Source: Octopus vulgaris
Taxonomy: Eukaryota
Assembly: GCA_951406725.2 (NCBI GenBank)
Contig: OX597833.1
Span: 37,944,001 to 38,008,000 of the forward strand
Direction of reading: 5' to 3'
DNA: 64,000 nt
In this document: piece after piece, positions 1-64,000 of the stretch
Layout of the letters: each line of letters opens with the position of its first letter
Position numbering within the stretch: position 1 is the stretch's first letter
Program-made: the position numbers and the translations under genes
Notes under the pieces: model-generated
What the model was told of the DNA's origin: nothing
The model's database searches: none
Seen by the model: the letters and a program-made list of their open reading frames with translations, nothing else

Positions 1-1852
1 TATTTCAAAATATCTAGAAAGTTTCAGGATTTTACACTCAAATTCGCATGACTTATTGATTTTTTAAAAAACATCTAACTGTTTTTCTTTTATTTTCCTT
101 CTTCTTTGTAAAACAAGGTATTTTCTTGGCATCAGAGCTTTAGTAATCTCTTATTTCTTAATCTATAAAATCTCACTAGAAAACAATTTAAAGCAATGCT
201 TCTTTTCACATTTTTTTAAAAAACTACCATGGATCGGATCTATCCAATGTTTATATGCTTCCATTACTAGTGGCATATTTTTTATGAACTACATCTGCCA
301 ACATTATGAAGTGACTCTGAGCCCTCAGAAACATTTGTCAGGCCTATAGTGCCATACCTTCTCCCTTTTAATTTTTCTGTGTCTTTGTACTCAATGTAAA
401 TTTGCTCTGGTAATATATAAATACCTGCATATTATACATGAATAATCATCTGAAAATTTTCAGTCTTTGCTTTCTCTCTATTTACACGTATATATGTAAG
501 TATATTTTGTATATCTAACCCAAGCAGTTTTATTTGTTTAGTTGCATACTCTTTTACTTGTTTCAGTCATTTGTCTGTGGCCATGTTGGAGCACCACCTT
601 TAGTCGAGGAAATTGACTCCAGGACTTATTTTTTGTAAGCCTAGTACTTGTTCTATCGGTGAAGTAAAATCGTGGTTGCCCTAGCATAAAGGCATGTCTC
701 CTACATCTCTTTCCGGCTGAGCAATCCTAATCTTGCAGTCTTGTGGGTGCTAGTGCCACATGAAAATCACCCAAACAGGTGCTGTATAAAAGCACCTGGT
801 ACACTCTGTAAAGTGGTGTTAGGAATGGCATCCAGCTGTAGAAACCATGCCAAAACAGACATGGAGCCCAGGCATCTCTTCAGCAGGCCAGCTCCTGTCA
901 AACCGTCCAACCCATACCAGCATGGAAAACAGACACTAAATGAAGAATGTAAAAAAAAGGAAAATAAATTTCGAATTCAAAATTCCAGAGGTCAAGTCTG
1001 ACTTTCAACCTTCCTGAGCTGATCTCAGATAAGTACCATTCAAGTACATGAGTTAACCCTAATCAACTAAATACCTCTCTCCTTCACCATCATCCCTATG
1101 TTTCTTTATTATATTATCACTATTATTGTTATTATTATTATTATTTGTCTCATTCTTATCCTTATTTCAAATAAAGTTCACAATAGATGTCAGACTAAAT
1201 ATTTTGAAGGTCAAACCAGTTAACATCCTTAAAATACAGTTGAAACAGGGAAGGCCATTTTACAATTTTATAGACACAATCCAGTTTTGGTTTGAATTTA
1301 CTTATAGTGAATAGGGTCCTGAATTCCATCACAGAAATGGAAATTGCATTGACCTAAATTTTAAAACCCCATGATAGTTTGTTTGGAAAATCTGACAGAA
1401 TCAGTGGAAAGGGTCCATTAAGTTAATTCAGTAGTCTCAGAAACAACAGAAGGCTGTATTAAATACATTCTGGTAGTTAGTTATGACTATTAAATGTTCT
1501 GAATCAGGCCCATCACAATTGACTTAATTTTCCTTATATCCCTCCATAGAAAATTAAATACATACCAACAGTGTACTGAAGTCTATACAACTGACTACAT
1601 TCTTCATGTACAAATATGTACTTTTAACCCTTTAGCATTCAGATTATTCTGTTAAATGTAATGCTTTTTCATTCACATTGTTTTTAATTAATCATACATT
1701 ATCTTAAAGCTTTGAAATTTTGATGATGTGATTATATATTTTTGAAATGGCATTGTAGGGTAGGTGTGACAGGCTGGATCTGGCTGGCTAGAAAGAAAAA
1801 CAGGTGACATATTTGGGCCAGTTTAAATGCTATAAGGCTAAACCAAATACCT

Positions 1853-2246
1853 TTTATCTTTTATCTTCTTGTTTCACTCATTAGACTGCAGCCATGCTAA
1901 GGCACTGCCTTGAAGAATTTTTTTCTTAGTTGAATGTATTGACCCCAGTAAATTTCTTTTTTTTTTTTTAAGCCTGATGCTTATTCTATCAGTCTCTCTT
2001 GCCAAACCACTAAGTTATGGGGGCATAAAAACAACAGCACCAGTTGCCAAGCGATAGTGGGAAAACAAACACAGACACAAAGACACACAATTGGCTTCTT
2101 TCAGTTTCTGTCTCCCAAATCCACTCACAAAGCATTGGTGGTCTTGAGGCTATAGTAAAAGATACTTTTCCAAGGTGTCATGCAGTGAGACTAAACCTGG
2201 AACCATGTGGTTGGGAGGCAAGCTTCTGACCACACAGCAATGCTGC
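1853..2246 (-). mobile_element. SINE family A
   Basis: Reverse-complement match to 40181-40575. Confidence 0.85.
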
Positions 2247-2521
2247 AAATATTAGAAGTTTACTCTGACTACAAGATGATGAATGCAAAAATCAGTTTCC
2301 TCACAATTTTGACATGATCCAAGTTCCACATTACAATGAGTTATCACAGAGACCACTATTTCAAGACTGTCTTCAAGTAATGTATATAGGACAGACATTC
2401 ATAACATGATTGGTATCAGCAATGCAAATAAGCTAATTAATTATACAATTAGAGTTGCGGGCAGGACAAAGCAATGGAAAATCACTCTAGAGAATTCCTT
2501 CCTTGGATAAATAAGTAGTAT

Positions 2522-2912
2522 AGGCACAGGCATGGCTGTATGGTAAGAAGCTTGTTTCTGGGTTCAGTCCCGCTGTGTGGCACCTTAGGCAAGTGTCTCT
2601 TACTATAGCCTCAGGCTGACCAAACCCTTGTGAGTGGATGTGGCAGACAGAAACTGAAAGAAACCCATTGTGTGTGTGTGTGTGTGTCTTGTGTTTGTGC
2701 CCCACTACCACTTGACAACTGTTGCTGGTGTACTTAGATCCCTATAACTTAGTGGTTCAGCAACAGAGACCAATAGAATAAGTGCCAGGCTTAAAAAAAG
2801 AAAAAAGAAAAGAAAAGAAGAATTGAAGTTGATTCATTTGACTAAGAATTCTTCAAGGTGGTACCCCAGCATGGCCACAGTCTAATGACTGAAACGAGTA
2901 AAAAATAAAAGA
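2522..2912 (+). mobile_element. SINE family A
   Basis: Match to 40181-40575. Confidence 0.85.
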
Positions 2913-3342
2913 TATGAAAATATGATCTTTAGTCCAATGATCCAATAGATTTGTAGGACAATAAACATAAACAACAACACTCTTCTGTATAAACTTTGAC
3001 ATACATTTTTCATAGTACAAAAACTAATTCAGGTTTATGAAATGGTAAATCAATATATAATTCTGACAAAAGAAATTTCCCAGTTATAAGTAAGGTTATG
3101 CTTTGTGTATTATTTTGCTATTGTTTGTAAAGAATAAGTTGTGTGAGTAATCTAGTTGTACTGAAAGATTAAATGAAAGTAGCAGCCAGTTCATTGACCC
3201 TTTAGCATTTAAATCAGCCATATTCAACCAAAATAGGCCTCCTATTTTATGTTCAAACTGGCCTGGTCTATTTTATGTTCAAACTGGGCTGATCTAACCT
3301 CTCACACCTACCCTACAACATCATTCTAAAGATAGACAATCT

Positions 3343-3668
3343 GAGACCCCCTTCAGGTCACGACAAAGACCATGGGATTGCACCTAGAAAGTTACCCTCC
3401 CAGGCACAAGTCCAGGCAAGGTTGTTTATGGAAGGCTAGCAGTCGCCCATGCATACCGGCCTCCCCTCTCCACGCTACCAGTGTTATCCAAGGGAGAGGC
3501 AATGGCCGATACAGCTTGGCACCTCATTTCTACAGCTGAGTGAACTGGAGCAATGTGAAATAAAGTGTCTTGCTCAAGAACACAACACGCAGCCCAGTCC
3601 AGAATTTGAGCTCACAACCTCACGATCGTAAGCTCGACACTCTAACCACTGAGCCATGCGCCTTCACA
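3343..3668 (-). mobile_element. tRNA-derived SINE family F nested in a piggyBac-type MITE
   Basis: Head GGCGCATGGCTCAGTGGTTAGAG with GTGTTCTTGAGCAAGACACTT. A flanking duplication ATAGACAA lies at 3332 and 3673. Confidence 0.82.
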
Positions 3669-4387
3669 AAAAATAGACAACATCATCAAAATCTCAAAGC
3701 TACGAGACAATACATGATTAATTCAAAACAATATGAATAAATAAGCAAAACATTTGATGGGGTAATCTGAATGCTGAAGAGTTAGATGGGGAGGGAAGAA
3801 AACAATAGATAACATCAGTAGGTTGGCTCTATGTAACAAATGAATGATAGGGGTTGAGTAGAAAAGGAACTTCAGCTGTAGATGGTTCCAAGATTCAGAA
3901 TAGAATCCAAAAATCTAGATATGGCTTAGCTCTTTAGTATTCAGATTACTCTGCCAAAGTAACACTTATTGTTTTGAATTAACCATGTATTATCTCACAG
4001 CTTTGAGATTTCAAAGATGTGATTTTATTTTTTTTATGGACATTGCAAGGTAGATGTGATAAGCTGGATCTGGCCAGTTTTTAACATAAAACAGGTAGAA
4101 TATTTAGGCTGATATGGCCAGCTTAAATGCTAAAAGGTTAATGAGATTAAAGATCTTGGTAATATGTTATTTAAAATGCATGCAACAAAGTAAAGACCTA
4201 ATGATAAATGTAATCATCATCATCATCATCATAATCATTTATGTCTGTTTTCAATGCTAGCATGGGTGGAACGGTTTGACAGGAGCTGGCTAGCTGAAGA
4301 GTTGTCCAGGCTCCATGTCTGTTTTGGCACGATTTCTACAGCTGGATGCCCTTCCTAACATCAACCATTTCACAGAATATAGTGAGT

Positions 4388-4622
4388 ATAGCGAGCTGGC
4401 AAAAACATTAGCACGCCGGGCGAAATGCTTAGTGGTATTTCGTCGGCCACTACGTTCTGAGTTCAAATTCCGCCAAGGTCGACTTTGCCTTTCATCCTTT
4501 CGGGGTCGATAAATTAAGTACCAGTTACGCACTGAGGTCGATATAATCGACTTAATCCGTTTGTCTGTCCTTGTTTGTCCCCTCTGTGTTTAGTCCCTTG
4601 TGGGTAGTAAAAAAAAAATAGA
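4388..4622 (+). mobile_element. tRNA-derived SINE family B
   Basis: GCGAGCTGGCAG..., B-box GAGTTCAAATTC, central GTCGACTTTGCCTTTCATCCTTTCGGGGTCGATAAATTAAGTACCAG. It is nested inside an RTE-type tail. Confidence 0.88.
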
Positions 4623-6369
4623 AAGTGAGTGCTTTTACACAGCACTAGTATGGGTATGTTTACATGGCACCAGCACCCATGTGATTACAAGATCAGGAAT
4701 GCTCAGCTGGAGAGGGAATGCAGTGGACAAGCCTGTATGCAAGGACAACCACACTTTTAAGATATTAGACATAAGAAATAACCTCATAAACCAGGTGGTT
4801 ATTTATCATTCTATTTCTAAACATTGAACCAAAATAGGATAACCTTACTGTGTTGGACATTTGTAAACTAGCCTATCCTGTCAGTACTAAGTAACTGACA
4901 AATTATGCTCTGAGAATAAAATAGTTCAACTAAAATAACATAAACACATTTAGTGTGTGAAAATGGAACTGCAAGCAGTCTATTATATAATAAGCAATGC
5001 AGTTACCCAACAAATTATCAATATGGGAGTTGAAGATTCATCAATAGAACTATTGCTCGTTTCTGTTTTAAAATTGGTGTTTACAATGTCTAATGTCATA
5101 AACAAAATCTCAGCTGTAAATTCTTAATTCACTCTAGTTTATATTGGTTGCTTTTCAAATTGCGCATTCCCTATAAGGCTTTACACTGCAAATGTAGCCA
5201 TTGAATAATCCAGAGTTTTCATAAAATAAAAAAACCTTCTCATAACTCTTTATTTATTAATCTTTAAAACCAAAAGCTACATTTAGCATTTGAAATTACA
5301 TGAATGATATGCTATTTAAAGTGATTTGAATAGCTCAGATCTAATATTCAATTAATATTAACTCCATATCATCTCAATTCCTAATTGAATTAATCTTTTT
5401 TTTTTAGTTGTTTTTCTTTTTTAAGCTCCTTTTGATGAAGAATTTATTGTGGAGAAGAACTTGTATGCAGTAGCTGAAAGTTTATTGTGGAAAGACCAGA
5501 TAGTTTTCACTTAGAATTCCATTTCTGAATAACTATTATTGTTGAATTCTATTCAACGCAAATATGACATCAGGAGATATCATTGTTTCCACTAACTCTA
5601 CTCATATTACAGTCATCTTAACCATTTTACTTAACAAACTAAAAACAAAACACTAAAAGGTGGGGAAAAAAAAGATGTCAGAGCACCCAGAAAGGTAAGT
5701 GATCCAGTGAGAGTTTAATAACAGACTCTGCTTAACAGTGAACAACAGTTAAACAGCTTAACAAAAGACTGTGCCCAACAGGGGACACAATGAACAAGTA
5801 GTGATTCAGTTAGCTTAACAACAGCGTTCAACAGTTAACACAACAAAGAATAAATAAGAGGATAACAGTTTAACCACAAACTCTGTTCAACAGAGAATAC
5901 AGTGATCAATGATAAATAAAGCAACAGTTTGACAACAAATTTATGCTGGTGACTGTAGAATCCAAAACAGCTGGCTCAGACACTGCAAGGAATCTTTTTC
6001 AACCTTTAAACAGTTCCAATGCCCTGAATCAGTACTTCTTTTTATCAATCATGAAAAGATGAAAGGCAAAATGATCTTAGTAGCATTTGAACTGAGGGTA
6101 CAGAAAGTTAAAACAAGAGAAATTAAATGCAGTGTGCAAGAGAGAAACTAGGCTGGTTTGGTCGTAGAAACCGGCTCTCACTCTTTAGTACAGATGTCTT
6201 GTTTTCATTTAGTTCTGAATAAAAATCTTCCACCAAACCTTAGTCACAATTTATGTTCCTAACACTACCTGAATGATAACTAAGTTATTTTACTAAATTC
6301 TTTGTTATATTTAAAGTAATTGAAAGAAACACAGAGCATCTCAAAATAAATACAGTAACGAAAGGGTTA

Positions 6370-6615
6370 AAGTGGAGGGAAGTTGTGGAAGACATAGGAT
6401 GAAGTACTGAAGACTGATCTCAAAATGCTGAACCTTACAAAGAAGATGATAGAAGACTGGCTTTAGGAAGGGCATCCAGCTGTAGAAACCAAGCAAAAAC
6501 AGATTAAAAACAGAATATGGAACATGGTGCAGCTCCTGGTCTTGCCAGTTCCTGTCAAGCTATCCAACCCATACCAGCATGGAAAACAGATGTTAATGTT
6601 GATGATGATGATGAT
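6370..6615 (+). mobile_element. RTE LINE C-terminal and tail fragment
   Basis: WKT*DEVLKTDLKMLNLT followed by the RTE-type tail ending in (GAT)n. Confidence 0.6.
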
Positions 6616-7482
6616 ATTCAACCCGATGCTCTAGTAACTTGGCTAATTTGCCACTTTCAGTCAATCATAAACAGCATAACAACAGTATAACAATAGACTC
6701 CTTTCATCACAGTCAAAGCAACATTAATCTTGATATCTATAGTAGAATTCTCACAGGTAAAGAAAATATAGAGTAATGTTACAGCTATGCCTTGACATTG
6801 TATCTATCTGGTATTTTTCATCGTCTCATAGAAACACGTATAGCATTTTACATTCTTGTGAAGAAAAAAAAAAAGAAAAATATAACCTTTATTTTCACTT
6901 TATCACTTTACTTTCTTTTATTTTGGTTCTGAAGATTGATTTCAAACCATTATGATGATTCTAAGATAAGATTCTAATTTTAACTTGTCAATAAAATAAC
7001 ATGGACTAATAAAGATAAAAATAAATCAATAGGAAATTATTCTAACGGTCTACTACATCTCCCAAATCTGTAATAGAACACAAGACACGATACATTCCAA
7101 ACTAGCCAAACAACCAGCTGATAATTATAAGAGGTAACTCTGTATGTAGACTCTTGCAAAATTGGAGGAATGTTCATAAAATGCAAGCAACAGAGAAATA
7201 AACAAAGCATAAGGAAAACAACAAAGAGAAACTGATAGTATATACACATCTAACAATGCTGCTTAATGTGCATACATACTAATATATACAAACACATACA
7301 CATATATACATAGATGGTGTACAGATAGAAAGAGAGAGAGAGATTTGGTAGTATGAACAGGATAAACAGAACTCAAAATATGAGTATATATCTGTATGTA
7401 TATTTTTATTACTTTTAATCAGCGGACTGAAATGTACCATGCACGAAATTCTTGTCCCTTCATAACTTCTGCACCAATAAAA

Positions 7483-7564
<82 letters not shown>

Positions 7565-7566
<2 letters not shown>

Positions 7567-8280
7567 AGTGTGGTAAGAAGTTTGCTTCTCAACCACATAG
7601 TTCCATGTTCAGTCCTGCCTTGTGGCACCTTAGGCAAGTGTCCTCCACTACAGCTTCAGGTCAACCAAAAGCCCTGTGAGTAGATTTGGTAGATGGAAAC
7701 TGAATGAAGCCTGTCATGTGTATGTGTGTTTGTCTCCCATCACCACTTAACAACTAGCTCAGTTTGTTTACATCCCCCTGAAATTTATCAATTCAACAAG
7801 AGAAACCAATAGAATAAGTATCATACTTTAAAAAAAAGTATTGGATTCAATTTGTTCCTTCAAGGCAATGGCTGCATTCAAATGACTGAAACAAGTATCT
7901 TTTATTTGCTTCAGTCAAGAGCACTGCCTTAAAGGGTTTTAGGTGAAGAAATTGACCCCAGGACTTATTCTTTATAATCCTAGTACTTATTCTATCGGTC
8001 TCTTTTACAGGGACATAAACACACCAGCATCAGTTGCCAAGAGATAGCAAGGAGACAAATACAGACACAAAGACAATCTCACACATACACACACACACAT
8101 ACATACATACATATATACAACGGGCTCCTTTTAGTTTTTGTCTACCAAATCCACTCACAAGGCCTTGGTCAGCCTGAGGCTATAGTAGAAGACACTTACC
8201 TAAGATTCCACACAGTGGGACTGAACCCAGAACCATGTGGTTAGGAAGCAAACATCTTACCACACAGCCACACCCGTGGC
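7565..8280. mobile_element. Two abutting, oppositely oriented SINE family A copies
   Basis: Plus copy at ~7565-7897 and minus copy at ~7898-8280. Confidence 0.8.
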
Positions 8281-8292
8281 TTTTATAGATAT

Positions 8293-8337
<45 letters not shown>

Positions 8338-8360
8338 AAATTATCTTCGCTTGTATGTGC

Positions 8361-8415
<55 letters not shown>

Positions 8416-9399
8416 AATATACAAATTCACATTCCTGAATGTTATTGATCCTAGCTATGTGTATCATCTGTTAATCTCAAAAGCTATCCACATGTATAAA
8501 CAGACAAGTATAGATTCACACATGGTCAGAGAAATCAATATATGTGTGAACATAGAGAAAATGCAACTAACTACAAATTGGAATGTAAATATAAACTTCA
8601 ACTAGTCGCTACAGGATTAAATAGGAAGCACAAAACATACCTGAATTTGGCCAAAGCCATGTGTTTAAGGGCGGGTCAATGATGAAGGTCAAGTGGTGAT
8701 ATGTCAAATATTTACTTACAGTAAGGGTGGTGTTGTGGTAAGTAGTCTCTTGCATCAAACTAATACCTAGAACTAAATCACTCTGGTCTGATATTGAATC
8801 ACCATCATCATCATCGTCATCAACATTTAACATTCATTTTCCATGTTGGAATATGTTGGTCAGCTCAACAGGAACTGGCAAGGCCTGGGGTCACACCAGG
8901 TTCCATGGTCCAGTTTGGCTTGGTTTCTATGACTGGCTGCCCTTTCTAATGCCAGCCACTCCACATAGTGTACTGAGTGCTTTTGACATAGCATCAGCAC
9001 CAGTGCTTGCTTTTTATGTGAGACCAATAGCCAAACCAATGCTTTTTATGTGGTACCTTGGTTTTAGGATGTATGTACAATAAAAATATGGGGTGGTACT
9101 GAATTGTTAGAAGGCAGTATTGAGAAAGGTTTCAAAATAGGAAGTGGAGGCAATAGTCAAAAGAGTTTGAAAAGTCCTGGTTTATGAATTGATGCCTGTC
9201 GTTACTATTCAAAACAGTTATGTAGTGGTGGAGTGACAGAAAAATGTCCTGAGTATGACCTTGAAACTGTAACTGTATTGGGGCCCTGGTTCAGGAGAAC
9301 CAAGGGTTTGAGGAATGTGGAACCACTTCCTGGCCACTGTTGTTCCTAGATCTACTCTGACCTGAAGTAGTAGCATCTATCAGGATCTCAACTATGGGT

Positions 9400-9800
9400 T
9401 AATTAACAAGTCGGTTCGGAAGATGGAGTTTGTTAACCTTGGGCAGGAGAAGGAAAACTCTGGTTCCAAACCTTTGCTGCTTGCAGCCATATTCAGCCAT
9501 GGGAAAGGCTTCAGCCTGAGTAAAAATAAGGAGTCAATGCTTCTAAGGCAGTTCGATGTTATCCAGAGCCTCATTCTGGCAACTCCTGCAATGATACTGA
9601 TGTCAAATTGTGATGGCCATGCTGTTCCTTGGGATCCATCAGTGATATGGAAAAGAGCTGCACACTACATGGGCAATTACCTGTCCTCCATATCATGCTC
9701 ATCAGGCTTGGATTTTATCAAATACCCTATACTGGAAAGACAGACCCAATAGCACCAGGATAGACCACAAATGTGGAATGTGTGGCAGAGACTGCCACTT
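9400..9800 (+). mobile_element. RTE-like 5'UTR-related fragment
   Basis: GGAGAAGGAAAACTCTG..CCAAACCT and CATGGGAAAGGCTTC motifs resemble RTE 5' regions. This is recognition from memory only. Confidence 0.4.
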
Positions 9801-10164
9801 GTACATTGGAGTGTTCAGCCACAGACAACACTATTGCAGTGGTGGAGACAGCTAGGACCTTCATCCATAGTCATAAATGACAGAGAGAGGCCAAATAGAA
9901 AAACTAGATTACTGGGCCGGGTACTTTGAAGTAGTCATTCATACCATCTTTTGGAGTTAATAAAATCAGTACATTCCTCCACTACAAATTTGTGGCCTTC
10001 AACCAATCTAAGAGATCATTTCAGAAATCAGTTATTGTTTACATTAATTCAAGGCAATGCCCCAGCATGGCTACAGCCAAATGAGTGAAACTAGTAAAAG
10101 GTAGTATTTGTTATGGCGGTGCCCCAGCATGGCCACAGCTCGTGAGCTGAAACTAGAATCAATC

Positions 10165-10640
10165 ACATAAATTACATGAATTTTATAATGCCATTAAATG
10201 AATTAGTTATTGTTATTAGATAAATCAGTATATGTTATTACACACATCAGTAGCCGACAGCTAATGTTACATAATCCAATTGCTGTTAATATATAAATCA
10301 GTAACTGTTATTTAGAAAAAAGAATAACTAGCATTATATTAATCAGTTGTCATTCCATAAATCAGTCACTGTCATTACATAAATCACTCACTATCATTAC
10401 ACGCAACAGTAGCTGACATTATACAAATCATTTGCTGCCATTACATAAATCAAGGCCTGTCATTACATAAATCAAGGCCTGTCATTACATGAGTTCCTTT
10501 CATATCCCAGCCACTGTCATTACATCAGGCAGTCACTATCATTACATAAATCAGTTATTGTTATTGTATAGATCTATTGCTGTTATTACAAAAATCAGTT
10601 ACTTTCATTACATAAATTAGTTACTATAATTCCATAAATA
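10165..10640 (+). repeat. Degenerate ~22-bp minisatellite
   Basis: Recurrent CATTACATAAATCAGT(C/T)ACTGT-like units, including an exact doublet CATTACATAAATCAAGGCCTGT. Confidence 0.8.
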
Positions 10641-11178
10641 CGTTTTGAAAAGTGGTTGAATGTTGGCAGCTTTGCCACATTGTGTCACACTGAGTCTTCT
10701 TGAAAACTACATGAAGGATACACATGTCTGTGGAGTGCTCAGCCACATGTATGTTAATTTCATGAACAGGCCATTCCTTATCAACTGGAACCCTCATTGT
10801 AATAACTGATGGAGAGCTAGCATTCAGTGTGGTTTAAAGATCATTTAGTATCTATTCCATGCCATACAATATAACCAGAAAAAGGTCACTTTATTGGCCC
10901 ATATGTGTATATTTTCACAGTATATAAACTTGACTCCCAGATATGCCATTTCATTTCATTTACATCTACCTGTAATTTTTGCTGTAACTGATTACCCTTA
11001 CTTGTTGTTTCAAGTAAAGTATTTTTATCCCACTAAAAGTTCACATGAAACCAACAAAACTAAAAATGACAAAGAAGTCATTGAGCAGGTTGTAATAGAA
11101 AACACTTGCTCAAGAGATGGAAGCTGAAACCCTAAGGCCAACAACCATGAATGTGTGTGTGTGTGTGTACGTGCACAC

Positions 11179-11252
<74 letters not shown>

Positions 11253-12317
11253 ACATGTGTAAGAAAATTTTTTATTTTTTCTTTATGCCAAACACATTAC
11301 TTATATAAGCTACAAAAGATGAATTTTACTTTGCATATTGATAATTTAGGCATTATTAGGTTGATGACAAGTATGAAGTGGTGACCTGAATTGATCTCAT
11401 CAAAGACACTGCATGGGGGACTGTGATGGATGGAGTACTCATGTGAAATCATCAAAGCGTTCAGAAGGATAGACAAAAACAAAGAAAAAAGAAGAAAAAA
11501 CTAACTGGATGGAGATGAAAGACAAGAACTCAGAACATGTGTATGCTAGCTGTGAAGACTGTGATAATAATAATAATTTGTTTCTAATTTAGATTCAAGG
11601 CCAACAATATTTGAAGGATGAGGAACAATTGATTAGGAAGGGCGTCCTGGCATAGAAAGCATCCCAAAGCTGATACTGGAGCTCACTCACCACAGCCCTA
11701 TGGCTAGCCAAATCCTCAGTCAAACCCATGCCAATGTGGGAAACAGATATTAAATGATGATGATGTTGATGATGAGTAAAAACCTCAGTAAAAAAAGAAA
11801 CTAATATTTGTGGACAGCCAATATTATTTTAATCAGCAAACTAATAGAAAGACAACAATGGCTGTGTTTCACCCTTGTTGGTTCTTTTCAGTGTTGTCAT
11901 TGGAAACCTTTTAGGATACAGTCAATTACATTGACCCCAGAAGGGTGAAAGGTGAATTGGGCGAAAAGCAAGTGGGATCTGAACTTCAAAGATAAAGGAA
12001 CATAAGCAAACACTCGTACAAGGGGTTTTCACTGGCAAGATATAGAATGACTACACTGACCCTGAAAAGCAAATCTAACCACAGTTGCCTTTCTTTATTT
12101 GTCTCTCAAAAATATTTTTGTTCATTGCAAACCTGGCTCTATTTTATTTTTTTAATGTTTTAATTATTAAATATGATTTAATCTAAGTTACTGGTTCTCT
12201 AAGTTACTGGTCCATAAAGATTTTGTTAAAATTTATGTAAATTGGTTATACTTCTACAAGGCACAAAATATTTTAGCAATTTTTAATACAAGGATGACAT
12301 ACAAATTTGTGAAGGGA

Positions 12318-12746
12318 GGCACAGGTATGGTTGTGTAGTAAGAAGTTTGGTTCCCAACCACATGGTTCTGGGCTCAGTTCCACTGCATGGCACCTTGGGC
12401 AAGTGTCTTCTACTATACACTCAGGTTGATCAAAGGCTTGTGAGTGGGTGTGGTAGAAGGAAACTGAAAGAAGCCCATCATATATATATATATATATATA
12501 TACATGTGTGTATATATATGTATGTCTATGTGTATGTTTGTCCCTGTGTTTGTCCTCCACCACCATTTAACAACCAGTTTGATGTGTTTACATTCCTGCA
12601 ACTTAGCAGTTCAGCAAAAGAGACCAATAGAATAAGTACCAAGCTTAAAAAGAAAATAAGTACTGGAGTCAATTAATTTGACTAAAATTCCTTAAAGTGG
12701 TGCCCCAGCATGGCTGCAGTCTAATGATTGAAACAAGTAAAAGATT
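12318..12746 (+). mobile_element. SINE family A
   Basis: Match to the family consensus. Confidence 0.85.
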
Positions 12747-12781
12747 AAAACATTAATTCCTGATATTTATTTATAAAAATA

Positions 12782-13316
12782 CAGAGTCTCCCCTCAAAAA
12801 ATTGACATCATTTGAAATGTGAATATCTGAGTAATATATGTCCTAAGAAAAGAAAATTAAATAGGCTTCATATTGAACAAGAAAAGATTTATTTTTCAAA
12901 ATTCAAACAAGAGATTCAGAGAGGCGTAGATTTTATAACCAATTTCACAAAGCTTCACAAATGTTCAATATGTGCTCCACCTGTGACACGGCACATACCA
13001 ACTCCTGCCAATCATGCTGTAGTATGTCTTACATAACATTCTCCAGCATCTCAGTGATTTCCTGCATGAGTTCCTCTAGGCTTGTAGGAAGAGGGGAGAT
13101 ATAGGCCAGTCCTTTCACATTGCCCCATAGAAAAAAAAAAAAGGTACCAAGTCAGGCGAACATGGTGACCATTTCAACAGTACACTGTCATTATTACTGG
13201 TATACCCGATCCAAATTTAGTTTTTACACATTTTGTTAAAATTTGAGATCATTTAAGCAAGAATTGGTTATGTTATTAGACTCCAAAATGCTGTCAATTT
13301 TTTGGGGGGCACCCTG
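12782..13316 (-). mobile_element. Internally deleted Tc1/mariner-superfamily element
   Basis: TA-flanked TIRs CAGAGTCTCCCCTCAAAAAATTGACA / TGTCAATTTTTTGGGGGGCACCCTG. The minus strand encodes a transposase C-terminus: WSPCSPDL..FFLWGNVKG..YISPLPTSLEEL...CRVTGGAHIEHL. Confidence 0.85.
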
Positions 13317-14508
13317 TATAATAAGATGTTTTAAATATCAAATGATTATGAGGGCCCAGACAAGTAAAATATGGATCAAAGGGATCCACAGGCCAAAAAA
13401 TGATTGAATACCACTGATCCAAGTAACTGTTTTTTTATGGTATAGAGTGTCGCCCTATAGTTTATTTTTTATAAACTCAGTGTGTGTGTGTGTGTATGCT
13501 TCATTTCCTATTTTATTCTTTTCCTTTAAAAGAAATTAGTCTCTCTTGAATGTGAGTGTGTGTGCACGCGCACACATGCATGTGTGTGCATATGTATTAG
13601 TGACATTTTCACTATATTTTCTTTTATAACAGAGAAGAAGAAGAAGAAGAAGAAGAAGAAGAAGAAGAAGAAGAAGAAGCTAGAGGAAGATGTTAGAAGG
13701 AGAGGAGGAGAAGCTAGAAACAAAAAGGATGATGATGTAAGCAAAAAGATGGTAGCAATAGTCATCATTTTGACTAATTATCACTTCACTTGAAGTAAAA
13801 TGAAATAATAAACAAGAAAATGTGACACACAGACACATGACTATTTGAATATCAAATTCTCCACAGAAGTAGATGAAGGTCATTGACTATATTGATGTTG
13901 TTGATACTGGTGTACTGCTAACACTGGGTTAGAATTGCCATTTATCATTATCATCATCATCATCACCATAGTATTTTTGTTATTATTGCTGTTGTTGTTA
14001 ATTATTGTTTTCATTGATCTCATTAGGGTTTAATGGTAGTTTAACTGTCTTAATTCATCAGAAGTCAACACATCAAAAATACACGCCTTAACAAACGCTA
14101 TCAGCAATGAATTGAATGCTACAGCCTTAGTATTGATTTCTGCTGACCACGTACATCATCATCATCATCATCGTCAATATTTTAATGCTAGATTTCCCCC
14201 ACCCTCCACCCATTCATGCAGCTGGCATGAGTCCGAAGGGGTCATCTGGGCAGCATGTTGTCTCCCATCTTCATATTTTTTGCCACCTCTCCTATGAAAA
14301 TGAATGGTCATAAAGTTAACCTCTCCACAACTTCCTCTCTTTTTCATGGGTACCTTCCACTTACAGCACAACAGCTGATGCTAGTTGTAAAGGGCAGAAT
14401 GAAGTGGCTATAGGGTCAAATGAAATGAAGCCAATAAACTTACTAGTACTGTATATACTCTGGGGGAAGCCAGGCAAAATGAACCAAGAGAGAGGAAACT
14501 ATAAGACA

Positions 14509-14734
14509 TTAACCCTTTAGCATTTAAACCGGCCATATCCGGCCAAAAGTATTCTGCCTGTTTAATGTTCAAACTGGCCAGATCTGGTCTCTCACACCAA
14601 CCCTACAATATCGTTTGAAAAATTAACAGCTACCTCATCAAAATCTCATAGCTACAAGGTAATGCATTAGTTCAAAACAATGTGGATGAAAAGGCATTAA
14701 TTTTGGCAGAATGATGCGAACACTAAAGAGTTAA
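14509..14734. mobile_element. piggyBac-type MITE family D
   Basis: TTAA-CCCTTTAG...CTAAAGAG-TTAA. Related copies lie at ~1624-1842, 3194-3785, 3925-4141, 36520-36724, 41826-42030, 49195-49422 and 53713-53937. Confidence 0.82.
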
Positions 14735-14976
14735 TTTAGTTCTGCTCTTTATTCTTAATAACGACTTAACATTCTTTACATCCTCAATGCTGACAAGCCA
14801 ACAAGGGACACAATGTGGTCACTTGATCTACTAGAAACAGCTGCCAAGTTTCCTTCAAATTACACCACAACATTTAGCTGTTTTATGATTATATTTCTAA
14901 ATCATAGAGTTCCTATGTGTTACTTCACTTTCCACTATAAACAAAATTACGTAGTGTTTCAGCAAAAAAATCTGTA

Positions 14977-15007
<31 letters not shown>

Positions 15008-15469
15008 AACTGAAATCTTAGAATATCATTCATGCTACAATGACATTTTGATCAAGATTGTAATTTAAATATGAACACTTTAGAACAGGCAGTAAGTCTC
15101 AAGAGAATTGGTATTAAAATGGTTTATAGGAATGACACGTCAGATAATGTAATTCTAGATGATGCCGAAAAAAATAAAAAGAACTGTAACAGCTAGAATG
15201 CTCAGTCAGTACTGACCTGGAGATAAAAAACATTAACAACACTAATATCCTTAATATTGATGATAAGTTTTAACTAAAAGCATAAAAAGCAATTCTTTTT
15301 GTTTTTGTAATACCATTATTTATTTCAGCAGTCATATTTCTGCGATTGAAAATGAAAATACCATCATGATTATTAACTGTTATTAAAACATTGTCATTAG
15401 CCATTATTAAAACATTGTTAATCAACCATAAAAGACATCATCATTGTTATTTACCATTATGAACTCATT

Positions 15470-16185
15470 AATATTGCTTTCAAATTTTGGCACAAAGCAA
15501 TTTTTGGGGAGGGTATGAGTCAAACACATCAACCCCAGTTCTCAACTGGTACTTATTTTATTGACCCTGAAAGGATGAAAGGTAAAGTCAACCTTGGCAG
15601 AATTTGAACTTAGAAACATGAAGACAGACAAAATGCCAAGAAGTATTTTGCCTGACTTGAAACAATCCACCCAGCTCACCATTTTTTATAATGGATCCAA
15701 ATTTTGGCACAAGGCCAGTAATTTGGGGGTGGGGTAAGTCAATTACACCAACCCCCAATGCTCAACTGGTAATTATTTTATCAATGCTGAAAGGATAAAA
15801 GGTAAAGTCAACCTCTGTGGAATTTGAACTCAGAACGTACAGATGGCCAAAATGTCACTAAGCATTTTGCCCTATGTGTTAATGATTATGACAGCAAGCT
15901 GGCAGAATCAACTCATTAATATTAACTATAAAAGACATCATTACTATTAACCATTATAAAGCAGTGAGCTAGCAGAACAGCTAGCATGCCTTTCAAAATG
16001 CTTGGTGGAATTTCGCCTGTCTTTATACACGATCAGTTGAAATTCTGCCAAGGTCAATTTTGCCTTTCATGCTTTCAGGGTTGATAAAATAAGTACCAGT
16101 CTAGCATTAGAGTTGATGTAATCAACTAGCTCCCTCCTCTGAAATTTCAGGCTTAGTATCTATAGTAGAAAGGATTATTATTAAT
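15470..16185. mobile_element. Cluster of three SINE family B variants (alternative tails)
   Basis: Two minus copies (~15470-15900) and one plus copy (~15960-16185) share the CTTTCATCCTTTC central domain. Confidence 0.75.
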
Positions 16186-16389
16186 CATTATTACTAATCA
16201 TAAAAGACACCATCAGTATCACTAAACATAGAACAATAGTGAATAGGCAGAATTGTTAGAGTGCCCCCAAAAATGCCTTACAGTATATCATCTTGCTCTT
16301 TACATATAAGGTCAACTTCTCCTTTCATGTATCCAGGGTTAATAAAATAAAACAAGATACTTGGATCAAGTACTGGAGTCAATTATATA

Positions 16390-16543
16390 TAAGAGGATGC
16401 TGAAAAGTTCCTGTCTTTAAGGGTATCATGAAACGCCTGGTTGGAGGTGCAACCTTCTGAGTTCTTTTACAGAGGTTAGAAATATTAAAGGACTGCCACA
16501 ATAAGTGCATGAATCTGAGAAGGGAATATGTTGAATAAAATAA
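16390..16543 (+). mobile_element. Mariner-derived non-autonomous fragment
   Basis: Has a TIR-like GAGGATGCTGAAAAGTTCCTG and a C-terminal remnant FYRGLEILKDCHNKCMNLRREYVE*. Confidence 0.6.
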
Positions 16544-16613
16544 TTTAATAAATAAAATATATGCATACATACATACATATATGTACGTACCTACATCTAC
16601 ATGTATATATACA

Positions 16614-16669
<56 letters not shown>

Positions 16670-17519
16670 ATGAGTACAGGACACCACAAATAGATGTAGA
16701 ACTCAACGAGAAACGAAAACGTAAAAACAAACATGGAAACGGACTTTTTTTAACAACAAAAAAACAGAGTACAAGACAAACAATACAAGGAATATTCCCC
16801 TACATATATGTATGTATGCATATATTTTATTTATTAAATTATTGTTTGACTGAGCGCCCTCGCGTCGTTTCGTTTCTTTTCTTTTCTCCAAGTAAGTTTT
16901 TATATATAATTATGACGCGAAACTCTGTAACCCTTTGCTTGACCTTCCCTTTCTTCCTGTCTGTCTTCCTCTTTGCCTGTCTCTCTCCTTCTTATTTTTC
17001 ACCCTTTCTGGTTTCCTTTCCTCTCTCTATCTCTCTCTCTCTCTCTCACTGCTGAGTCGACCAACTTCCTTTCGCTGGCGGCCTTCTACAAGTCAACATG
17101 ACTTTTTTCCTGCGCTCTGAATTTTTTCCATCATCTAGGCTTAAAAAAAGGCCCTCAATGTTGGTTTCTTTGTCCTGTTTTTATTCTTTATGTGTACTGT
17201 ATTTTTTTGTATTTGTATTTTTATTTGTATTGCTTTTACGTCCTATTCTTGTCACATTTTTTTCTTTCCTTGTTTTTATCCCTCTGCAAAGGAATTTTAT
17301 TTAATTCTTTCGCAGGAAGGACTGGTTCGACGAGTCATGTTCTGTCCTTACCTTCGAAGCACACATGGAGTCGAACCAGGGACATCTGATGAAGGGGAAT
17401 ATTCCTTGTATTGTTTGTCTTGTACTCTGTTTTTTCGTTGTTAAAAAAAGTCCATTTCCATGTTTGTTTTTACGTTTTCATTTCTCATTGAGTTCTACGT
17501 CTATTTGTGGTGTCCTGTA

Positions 17520-17561
<42 letters not shown>

Positions 17562-17628
17562 TGTATATATACATGTAGATGTAGGTATGTTCATATATGT
17601 ATGTATGTATGCATATATTTTATTTATT

Positions 17629-17636
<8 letters not shown>
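16543..17636 (+). mobile_element. Non-autonomous Penelope-like element (inverted plus partial-tandem terminal repeats)
   Basis: 16543-16801 is the reverse complement of 17392-17636. 16802-16840 directly repeats the 3' end (~17595-17635). The element ends in (TA)n and has no real ORF. Confidence 0.72.
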
Positions 17637-17692
<56 letters not shown>

Positions 17693-18264
17693 GAGACAGA
17701 CGGATAGACAGACAGACAGGCAGGTGGGCAGACAGACAGGCAGATAGACAGAAACAGAGAAAAAGAGAATGACGACTGAAATGAAACAAGAAATATTGAT
17801 TGGTACTCTATTAACCCTGAAGACATGAGAAGTAGAGTGGAACTTAGTGGAAGCTTAGTATAGATATCAAAGAGTAGTGCTCAAATGAATGGGAACTTAA
17901 ACTCCAGGACCAGTGTCTCAGCATCAAAGGTCAGCTATAAAAAATATCATTAACAAGCTGTTATAAATGCAGTAAAGTGGATAAACACATCACATGAAAC
18001 ATAAATTTACATGGAGTACAAAATAGAGAATAAAGAAAAAAAGAGAACAAAAGAACACAAAATTTAGATAAAGTCTTATCTCAACACATGTTTCAAGACA
18101 GCCATATCTTACATAATATGTCATACATATATCATAGTCATGCATAATATGTTTGATGTCATAGGTGTGTGTCCTGAAATATGTCCCATTGAAATTGTGC
18201 AACTAAGTTAGGCGTCCCTTCTCAAGAAGACTTGTCACAGGATACCTATGAGATTATACACATA

Positions 18265-18493
18265 TTAACCCTTTCATTACCAACCTGGTCGAAACTGCCT
18301 CTGGCTCTGTAGTACAAATGTCTTGTTTTCTTAAGTTTTGAATTAAAATCTTCCACCAAATCTTAGTCACAATTTATGTTACTAACACTAGCTTAATGGT
18401 AACTAAGTTAATTTACTAAATTCTTTGTTATATTTTAAATAATTGAAAGAAACACAGAGTATCTCAAAATAAATACGGTAATGGAAGGGTTAG
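18265..18493. mobile_element. piggyBac-type MITE family E
   Basis: TTAACCCTTTCATTACC...GGTAATGGAAGGGTTA. Confidence 0.83.
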
Positions 18494-18961
18494 ATACAAA
18501 TATGGTTATTATATCAGTTACGACCTTCTTCAAATCAGTGCCAAAATAAGATTTTTTATATAATTCTTCTGTTATATATTTTTTTTTGTTCACTTATATT
18601 TATTCAGGAATCTTTATTTTGTGCTGCATATAAATATAGGCCTCAAGCCTACCAACATCTTGGTCGAATTTTAAAATAGGCCACCAGACACAGAGTAAAC
18701 CATTAATATCTTGTTTACATCATTTTGACATTGGTTCATTGCAACTGACAAATGATCTTGTTCTCAGCTTGAAAAATGGTGAAATAAATTAATGTTTTGA
18801 CCAGAAAACCCTGGGTAGTTGTTTTTAGCAAGATTTATTATTTTTATTATAACATTATGTCAATATATATATATATAATTATTTTAATTGGGGAAAGACA
18901 AAATCAAATCAATGTTATATATGTTTTCGTGAACTAACACCATTTATTTCATATTACATAC

Positions 18962-19098
18962 GAAGTTATGCAATTCCTACAATAAAATTAGTGTTCATTC
19001 ACTTGTTCAGACATTTTAATTTCAATGGAAGTGAAATTCAAATTAAAATGCCAAAAGTAAATGAACACTAATTTCATTGCAGGAATTGCTTAACTTTC
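18962..19098. repeat. Imperfect hairpin element
   Basis: GAAGTTATGCAATTCCTACAATAAAATTAGTGTTCATT pairs with AATGAACACTAATTTCATTGCAGGAATTGCTTAACTTT. Confidence 0.75.
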
Positions 19099-19356
19099 TT
19101 TCAGTGTTACAAAAAATTATGTAACACTAATTAGACTTCTCTTTTTCTCAATTAAAATAATTAATATTCACAGGATTATTACATGCCTTGGATTGGTAAA
19201 GTGCTCTATTAATAATTGACTGACATATAAACAATCATTCTTTGAGTATTCATAAACAATGCTAGCCAAATTGCTGCATGAGATGAGTGGCGATGAGGTG
19301 ATAGCATGGTTTTTTTGTCCACTCAACAATAAGATACACACACACACGTGTGTATA

Positions 19357-19406
<50 letters not shown>

Positions 19407-19459
19407 CATGCATGTGTGTGTATGTATATATGTATGCATATAGAGAATTCTATAGAGAA

Positions 19460-19690
19460 GGCGGCAAGCTGGCAGACACGTTAGCGCGACGGGTGAAATG
19501 CTTAGCGGTATTTCGTCTGTTGTTACGTTCTGAGTTCAAATTCCGCCGAGGTCAACTTTGCCTTTCATCCTTTCGGGGTCAATAAATAAAGTACCAGTTT
19601 CGCACTGGGGGCTATATAATCGACTCAATCCCTTCGTCTGTCCTTGTTTGTCCCCTCTATGTTTAGCCCCTTGTGGGCAGTAAAGAAATA
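19460..19690 (+). mobile_element. SINE family B
   Basis: Match to 4388-4622. Confidence 0.88.
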
Positions 19691-20451
19691 TATATGTATG
19701 CATATATGTATGTATACATATATATGTGTGTGCATGTAGGTGTTTATTCATATATACATTTATATATAGAGTGAGAGTTGTATATGTCTATAACAAGTAA
19801 CTTTGATATTACAGGTTGATAGTGAAGTACTCCATGGTATATGCAGCCATTTAATAACATACAGAATTGTTAAATTTTCTTTTTTGTGGCCTTAAAATTT
19901 TTCCTAGCCCAGCTGTAACCTGGTCCTTAACAGTTCCACTGGGACTACTAGCCAATTCTTATAAGCATTAGGTATTTTGTTTCCCTTTTGTTTCTGTGTT
20001 TCCCATTGAATTTAGAAATAGATGTTTCTTATATTCATATAGATTGACTTTGACACCTTGATATGGGTCACTGGTTGGTCATCATTAATCCTTTCTCAGT
20101 TTTCATTCTTTTGAACAGATAACATCAGGGTGTCAACAACTGACCAGTGACTTCAATCACTGGTTAGTCATTGTTTAAATCATAGAAATGTAGCTTTTTT
20201 TTTTATTTATTTTACAGGTGTACAGGGTGTGAGTATATTGTGTGGAAGGCTGAATGTCTCAGACAGCAATCAATATAAACTTAAAATATTTAAATATATA
20301 TAAATATACAATGTTATTACCAGTCCAAATATGCCTGGGACAAGCCATTGATTGTATATTGTTTATGTACACTCTGAAAAAAAATATATGCTCAAACACA
20401 TATATATGTATGTGCATGTATACACTTACTCACACAAACACACATATATAC

Positions 20452-20840
20452 TCTTTACTCTTTTACTTGTTTCAGTCATTTGACTGTGGCCATGTTGGAG
20501 CACCGCCTTTAGTCGAGCAAATCAACCCCAAGACTTATTCTTTCTAAGCCTAGTACTTATTCTATCGGTCTCTTTTGCCAAACCACTAAGTTACAGGGAC
20601 GTAAACACACCAGCATCAGTTGTCAAGCGATGTTGGTGGGGTCAAACACAGACACACACATATATATATATACACATACATATATACAACGGGCTTCTTT
20701 CAGCTTCTATCTACCAAATCCACTCACAAGGATTTGGTCGGCCCGAGGGTATAGTAGAAGACACTTGCCCAAGGTGACATGCAGTGGGACTGAACCCGAA
20801 ACTATGTGGTTGGTAAGCAAACTATTTACCACACAGCCAC
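20452..20840 (-). mobile_element. SINE family A
   Basis: Reverse-complement match to the family consensus. Confidence 0.87.
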
Positions 20841-21250
20841 TAGCTTTTATCTTACACCTGTTTCAGTCACTGCTGAGGGTCCAACTTGAAGAGTTTTAGT
20901 CAAATGAATCAAATCCCAGTATTTATTTAAAACAATTTTGTTTAAGTACTGATACTTATTCTCTCCGTCACTTTTGTTGAACTGCTTTGTTATAGAGATG
21001 TAAACAAACCAACACCAGTTTTCAAATGGTGGTGGGGGACAAACACGGACACTAGTATATGTAATTATTGTATGTTGGTTATCTCCCTTGTGTTTTTCCT
21101 TTTTGTCTTCTTTGCAAGTGTCTCTTGTTTAAACATTATCTGCTCAAAAGACAACTGTCAAATGGTCTTACTTTCAGCTTCATAAATTATTTCAATTAGG
21201 GAAACTCTGGGTAGTTACAATTGCAAGACTTGTGGCTTTTAATTAAAAAT

Positions 21251-21301
<51 letters not shown>

Positions 21302-21303
<2 letters not shown>

Positions 21304-21542
21304 AGGCACATGGCCTAGTGGTTAGAGCAGCGGACTCGCGATCGAGGAATCATGGGTTCAAATCTCAGACCAGGCAATGTGCGTGTTTATGAGTGAAACA
21401 CCTAAGCTCCACGCGGCCCCAGCAGAAGGTAATGGTGAACTTCTGCTGACTCTTTGGTCACGACTTCCTCTCACGCTTTCCTCTTGCATCTCACCTGCGA
21501 CACACCGGCATCACATCCAGGTGGGGAACCTATACACCAAGA
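21302..21542 (+). mobile_element. tRNA-derived SINE family C
   Basis: tRNA-like head GGAGGCACATGGCCTAGTGGTTAGAGCAGCGG...GGGTTCAAATCTC. Confidence 0.85.
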
Positions 21543-21994
21543 TATAGACATACAACAGTTTTCATCTACCAAATCAACTCACAAGGTTTTGGTCAGCCTG
21601 AGGCGATAGTAGGATAGTGGGCCTGCACCTAGAACTATGTGGGAAGCAAAGTTCTTACCATACAGCCACACCTGCATTAAAATACTTTTACTGGTTTGTT
21701 TGGAGTGAGTGATTTTTATTTCACACCCACTTCCTGGCTTTCTCTCTGAAATTCTTTCTGATCAACTGGAGGGGGATGCTCAACTTTGTGCTTCCTCCCA
21801 CAATGTGGGCTCATCTGATAACTGAGATAAAGGTTTGTCCAAATGTTGTTTGGAAACATTCACATCTACACCTAACTGATCTCTGAGGTTGTTTGGCAGA
21901 GTGTTGCAAAGTTGTGAACCCTTGAAACCTAAGCTATTAAACACTGAGTCCTTACTCTAAATGGAGAGGACAGGATCTTTGGTAGTATGCAGTT

Positions 21995-22305
21995 TGTCTG
22001 TTCCTTCTCGAGCCATGCCTGGCTCATAAGGGCCGGTTTCCCAGTTTCCTTGGCATATGGGTTCCTCACCGGGACGTATAGGTTCCCCACCTGGTCCATC
22101 GCAGGTGAGCTGCAAGATGCTGGAGGAAAGAGTGAGAGAAAGTTGTGGCGAAAGAGTCAGCAGAAATTTGCCATTACCTTCTGCTGGAGCCGCGTGGAGC
22201 TTAGGTGTTTCGCTCATAAACACACACATTGCCCGGTCTGAAATTCGAACCCGCGATCCCTCGACCGCGTATCCGCTGCTTTAACCACTAGGCCATATGC
22301 CTCCA
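21995..22305 (-). mobile_element. SINE family C (fuller copy)
   Basis: Reverse complement of 21302-21542 plus a tail. Confidence 0.85.
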
Positions 22306-22317
22306 GGTAGTATGTAG

Positions 22318-22735
22318 TGGCATCCCAGTTGGTAGTTGGTATAGTTTTCAATCCCAATGTTGGGAACTAAACCTTTCAGGATATTCCATATACATGTCAC
22401 TGCATATCTTTTGCATCTTCGTTCTAAGTGGTAGTGCCTCAGTTCTTTTAACCTCTCCCAGTTTTCTCATCTGTAGTACTAAGTCAATCTTTGTGTAGTG
22501 GCTGGTGTTGGATTGACTCAAATTCTGCTGTTAGTATGATGGTTTGTGGCAACCACAGTTGGGAGCAGAAATCTAGGTGACTGAGAACAAATGTTCTTCA
22601 CAGGAGTAGCACAGTTTCATTTTTCCTTGTTTCAAATTATTTCAGAATCCAACCAACCACTTGCCTGCTCAGTGTTGCCAACTTAGTAATATGTGCATGA
22701 AAATTTGCATCATTACTCAAGTGGATTCTTGGGTC
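22318..22735 (-). mobile_element. CR1/L2-group LINE reverse transcriptase C-terminal fragment
   Basis: Minus strand encodes IHLSNDANFHAHITKL...VGWIL...LLWRTFVLSHLDFCSQLW, followed by a frameshifted WERLKEL-like segment. Confidence 0.8.
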
Positions 22736-24076
22736 ATGTGCCAGCTCTGACTCTGTGACAGCAATAAATATATGAATATGTACACACACACACAATCCTA
22801 ACCTATCCAACTGGATAAATGAATTCTGCAGATTCAGAAATAGTTCCTTGTGTCCACTTGATGGATATGTGCACTTGGAAACATCCATGCATATATTGAA
22901 GCTACTTAAGATAATTTTAAATGCTAATATCATAATCACACTTTAGGGATAGGAGGAAAGTTAATTTTACATCTTTAGTTTTTTTGTTTTGTTTTTTTTT
23001 TTTCTAAGAAAGCTTCCTGATAAAGAGATTGAGTATGAAATTGCTTGGTATATTATATGCAAAGCACAGCCATATAAAGTTAGTAATGATGTATGTAATT
23101 TGTGTAACATGACACTTATGAAATAATTAAGTGTAAATCAAATATCATTAACCAATGAAATGATGTAATAAAATGATGTCCACACATGCACCATCTCTCC
23201 TTCCTACACAATACAAAAAAATTAATGTAAAAGATCTAACCTAAATGCACTATTACTATCATTATTACTAAATGTATGTGAGTTGGCACAATCATTAGCA
23301 TACCAAGCAAAACACTTAACAGTATTTCATCCATCTTCATAGCTCTAAGTTCAAATTCTGCCAAGGTCATCTTAGCCTTTCATCCTTTTGGGATCAATAA
23401 AATAAGTACAAATAAATCACTGGGGTCATTCTAATCAACTTAACCCTTCTTCTGAAATTGCTAGCCATGAGCCAAAATTTGAAACTAATATTACTATTAG
23501 CAGTTAACTCCTATAAGTCTTCCCCCCTAATTAGTATAACTGCTATTTTCTATGTTTCTGTAATTCCACTTTACTTAGTTTATTAATCCCAATCCAGACT
23601 GGGTTGATTCTGACTGGCAATTCAGCATTACCACACAGAGATAGTAATATTAAAATACGATTAGTGTCTATCTTTAATCTATGAGCTAATTAACTAAATC
23701 TTTTCTCATAAATTAGTTATATAATGTCCACAAATGTACCGCTGGTCCTCCTTATATTTTACTAATAGTTAAACTATTAGCTTGAACTTGAGATCGCTAA
23801 TAATACTACCAGTTAACTCTAAAAAGTATCCCCCTTAGTTTACTTTTGTTTTTTTTTAAATTTATTTTATCTGATTATATTTGATTTATCACTTTTAGTT
23901 TGTTGCTTCCATTTACATAATATGTAACCTTCACTATAGTATAGTATATTCTAACTCTCAGGATTGATAGCGGGATGGCTTGACAGAGCATAAATCATTG
24001 GATGTATGTATGTATATGAATATCATCTGCATGTATGTATGTACATATGTATGTGTATATATATCATCATCATCAT

Positions 24077-24135
<59 letters not shown>

Positions 24136-25150
24136 AATAATGATATAGATTGACTTGGTCACTTAAACAAAATGATGAACTGCTATTTTTGAAATTACAA
24201 TTTTGATATAAATATTTTACATGAGAAATGGTATATGCGTAAGCATATGTATGTGAAGATGTGTGTATGATTGTGTATGAGAATATTCATATGAAGTGTA
24301 TACACACTTATGTTCAAATGTGTTATCAATGGGCTTGGAATGACACTGCTGTCCTTCTGAGTCAGCCATGCACAAAATTCCAAAAGTTTAGGTCACTTTG
24401 CTATGCTTATAAGTACTTCTACTAAAACAAATACATTATTTTAACAAATCTGGGCTCTCTTGATATATAAACCCTGATATATTTTTCTTCATTTCTTCCA
24501 CACTCCTCATTCTCTTTACTTCTTTATTTATTCATTTATTTTATCCCCCCTCCCATCATATGGTTTATTCTTTTAAATACTACACTGGATGCTCAACCCA
24601 AATCTTTAGAAAGCAAATCTTTGTGACAAACTTAGTCATTCATATTTTACATCCCATATATGATAATTCTAGTATTTGTGAAGAGTGAAATCTGCCAAAT
24701 ACATTTATTATCTGTAACTATATAATGAAAGTATTTGCTGTTTATATCAGAGTCGGGTGTTTTAACCTGCCATGAAATGTTCTGAATCAAAATCTGTTTG
24801 ATATGTTACCACAGAATTATATTTAAGGGTGTGTGTGTGTATATATATATACATATATATGTATATATATATGTGTGTGTGTGTGTGTGTCTATATATTT
24901 ATTTATTTATATGTATATTACTTATGTATGTGTACTGGATGATGTACCACTTATGTAATTAGCACATATTACAAAAACAACTGTCAACTAATGAAGTAAA
25001 CAGCTATTCTCTCACTTCCTTTTCTTATCAGGTCAGTTTTTATATATACTCGCCACCATTACAATTCCTGGATTATCACAACAACGGTAGTTACATGCTA
25101 GCCTTAATCGTGGCCTTTCTTGATAGCCATGCACCAGGCAGGGAGCTTAC

Positions 25151-25231
25151 TGCAAGCTCTGTGTGATTCTTTGAATCTCTATTATTTTGAGCATTGTTTT
25201 CGTTCGGTTTCCTTGATCTACGCAGATCCAT
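25151..25231 (-). CDS. Weak candidate alternative first exon (MDLRRSRKPNENNAQNNRDSKNHTELA)
   Basis: Local CpG cluster, ATG and a GCA|GTAAGC donor. A second possible donor lies at 25094. Confidence 0.28.
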
Positions 25232-25669
25232 GCGGATTAAAATCCTGATTTAGTAGACATCCCGAGAAAAAGACGTAAACATATCAATGTTCAATAACAA
25301 AATGATAGCAGAGGTGGCTACCCATAACCCAATTGCTAAAACTCTACAGCCACTGGCCTTAGTCAGAATGGACACAAGCAGTTACTACTAAATGTCCTCC
25401 CCAACAACTTTAAACTTTAAGACTTATGTCATCGACCCTCTATAAATTTCTTTCATTTTCCTCTATTTCTTTAACTTATCTTCCACTACCTCCTCATCCT
25501 CTTTCTTATTTTCTCAGCTACCCTGTACACAATTCTTAGACACCATACATCTATTCACCTTACTTTATTGTATAGCCAATCCTTAAAATCCCCCACCTTA
25601 CACTATCTACCTCTCTTTCTATTCATTTTCTTTTCTTTCCTTTTACCAGTTAATAGCCATACTTTGTAT

Positions 25670-25683
25670 GTGTGTATATATAC

Positions 25684-25724
<41 letters not shown>

Positions 25725-25807
25725 TATATTTACACATATATACATATAGATATATACACACATATATACATGTATACATATATATATATATACCTATAAA
25801 TCTATAC

Positions 25808-25856
<49 letters not shown>

Positions 25857-25900
25857 CGTATAAATGCACACATATATACATGCATATACATGTGTAGATG

Positions 25901-25948
<48 letters not shown>

Positions 25949-26876
25949 TTTGATTTCGATTTGATTTTTCCAGTTTCAGCTTATGAGCTGTGGCCATGCT
26001 GGGGCACCGCCATATATCCGTAATATATATATATATATATGTAAGCATGCATATATTTGAGATATTAACAGTGAAACTATGAAAACAAAGTATCTCACAT
26101 TACAATATACATGTTATTGTTACACTTTTGACACATAATACTCAACTAGTCTAAGAGATAAGAGATTGCTCCAGGCTCATATTAGGTAAGAAATTGAAAA
26201 TTCTTTTGGCCAATAACAGTGCATAGATCCTAAGTAAGGCATGTGTAAAACTTGATATATATATATATATATATATGCATATATATATATGTAAATATAT
26301 ATACGTAAATATATATATACATATATATATAAATATATATAGGTAAATATATAAACATATATATATATATGTGTAAATATATATATGTAAATATATATAC
26401 ATATATATATATGTGTGTAAATATTTATGTACATATATATGTAAATATGTATGTAAATATATATACATAAATATACACACACATATATATACATATATAT
26501 ATATTAATAATTATAATATGACAACAAAAGAATTAATAAGACCTCGATATTATGTAAACTCTGAGTTTTATTATTGCAACCGACTAATTTGTCATATATA
26601 TATATATATATACATACATACACACACATATATATGTGTGTGTATGTATATATATGTGTATATATATATATACAAGTGCAAACAAGGGAGACAGAGAAAG
26701 GCAGAATGCCACTTATATTTGAACACTATACAAATATTCTTTAAAAAAACTTTTCTTTTAATTTTTCTAAATTTAATTATGTAATCGTTACAGTTGAAAA
26801 GGTCTCAAAATGACCGAAACCGGTACTGAAATGTTCTTTATAAAATTATTTTAGGATTTTCTATTTTGACTTGTTT

Positions 26877-26915
<39 letters not shown>

Positions 26916-26941
26916 CATAGCAAACACACACAATCTCAGTG

Positions 26942-26988
<47 letters not shown>

Positions 26989-26990
26989 TC
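25670..26990. repeat. Compound (TA)n/(TG)n/(TACA)n microsatellite field
   Basis: Directly visible. Similar tracts occur throughout, e.g. 7485-7560, 8285-8410, 11150-11250, 13630-13680 (GAA)n and 55500-55790. Confidence 0.95.
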
Positions 26991-27154
26991 AGTCATTGGA
27001 CTGCAGCCATTCTGGGCATCATCTTTAAATATTGTAGTCAAACAAATCAACCGAAATACTAATGTTTCTTAAGCCTGGTACTATCAGTTTCTTTTATCAA
27101 ACTGTTAGGTTACAAGGATGTAATCACTGATTGTCAAGAAATGGAGGGGAACAA

Positions 27155-27187
<33 letters not shown>

Positions 27188-27522
27188 CATAACACACTTC
27201 TTTCAGTTTCTGTCAAACAAATCCACTCACAAGGCTTTGGTCGACTTGGGGCTATAGCAGAAGACACTTGACCAAGGTACCATGCAGTGGGACTTAACAC
27301 ACAGCCACATTTGCACCTATATAAAATCATCATCATCATCATTGAACATCTGTTTTCCATGCTGGCATGAATTGGATGGTTTGACAGGAGCTAGCCAGGT
27401 GAAGAGCTGCCCAGGCTTATTCATCTGGATGCCATTCTTAATGCCAACCACTCCACAGAGGGTACTGGGTGCCCTTATGCAGCACTGGCACAGGTGCATC
27501 TACGTGACACTGGTACAGGTGC

Positions 27523-27586
<64 letters not shown>

Positions 27587-27807
27587 AGGTACCAGTTAGA
27601 GGAGTTTAATACCTCTAAGGGATAATTAAATCCAAAGTCGCTCCTGGTTAGGTACAGTCTTTTGTAAAGTTGAACGGTAGCAGGTGGTTCAGTTGGTAGA
27701 CTGTAGTTTAGGTTATATAGAAGAAGAAATTGGATGTAATATCTAATTAAATTAAAGGCATACCAGTGAAAACGAGGAATTTCCCCTTGTTATTACATCC
27801 ATTTTCT

Positions 27808-27851
<44 letters not shown>

Positions 27852-28216
27852 GGTAGGCTTCTTTCATTCTCCCACTCCCAAGGCCTTGGTTGGCCCAAGG
27901 CTATAGTAGAAGATACAATTGCCCAAGGTGCCACACAGTTGGACTGAACCCAGAACCATGTGGCTGGGAAGCAAGCTTCTTACAACACAGCCACTCCTAT
28001 ATAATATATATATATACACATGACAGTATTCTTTATGTTTCCATATATCAAAACCAGTTACAAGGTTTTAGTCCAGGGCTGTAATAGAAGATTCTTGCCA
28101 AGGTGTCACATAGTGGGACTGAACTCAGAACCAAGTGGTTGGGAGTTCAGTCCCACTGAAGATTAGTGGTTGAGAAGGAAGCTTCTTAACAACACAGTCA
28201 CAACTATGCCTAGATA

Positions 28217-28630
28217 TACAGGAGTAGCTGTGTGGTAAGTAGCTTGCTTACCAACCACATAGTTCTGGGTTCAGTCCCACTGCATGGCACCTTGCGCAAG
28301 TGTCTTCTACTATAACCGCAGGCCGACCAAAGCCTTGTGAGTGGATTTTGTAGAAGGAAACTGAAAGAAGCCTGTCGTATATGTGTATGTGTGTGTGTGT
28401 TTGTGTGTATGTTTGTGTGTCTGTGTTTGTCCCCCACCCCAACATCGCTTGACAACCGATGCTGGTGTGTTTACATCCCCGTAACTTAGCGGCTCGGCAA
28501 AAGAGACCAATAGAATAAGTGCTAGGCTTACAAAGAATAAGTCCTGGGGTCGATTTGCTCGACTAAAAGCGGTGCTCCAGGATGGCCACAGTCAAATGAC
28601 TGAAACAAGTAAAAGAGTAAAAGAATAAAG
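28217..28630 (+). mobile_element. SINE family A
   Basis: Match to the consensus. Neighbouring copies lie at ~26985-27315(-), ~27855-28210(-) and ~28760-29140(+). Confidence 0.87.
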
Positions 28631-30490
28631 AGTATATATACATGTGCATTATATGCTTGTATACACACAAACACATGTGTGAGTGTGTTTGTGTGTTTGT
28701 ATATCTGTATATATCCAGCCAATTTGGATAATAGAAAAAATTACCAGTAAAATTTGCTATAGCTGAGCGGTAAAAAGTTTGCTTCCCAACTACATGGTTC
28801 CAAGTTCATCCCATTGTGCGGAAGCTTGAGCAAATGTCTGCTACTATTGCCCTGGGCCAACGAAAGCCCAGTAAGAGGACTTGGTGAATGGAAACTGAAA
28901 GAAGATTGTCATGTGTGTGTGCACGTGTGTGTGTGCGTGTTTGTCCCTCACCATCATTTCACAACCAGAGTTGGTTTGTTTACGTCCTTGTAATTTAGTG
29001 GTTTGGCAAAAGAGAGCAAGAAAATGAGTATCAAGCTTTTTTTAAAAATAAGTACTGAGATAGATTTGTTTGACTAAAATCTTTCAAGGTGGTGCCCCAG
29101 CATGGCTGCAGTCCAATGATTGAGTCAAGTAAAAGATAAATGATACCTTCTGCCAAAATGTATAGCCAATAGAGGACATGCACAAACACACACACATATA
29201 GACAGATATACTTATCGATATATATTATATATACATACACACACATATATATGTAGATATATATACACACACATTATATGTAGATACATTACATACATAC
29301 ATACACACATATATATGTAGATACATTACACACACACATACATACATATACGAAAATATATCTAAATATACTCAAAAGAAATATACACACGTGTGTGAAT
29401 ATATATGTGCGTGTATGTATTTATTTTTCTAAAGCCAAATATCGACATAATAAATAATAGCGAGGCAGCAACTATGAAGAATAAGCAAAAACGCTAATAG
29501 GATGAAAAATAAAAATAAAATGTAATCACTTTACCAAAATGACAATACGGTACAATGAATAACTATATTTTAAACCCCCGTACGATCCAAAATGGGAGCC
29601 TGTACGTGGTTTCTTACTTCGCTAGAAATAACAACCAAACTGACCATTAACCACATCCTTTACGCTTAAATAAGTAAATGATACATTAAATAATGTAAGT
29701 GCTATATAACCCTAAAATTAACGGGATGGTCGTGGCTGTAAAGTGCTTGATGAGAAATCTGTTCGATCAGAGTAGACTTGGAGCTAAAGAACAACACTCC
29801 ATATAGCAGAATCAACGGAATTCAATAAAAATGTGTTACAAAACAATAAATAGAAAACAAACATGCTATCGAAATGTTTTGATGTGAGACGGGGGAAAGG
29901 GATAATAATTAAGGACTCAGTAATCATGAAGTTTTGGGATCGATCTTTGTAGAATTTTGGATATGTCTTTTACTTATACAGCCTTGAGGTGAACCAAGCT
30001 CCAACAGTTAAATTGGGTATACGGAAACTGTATGGAAGCCCAGCGGATGAAATGTACCTGTAATACAAAGGGGGCCAGTATTGTCGCCCTCTGTGTCACG
30101 ATGATCCTGTCTGAAGATTACATTAAAAGTACAAGTGTCTGTGGAAGGCTCAGCCACTTTGTAATTCAATGAATATGTAATTCAACTGGAACACTCATAA
30201 TCAAAACAGACATTATACAATATTCATAGAAATAATATTTACAATGTATAAATTTATTACACATTATAATATTTCCTTACTGTAAATAAGAAAGAAGTGT
30301 TTGATTTCCTCTCTGATAAACTCGTGTAATTGCAACGTGAGTTCAATCTCTCTTGTTTACTATGCTTTGTCTAAATAAGGGGTACAAATAACTAAGGATT
30401 ATTCTATAAAGGGAATAAGGAAAATAATGTGAATGAATGAATGAATGAATGAATGAATGAATGAATGAATATAGTTGAAAGTGTATCTAC

Positions 30491-30615
30491 CTGCAGTGAA
30501 CTTTCACACGGCAGCAGGTACATTGAGATCGGAGAGAAGGAGAACCTTGTCTGCGGTAGCCCAAGAAATCACCAGATTCCGAATCCTCGACTTCGTCTGT
30601 GGTCAAACTAAACAT
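30491..30615 (-). CDS. Candidate first coding exon (MFSLTTDEVEDSESGDFLGYRRQGSPSLRSQCTCCRVKVHC), product unknown
   Basis: ATG followed by an open frame of unique, CpG-rich sequence, ending in a CAG|GTAGAT donor (phase 2). It lies in the CpG-retaining zone. Confidence 0.5.
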
Positions 30616-31637
30616 TGCCACATCAACAACATTGACGGCAAACAAACAAACTGGGAATATATATATACGACAACCAGATGGCTGTGCTTAAAACGACAAC
30701 GATCCCAGCATCAACAGCGTCAATTCAGCAGCAACAGTGGCAGTGGCATCAATAATAATCAATAATCACCATCATCGTCATCACCATCACCTACATACAC
30801 TGTCAGCAGCAGTGGTGAGAAGCGGCTGGCAATGGATATGTGAACAAGGTGTTCGCCTCTCGGTTCAGGGAGTTGCGTGTTCGTACATTGTCAGTGGTAC
30901 AATGCAGAACAACCGTGAAAGACACTGTGCTAGACAGTGAACATTGACTGCACCTTCGAAATTTCACCTGATGGCGGTACATGGAGAAATAGAACGGAAC
31001 GGAAAGCGAGAGAGAGACAGACAGACAGAGAACAAGAGAGGGAGACAAAGGAGGAGGCGGAAGAGGAGGAACAGAGTGAAATAGAGAGACACAAGGTGAC
31101 AGAGAGAGAGAGAGAGAAACACGATTCGGTGTTGGTGTGTTAATGTGACAGGGAGTCTGCTATTCTACAGAGGGGAGTTCGAATCCTTTCAACCGAGAAT
31201 AATTAGGCAACAGCAATGACAACAATAATAGCAATACAATTAGTGCTGCTGATGCTGAGGTTGGACTGAACATCACAAAGCAGACGACGTTGGTGTGTGT
31301 TTAGCAAGGGACAGGCTGGTGGTATGAAATGGTAACAAATGAGCAAGAACTGGGACCGTAATTATTTTCTGTTTCAAGGAAAAATTGGCTTCTTATGTGG
31401 GAACTCCCACAACAAAGCATTAAATTATCAAAATCGCTTGCATCCAGCTGCTTCATTTGCTGTCTATTAATGACACAGATCAATTGATTTGAAAAACTCC
31501 CAACACCTCATCCGTCCATCTCTCACACACACACACACAAACGTTTGTAAATATAAAATCGCACTTTATGTAATTTCAGGACTTCTGATAACACCATGGC
31601 TAACACTTTCTAATCAGATATCTCTCTCTCTCTCTCT

Positions 31638-31680
<43 letters not shown>

Positions 31681-31784
31681 CTGCTCGCTTAGCCAGCGGG
31701 GTGGCGACATTTGAAGGCTAAAACAATGCGAAGCGCATTGTGACCAGCGATGTGTAGCAACATCTGATAGTCTGGTCGATCACG

Positions 31785-31845
<61 letters not shown>

Positions 31846-32019
31846 CAGCTTACTCTTCTCTCTTTAGTTACCTCTCAAGCTATTTGTTTATCACGCACAT
31901 AACATACATATACTCTCATTCTGTCTTTCTCGCCAAATATCTCTCTCCCTCTTTCTCTCTCTCTCTCACTTGTTCTCCTTCATCTGCTATTTACCTCGCT
32001 CTTTTCCAGACACTCATCC

Positions 32020-32068
<49 letters not shown>

Positions 32069-32104
32069 TATAGATACGTATATATGTGTGTGTGTGTAGA
32101 TACG

Positions 32105-32151
<47 letters not shown>

Positions 32152-32193
32152 TATATAGAGTGTTAGGTGTGATGTACAGAAATTAAATATTAA

Positions 32194-32464
32194 GAAAAAA
32201 AGTCGTCAGAATTTTTGGGGGAAAAAATCTTTTTCTGCATTATTATTAACGCTTTCGTTCCTTTCTCGGACTTGTCAAATAAAATTTTGTGAATGTCCAA
32301 ACAGATTGTTCATTTATTTAAAACAGAAGTTTATATAAATGAACGAGCTGTTTGTACATTCACAAAATTTTATTTGACACTTTCGCGAAAGGAACGAAAG
32401 CGCTAATAATAATAATGAAGAAATAAAAAGATTTTTTTTCCAAAATTCTGACGACTTTTTTTTC
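32194..32464. repeat. Long imperfect inverted repeat (foldback or MITE-like)
   Basis: AAAAAAGTCGTCAGAATTTT...TGTCAAATAAAATTTTGTGAATGT is mirrored by ACATTCACAAAATTTTATTTGACA...AAAATTCTGACGACTTTTTT. Arms are about 125 bp. Confidence 0.85.
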
Positions 32465-34133
32465 TGAATATATACATATATATATATATATATACGTTCA
32501 ATAGATTTGTAGTTGCCCGCCTTTCTGTTTATCAGCCAGCCAGCCTGCCTGCCGCACCAGAAGCTGGCATCATTTTCCTTCTTAACTGTAGGCATTCGTT
32601 CAATGCCATAGTCACACAGTCTAATACTGCACTATTGAGCGTAATGAGAACGTGTGTGTGTTGGCATACATTCTCGCTACGTTACAGGAACATAAACAAA
32701 CCAACACCGGTTATCAATAGGCGAGGATGCAAGCACACGCACAGATACGCAATGGCTTCTTTATTCATTTTCTATCTACCAAATCCACTCGCAAGGCTTT
32801 GGTCGACCCAGGGCTGTAGTAAAAGACACTTGTCCACAGTGACACGCAGTGGGACTGAACACAGAACCATGTGGTTGGGAAGCAAGCCAAGCCAAGCTTG
32901 TGTGTGTGTGTGTGTCGACTCAAGTAGCGTACGTAGCTTGTAGCAACGGAGTAAATGATCAGCTTCGAACGAATTAAAAAAAAAAGACCTTTGCTATTCA
33001 GCATAGAATACTTCGTCCTCTGTAACATCGAAAAGTATACGTGTGCGTGCGTATGTGTGTCTGTACGTGTGCGAGTGTGTGCGCACGCGTATATTGTTTG
33101 GTTTGTTACCTTTTATTCATTGCGGCCAAGGCCATGCTGGTGCACAACGTCTGTGAGTGCGAGAGAGGGAGAGGGAAGAGCGACAGAGAGAGTATAATCA
33201 TTTTTCAGTTCAAAGACAACAAAAGAAGGCTGTGGTGGCTGCACATACATCATTCCTATTATTAGTAGCGGCAAAAGAGCAACAATAGAAAAATAATAAC
33301 GACGACAACGATAGGGACTGCGAGCAGGACAACAATGATGATGACGATGATAATGGTGATGCTTTTTATCGTGCAATGAAGACGGTAGCGATGCTGGTGG
33401 TGGTGGTGGTGGTATGGTAGGGTGGTCGTCGTTGTCATGATGATCTTATTGATAATGTTGATTATATAATGGTGGTGCTCACAACGATGATACTGATCGT
33501 GCGTAGACGATGATGATGATGATAGTGAAGGTAACATCGTGTAGTAGCAGTGATCAATAAGAGGAACGCCATGGAAACATTGAGGCAAAAAGATCAAAAA
33601 TAAGGAGGGAGAGACGAGAAAAGTTTGGATGTGTGGTTGTCTGTAAGAGAGAGAGAGTGTGTGTCTGTGTGTGTGCGTGCGTGCGCGCTCTTCTATTCGA
33701 CAGGATGATGATGAAAGTGGTGGTAGTCGTCGTCGTGGTGACAAATGGCTATGATTTTGATTATAATAGTGAGAGATACTGGCAACATGTAATCTACAAT
33801 TCTTAAGTTATCAAACAAAATAATAATGGGGAAAAGAGCGTGCACCAGGCAAGGAAGAAAGGGCGACAGAAAACAAGGAAGAAGAATTGAAAAAGAAGTA
33901 AAACAAAAAAAAACATAAGACGACATCTTGTCGATGAAATACATCCAGGTATGCATGCACAGCAAAGACAAGCAAATAGAAACCCTTTCTACTCCTGTAA
34001 AAGTCAAAGAAACATGTATACTAGCTATATATATATATATATATATATAGGTCCCGGTTGATTCGGGGTTAACCACAGTAAGTAAGGTACTCAATATAGC
34101 AGAGTAAAATTAATTTATTATATAGAAGGAGTT

Positions 34134-34219
34134 TACAGGACTAGTACTGTTTCATTCAAGAGAAATCTTCAGGAAGCTTCCTGAAGATTTCTCTTGAATG
34201 AAACAGTACTAGTCCTGTA
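34134..34219. repeat. 86-bp perfect palindrome within a (TA)n-flanked insert
   Basis: Two 43-bp arms centred on GGAAG|CTTCC with no spacer. An imperfect extension runs to about 34114-34239. Confidence 0.95.
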
Positions 34220-34234
34220 GAAGTCCTTCATATA

Positions 34235-34274
<40 letters not shown>

Positions 34275-34299
34275 TGTGTGCTTGCATGTGTTATATATT

Positions 34300-34830
34300 T
34301 ATGAGGGGGGAAGGGATTCTTCTCCTTCAGTGCAAGAAGACATTTCAACCCTCAATAATTACTGACACTCTACAGAGCTCAGGTGAGGTCCACAATGGAG
34401 CATTGCTCCTACATCAAGGGCACTGCTGTTGCTGCACAGACAGACATCCTAAACCACATCCAGAAAAGGGTCCACTCAACTGATAAAGTCATTCACAGGC
34501 ACACTCCATATGGTAGCCCATAGACATACAGTTTTTTCTATCTTTCTCTCTCTCGCTGCCTTTTCTTCTGCTACTACGATAGCTTCTGCTTATACAGCCT
34601 CCACTCAGGTAACCCTGACATACTTGTTTCACCTCCTATTCCTCTTGTGTGCAGCCCACCAGACCCCACTTCCTTCCCACAATATCAGCCTTCTGGAACC
34701 TCTTTGCCTGCTCATGTCTTTCCCACATGTTGACTTGCAAAGGTTCAAGAACATGAATGGTATCAATCTACCTGTCTTGCAGGGCCTGCAAACACCACAG
34801 TACCCCTTCTTCAAACCCCAGCAAATAAAA
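34300..34830 (+). mobile_element. CR1/L2/Jockey-group LINE 3' fragment
   Basis: Plus frame encodes ARRHFNPQ*LLTLYRAQVRSTMEHCSYI...ILNHIQKRV, matching the LYKAQVR..MEYCS motif. Confidence 0.75.
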
Positions 34831-34965
34831 ATATGTGTATATGTGTAAATATACAGGCAGTGGTTCATATTTTCATACTTCTTCAGTTTATATGGAGAAA
34901 TGATCCTTAGAAAGGTAAAACTCAACTGTATGAACATTAAAATAAATATTTTTTTTTCTTTTTTA

Positions 34966-35360
34966 GGCGCAGGAGTGGCTGTGTGGTAAGTAGCTTGCTT
35001 ACAAACCACATGGTTCCAGGTTCAGTCCCACTGCGTGACACCTTGGGCAAGTGTCTTCTACTATAGCCTTGGGCCGACCAAAGCCTTGTGAGTGGATTTG
35101 GTAGATGGAAACTGAAAGAAGCCCATTGTATATATGTATATATATATATATATGTGTGTTTGTGTGTCTGTGTTTGTCCCCCTAACATCGCTTGACAATG
35201 GATGCTTGTGAGTTTACGTCCCCATAACTTAGTGGTTCGGCAAAAGAAACTGATAGAATAAGTACTAGGCTTACAAAGAATAAGTCCTGGGGTCGATTTG
35301 CTCAACTAAAGGTGGTGCTCCAGCATGGCCAGTCAAATGACTGAAACAAGTAAAAGAGTA
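34966..35360 (+). mobile_element. SINE family A
   Basis: Match to the family consensus. Confidence 0.88.
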
Positions 35361-35404
35361 ACAAAAATTAAATTTATTTGCATAAAGATATTTTTTCTCT
35401 AAAC

Positions 35405-35743
35405 CAGTGGTTCTCACCTGAGGTTCATACGATCCTCGGGGAGTCCAGATAAGAATTTTGGAGGACCACACAAGCAGAATAGTAAATTGCATATACACAG
35501 TAGTATATTAAGGAGCCATGAAAAACCTTTGAGATAGATGCATTTATTGGAAGAAACAACTAGGTTTCTTTCTCTAACATTTTACATAGTTCAACCTACA
35601 CAAGTTAATGTTTGAAAAACAAATTAAGAGTTTTGAAAGAAGTATCTATAAAACTAGTTCTTTAAACATTGAGATGCTATGGGGATCCACCTGAATAAAA
35701 TGAGGTTACTATAATAGGTTTAAAAAATGGTTTAGAACCACTA
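35405..35743. mobile_element. hAT-type MITE
   Basis: TIRs CAGTGGTTCT / AGAACCACTA, with 8-bp flanks CTCTAAAC / GTCTAAAC matching at 7/8. Confidence 0.72.
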
Positions 35744-38400
35744 GTCTAAACAGAAATATACTGAAAAACAAATCTAGTGATATTTCCATTGGAATAACTT
35801 GTAATAAATAAAATATGTGATGTGAAAGGTTCTGCCTAAATCAGCATATCTTCATCTTCACAGTAGGGAAATATCTAAAAAAAAAGGCTTGTCAGACTGC
35901 CTCGTGATTCCTGCAGATAAAATGGGCCAAGTGTTGCCTCAGAGGATGGTAAGGGATATGTATTGGAATACTCAAGACACACTTGTGGATAGCCATCTCC
36001 ATCCCAAAAGATATTACTAGTTCAGAAATTTAATATCAGTTAACATTGAATTAATTACTGAAGTAAACAGAACTTAAAAGTGGTACTAAATCCAATCATG
36101 GAATGCAGTAAAAAGGCTAAACAATGTTGAGAAAAAAAAATTTTGACCACTAACCAAACTAAACAATTTATATTTCAAAACCAAGCAAATAAAATTTTCC
36201 CATTCTTTTGACATCCTTGAAGATATGATATCCACAATGACTAAACTACATTTCATATTGAAATGTAATCTGAAATATTTCAACTAACACGAAGAAAAGA
36301 GTTAAGGTTTTTGTTTACTCAACTCTAATTTATGAGGCAGGATCACAAGCGATAAAATATAGAAAAGAGACTTTTGAAAAGAGGTTGTGGAGAAGAATAA
36401 AGTAGATTTCCTATATTGAAAGGTACAATTGTTGAGTTAGCTTTGCAAAAAAATTTGATGAGATGAAGACAAGATCATAGTTTTAAATAAACTTGAAGCA
36501 ATAACTTATTAATATATTATTCTTTCAAAAGTAATGCTTATTTATTCACATTGTTTTGAATTAATCAAGCCTTATTTTGTAGCTTGGAGATTTTGATGAG
36601 GTTACTATAATTCTTGGACTGATATTGTAGAGTAAGTATGAGAAACCAGACCTGGCCAGTTTCAGCATAAAGCAGGTAGAAATATTTTGGATGGATATGG
36701 CTGGTTTAATTGCTAAAGGACTAATGAGAGATGATATCATTTTGGAAAAAGGTATAATAGTTGGATAATGAGAGATAAAAGAAAATTAAAAGAGTTGAGA
36801 GAGATAAATGGATAAAGTAAAATCAATTTTATGAACAAGCACTTAAATCAGCTGAAAATGATGCAAGCACCAATGATGATTGATTGATAAAAGTTGATAT
36901 AGCTACTATGGATCAATTCTGATCCTACCTGTAGGTATATGTGTGTGTGGCCAGTGCCAGTGATAAGTGTGAGGCACCTGTGCCAGTGACATATAAAAGA
37001 CACCCAGTACACTCTAAGGAGTGGTTGGTGTTAGGAAGGGCATCCAGCCATAGAAACCAAACCAAAACAGACTGGAGCTTGGTGCAGCACTCCAGCTTAC
37101 TGGTTCTAGTCAAACCATCAAACTCTTGCCATTGAATGTCTGTTTTTCATCTTAACAAAGACTGGACAAATGTGTATTGAGATATTGTTTAACAGCTAGA
37201 TGCACTTCCTGTTGCTCACACCTGTTTTTCAACTAATAGTTTCTTTGTTTTTTTCCAATCCACTCATCTTCAAAAGCACAGAACAACAGGATGAATTGAA
37301 AGAAAGAAATGCCAACAAACATCACCATTTTCTGCTCAACAGTTTTTCATGCAGAATGTAAGCTTACAAAGACATTCACATGCAAACACACATACATATA
37401 CTTATATATACAATAGTCTTCCACTGAGTTCCCATCCACCAATTTCCCTCACAAGTCATTGGTCAGCCCAAGAGTACAATAAAAGACACATGCCTAAGGA
37501 GACATGTAGTGAGGTAGAACTTAAAACCACATGTTAACAAAGCAAACTCTATATCCATACAGTTATATCTGCTTGTGTGTGTGTGTGTATTGTTATTACC
37601 ATCATCATTCAATGTTCACATCTCCATGCATCCATGGGTCAGACCAAATGTGTTGGGACACATTTTCTATGGTTGGATGCTTTTCTTGTTGCCAATCCTT
37701 CTGTTTCCAAACAAGGTAATATTTCCCCATGGTTAGAAATGTTTTTCATTGAAGACTAGAAATGAACAGTATTGCTTACATCATGACCATCACATGATGT
37801 CAAGACAATGCTACACATATACACACACACACACACAAGGGACCAAGATGATAAAAGGACTGAGATATCTGATGCCTTGCTGTACTCAAGAAGACCTGTC
37901 TGCTACAGCAGAATTGATGCCAGTGCTGGTGCCACATAAAAAGCATCAAGTACACTCTGAAGTGTGATTGGCACTAGGAAGGGCATCCAGCCATAGAAAC
38001 CATGCCAGAATGGACAATGGAGTCTGGTGCAGCCCCTGGCCTTATTAGCTCCTATCAAACCATCCAACCGATGCCAGCATGGAAAACAAACATTAAATTA
38101 TGATGATGATGATATGCAATGGGCTTCCTTCAGTTTCTGTCTACCAAATTCACTCTCAAGTCTCTGATCAGTCTGGGGCTATAGTGGAAGACACTTGTCC
38201 AAAGTGCTACGCAGGTGGACCGAATCCAAAACTGAATGATTAGGAAATAAACTTAACAATGATTATGAAGATGATGATGGTGACAATGATAATAATATTG
38301 ATGATGCTGAAGATAATAATAATGCTGGACACTGCAAACAAGAGTCAACAAGAGACAGAGTAAGCAAGAGTCAGCTGACAGTGTTTGGCTGTGGACATAC

Positions 38401-38482
38401 CTCAGCATCAGTGAGAGGACATGAGCCATCAACTTTTCTGATAGCAGTCTGATTCCCTTTCAACTTAGCCCAGAATGGCATA
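38401..38482 (-). CDS. Candidate host-gene exon (MPFWAKLKGNQTAIRKVDGSCPLTDAE), product unknown
   Basis: Long pyrimidine tract ending TATACAG as acceptor and GAG|GTATGT as donor. Only one of three frames is open. Confidence 0.6.
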
Positions 38483-39659
38483 CTGTATACACAGAGGAAG
38501 TAAGCAGAAGTAAGATGAGAAGGGGGTGGAAGAAATGATAAAGAAAAATTAAAAGTTGTGTCAATTATGCTTTCTAACTGGGTATCAATACTGAGTTGTG
38601 TCTAGTTCATAGACAATTTCTCACCATTGTCTTTTACTGGTTTCAATCATTGGACTGCAGCCAATGCTGAGGCAATACCATAAAAGGTTTTTGTTGAATG
38701 TATCAACCCCAGTACTTATTTTTTTAAAGTCTGGTACTTATTCTATCAGTCTCTTTTGCTAACCAAACCAACACCAGTTGTCAAGCAAGTGTGAGGGACA
38801 AACAGAAACACACACACACAGATATATGACAGGCTTCTTTCAATTTCCATCTACCAAATCCCCTCACAAAGGAGTGGGACTGAACCCAGAACCATGTGGT
38901 TGGGAAGCAAACTTCTTACCACCTGCACCTTAAAAGAAATGTATCAAAAAGAGAATGAGAAAAATAATGATACGAAGGAAGATAATGAGTGTTCACTCTT
39001 CCCATCACCATTACACTTCTAATGACCTCTAACTGGACACAATCGTTCTGAACTGGACCAGAAGATATATGAATGATGATATATAAACAGGCAAATTGTC
39101 AAGGACTTTGTAAAAAAGAGATTATCTGAGATCAAATCCAGTTATTGATTATAGAAGTATAACAAAACAACAATATTTTGTCCATCCACACACACACACA
39201 AAATATGTAACAACAACAAAACAGAAAGAAAAAGAGAGAGGGAGAGAACGAAAATATGATCCAATCAGATGAAAGAGAGTGATGTTTTGAAATGGCAAAG
39301 TTATATGAATATATGAAAGGAGAAGACTAAGAAAGATGATCTAAACTTGAAATAGGATAAAACCCCACAGATCACAATACAGGTTATTTATCATCCCTGC
39401 CTACCACTATCACGACCATAAATATCACCAATCCAACTACTACCACCACTTCTATCATCATCAACCCCAACATTATAGTTACCAATGACAATATACACAC
39501 ACATGGACAGACAGATACATTAATTACATGATTCATTAGAACAAAAGTACATCAACCCATAGGATGCCAGGACACCATAACACTGAGTTCACAGTATGGT
39601 AAAACAACCATAAAATGTCATTTGTCAGTAATTGTACAACAGGTATGTACACACACACA

Positions 39660-39690
<31 letters not shown>

Positions 39691-39902
39691 ACCAATACTT
39701 ATTCATGGTATTAGTTGTTAAATAGGTCACCTCCTAGGTGGTACTTTGCCTGTTTATACATGCTTAAAATTTTACTTCAGGATGGTGAGTTTATGCTATG
39801 ATGTAATCTTTCAATGCATCAATAAAATGCTACCGAAACAGCTGTGGTAAATTTTAAACCCCATTCATGCTCTTCTTTTATTTATATATATGTGTGTGTG
39901 TG

Positions 39903-40140
39903 TGGAGGCACGTGGCTTAGTGGTTAGGGTATCAGCATTATGATCGTAAAATTGTGGTTTTGATTCCTGGACAGGGCAATGCGTTGTGTTCTTGAGCAAA
40001 ACACTTCATTTCACATTGCTTCAGTTCACTCAGCTGGTAAAAATGAGCGGCCCGTCCAGCTGGGGAACACATACGCCATTGAAACTGGGAAACCAGGCCC
40101 ATGAGCCTGGCTAGGCTTTAAAAGGGCGAAAAAGATAAAA
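39903..40140 (+). mobile_element. tRNA-derived SINE with F-like head and C-like tail
   Basis: GGAGGCACGTGGCTTAGTGGTTAGGG...GTGTTCTTGAGCAAAACACTT...CCCGTCCAGCTGGGGAACAC. A related tail lies at 47395-47545(-) and a related head at ~53185-53330(-). Confidence 0.75.
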
Positions 40141-40180
40141 AAGATATATATATATGTGTATATATATATATATATATATA

Positions 40181-40575
40181 GGCGCAGGAGTGGCTGTGTG
40201 GTAAGTAGCTTGCTAACCAACCACATGGTTCCTGGTTCAGTCCCACTGTGTGGCACCTTGGGCTAGTGTCCTCTGCTATAGCCCCGGGCCGACCAATGCC
40301 TTGTGAGTGGATTTGGTAGACGGAAACTGAAAGAAGCCTGTCGTATATATGTATATATATATATGTTTGCATGTGTGTTTGTGTTTGTCCCCCTAGCATT
40401 GCTTGACAACGAATGCTGGTGTGTTTACGTCCCCGTCACTTAGCGGTTCGGCAAAAAGAGACCGATAGAATAAGTACTGGGCTTACAAAGAATAAATCCC
40501 GGGGTCGATTTGCTCGACTAAAGGCGGTGCTCCAGCATGGCCGCAGTCAAATGACTGAAACAAGTAAAAGATAAA
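40181..40575 (+). mobile_element. tRNA-derived SINE family A (best-preserved copy)
   Basis: A-box-like TGGCTGTGTGG, B-box-like GGTTCAGTCCC, CORE-like GGCACCTTGGGC(A)AGTG, an internal (TA/TG)n and a tail GGCGGTGCTCCAGCATGGCC..GACTGAAACAAGTAAAAG. There are more than 15 copies or fragments in the window. Confidence 0.9.
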
Positions 40576-43500
40576 AAAAAAGAAAGATATATATATATCC
40601 GTGAGGCTCCAGTGGGGTGGGGGGTGAACGCCGCTGTACTCTTTCACCACAACTTTCTCTCACTCTTTCTTCATATTTCTACCACAAAGCAGAGGAACCA
40701 TGGTGTAACCCGTTATGGAGTGGTAAACTTTCAGACCCTAGTCTAGATTGCGAATCCTCTGTACCCCAGGATTGTTCAGCTCTCCACCTGTTAAAAGCCA
40801 CTGTATACGGAATGAGCATAACAAAGTAGCTTTCGCACCCGTGCAACCGCCAGTCTATCGTGTGTGGTGGGTGGATCTTCAAGTTGCCACACACATTCTT
40901 AGTAACTTAGAGTAGGTTCGAATTAGAGATTATTCTTTGTGGCTAATGGCGTGAGTCCTGATTGGAAGAAGAAGAAGAAAACAACAGCAAACTGTCAGCT
41001 TATAAGTTGAGGAACAAATATAAAATGACCAGAAACCATTACCTTCTATAGAGCATAAAAAATTTTCTAAAATGGCTGATATGACTGAAAGTTTAGTAAA
41101 GCAATGAAATATTTCCACAATATAGGAGCAGTGTTCCACCAATTAGCACAAAACATCCATTAAATAGAACCAAGCTCAGTTCAGGTTTTTTACAGCAACA
41201 GACTACAAACCCTAGTAACAAATAGAGTGTACAAACAAGTTTTCAAGAGTTAAACAGTCACAACAACAGCAAACAATTTTGAACACACCTCTACAAGTAT
41301 GCCCCAACACCACCACCACCATCACTGACTTCATATGATGAGATTCAGTATGTATATGTCCATCAACTTTCTTTTTAACATTAAATTCTGATATAATCAT
41401 TACATTTATGTATTTGACAGGACAAAATGAAATAGGCAGGACAAGAGCAGACACAAGGGACAGAGATTCAATGAAGAGGTCACAGAATGAGTGACAAAAG
41501 AACTTAGACAAATAAACTAAAAGAAAATTAATACTAATAAAACTAAAGTGAAGATCAAACATATAGTGTGTGTATTTAATTGGCAAAAGATGATTATCCC
41601 CAAGTATAACAATATATAAATTGTAATCTACACCATTTGAAAGGTATTTGTAGAAAAATTCATTAAAAATATTTCTATTTTCCTGAAAGTTATAAGGAAA
41701 CAAATTTGAAGAGGGTGGGGCACACTTGTCCAGGTATGTCCAATTTTGTTTATGGGAGGTAAAAGAATAGAGCCAAACAATGTCAAAGAAAGAATCTGGT
41801 AATGATGAGCTTGGTCACTTTATTATTAACCCTTTAGCCAAATCTGGCCAAAATAATCAACATGTTTTATCTTCAAACTGGCCAGCTCTGGCCTCTCACA
41901 CTTACTCTATAATATTATTTTTAAAATAAACAATCACATCATTGAAATCTCAAAGCTACAAGGTAATGCATGACTAATTCAAATCAATGTGAACAAATAA
42001 GCATTACAGCCAACAGAGAAATCTGAGTTAAAAGAAAAAGGAGAAAGAAAAATGCAGAGCCAACTTAATCCATGCCAATAAGTTAATGGTATGGATTAAG
42101 ATAAATCAAGTAGGCGTTGGTGCACTGAATGATTGTCGCTTTTATCTTTTACTTGTTTCTGTCATTGGATTGTAGCCATGTTGGAGCACTGCCTTGAAGG
42201 GTTTTGGCTAAATGAATCACCCCAGTTCTTATTTTTTTTAAGTATAGTAATTATTCTAAGGGTCTCATGTTGAACTGCTAAGTTACAAAAACATAAACAA
42301 ACCAACACCAGTTCTCAAGTGGTAGTGGGAGACAGGCACAAACACACACATGCCGAGCTTACCAATGCTGGTGCAATGTAAAAAGCACCCAGACCATTCT
42401 GTAAAGTAGTTGGAGTTAGGAAGAGCATCCAGCTGCAAAAACCATGCCAAAACAGACAGAGAAGCCCTTTGCAGTCTTTTGACTTGTCAGCTCCTGTCAA
42501 ATCATCCGCTCATGTCAGCATGGTAAACAGATATTAGATGATGACGATGATGATATAGATACATATACATACATGTATACACATAGAACAGTTTAAAAAC
42601 TGCTTTTAAGCAAGAAACCCAATCCCAGACTAGAGACCCTCTTTTTTTACTGTGAAATAACCTTTGATCATTGGAAGAAAAATCAAGTCATGATACAGTG
42701 CAATTTGTAAACATCTAATTATTAAAGTGAAAAAATTATCAAAAAAGATACTCCTATTAATTTTTTTTCTTCAAACACACACACACACATGCATATATAC
42801 ACACACATAACGGGCTCCTTTCAGTTTCTGTCTACCAAATCCATTCACAATGTTTGGGTCAGCCCAGGACTATATTAGATGACACTTGCCAAAAGTGCCT
42901 GGAACAATATTGTTGGGTGAAATATTTTTGAAGGTTGAAGAAAGGAAACAAAAATGTAACAGTAGGAACAAGATTGCAATTCATTAAAAATCCTTTACAA
43001 CTGACATTCAGTAAAACAGTTGCTTTGATTTGCTCAATTTAGACCTAGTTTCTTTTATTATTTTCATATCAGACTGATTTAATCAGTCATTAATATTTGT
43101 TCCACTTCACATGTTTGTATCCATTCACTTCCATCAAATACAAACCATATATATGTTCTAAGTTTAAACAAATACAACCCATGGTCTAATTTGTTCTCAG
43201 TAGTCTAACATGTTATTGACAGCCAAATCAACAACAGCCCCAAGATCTAACTTCTATCAAAAGTTCTATTTCCCAGAGCCCCTTGGTCTAACAAGTCCAC
43301 ACTACCATACAGCTATTAGTTAGAAGATTAAAGATTAAAAAGCAGCCAATTAACTTCAAGTACTTTTCTTAAATAATATTTTTGTTTGTTTTTTTACTAC
43401 TATCTAATTTGTAGGTTAATTACCCTATGGAAATATTTAATATGCTTTTCAAGTACCTACAAGTAAATAAATCAATCTTCTTTTCATAAAGTATCAATAT

Positions 43501-43587
43501 AATTATGCTATTACAACAAACATACACTTGCTTCAAACGTTCTTTATTAAAAGATGATGCTGGTGTTGCAGTTACCACTAGACGATG

Positions 43588-43619
<32 letters not shown>

Positions 43620-43622
<3 letters not shown>

Positions 43623-44000
43623 TAATTTGTTTATTGGCCACAAGGGCTAACAAAAATCAAATAAAACATGTAAGGACAGAATACAGGATGAAAGTTACAA
43701 AAAGGGTTTTGTCTGTTTGTAAAGTCCGTGTAAAAATGCAAGATAACAACGCAAACATAACAAGTAAAAACTCCCAATAGGGGGATGCGCTTCGAAAGGT
43801 TACTCATGGAAAAACCCATAAAAGCCACGGGAGCCTGGTCAAAAGTGGGGTAGAGAGCCCCTTTCTCCTTTTATATTACCTTTTTGTTTACAGGTGTATC
43901 CTCAGAATTGGTCCGTTCATACTGGCCATTCTTCTGACATTCACCCATCTTTCAATAAATTTGCTACGAGACAGGACTTCCCTCTCTACTCTCATCTTCC
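43620..44000 (-). mobile_element. L1/Tx1-like LINE 3' end
   Basis: Minus strand encodes FKFHL*RKMRVEREVLSRSKFIERWVNV...RIHL*. A 3'UTR ending AGCCCTTGTGGCCAATAAAC follows, then (ATT)n. Confidence 0.6.
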
Positions 44001-44390
44001 TTTACAAGTGGAACTTGAATCCTTTCTACAATAAACACATGGCTTGAAATTTTGGGTGATGGGGTTAGTTGATTACATCAACCCCACTGCTCAACATGTA
44101 CTTATCTGTCACCCCCGAAAGGATGAAAGGTGAAGTCAACCCCAGTGGTATTTGAACTTAGAATGTAAAACTGGACGAAATGCTGCAGGGCATTTTGTCT
44201 AGCATGCTAATGACCCTGCCATCTTGCTGCTCTTAACAATAATAGTAATAATGGTTTCAAATTTTGGCACAAGGCCAGCAATTTCAGGGCGGGGGTTAAG
44301 ACGATTACATTGATTCCAGTGCTCAACTGGTACACATTTTACCAACCCCAAAAGGATAAAAAGTAAAGTCAACCTTAGCAGAATTTGAGC

Positions 44391-44437
<47 letters not shown>

Positions 44438-44680
44438 GTAATAATCCTTTCTACTAAAGGTACAAGGCCTGAAATTTTGGGGGAGGGGACAAGTCAATTA
44501 CATCGATCCCAGTGTTTTACTGGTACTTGATTTATCGACCCTGAAAGGATGAAAGGCAAAGTCAGCCTTGGCAGAATTTGAACTCAGAACATAGCAACGA
44601 ACAAAATACCGCTAAACATTTTGTCCAGTATGCTAATGATTCTGCCAGCTCGTTGTCTTCAATAATAATAATAATAATAC
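44000..44680 (-). mobile_element. Cluster of three SINE family B variants separated by (AAT)n
   Basis: Repeated GAAAGGATGAAAGG..AAGTC..CC..GG..GAATTTGAACT blocks. Confidence 0.78.
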
Positions 44681-44939
44681 GAGTTTGAGCACAGGCATGA
44701 CTGCATGGGTAAGAGAGTATATTGGGGTGTTAGCTAAGTGTGTGGTTTCGAAATAACAGGAAAGTCATATGAACACAAACCTTAGGCTGTAATGGAGAAT
44801 AAGAATTATAGGCGTGAAGGAAGGTATCTCATGCAACTAGAAATGTACTCCAGCATGATTGTCTCTGTTTTTCCAATAAGGAAGCCTCTATGTGATCATT
44901 CATCTTGCTAGAAATAGCCACTAAATCTCCCTTAAATCT

Positions 44940-45230
44940 GCCACTTATAAAATCTATTTTCTCCTTTAACTTTCCAGTGATCTCACAGCACCTTTTGTAT
45001 GTCCATAGCTTGCACTGGGTACACTATATAGAATTTCTACCAGCACCTTTTCTACATATCAAACAGGGCCATTTTCCTGAAGGGATTTAGAGTCCTGTCT
45101 GTTTTCTTGCTTACAAAACTTTGATTTTTGGTAAGTTAACTTTAAGGCCCACTAATTCCCATTTTTGCTGCCACACCTGCAATTTCTTTTTCAGTTCTAC
45201 TACAAATTTCACTATAAGAATGAGCAAACT
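44940..45230 (-). mobile_element. RTE-clade LINE reverse transcriptase fragment
   Basis: Minus strand encodes ELKKKLQVWQQKWELVGLKVNLPKIKV...GKWPCLICRKGAGRNSI*CTQCKLWTYKRC. Confidence 0.8.
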
Positions 45231-45469
45231 TCAGATAACAAGTGAGATGTAACTGTTACATTTTGAAGAGTGAAAACAAAATTTTCCAAAACGATTGACT
45301 GAAGATTTAGCAAAGTAATGACATATTTCCATTGAACTGGAGCAATGTTTCATCAGTTAGCACAAAGTATCCATAAGATAGAACCAAGCCCAGTTCCTGC
45401 TTTTACACCAGCAGATTGCAAGCCCTAGAACACTCTTAACACTGTCCTTTTCAGAAGTAATATACAATA

Positions 45470-45860
45470 GGCATAGGAGTGGCTGTGTGGTAAGTAGCTT
45501 GCTTACCAACCACATGGTTCCAGGTTCAGTCCTACTGCATGGCACCTTGGCCAAGTGTCTTCTACTATAGCCTCGGGCCAACCAAAGCTTTGTGAGTGGA
45601 TTTGGTGGACGGAAACTGAAAGAAGCTTGTCGTATATATGTATATGTATATATATGTGAATGTGTGTGTTTGTCCCCACAACATCGCTTCACAACCGATG
45701 CTGGTGTGTTTACGCCCCCATAAATTAGCGGTTCAGCAAAAGAGACTGATAAAATAAGTACTAGGCTTACAAAGAATAAGTCCTGGGGTCGATTTGCTTG
45801 ACTAAAAGCGGTGCTCCAGCATGGCCACAGTCAAATGACTGAAACAAGTAAAAGAGTAAT
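45470..45860 (+). mobile_element. SINE family A
   Basis: Match to the family consensus. Confidence 0.88.
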
Positions 45861-48691
45861 ATGTAAAAAGGTTTTCAAGGGCAAATTAAATTATGAAACA
45901 CAGACATGCATGCATGTACAGTATTCATGGACATCCATATACTTGCATGCACATACACATATAGACTGTCATGTGTATGTACACGCACCAACATACCAAT
46001 CTGAGATCCATGGAAGTGAAATTCAGCCAAATGGCCTATAAAACAGATGTGAAAGAAACATTATATAAGCCATGATATCTTCAAAAATTGCAATGGCAAG
46101 AAAAACTTCCTCTTCTTCTGTATTTAGAATTCTATTCATGTCTAGAATGCCTTACAGAAATATAAATCAACTCCAGTTGGGTACTTGACTGGGACTTTAT
46201 TTTACTGGTCCTAGCAGGATGAAGGGTAATGTTGGGAATAGTAGGATTTGAACTCAGAATGGAAATAAAGAGTTATTACTAAATACTGCAAGGCATTTTG
46301 TCTGATACCTTGTCCTGCTGGAGGAGAAGGGATGTGAGGAATATTTAAGACAAAACGAAACAAGCCAACAAACAATAAACAAACAACAATAATATATTGG
46401 TAATTAAATTCTAAATATAGTAAGATTAAAATTGATAATTAAGTAATGATTTTGGTAGTGGGTAATAATATTGAACTGCTAGAGGTCCCAGACAGCTCTT
46501 TTAATTACTTATCTCTACCACTCCACACACTTCAGATTTTGCAATTAAAGTGACAAAAGTTCAATGAACCTTTCTTGGTATCTCGAGATATAGAAATAAT
46601 AATGGTTTCTAACAGAGACACAAGGCCATACACTTTGTTGGAAAGTTTAGTTGATTAAATCAAACCCCAGTATACTTGACTAATACTTTATTTTATGAAC
46701 CCAGGAAAGATGGAAAACAAAGCAAACTTCAACAGGATTTGAACTCAGAATGTAAAGAGCTAGAATAAATAACACAAGGCAGTTTATCTGATACTCTAAC
46801 AATTGCAGATCTACTGCCCTCAACACAATAATAATAATAATAATAACAACAATGATAATCCTTTCTACTAAAGGCACAAGGTCTGAAATTTGTGAGGAGG
46901 GGACCAGTCAATTACATCAACACAAGTGTTTCACTGGTACTTAATTTATTGACTCCGAAAAGATGAAAGATAAAGTCAACCCTGGCAGAATTTGAACTTA
47001 GAAAAAAGAGAGGGGTGGGGAGGAAGAGAGAGAGAGAAAGAGAGAGTTATGCTTTGCATTATATTCATTGGAACAGTGTCCTATCATATATAAATTTAGG
47101 ATCCATAAAAGTAATAGGAAAATAATGAGAATAAAAAAGATTTTGGGATAATGGGCCTTAGTGGACATAAATGACCTAAGAGTGAAGGAAAGGGGTGCTT
47201 ATATAAATGTATCATGTGTTTTTAATTTAGTCCTTATTGTATGTTACTGATTTATTCCACATATACATAAGTATAAATAGTAAGTTCCCAATGCAATATA
47301 TTCAAACAATGTCCAGTTCAATTATTGTCACTCTAAGAATGTTTAACAATGCATTTCTGTACATACCCATACACATATATATATATATATTTTTTTTCTT
47401 CACCCTTTTCAAGCCTAACCAGGCTCATGGGCCCGGTTTCCTGGTTTCTGTGGCATGTGTGTTCCCCCCAGCTGGACGGGATGCCAGTCCATAGCAGTGT
47501 TACTCAAGAAACAGGAAGAGAGAGTAAGAGAAAGTTGGGGCGAAAAAGTACAAAATCTAAAAAGGTTAACATAACCCATTGAGCGGAGCCCCGAAGTAGT
47601 CACTCAACTGATTAGAAATAGCAACCAAATCCCCTTCAAATTTCATTCTTATTGTCTTGAAAAAGGAAGGGTATATTCAATAATGTAGTTCTAAATACAC
47701 TGTCTTTGATCATAGGTTTACTCAAATAAGGTTGATCTGGGTCTAACGAATAACATCAACAACAACAAAAAGTAAAGAGATCTAATTTTGACCAATACAG
47801 AAAATGAAGAACTACATAACTTCTCCATTATTTATTTGCATGGAATCTAGAAGACAGGCTGCTAGGTTACTTGTGCATTTTCTTCTGTAAAAAAAATTCA
47901 ATAGCTGGAGAAACTAAGCCAACTTAAGAAATAATGACCAACAGAAAACTTTTAAATATGCACTGGAAGATGGGACATATTCCTGTAGGACTCCATTGTC
48001 TATTGTTATGTTTTGTTCTTTTTGTGGTACTGGAGTCTTACATCTATATATTATGTTCATTTAATCAAAAGGCTATTATTATCTTTGCTATCCTTGTAAT
48101 AATTATTATTGTTATTATTATTTCTATTAAAAAGAAAGTAACTGCATCAATTTATACCGATTATATTCATATGCTGGGTTTATGCAAGTAACAGTACACT
48201 CATACAAATACACAGACACATACACAAACCCACACACACATACAGTACAGACACACAAGATGCTACATCAATATCTTGTGAACATGAACAAAAATGTATT
48301 AGCAGAGATCAAATAACCATAATGACTACTTCAGATAACAGCTTTTAAAGCTCGTCTGAGTCTTTCATTCGATAAATGGAGAGGAAGCTAAAAAGAATTG
48401 TTCCTTTTTTCATAAAGAAAAACTTTATAATTAAAAAAAAAGCTAACAAAATATAGAAATGAAAATTATCATTGAACAATGGAAGCCAGAAGACAGAACA
48501 TTGATGCTGGGATCCTGTATGTATTACACATTATTCATGTTTGGACTTGTAAAGCCAGAACTAGAATCAACAAGAACTAGAAGACAATAGTGTGCATGCT
48601 TATGAGTAGAGCAAGCACAGAGGTTAGTTTAATGCAGGCGATAGGCATCTAGTAAAGTGCACCCAAGTTCAATCCCCGGTTATTTGCTCTC

Positions 48692-48919
48692 TTAACCCTT
48701 TTATTACTGTATTTATATTAAGATGCTCTGTGTTTCTTTCAATTACTTTAAATATAACAAAGAATTTAGTAAAATAACTTACTTATCATTAAGCTAGTGT
48801 TAGGAACATAAATTGTGACTAAGGATTGGTGGAAGATTTTAATTCAAAATTTATGAAAACAAGACATTTGTACTCAGAACCAGGGCCAGTTTCAGCCGGA
48901 TTGGTAATGAAAGGGTTAA
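48692..48919. mobile_element. piggyBac-type MITE family E
   Basis: TTAA-CCCTTTTATTAC...GTAATGAAAGGG-TTAA. Related copies lie at 18265-18493 and ~6150-6370. Confidence 0.85.
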
Positions 48920-49464
48920 TGCCCTTTGGAATGGTATAAAAATTTCAGTCTTTTCTCTTCCTACCCTCTGAAGGGGCTTAGGGTTGGAACTGCAACACTT
49001 TAGTATAAAGTGGTGTTTCCCAACCTATTTTCCCCCAGGCTCCACTATAACTTTCCAGAAAAATGTATACTCTATCGATGGTTGGAAAAGTATAACTTTA
49101 TTTTTAATATTCTATCACAATTATTTAATAGAAAAGAATCTACTAGAAACTGTTTTATTAAGTACTGACTAAGGAAAAAAAAAAGTGAATCACTTTAGCC
49201 CTTAGCATTTAAACCATCAATATCTGACCTAAATATTCTAACAGTTTTATGTTCAAACCAGTCAGATCCTGCCTATCAAATAGATCCTACAATGTAATTC
49301 TAAAACTAAAAAAATCACATCTTCAAAATCTTGAAGATATGAAATAATACATAATTAATTCAAAACTCTGTGAATAAATAAACATAACATTTGACTGGGT
49401 AATCTGAATGCTAAAGGGTTAATGGGAATCTTGTACCTGGTGACTACAGCAGATTTCTTTGATG

Positions 49465-51900
49465 TCAGGATTAGGCCCCGAAACTGGTTTTATAAAACCG
49501 GTTAAAACTGAAACGTAAATCAGTAAAACCAAAACGGATTTTCCAAAACCCATTTTAATGCTTGCTGTTTCTTTTTTTTTTTTTTTCGCAAAACATTTCT
49601 CCATTTTTATCTTTTGAAGAAATATCGTTGAAACTGAACTAACTAAACTGTTGTCGGCCGCCTTTAGTTGAGAGTGCTGTCTGTTTCATTGAAACATATC
49701 GCAACATATCAATTCTCACCTTCTCTCCCCTTGGACCTTAGATCAGCACCTTCTCATTTCCTTCGCTAACCCCTGGCTGACTCTTTGAATTTGGAGGTAA
49801 CAGAGTTTATTCGTAGCAAGTCAAGGGGATGCTGTTAGTCTTCAGTCAGGTGATCTCTCCCGTTGAGCACATGTAATAACCAGTTCCAGATTCATTTCAA
49901 GGAAGTAACACTAACTAATTTTTTTCTTAATTATTTTCATTAGCCTGAGCATGATAAAAAGAAAATAGACTGTTTGAAATTTTTTCGATAGGAAAAACAA
50001 AGATGAAGCTCAATGCAATAAGTGTGATGAGATCATGAAGTCTTCTGGAGGATCTACTATGTCTCTGATCTTGCACTTGAAGAAAATTCATCAAATTGAC
50101 ATAAATCAAGATGCGAACCAGCCTCCTGTGAAAATGACAAGAACAATGGAACACTTTTTAACAAAGAAATCAATGGAAGAAAAAGTTTCGAAGTTAGCTG
50201 CTATGGATGGATTCTCTTTCAATTCAATCGCGAAAAGCGATTTTATACAGAGAAATCTTCATAGTCAGAGAGGCAAATATGATAAATTACAACCAGCATC
50301 TGCAAACAGAGTCAGGAATATGGTAATGAATTATTACATAACCAAGAAAGAATAACTTATTCATTATTTTGAAAAATAAGTAGCGCTGGGGATTCACTAC
50401 TCATTGACATTGGATGAATACACATCAATTCAAAATAAACAATATATGAACATAAATGTTCATGGGAAAGACAATCATTGGTCATTGGGTCTTATTGAGA
50501 TCCATGGCTCCCTCAATAGCAGGAGAAGAGAGCAATTTATGAGAGGACATCTTCATGAATTTGGATTGGATTTGGATATACACATTGTTGGCAGTACGAT
50601 GGATGGTGCTTCTATGATGGTGAAACTCGGAAAAGAAATAAGACCTAATCACCAACAATGTCTCACACATTGCATACATCTGTCTGTGATTGACATTCTC
50701 TATCAAAAAAATATTGAAAATATTGCCTCAACTGATGAGACTGATAAAAAAGTGAAGAGATTGCTATAACAGACTTAGTGATGATGAAGCTGACATAAGC
50801 CAACAAGACATACTTTTTCAAACAGATTTGGCTCACAAAAATGCTTGTTTTCCCCAGCTAAAACCTGAATTTAACAAAGTTTTAAACAAGGTAAGAAAAA
50901 TTTCAAAACTTTTCTGTAAATCTCCTACAAAAAAAGAAATTTTGCAAGATTTTGTATGAGCAAACTTTGATAACAGAGAATATAAACTTATACTGGATTG
51001 CAGAACTAGGTGGAATAGCACATTCCATATGATTGAGAAATTTTTGAAATTGAAAAGCTGCATTCCAAATGCTCTACGAGCAGTACTTTCCACAGATGCC
51101 GTAGCTGACGAAGAATGGAAATCTCCCAATTTACTATATGAAATTCTGCATCCAATAGAAATTATTTTGAAGGCTATTTGTGCTGATGATACGGATTACT
51201 GAAAGTGGAATATTCTATAGAATTTTTATTGAATAAACTTAATATCGTTGGCAAACCTTTGGCTCTAAATCTTCGTGAAAGACTTATGCATAGATATAAT
51301 AAGAGAAGAAATGTTGAAACCTTGATTCTCTTGAGGTATTTACATAACTCAAGGAAGTTTAAAAACAACATTTAAAGAAGTATGCTGAACAAACATATCA
51401 GAGATTATTTCCTGAACATGACGCCGAGAACACAACAGAATTATAAAAAGAAAATGAAATAAAAGGAACCTAAAAACAAGTGTTACTGTTGTCCCATCTA
51501 CTTACGAAGGTAATGAACTAATGTGCGAATACACAAGCACAATGAAGAAAATGAACGAAGAGCCCAAGATAGTAACAGATGGATTTGAAATCTCTAAAGA
51601 ATTTGAATATTTTGAAGCAACTTTGAACAAAAGTGAAAAGCTCAAGAAACTTTATAGAGCATTGCTTACAATTAAAGCAACTAGTGTCCAGTTGGAAAGA
51701 GCTTACAGGGATTTCAACACAAAAATTAGGACAAGTTTGTCAGGTAAAACACTGAACGCATTGTGTTTTTTAAAAGATTATTTTTGAAGGAAAGTGAATC
51801 ATCAAGCAAGTCAAGAAACTTGATTGATTCTCAAAAATACGACGACTTGGAAAAACATTGCATTCCTGATTAAATAAATATAATACCATTATTTTTTGTT
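49465..51900 (+). mobile_element. hAT DNA transposon body (boundaries approximate)
   Basis: The 5' region has repeated AAACC/GGTTT subterminal-like motifs ahead of the transposase. I found no matching right TIR. Confidence 0.6.
49970..51787 (+). pseudogene. hAT-superfamily transposase pseudogene with BED zinc finger
   Basis: Motifs: V*NFF...AQCNKC...GGSTMSLILHLKKIH (BED finger), LTLDEYTS, TMDGASMM, CLTHCIHL (CxxH), LDCRTRWNST, ATSVQLERAY (hAT C-terminal dimerisation). Multiple stops and frameshifts. Confidence 0.93.
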
Positions 51901-52794
51901 ATTGTTTGTACATAAATACAGATACAGGCACCATCAACATATTTGTGGATATCACTGTCTTGCTTTACTCACCATCATCATCATTTAACGTCTGTTTTCC
52001 ATGCTGGCAGAAAGCACCCATACACTCTGTTAAGTGTATGGTGCTAGGAAGGGCATCCAGCCATAGAAACCATGCCAGAATAGACAATAGAGCTGGTGCA
52101 GCCCCTAGCCTTGCCAGCTACAGTCAAACCATCCAACCCATGCCAGCATGAAAAACAGATGTCAAATGATATGGTGATATAGATATATATTTGAAAGTCT
52201 ATGAGAATTAATAGTTTTGAAGTGTAAAAGAGATTTTCTTTTATAATTATGTTTTAAAAAAATGTTAGGAAATCTTATATCAGGAGGTTACAAACCATTC
52301 TGGGAAGAAGTTTTTTCTAGAGTGTGAGCACTTTCCCAGTCCAATCTGTAAGGCGGTTGGTGTTAGGGAGGGCATCCAGCCATAAAAACCATGCCAAACA
52401 GACAGTGAAGTCTGGTGCAGCCTTCTAGCTTGCCAGTTCACCAACTTAAAATCCCCTACAGTCTTACCTTCCCTCACTGTCTTATCATTCCCCATTGGCT
52501 TTACATATTATTGACACTGAAAAACTAAAACGATAGTGAATGTTGGTGGAGTTTTAACTCGGAATATACAAAAATGAAATTAAACTGTAGGATAGTTCAT
52601 CAACATGCTACTATTTCTGCCTCATGATACTGACTTCACACATAGCACACTATGACAAGTCAACCGTTTAACCCAGGACACTAATAACTTGTGGTAATAA
52701 GCCAATTCATGTTTGCCTCAGACTTTTTCTCCTTGTAACCTCTCAAGTCCAAGAAAGATGATTCTGAAATTTCTTGCTGAACAAATTGTACATA

Positions 52795-53088
52795 GGCGCA
52801 AGAGTGGTTGTGTGATAAGTAGCTTGCTTACCAACCACATGGTTCCAGGTTCAGTCCCACTGTGTGGCACCTTGGGCAAGTGTCTTCTACTATAGCCTCA
52901 GGCCAACCAAAGCTTTGTGAGTGGATTTGGTAGACAGAAACTGAAAAGAAGCCCGTCGTATATATGTATATACGATAGAATAAGTACTAGGCTTACAAAG
53001 AATAAGTCCTGGAGTCAATTTGCTCGACTAAAGTGGTGCTCTAGCATGGCTGCAGTCAAATGACTGAAACAAGTAAAAGAGTAAAGAG
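52795..53088 (+). mobile_element. SINE family A, internally deleted
   Basis: Head and tail are present. The segment between the microsatellite and CGATAGAATAAG is missing. Confidence 0.85.
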
Positions 53089-53451
53089 AGATGGTTTGTT
53101 TATAGAGATTAAATGTTTGGTCTGTACATGAATTCACACCCTCAATTAAATCGACATCTCCTGTACAAGCACACAGTGCACTACATTTCAAATGTCAAAG
53201 TGATTGCATAGCAATGTGAAATGAAGTGTTTCTCTCAAGAACACAATGCACTGCCTGATCTGGGAATTGAAACCACGATCTTGCGAGTGTGAGTGCAACG
53301 GCCTAACCACTAGGCCACATGCCCTCAGACTACTATACCAATGTTGACTTGTCACATTTGCACAAGACCACAAACATGTACAGAAGTTGATGCAGTGATC
53401 CTAGGACATAACTGGTATTGATTTCATTGACCCCCTTTAGAGGTTGACAAG

Positions 53452-53683
53452 ACGGCGAGCTGGCAGAAACATTAGCACACCGGGCGAAATGCTTAGCGGT
53501 ATTTCGTCTGCTGCTATGTTCTGAGTTCAAATTCCGCCAAGGTCAACTTTGCCTTTCATCCTTTCGGGGGCGATAAATTAAGTACCAGTTACACACTGGG
53601 GTCGATATAATTGACTTAATCCGTTTGTCTGTCCTTGTTTGTCCCCTCTGTGTGTAGCCCCTTGTGGGCAGTAAAGAAATAGG
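53452..53683 (+). mobile_element. SINE family B
   Basis: Match to 4388-4622. Confidence 0.88.
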
Positions 53684-53712
53684 AAAAGACTGACTAAGTG
53701 GAGAAGAGTAGC

Positions 53713-53937
53713 TTAACCCTTTAGCATTCAGATTATTCTGTCAAATGTAATGTTTATTTAATCACAATTTTCAATTAATTATTTGTTATCTTGCAGCTTT
53801 GAGATTTTGATGATGTAATTGCTTAGCTTTAGAATGACATCAAAAGATAGGTGTGAGAGTCTGGATCTGGCTGGTTTGAACATAAAACAGGTAGGAAATT
53901 TTGAGCCAGATATGGCTAGTTTAAATGCTAAAGGGTT
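53713..53937. mobile_element. piggyBac-type MITE family D
   Basis: TTAACCCTTTAGCATT...AATGCTAAAGGGTT. Confidence 0.82.
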
Positions 53938-54011
53938 CGACTCAGAACACATGAAAATAAAACTCAATACTTTAAGGCCTCTGAAACTTTAACCATTTCA
54001 GAAATTCAATA

Positions 54012-54245
54012 TTCTATTTCTTTACTACCCACAAGGGGTTAAACACAGAGAGGACAAACAAGGACAGACAAACGGATTAAGTCGACTATATCGACCCCAG
54101 TGCGTAACTGGTACTTATTTAATCGACCCTGAAAGGATGAAAGGCAAAGTCGACCTCGGCGGAATTTGAACTCTGAACGTAACAGCAGACCAAATACGGC
54201 TACGCATTTCGCTCAGCGTACTAACGTTTCTACCAGCTCGCTGCC
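54012..54245 (-). mobile_element. SINE family B
   Basis: Reverse-complement match to 4388-4622. Confidence 0.88.
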
Positions 54246-54880
54246 AATATTCTGTCGTTCTCCACATGACTAAATATTAAAGGGAATATCTCTACATAGG
54301 CACAACTTACTAAAAATAGCAGCTTATTCTCCATCAAATCACAACCTACCTTCTTCAAAAAGGAAGGAGACAACTATATCTAGTGTTTTGTTGTTCTGGG
54401 TACACTATATCTTAAACAAAATGTGAATAGTCATGACTTGAATGACTTTGTAGGTTTGCATAATCACAAGTGACCTGCAAGTAAACAACATCAGAAAGAC
54501 GCTTAAGTACTAAATTGCTTTAAGTACACACAAGGTCGATTTTCGCAGAAGGGTGGAGATATAGTCATTTGAATACCACCCAGTTTATCACTGGTGCTTA
54601 TTTAATCAAACCTTCAGAGGAGATATTAAGATAAAGTAAGATGAGATTTGATCTCTGGATGTTGAGAGACAACTAAATACTGCACCACATTAAATCTATT
54701 TCCAATTGCTCCAAAAACTGTCTCTGAAAACGGATTCCAGTTTGTAGGGTGAAAAGAATATTATCAGAAATTTTAGAAACATCCTTCAATAATAATTTTT
54801 CTGGTTTTTTTTTTTAAAGTGTGCATGGAAATGTGATAAATACTAATCAACAGAGGAAAAGGAGAAGGATGGGGGGATGG

Positions 54881-54925
<45 letters not shown>

Positions 54926-55727
54926 ACACAGGGAAAAACTACATTGATTTTTCTGTCAGCCAGACTGCCAGGCAGACAATGTAAAATTATATAAATCTCA
55001 AACTCACTTTGTTAATCACCCTACAAATCCACGACTACCACCACCACCACCACTTGCAACAATTTCACCATCGTCTTCAACATCACCACCAACACCATCA
55101 AAGCTTCTAATGCAAACATCAACACTGGCACCACCCCCATCAAATTTACCAACCACCCACCACCACCACCACCATCAATATCTCCACCACCTCATACACA
55201 GACATTGCGATAATCCTCTAACAATATAACTGAATTTGTCGCAGTATAAAATATATCCGAAGTCGGTTAACAAAATTTGTAAACAGAACAATAAACTATA
55301 AACAATTTGTAACATCACAGTCATACTGCAATTAACTTCAATCAATATGTGCACTTTTATTCCCCATCTTCTTGCTGCTGTCTTTGTCGCTGTTGCTTGT
55401 TGTTACAAATAATTCTTGATTTCTATTTTTTTGCTTATTTTTTTCTTGTGTGTATGCATGCGTGTGTGACTCATGCATGCTGTGTGTGTGTGAAACTAAA
55501 CATGTGCAAATGCATATATGTGTGCATATATATATATATATATAGACAGATAGATAGATATAGAATATATAAAATATATATATATATATGCATATATATG
55601 TGTATGAATGCATATATATGTGTGAGTATGTATGCATATATATATGTGTATGTAAGCATGCATATATATATGTATGTATGTACATATATATATGTATGTA
55701 TGTACATATATATATGTATGTATGTAC

Positions 55728-55767
<40 letters not shown>

Positions 55768-56499
55768 CATATATATATATATATATATATGCATATAGAT
55801 GTTTACATAAGCATATATGAACACAAATAAGTATGAATGTGGGGGCGGTCAGATTTATAGCAACTATATTCAGTTAAATTAGGATCTTCTGTGACTGCTT
55901 CACTTTCTTTTTTTCATTCAATTTCTGAGACGATTGATCTCAAAACAGTAAACATCTGTCTAGAATTTATCAAATTCCTGTTAGTCCAGTTCACTGCATT
56001 GTACATGGTTCCAAATCAACAACAACAACAGCAGTAACAACACCTGTCACCATTTCCTTCATGTTGAATCTAATTTTACATCTGGGTGAAATTATATGCC
56101 ACATGGTCCCATCTCTATTTATATATATATATATATATATTTTTTTTTTTCCCTACTCTAGGCACAAGGCCCGAAATTTTGGGGGAGGGGGCCAGTTGAT
56201 TTTTGGGGAGGGGGCCAGTCAAGGTACTTAATTTATCAACCCTGAAATGATGAAAGGCAAAATCGAAAGTCAAAATTTATAGACAACAAAATGTATTAAG
56301 CACAGGTGTGGCTGCATGGTATGAAGCTTGCTTCCTAACCACATGGTTCCAGGTTAAGTCCCACTGCACGGCATCTTAGGCAAGCATCTTCTACTATAAT
56401 CCTGAATCAACTAAAGTCTTGTAAGAGAACTTGATAGAGAGAAACCGAAAGAAGCCCATCGTGTGTGTATATATATATATACACACACACACATATACA

Positions 56500-57838
56500 C
56501 AGGTGTTGCACAAAATAATGGAAACACCCAGCCTCATAGCATCATAATTTTGAAATATCTATAAAACTGTCAAAAGCTTGTTTATTTTTAATTTTTTTTA
56601 TTTATTATTAGTGTTGCTGAAGATATTTTGCTAAAATTGCTATTGTTTTTCAGATATCATCAGAAATAAAATTCATTAAAATGACAAATCTATCAAACTT
56701 TCAAAGAGGTCAAACTGTTGGTGCTTGTATGGTAGGTACTAGTGTAATGAAAACAGCTGAAATGTTTGGTGTATCAAGAAGTACTGTCTTGAAAGTAATG
56801 ACAGACTTTGAGAAAGAGGGAAGAAACCTCCTCGTCAAAACAAAACTCCGGAAGAAAACCAAAACTTTCAGATAGGGACTGTCAGACTCTTACACAAATT
56901 GTTAGAAAGGATCACAAAAGTACAGCTCCCAAAATTACTACAGAGCTTAATGACCACTTCGAGAAACCAGTTTCCACAAAAACTGTTCGCTAGGAGCTGT
57001 ACAAAGCCGGATTTCATGGGAGAACTGCAATCAGAAAACCATTACTTTCAAAAACAAACATTGCAAAGCATTTAGAGTGGAGTAAAAACCTACAGAATTG
57101 GTCCCTAGCACAGTGGAAGAATGTTATTTTCTTGGACGAGTCATCCTTTACCTTTCTTCCGACCACCAGCCAAGCATACATGTGGAGATAGCCAAAAGAA
57201 GCATTTGACCCAGACTGCTTTCCTCCAACTGTTAAACATGGAGGAGGATCTGTGATGATCTGTGGGGGCTATATCTTGGAAATCTGCCAGCCCAATGGTT
57301 TCCCTTCATGGTAGAATTATTAGTCAAGACTATTTAAGCATTTTATCTGATCAAATTCATCCTATGGTTGCAAAACTGTTTCCGGAGGAAAACCCAATCT
57401 TTCAGGATGATAATGCACCAATTCACACTGCTAAAGTTGATACTGAATGGAACGAAGAACATTCTAGTGAAGCTGAACATCTTATCTGGCCATCAGAGTT
57501 GCCAGATCTCAATATTATTGAACATTTATGGTGTATTTTAGAAAAACAAGTACGGACTCCATATCCTCAACCATCATCACTCAATATTATTGAACATTTA
57601 TGGTGTATTTTAGAAAAACAAGTACGGACTCCATATCCTCAACCATCATCACTACAAGAACTGGAGACTATTTTAGCTGAAGAATGGACAAAAATTATTT
57701 TGGAAACAATTCAAACTTTGTACGAGTCCGTACCTTGTAGAATTCAAGCAGCAATTACCGCCAAAGGTGGTCCTACCCCATATTAAAATAAATTTGTTTG
57801 AAATCTTAAGGTGTTTCCATTATTTTGTCCAACTTCTG
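56500..57838 (+). mobile_element. Tc1/mariner DNA transposon with DD36E spacing (Incomer-like), decayed
   Basis: 29-bp TIRs CAGGTGTTGCACAAAATAATGGAAACACC / GGTGTTTCCATTATTTTGTCCAACTTCTG match at 26/29, with TA on the right. It is inserted into the (TA/CA)n middle of a SINE. Confidence 0.92.
56681..57786 (+). pseudogene. Tc1-like transposase pseudogene
   Basis: Motifs: HTH region (TAEMFGVSRSTV), SGRKPKLS, FLDES, KHGGGSVM, FQDDNAPIH, WPSELPDLNIIEHLW, AKGGPTPY. It has frameshifts, stops and a 72-bp tandem duplication (57508-57651). Confidence 0.93.
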
Positions 57839-58044
57839 TATATATTGACATTTAGCAGAAGCAACAGAGTGACTCAAAGGACAAGAATTTCATGTTTGAT
57901 AAGTCCTAACACATGAAACTCTTGGTCCTTGAGTCACTGTATTAAGTCTACTAAATATTAATACAAATACACATATACTCATAGCTTAAGTTCTATTTTT
58001 CTTGTATGCATCAGCAAACCTATATACATATATATATATATATC

Positions 58045-58420
58045 ATTATTTAATGTCTGCTTTCCATGCTGATATGGGTTAAATGGTTTGGCTGGAACTT
58101 GTAAACCAGAGAGCTGTACCAGGTTCCAGTCTGATTTGGCATGGTATCTACAGCTGGATGTCATTCTTAATGCCAACCACTCCAAGAATGTAATGGGTGC
58201 CTTTTACATACCACTGGCATGGGTGCTTTTATGTACCACCAGCACAAGTTCTCTAACATGTCATTGGTACTGGCCACAACTACGATTTCACTTGGCTTGA
58301 TGAGTCTTCTCAAGCGCAACAAATCACCAAAGGTCTCAACCACTTGTCATCACCTCTGTGAGATCCAACATTCGAAGATCATGCTTCATCACTTCATCCC
58401 GTGTCTTCCTGGGTCTACCT
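58045..58420 (-). mobile_element. RTE-clade LINE 3' end (5'-truncated)
   Basis: Minus strand encodes GRPRKTRDEVMKHDLRMLDLTEVMT, followed by the abundant tail (GCATCCAGCTGTAG...AACCCAT..CAGCATGGAAA.CAGAC.TTAAATGATG). Confidence 0.8.
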
Positions 58421-58421
58421 T

Positions 58422-59135
58422 ATCTATGTATATGAAATTCTTTGTCTCTCTGTCTGTTCCCAATGCATTCTCAAACAGCTCAACCAAATCAAATCAAATT
58501 TTACATGGTAATAGTATCAGACCCCATGAGTGTAAACATGTAATTTTATTCATTTGGATTAAAACAATAGAACATTGGCAATGGTTCAGTATTGTGTGTT
58601 AAAAGTGAAAGAATAACATCTATATTGTAATGTGTATTATATTGTTTCACTTTTATTCTTTCAGTTTAATTCTAATGTGATAAGACTATTATATTGTTTC
58701 ACTTTTAACTCTAATTATATCCTAATGTGAACAACATTATGCATCAGCAACTTTCCATCTTTACAGTCACAACAGCGGAGTGATATATCAGTGTATGGGC
58801 ATTGATTGATATAACGAATGGGTATAGGTGAAACTCTTGACAAAAAAACAAGAGGTGACAGGCCCAAGGTATATAAAAATACACATTTACTGTTCAATTG
58901 CAGTTAATAATTATTGCAGCAGTTGCAAATGGAGTCTCAAGACAGAAGTGAGATGAGATTTTCCGAAGATCAGCAAATTCATGCTACAGCACGTCAGATG
59001 GAGTTTCAAGAAAGAAGGGAGCTGACACTTTCCCAAGATCAGCAAAGGCATATTGCAACACATCAAATGGAGTCTCAAGAAAGAAAGGAGATGAGACTTT
59101 CCTAAGATCAGCAAACACATGCTGCAGCACTTAAT
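58422..59135 (+). mobile_element. Helitron-like 5' remnant with 23-aa (69-bp) repeats
   Basis: Starts with a TCTATGTATATGAAATTC-type end. Three 69-bp units at 58926-59132 encode MESQ(D/E)R.EMR.S.DQQ.H...Q, resembling the STPR-type repeats in the N-terminus of some Helitron Rep/Hel proteins. Confidence 0.55.
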
Positions 59136-59740
59136 TCTTTATCACAAAACACCAAACCCTTTTAAATGCATCCACAACAAATGATACTGTCAGCAGGGCC
59201 TTAGAGTAACACCCACACAAATATTAAAAACAATATATTCAAAACAGTCACCTCAAGAATTTAATCAGAACAATTTCAATCACTACTATCAGCCACAAGG
59301 AGTCACTTTTAGGTCAACTGACCATTTAAGTGGATTCCATCAACATCCTGCTATTGTCATACCACTCCTGCATTCTTTTCTTCTTCTTCTCTGCCAGGCT
59401 TAAACAATCAAAAACAAGAATTCATATCAAACAGGCTGCTGCTAACCACCCAGAACCCACAAAAGTAAAAAAGAGAGACAGAAACAGGCAGAAAAAGAGG
59501 AAAATATCCCTTGCATTTGAAAACTATGGAAATACATTTTTTTTTTTTTATATTTCATTTAATTTTTCCATAATTTAATTGTTTTTCATACTGTCATCTA
59601 AGTTGAAAAAGTTGCTATGACTGAAACTGGTACTAAAATGTTCTTCATGCTAAAATTATTTTAGCATTTTCTACCTTGTCTTATTTTCCTTACACATATC
59701 AACTCGTATGTTCCTTTTAAATTTTTTACACACACACACA

Positions 59741-59785
<45 letters not shown>

Positions 59786-60032
59786 ATAAAATTAATTAAG
59801 GGTAGAAATTGATATTTATCAATTAAGACCAGTGGTCTAGCATATTAAAAAAGAATCCGAAGATTAAAATATTTATATATACCAATTAAGGACTGAACAC
59901 GAAAAGTGGACAGTCAACATGCTAGATATAGACGTCAAATCGTCATTCTCCACAAAAGATTATGTTCTCAGATCAAACTCAACACAAAACCTTAGCAATA
60001 AACAAGTGAAAAATATACGAAATAAAATAATT

Positions 60033-60100
60033 ACCCATGTACTAACTTAGTTTCAGCTGTTATTTTCCGCAAGGAAAACTGCAGCCATCATCAGCATGGT
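60033..60100 (-). ncRNA. Type I hammerhead ribozyme (inverted copy, intact)
   Basis: Plus strand ACCCATGTACTAACTTAGTTTCAGCTG...GCCATCATCAGCATGGT is the exact reverse complement of the motif. Confidence 0.86.
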
Positions 60101-60542
60101 CCGTTATAAATGTAATTTGCTGGACTAAATGCAAACACGATACCGAAATATCGCGTGCATGGAGTTCAGCCTATTACATTTGAATATATCTTTCAAATGC
60201 CTTTACTTTGGCGCGTTGAGACCCGAGAAAACTAGCCTGCAGCTAATAATTAGCAGCAGTTAATTTATCGGTTAGAGAACATTTATTTATATAAAATTAA
60301 TTAAGGGTAGAAATTGATATTTATCAATTAAGACCAGTGGTCTAGCATATTAAAAAAGAATCCGAAGATTAAAATATTTATATATACCAATTAAGGACTG
60401 AACACGAAAAGTGGACAGTCAACATGCTAGATATAGACGTCAAATCGTCATTCTCCACAAAAGATTATATTATGTTCTCAGATCAACCTCAACACAAAAC
60501 CTTAGCAATAAACAAGTGAAAAATATACGAAATAAAATAATT

Positions 60543-60612
60543 ACCCATGTACTAACTTAGTTTAGCAGCTGTTATTTTCCGCAAGGAAAACTGCAGCCAT
60601 CATCAGCATGGT
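60543..60612 (-). ncRNA. Hammerhead ribozyme copy with broken core (probably inactive)
   Basis: Plus strand reads TTTAGCAGCT instead of TTTCAGCT. This 2-nt insertion turns the minus-strand GAAA into GCTAAA. Confidence 0.7.
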
Positions 60613-60985
60613 CCGTTATAAATGTAATTTGCTGGACTAAATGCAAACACGATACCGAAATATCGCGTGCATGGAGTTCAGCCTATTACATTTGAATATA
60701 TCTTTCAAATGCCTTTACTTTGGCGCGTTGAGACCCGAGAAAACTAGCCTGCAGCTAATAATTAGCAGCAGTTAATTTATCGGTTAGAGAACATTTATTT
60801 ATATAAAATTAATTAAGGGTAGAAATTGATATTTATCAATTAAGACCAGTGGTCTAGCATATTAAAAAAGAATCCGAAGATTAAAATGTAATATATATAT
60901 ATTCAAATGTAATAGGCTGAACTCCATGCACGCGATATTTCGGTATCGTGTTTGCATTTAGTCCAGCAAATTACATTTATAATGG

Positions 60986-61053
60986 ACCATGCTGATGATG
61001 GCTGCAGTTTTCCTTGCGGAAAATAACAGCTGAAACTAAGTTAGTACATGGGT
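60986..61053 (+). ncRNA. Type I hammerhead ribozyme (unit 1)
   Basis: CCATG-[CTGATGA]-T-GGCTG-cag-TTTTCC-ttgc-GGAAAA-taa-CAGCT-[GAA]-ACTAA-g-TTAGT-[A]-CATGG. Stem I is CCATG/CATGG, stem II is extended, stem III is ACTAA/TTAGT. The GUA triplet predicts cleavage after 61046. Confidence 0.88.
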
Positions 61054-61490
61054 AATTATTTTATTTCGTATATTTTTCACTTGTTTATTGCTAAGGTTTT
61101 GTGTTGAGTTTGATCTGAGAACATAATCTTTTGTGGAGAATGACGATTTGACGTCTATATCTAGCATGTTGACTGTCCACTTTTCGTGTTCAGTCCTTAA
61201 TTGGTATATATAAATATTTTAATCTTCGGATTCTTTTTTAATATGCTAGACCACTGGTCTTAATTGATAAATATCAATTTCTACCCTTAATTAATTTTAT
61301 ATAAATAAATGTTCTCTAACCGATAAATTAACTGCTGCTAATTATTAGCTGCAGGCTAGTTTTCTCGGGTCTCAACGCGCCAAAGTAAAGGCATTTGAAA
61401 GATATATTCAAATGTAATAGGCTGAACTCCATGCACGCGATATTTCGGTATCGTGTTTGCATTTAGTCCAGCAAATTACATTTATAACGG

Positions 61491-61558
61491 ACCATGCTGA
61501 TGATGGCTGCAGTTTTCCTTGCGGAAAATAACAGCTGAAACTAAGTTAGTACATGGGT
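61491..61558 (+). ncRNA. Type I hammerhead ribozyme (unit 2)
   Basis: Same motif, 505 bp downstream of unit 1. Confidence 0.88.
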
Positions 61559-61995
61559 AATTATTTTATTTCGTATATTTTTCACTTGTTTATTGCTAAG
61601 GTTTTGTGTTGAGTTTGATCTGAGAACATAATCTTTTGTGGAGAATGACGATTTGACGTCTATATCTAGCATGTTGACTGTCCACTTTTCGTGTTCAGTC
61701 CTTAATTGGTATATATAAATATTTTAATCTTCGGATTCTTTTTTAATATGCTAGACCACTGGTCTTAATTGATAAATATCAATTTCTACCCTTAATTAAT
61801 TTTATATAAATAAATGTTCTCTAACCGATAAATTAACTGCTGCTAATTATTAGCTGCAGGCTAGTTTTCTCGGGTCTCAACGCGCCAAAGTAAAGGCATT
61901 TGAAAGATATATTCAAATGTAATAGGCTGAACTCCATGCACGCGATATTTCGGTATCGTGTTTGCATTTAGTCAAGCAAATTACATTTATAACGG

Positions 61996-62063
61996 ACCAT
62001 GCTGATGATGGCTGCAGTTTTCCTTGCGGAAAATAACAGCTGAAACTAAGTTAGTACATGGGT
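61996..62063 (+). ncRNA. Type I hammerhead ribozyme (unit 3)
   Basis: Same motif as unit 1. Confidence 0.88.
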
Positions 62064-62500
62064 AATTATTTTATTTCGTATATTTTTCACTTGTTTATTG
62101 CTAAGGTTTTGTGTTGAGTTTGATCTGAGAACATAATCTTTTGTGGAGAATGACGATTTGACGTCTATATCTAGCATGTTGACTGTCCACTTTTCGTGTT
62201 CAGTCCTTAATTGGTATATATAAATATTTTAATCTTCGGATTCTTTTTTAATATGCTAGACCACTGGTCTTAATTGATAAATATCAATTTCTACCCTTAA
62301 TTAATTTTATATAAATAAATGTTCTCTAACCGATAAATTAACTGCTGCTAATTATTAGCTGCAGGCTAGTTTTCTCGGGTCTCAACGCGCCAAAGTAAAG
62401 GCATTTGAAAGATATATTCAAATGTAATAGGCTGAACTCCATGCACGCGATATTTCGGTATCGTGTTTGCATTTAGTCCAGCAAATTACATTTATAACGG

Positions 62501-62568
62501 ACCATGCTGATGATGGCTGCAGTTTTCCTTGCGGAAAATAACAGCTGAAACTAAGTTAGTACATGGGT
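62501..62568 (+). ncRNA. Type I hammerhead ribozyme (unit 4)
   Basis: Same motif as unit 1. Confidence 0.88.
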
Positions 62569-63005
62569 AATTATTTTATTTCGTATATTTTTCACTTGTT
62601 TATTGCTAAGGTTTTGTGTTGAGTTTGATCTGAGAACATAATCTTTTGTGGAGAATGACGATTTGACGTCTATATCTAGCATGTTGACTGTCCACTTTTC
62701 GTGTTCAGTCCTTAATTGGTATATATAAATATTTTAATCTTCGGATTCTTTTTTAATATGCTAGACCACTGGTCTTAATTGATAAATATCAATTTCTACC
62801 CTTAATTAATTTTATATAAATAAATGTTCTCTAACCGATAAATTAACTGCTGCTAATTATTAGCTGCAGGCTAGTTTTCTCGGGTCTCAACGCGCCAAAG
62901 TAAAGGCATTTGAAAGATATATTCAAATGTAATAGGCTGAACTCCATGCACGCGATATTTCGGTATCGTGTTTGCATTTAGTCCAGCAAATTACATTTAT
63001 AACAG

Positions 63006-63073
63006 ACCATGCTGATGATGGCTGCAGTTTTCCTTGCGGAAAATAACAGCTGAAACTAAGTTAGTACATGGGT
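63006..63073 (+). ncRNA. Type I hammerhead ribozyme (unit 5)
   Basis: Same motif as unit 1. Confidence 0.88.
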
Positions 63074-63510
63074 AATTATTTTATTTCGTATATTTTTCAC
63101 TTGTTTATTGCTAAGGTTTTGTGTTGAGTTTGATCTGAGAACATAATCTTTTGTGGAGAATGACGATTTGACGTCTATATCTAGCATGTTGACTGTCCAC
63201 TTTTCGTGTTCAGTCCTTAATTGGTATATATAAATATTTTAATCTTCGGATTCTTTTTTAATATGCTAGACCACTGGTCTTAATTGATAAATATCAATTT
63301 CTACCCTTAATTAATTTTATATAAATAAATGTTCTCTAACCGATAAATTAACTGCTGCTAATTATTAGCTGCAGGCTAGTTTTCTCGGGTCTCAACGCGC
63401 CAAAGTAAAGGCATTTGAAAGATATATTCAAATGTAATAGGCTGAACTCCATGCACGCGATATTTCAGTATCGTGTTTGCATTTAGTCCAGCAAATTACA
63501 TTTATAACGG

Positions 63511-63578
63511 ACCATGCTGATGATGGCTGCAGTTTTCCTTGCGGAAAATAACAGCTGAAACTAAGTTAGTACATGAGT
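63511..63578 (+). ncRNA. Type I hammerhead ribozyme (unit 6, weakened stem I)
   Basis: Core is intact. The 3' strand of stem I reads CATGAG instead of CATGGG. Confidence 0.8.
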
Positions 63579-64000
63579 AATTATTTTATTTCGTATATTT
63601 TTCACTTGTTTATTGCTAAGGTTTTGTGTTGAGTTTGATCTGAGAACATAATCTTTTGTGGAGAATGACGATTTGACGTCTATATCTAGCATGTTGACTG
63701 TCCACTTTTCGTGTTCAGTCCTTAATTGGTATATATAAATATTTTAATCTTCGGATTCTTTTTTAATATGCTAGACCACTGGTCTTAATTGATAAATATC
63801 AATTTCTACCCTTAATTAATTTTATATAAATAAATGTTCTCTAACCGATAAATTAACTGCTGCTAATTATTAGCTGCAGGCTAGTTTTCTCGGGTCTTAA
63901 CGCGCCAAAGTAAAGGCATTTGAAAGATATATTCAAATGTAATAGGCTGAACTCCATGCACGCGATATTTCGGTATCGTGTTTGAATTTAGTCCAGCAAA

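Follow-up and report, generated by a model that had tools for sequence, protein, structure and literature searches.

A 505-base hammerhead repeat of Octopus vulgaris with the layout of a non-LTR retrozyme and an insertion footprint of the Penelope type

The window, by which we mean the whole stretch of DNA that was analysed (64,000 nucleotides of Octopus vulgaris contig OX597833.1), ends in an array of 505-base units carrying hammerhead ribozyme motifs. What kind of element is this, and how was it copied into its present site? A sequence-only reading had taken 59783..64000 as a single direct tandem array, non-coding and recently retro-inserted. We find that the locus is a very young member of a widespread family of mobile non-coding repeats of 505 bases with a predicted self-cleaving RNA motif.

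Compared with itself at a lag of 505 the array matches at 99.6% of positions, against 26-31% at lags 495-514, so that the period proposed earlier stands. With its maximum period of 500, Tandem Repeats Finder did not detect the array. The GC content is 33%. The longest stop-to-stop frame in the unit is one of 60 aa on the antisense strand, recurring once per unit, in agreement with the earlier view that the array is non-coding. The RT plus GIY-YIG open reading frame that defines an autonomous Penelope-like element is absent from the array, and no match to a Penelope-like protein was found in the window. The single direct array has to be replaced. The locus consists of two head-to-head arms between TA runs, arm B (59783-60899) on the minus strand and arm A (from 60897) on the plus strand, with lengths of 3351 and 1117 bases for A and B respectively; the minus arm contains one unit of 512 bases. 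This inverted layout and the two fixed ends described below are the most informative features, and both had been missed. The features are collected in Table 1, where unit positions are numbered from window position 61311, so that the predicted cut follows unit position 241. The 13-base repeat of end-B letters within the left target is likely to be a false start of copying.

Table 1. Features of the two-armed locus, in window coordinates unless another contig position is given
Feature	Position	Strand	Basis
Left target, (TA)n run	59740..59782	.	sequence
13-base repeat of end-B letters inside left target	59769-59782	.	sequence
Arm B (2.2 units); its outward-facing 3' end lies at site B (unit ~496, window ~59785)	59783..60899	-	
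Arm B inner end at unit 400-411 = site A	within 59783..60899	-	
93-base 'tail', site A to site B, only at outer end of arm B	59785..59878	-	tail concept, from the text available of PMC8557442, PMC11167929
Intact type I hammerhead motif with its predicted cut between 60040 and 60039	60035..60099	-	
Hammerhead motif of type I, disrupted by 2 inserted bases in GAAA	60545..60611	-	
9-base patch joining the heads of both arms	60888..60896	.	
Arm A, 6.6 units, starting at unit position 92	60897..64000	+	
Arm A end, site A (unit ~403) in (TA)n, 248 bases beyond window	G000:C20:38008247	+	
Intact type I hammerhead motif with its predicted cut 3' of 61046	60987..61051	+	
Copies of the 60987..61051 motif	+505, +1010, +1515, +2020	+	
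Predicted 505-base monomer, cut to cut	61047..61551	+	
Sixth plus-strand motif, intact core; stem I down to 4 pairs, G>A at 63576	63512..63576	+	

The window contains eight hammerhead motifs, and a ninth follows shortly after its edge. A three-helix descriptor is passed by seven of the eight (8/9 including the ninth), the same count as in the earlier reading, with the one failing copy broken in its GAAA; seven consecutive plus-strand units pass. The descriptor also matched 1/3000 shuffled units and had one match in the remaining 59.7 kb of the window. The cleavage triplet GUA and its position are also confirmed. The motif is present as claimed, but the core is not canonical, having an additional U after A9 and a G-U as the first pair of stem II (G-C or U-U in other subfamilies). 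According to the text available of PMC1636495, viroid hammerheads tolerate GUA as the cleavage triplet as well as one additional base after A9. The Rfam search that had been proposed as a check found no hammerhead at the gathering score, nor at E up to 10; an Rfam match is not a class criterion in the retrozyme papers, which rely on descriptors.

We examined conservation of the helices in an alignment of 24 hand-picked variants, selected with a pattern in which the core is fixed; core invariance therefore carries no information. Of the alignment cells 95.1% are paired, compared with 32-41% for slid controls. Two-sided changes occur in 10 of the 21 pairs and are spread over all three helices, though the rows are mutually related and the changes are not independent events. 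The covariation score was reached by 0/500 shuffles, and relatives down to ~75% identity retain all three helices. The predicted folding is less favorable. The active fold is 2 kcal/mol less stable than the minimum, stem III has a probability of ~2%, and the lowest-energy fold of the unit motif conceals the core; the same computation on five relatives gives stem III probabilities from 0 to 0.54. Folded as a circle, the monomer that follows the one at 61047..61551 is 66% paired (z -5.5), and 0/60 shuffles are equally stable. Cleavage of the unit RNA at GUA is a prediction from the motif model. Among nine Xenopus retrozyme dimers assayed in vitro, eight showed no cleavage (bioRxiv 10.64898/2026.07.22.740005).

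The unit is dispersed, on many contigs. With one unit as query, 218 matches were obtained in the 38 places scored out of 1705 candidates. There are 404 exact copies of the young motif and 932 matches to a family-level hammerhead pattern, where the control and reversed control patterns each gave 0; the tail motif (2358 copies) and the end-A junction (764 exact copies) likewise had no control matches. These counts bear out the dispersal that the sequence-only reading had looked for. Subfamilies lie at 93-94% and 73-81% identity, with unit lengths of 502-535 bases. Single-unit changes in the young set amount to 0.11% of 73,239 bases in 38 loci, which agrees with a recent retro-insertion; these loci are the best full-unit matches and are biased to long arrays, and tandem arrays in assemblies can become homogenised through polishing. 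Some loci have the homopolymer slips typical of long-read assemblies. The unit had also been thought long for a retrozyme. It is above the 170-400 bases given in the text available of PMC7229834, but within the range of 51-972 in that of bioRxiv 10.64898/2026.07.22.740005.

The outer ends of the copies are fixed. They lie at site A (unit ~403) or site B (unit ~496), 93 bases apart, and in the unit each site is followed by target-matching TATA letters. TA runs flank the outer ends; a target-site duplication is undefinable inside such runs. Of the 38 loci, 27 are two-armed and 11 one-armed, and in 27/27 of the former an A end is paired with a B end. A second sample consists of 69 insertions with an A end, drawn in map order from 70 matches after removal of one duplicate; five of its loci are also among the 38. 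Here 53 insertions have a B partner and 0 an A partner. The remaining 16 comprise ten in which no second arm was found, three with the second arm off locus, two that are ambiguous and one with arm A off locus. The one apparent A/A copy, L208/L209, proved to be a B arm containing an inner A site. Both outer ends are also at A and B in subfamilies at 70-80% identity.

This arrangement has a known counterpart. In the text available to us, Penelope insertions are described as an inverted 5'-truncated copy with a tail at one end and a (TA)n target (PMC8557442), and the tail as the stretch between two reverse-transcription starts; a Penelope-like protein in vitro cuts and extends both strands and uses two internal starts that bound the tail (PMC11167929). 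Judged from its sequence the octopus footprint is of this 'tail plus inverted copy' type. The link to Penelope suggested earlier thus gains from the A/B pairing in 27/27 and 53/53 insertions, the one-sided tail and the (TA)n targets, and mobilisation of the retrozyme by Penelope machinery is very probable.

The variants within the arms bear on the template. Arm haplotypes are identical within an insertion at 22/26 loci, where shuffled arms give 5.2 on average and at most 12 in 5000 trials; six error-rich or stray segments were dropped from this test, and one locus with a 22-base arm was uninformative. Six locus-private variants are present in every unit of both arms, and six further ones fill the sole informative arm, while 69 are confined to one unit. 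Another 12 occupy only some units, seven variants form runs of adjacent units, three recur every 2 or 4 units, and there is one arm-specific variant in 4/26 loci. A bias towards RNA editing among multi-unit variants (13/31 versus 19/84, p 0.06) was not supported. The surroundings of the cut site are unchanged in 163/163 covering units of the long-array-biased sample, and 0/65 long-arm inner ends fall at the cut site. Because the arms cross the cut site unchanged and never end there, the template of the long arms was either a circle or an uncut multimer. The fixation of new variants across whole insertions favors a one-unit circle, and for the multimers we consider a circular template somewhat the better bet. 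Of the rolling-circle copying proposed earlier, the crossing of cut sites and the sharing of variants between arms are in its favor, and are indirect.

The principal alternative is a two-ended Penelope-type integration from an uncut linear read-through multimer, with later regrowth of the DNA by unequal exchange and no circle. Clean passage through the cut site is equally compatible with uncut RNA, the block variants, the variants at 2- or 4-unit spacings and the weak predicted fold are as it would have them, and there are precedents in the available texts: the anole Penelope enzyme mainly uses uncut RNA as template (PMC11167929), and local amplification is modelled in bioRxiv 10.64898/2026.07.22.740005. 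Against this, variants fixed in both arms beside the 69 unspread single-unit changes would require a one-unit bottleneck and regrowth at the insertion. Moreover the longest of the 65 arms are 3.3-3.6 kb with no satellite-like tail, and the hammerhead is preserved over many subfamilies. We regard this explanation as rather unlikely.

The inner ends provide further information. Of 21 long-arm pairs, 4 have both inner ends at one and the same unit position (p 0.005); in two of these, L212 and L213, arm A exceeds arm B by exactly one unit. Many arms are short. In the map-order sample 42/69 A arms and 41/56 partner arms stop before the cut site, where the rate of stopping beyond the cut predicts 32% and 47% respectively (excess p 1e-6 and 6e-5), and shortness is correlated between the arms of one insertion (p 1e-5). 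The ends of short arms cluster at unit 280-345, away from the cut (242), and stopping in this region occurs in 54/107 first passes compared with 6/19 later passes. No run-off at 242 was found in either sample (38 loci; 69 in map order). A cut linear template is suggested for the short copies by these sequences, with a sequence-dependent stall as the alternative.

Could the second arm arise by a single first-strand cDNA folding back and priming its own inverted copy, as proposed for Penelope palindromes in the available text of PMC3846280? Among the short copies, near-perfect palindromes of 67-121 bp are numerous (in a sample selected without a hammerhead match, and informative on junction shape only), the inner ends are at most 8 bases apart in 18/35 short-short pairs, and variants shared by the arms would follow directly. 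Yet a short strand primed at A should give A/A copies, and these are seen in 0/53; the inner ends differ by 18-243 bases in 17/21 long-arm pairs; and either arm may be the longer. The arm junctions overlap by 0-5 bases in 9/27 loci, the others being confounded by subfamily variants in the exact-match test. Fold-back priming is improbable, and two separately primed first strands are the likely origin of the arms.

We searched the genome for an element that could provide the enzyme. It has a young intact Penelope-like family with a 781-aa frame containing RT and GIY-YIG, laid out as the copies of the unit are, with a 40-base tail and 3 two-armed copies among 16. This and two further families have no detectable sequence in common with the unit, and comparison of the unit with 45 GIY-YIG loci by blastn or a 15-unit profile gave no similarity (best E 3.2). 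It might be supposed that the units are solo pLTRs shed by an autonomous Penelope-like element, with no independent retrozyme. Every integration feature is Penelope-like, and 150 of the 6136 GIY-YIG candidates were scored. But Penelope-like coding remains lie within 4 kb upstream of 0/40 tail-bearing loci, those among 50 other retrozyme loci are old and unattached to the unit, and mapped arms lead into further units, never into coding sequence. Thus no copy joined to an RT/GIY-YIG frame, as the sequence-only reading had envisaged, occurs among the loci examined (40 + 50 loci; 45 GIY-YIG loci), and shedding from such an element is most improbable.

Public sequencing runs extend the observation to other samples. 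Fourteen runs that contain the unit were classed as RNA by guess, none being so recorded. Four of the guessed-RNA contig sets contain the unit, and three show a 505-base return joint, which in such contigs cannot separate a circle from a tandem, nor RNA from DNA. Loose ends at sites A and B recur in these contigs, confirming the A and B ends in other samples. Contig depth is higher over the 3' part of the unit, a measure that cannot rank parts. A local satellite or assembly artefact carrying a chance motif would fit the silence of Rfam and the homopolymer slips, but given copies on many contigs, covarying helices, 0 matches to reversed control patterns, and the return joint and loose ends in independent runs it has virtually no probability, its 'local' and 'chance' parts being refuted by the dispersal, the zero-match controls and the covariation.

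To which known elements does the array belong? The retrozyme class has no LTR, PBS or PPT, GC below 50% and no coding capacity, and the array conforms to this as judged from its tandem layout, GC of 33% and lack of a frame above 60 aa. On every testable feature of its sequence it belongs with the animal non-LTR retrozymes. In the available text on those of metazoa (coral, mussel, axolotl; Cervera and de la Pena 2020, PMC7229834; Li, Clavereau and Pollet 2026, bioRxiv 10.64898/2026.07.22.740005) it resembles them in its non-coding tandem units with one type I hammerhead each, low GC, dispersal, a self-paired predicted circle and Penelope-like elements in the same genome. It differs in stem II, which is longer and has a conserved internal loop (CA/AA), and in the extra base after A9 of some subfamilies. 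Xenopus has a homologous pLTR in 24/57 families (same preprint, available text), whereas none was found here among the 45 GIY-YIG loci compared. A pair of inverted arms ending at fixed, paired sites in (TA)n is described in neither source to the extent available to us, and 'inverted' occurs 0 times in PMC7229834. In what is available of PMC7229834, bioRxiv 10.64898/2026.07.22.740005 and PMC7761336, Penelope-like elements and a circular template are proposed and no insertion footprint is given. Our literature searches, with most subscription journals outside their coverage, listed no paper devoted to a retrozyme of octopus or of cephalopods in general.

Similar comparison can be made with the endonuclease-bearing Penelope-like elements (Penelope/Poseidon, Neptune, Naiad; PMC8557442, PMC11167929, PMC3846280, all in the text available). 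They share the inverted 5'-truncated arm, one-sided tail, (TA)n target, palindromic junctions and internal start sites. The octopus unit differs in lacking an ORF, in a tail of 93 bases where theirs has 30-40, and in arms that hold up to seven whole units. Its start sites carry target-matching TATA; the site used by the anole enzyme, by contrast, is non-homologous (PMC11167929, available text). Chlamys elements such as MRC1, as described in the accessible part of PMC8557442, are likewise non-autonomous Penelope-like derivatives with multicopy head-to-tail insertions. The class of element is therefore already known, and the integration footprint is absent from the retrozyme literature compared, to the extent of its available text.

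Taking these data together, we lean towards a young insertion of an animal non-LTR retrozyme, written into (TA)n with a borrowed enzyme of Penelope-like type. Read-through transcription of a unit array would be followed by self-cleavage into unit-length RNA and ligation to a circle. A dimeric RT/GIY-YIG protein would cut both strands of (TA)n, each DNA 3' end would pair with the TATA letters at A or B and prime one first-strand cDNA, and the two cDNAs would join head to head and mutually fill in. Long copies such as the present one would result from laps around the circle, and short ones from a cut linear monomer or early stall. The one-unit difference between the two arms in L212 and in L213 is as if one enzyme had circled the template and met the other. 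In L1 twin priming both target ends prime cDNA, leading to an inverted 5' part, and the second primer lands at variable positions and stops the first; by contrast both starts are fixed in the octopus copies, and both arms may be multimers. Several observations count against the retrozyme insertion as we picture it. Among them, the active fold is not that of lowest energy, the arm-specific variants (4/26) and partial-fill variants (12) are unaccounted for by a single monomer circle, and the strong asymmetry of the arms requires one enzyme to dissociate.

A more specific proposal, which we put forward tentatively and would not yet rate at even chances, is that two RTs of one Penelope-like dimer begin at the two fixed sites on a single ribozyme-made RNA circle and travel round it, each using one end of the double-strand cut as its primer, with no separate second-strand step. 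If true, the Penelope tail, the inverted arm and the retrozyme multimers would all be explained by a single mechanism. In the available text of PMC7229834, PMC7761336, PMC8557442 and PMC11167929 the enzyme that moves retrozymes, the circle as template and the origin of the Penelope tail and inverted arm are stated as open. Hundreds of near-identical insertions with strict end pairing and arm-shared variants make these questions countable in the octopus genome, and the 505-base unit is a short defined substrate for the existing Penelope in vitro assay. The insertions provide a testable handle on the copying of ribozyme repeats by Penelope-like elements.

Ten sequence variants among the units of the young loci of the 505-base retrozyme occupy only part of the units of one arm, and these fall at seven loci (L017, L022, L027, L029, L033, L035 and L049). 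In all ten the outermost unit lacks the variant. Under the two-primed model, the outermost unit of such a partly filled arm is the one copied first. Two of the ten, at L033 and L049, alternate unit by unit. This hints that the template was two units long or was switched during copying, that units were duplicated later, or that polishing altered them.

Other elements within the window are summarized in the table. The triple repeat lies a short way to the left of the retrozyme insertion, and the Tc1/mariner-type fragment contains an exact internal duplication.

Other elements within the window
Feature	Position	Description
hAT-type transposon	49978-51787	broken; BED finger and C-terminal dimerisation fragments
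Tc1/mariner-type DDE transposase	57259-57786	fragment
Internal duplication	57508-57653	72 bases, exact
Triple repeat	58926-59130	69 bases (in-frame length), three copies, 80% identity

A young Penelope-like family is present at L076-L089 and L095 (for example L079:744-6010), with many intact 781-aa frames encoding RT plus GIY-YIG. Its terminal repeat measures about 510 bases and its tail 40 bases. A second frame, which lies upstream and reaches at most 479 aa, has no Pfam match. Two additional Penelope-like families, at L090 and L093 and at L092 and L094, have tails of about 33-35 bases, and the former, on inspection by eye, carries a minimal hammerhead-like motif whose stem II starts from a U-U pairing position at its base. 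Short hammerhead-like cores matching the search pattern at L098:1501 and L106:1501 are unrelated to the retrozyme family.

At L108:441-2050 an insertion of the 90-92% retrozyme subfamily lies inside a TA tail that belongs to an older relative, one at 70-78%. This older two-armed copy is found nearly unchanged at four more loci (L111-L114), and apparently spread as one block.
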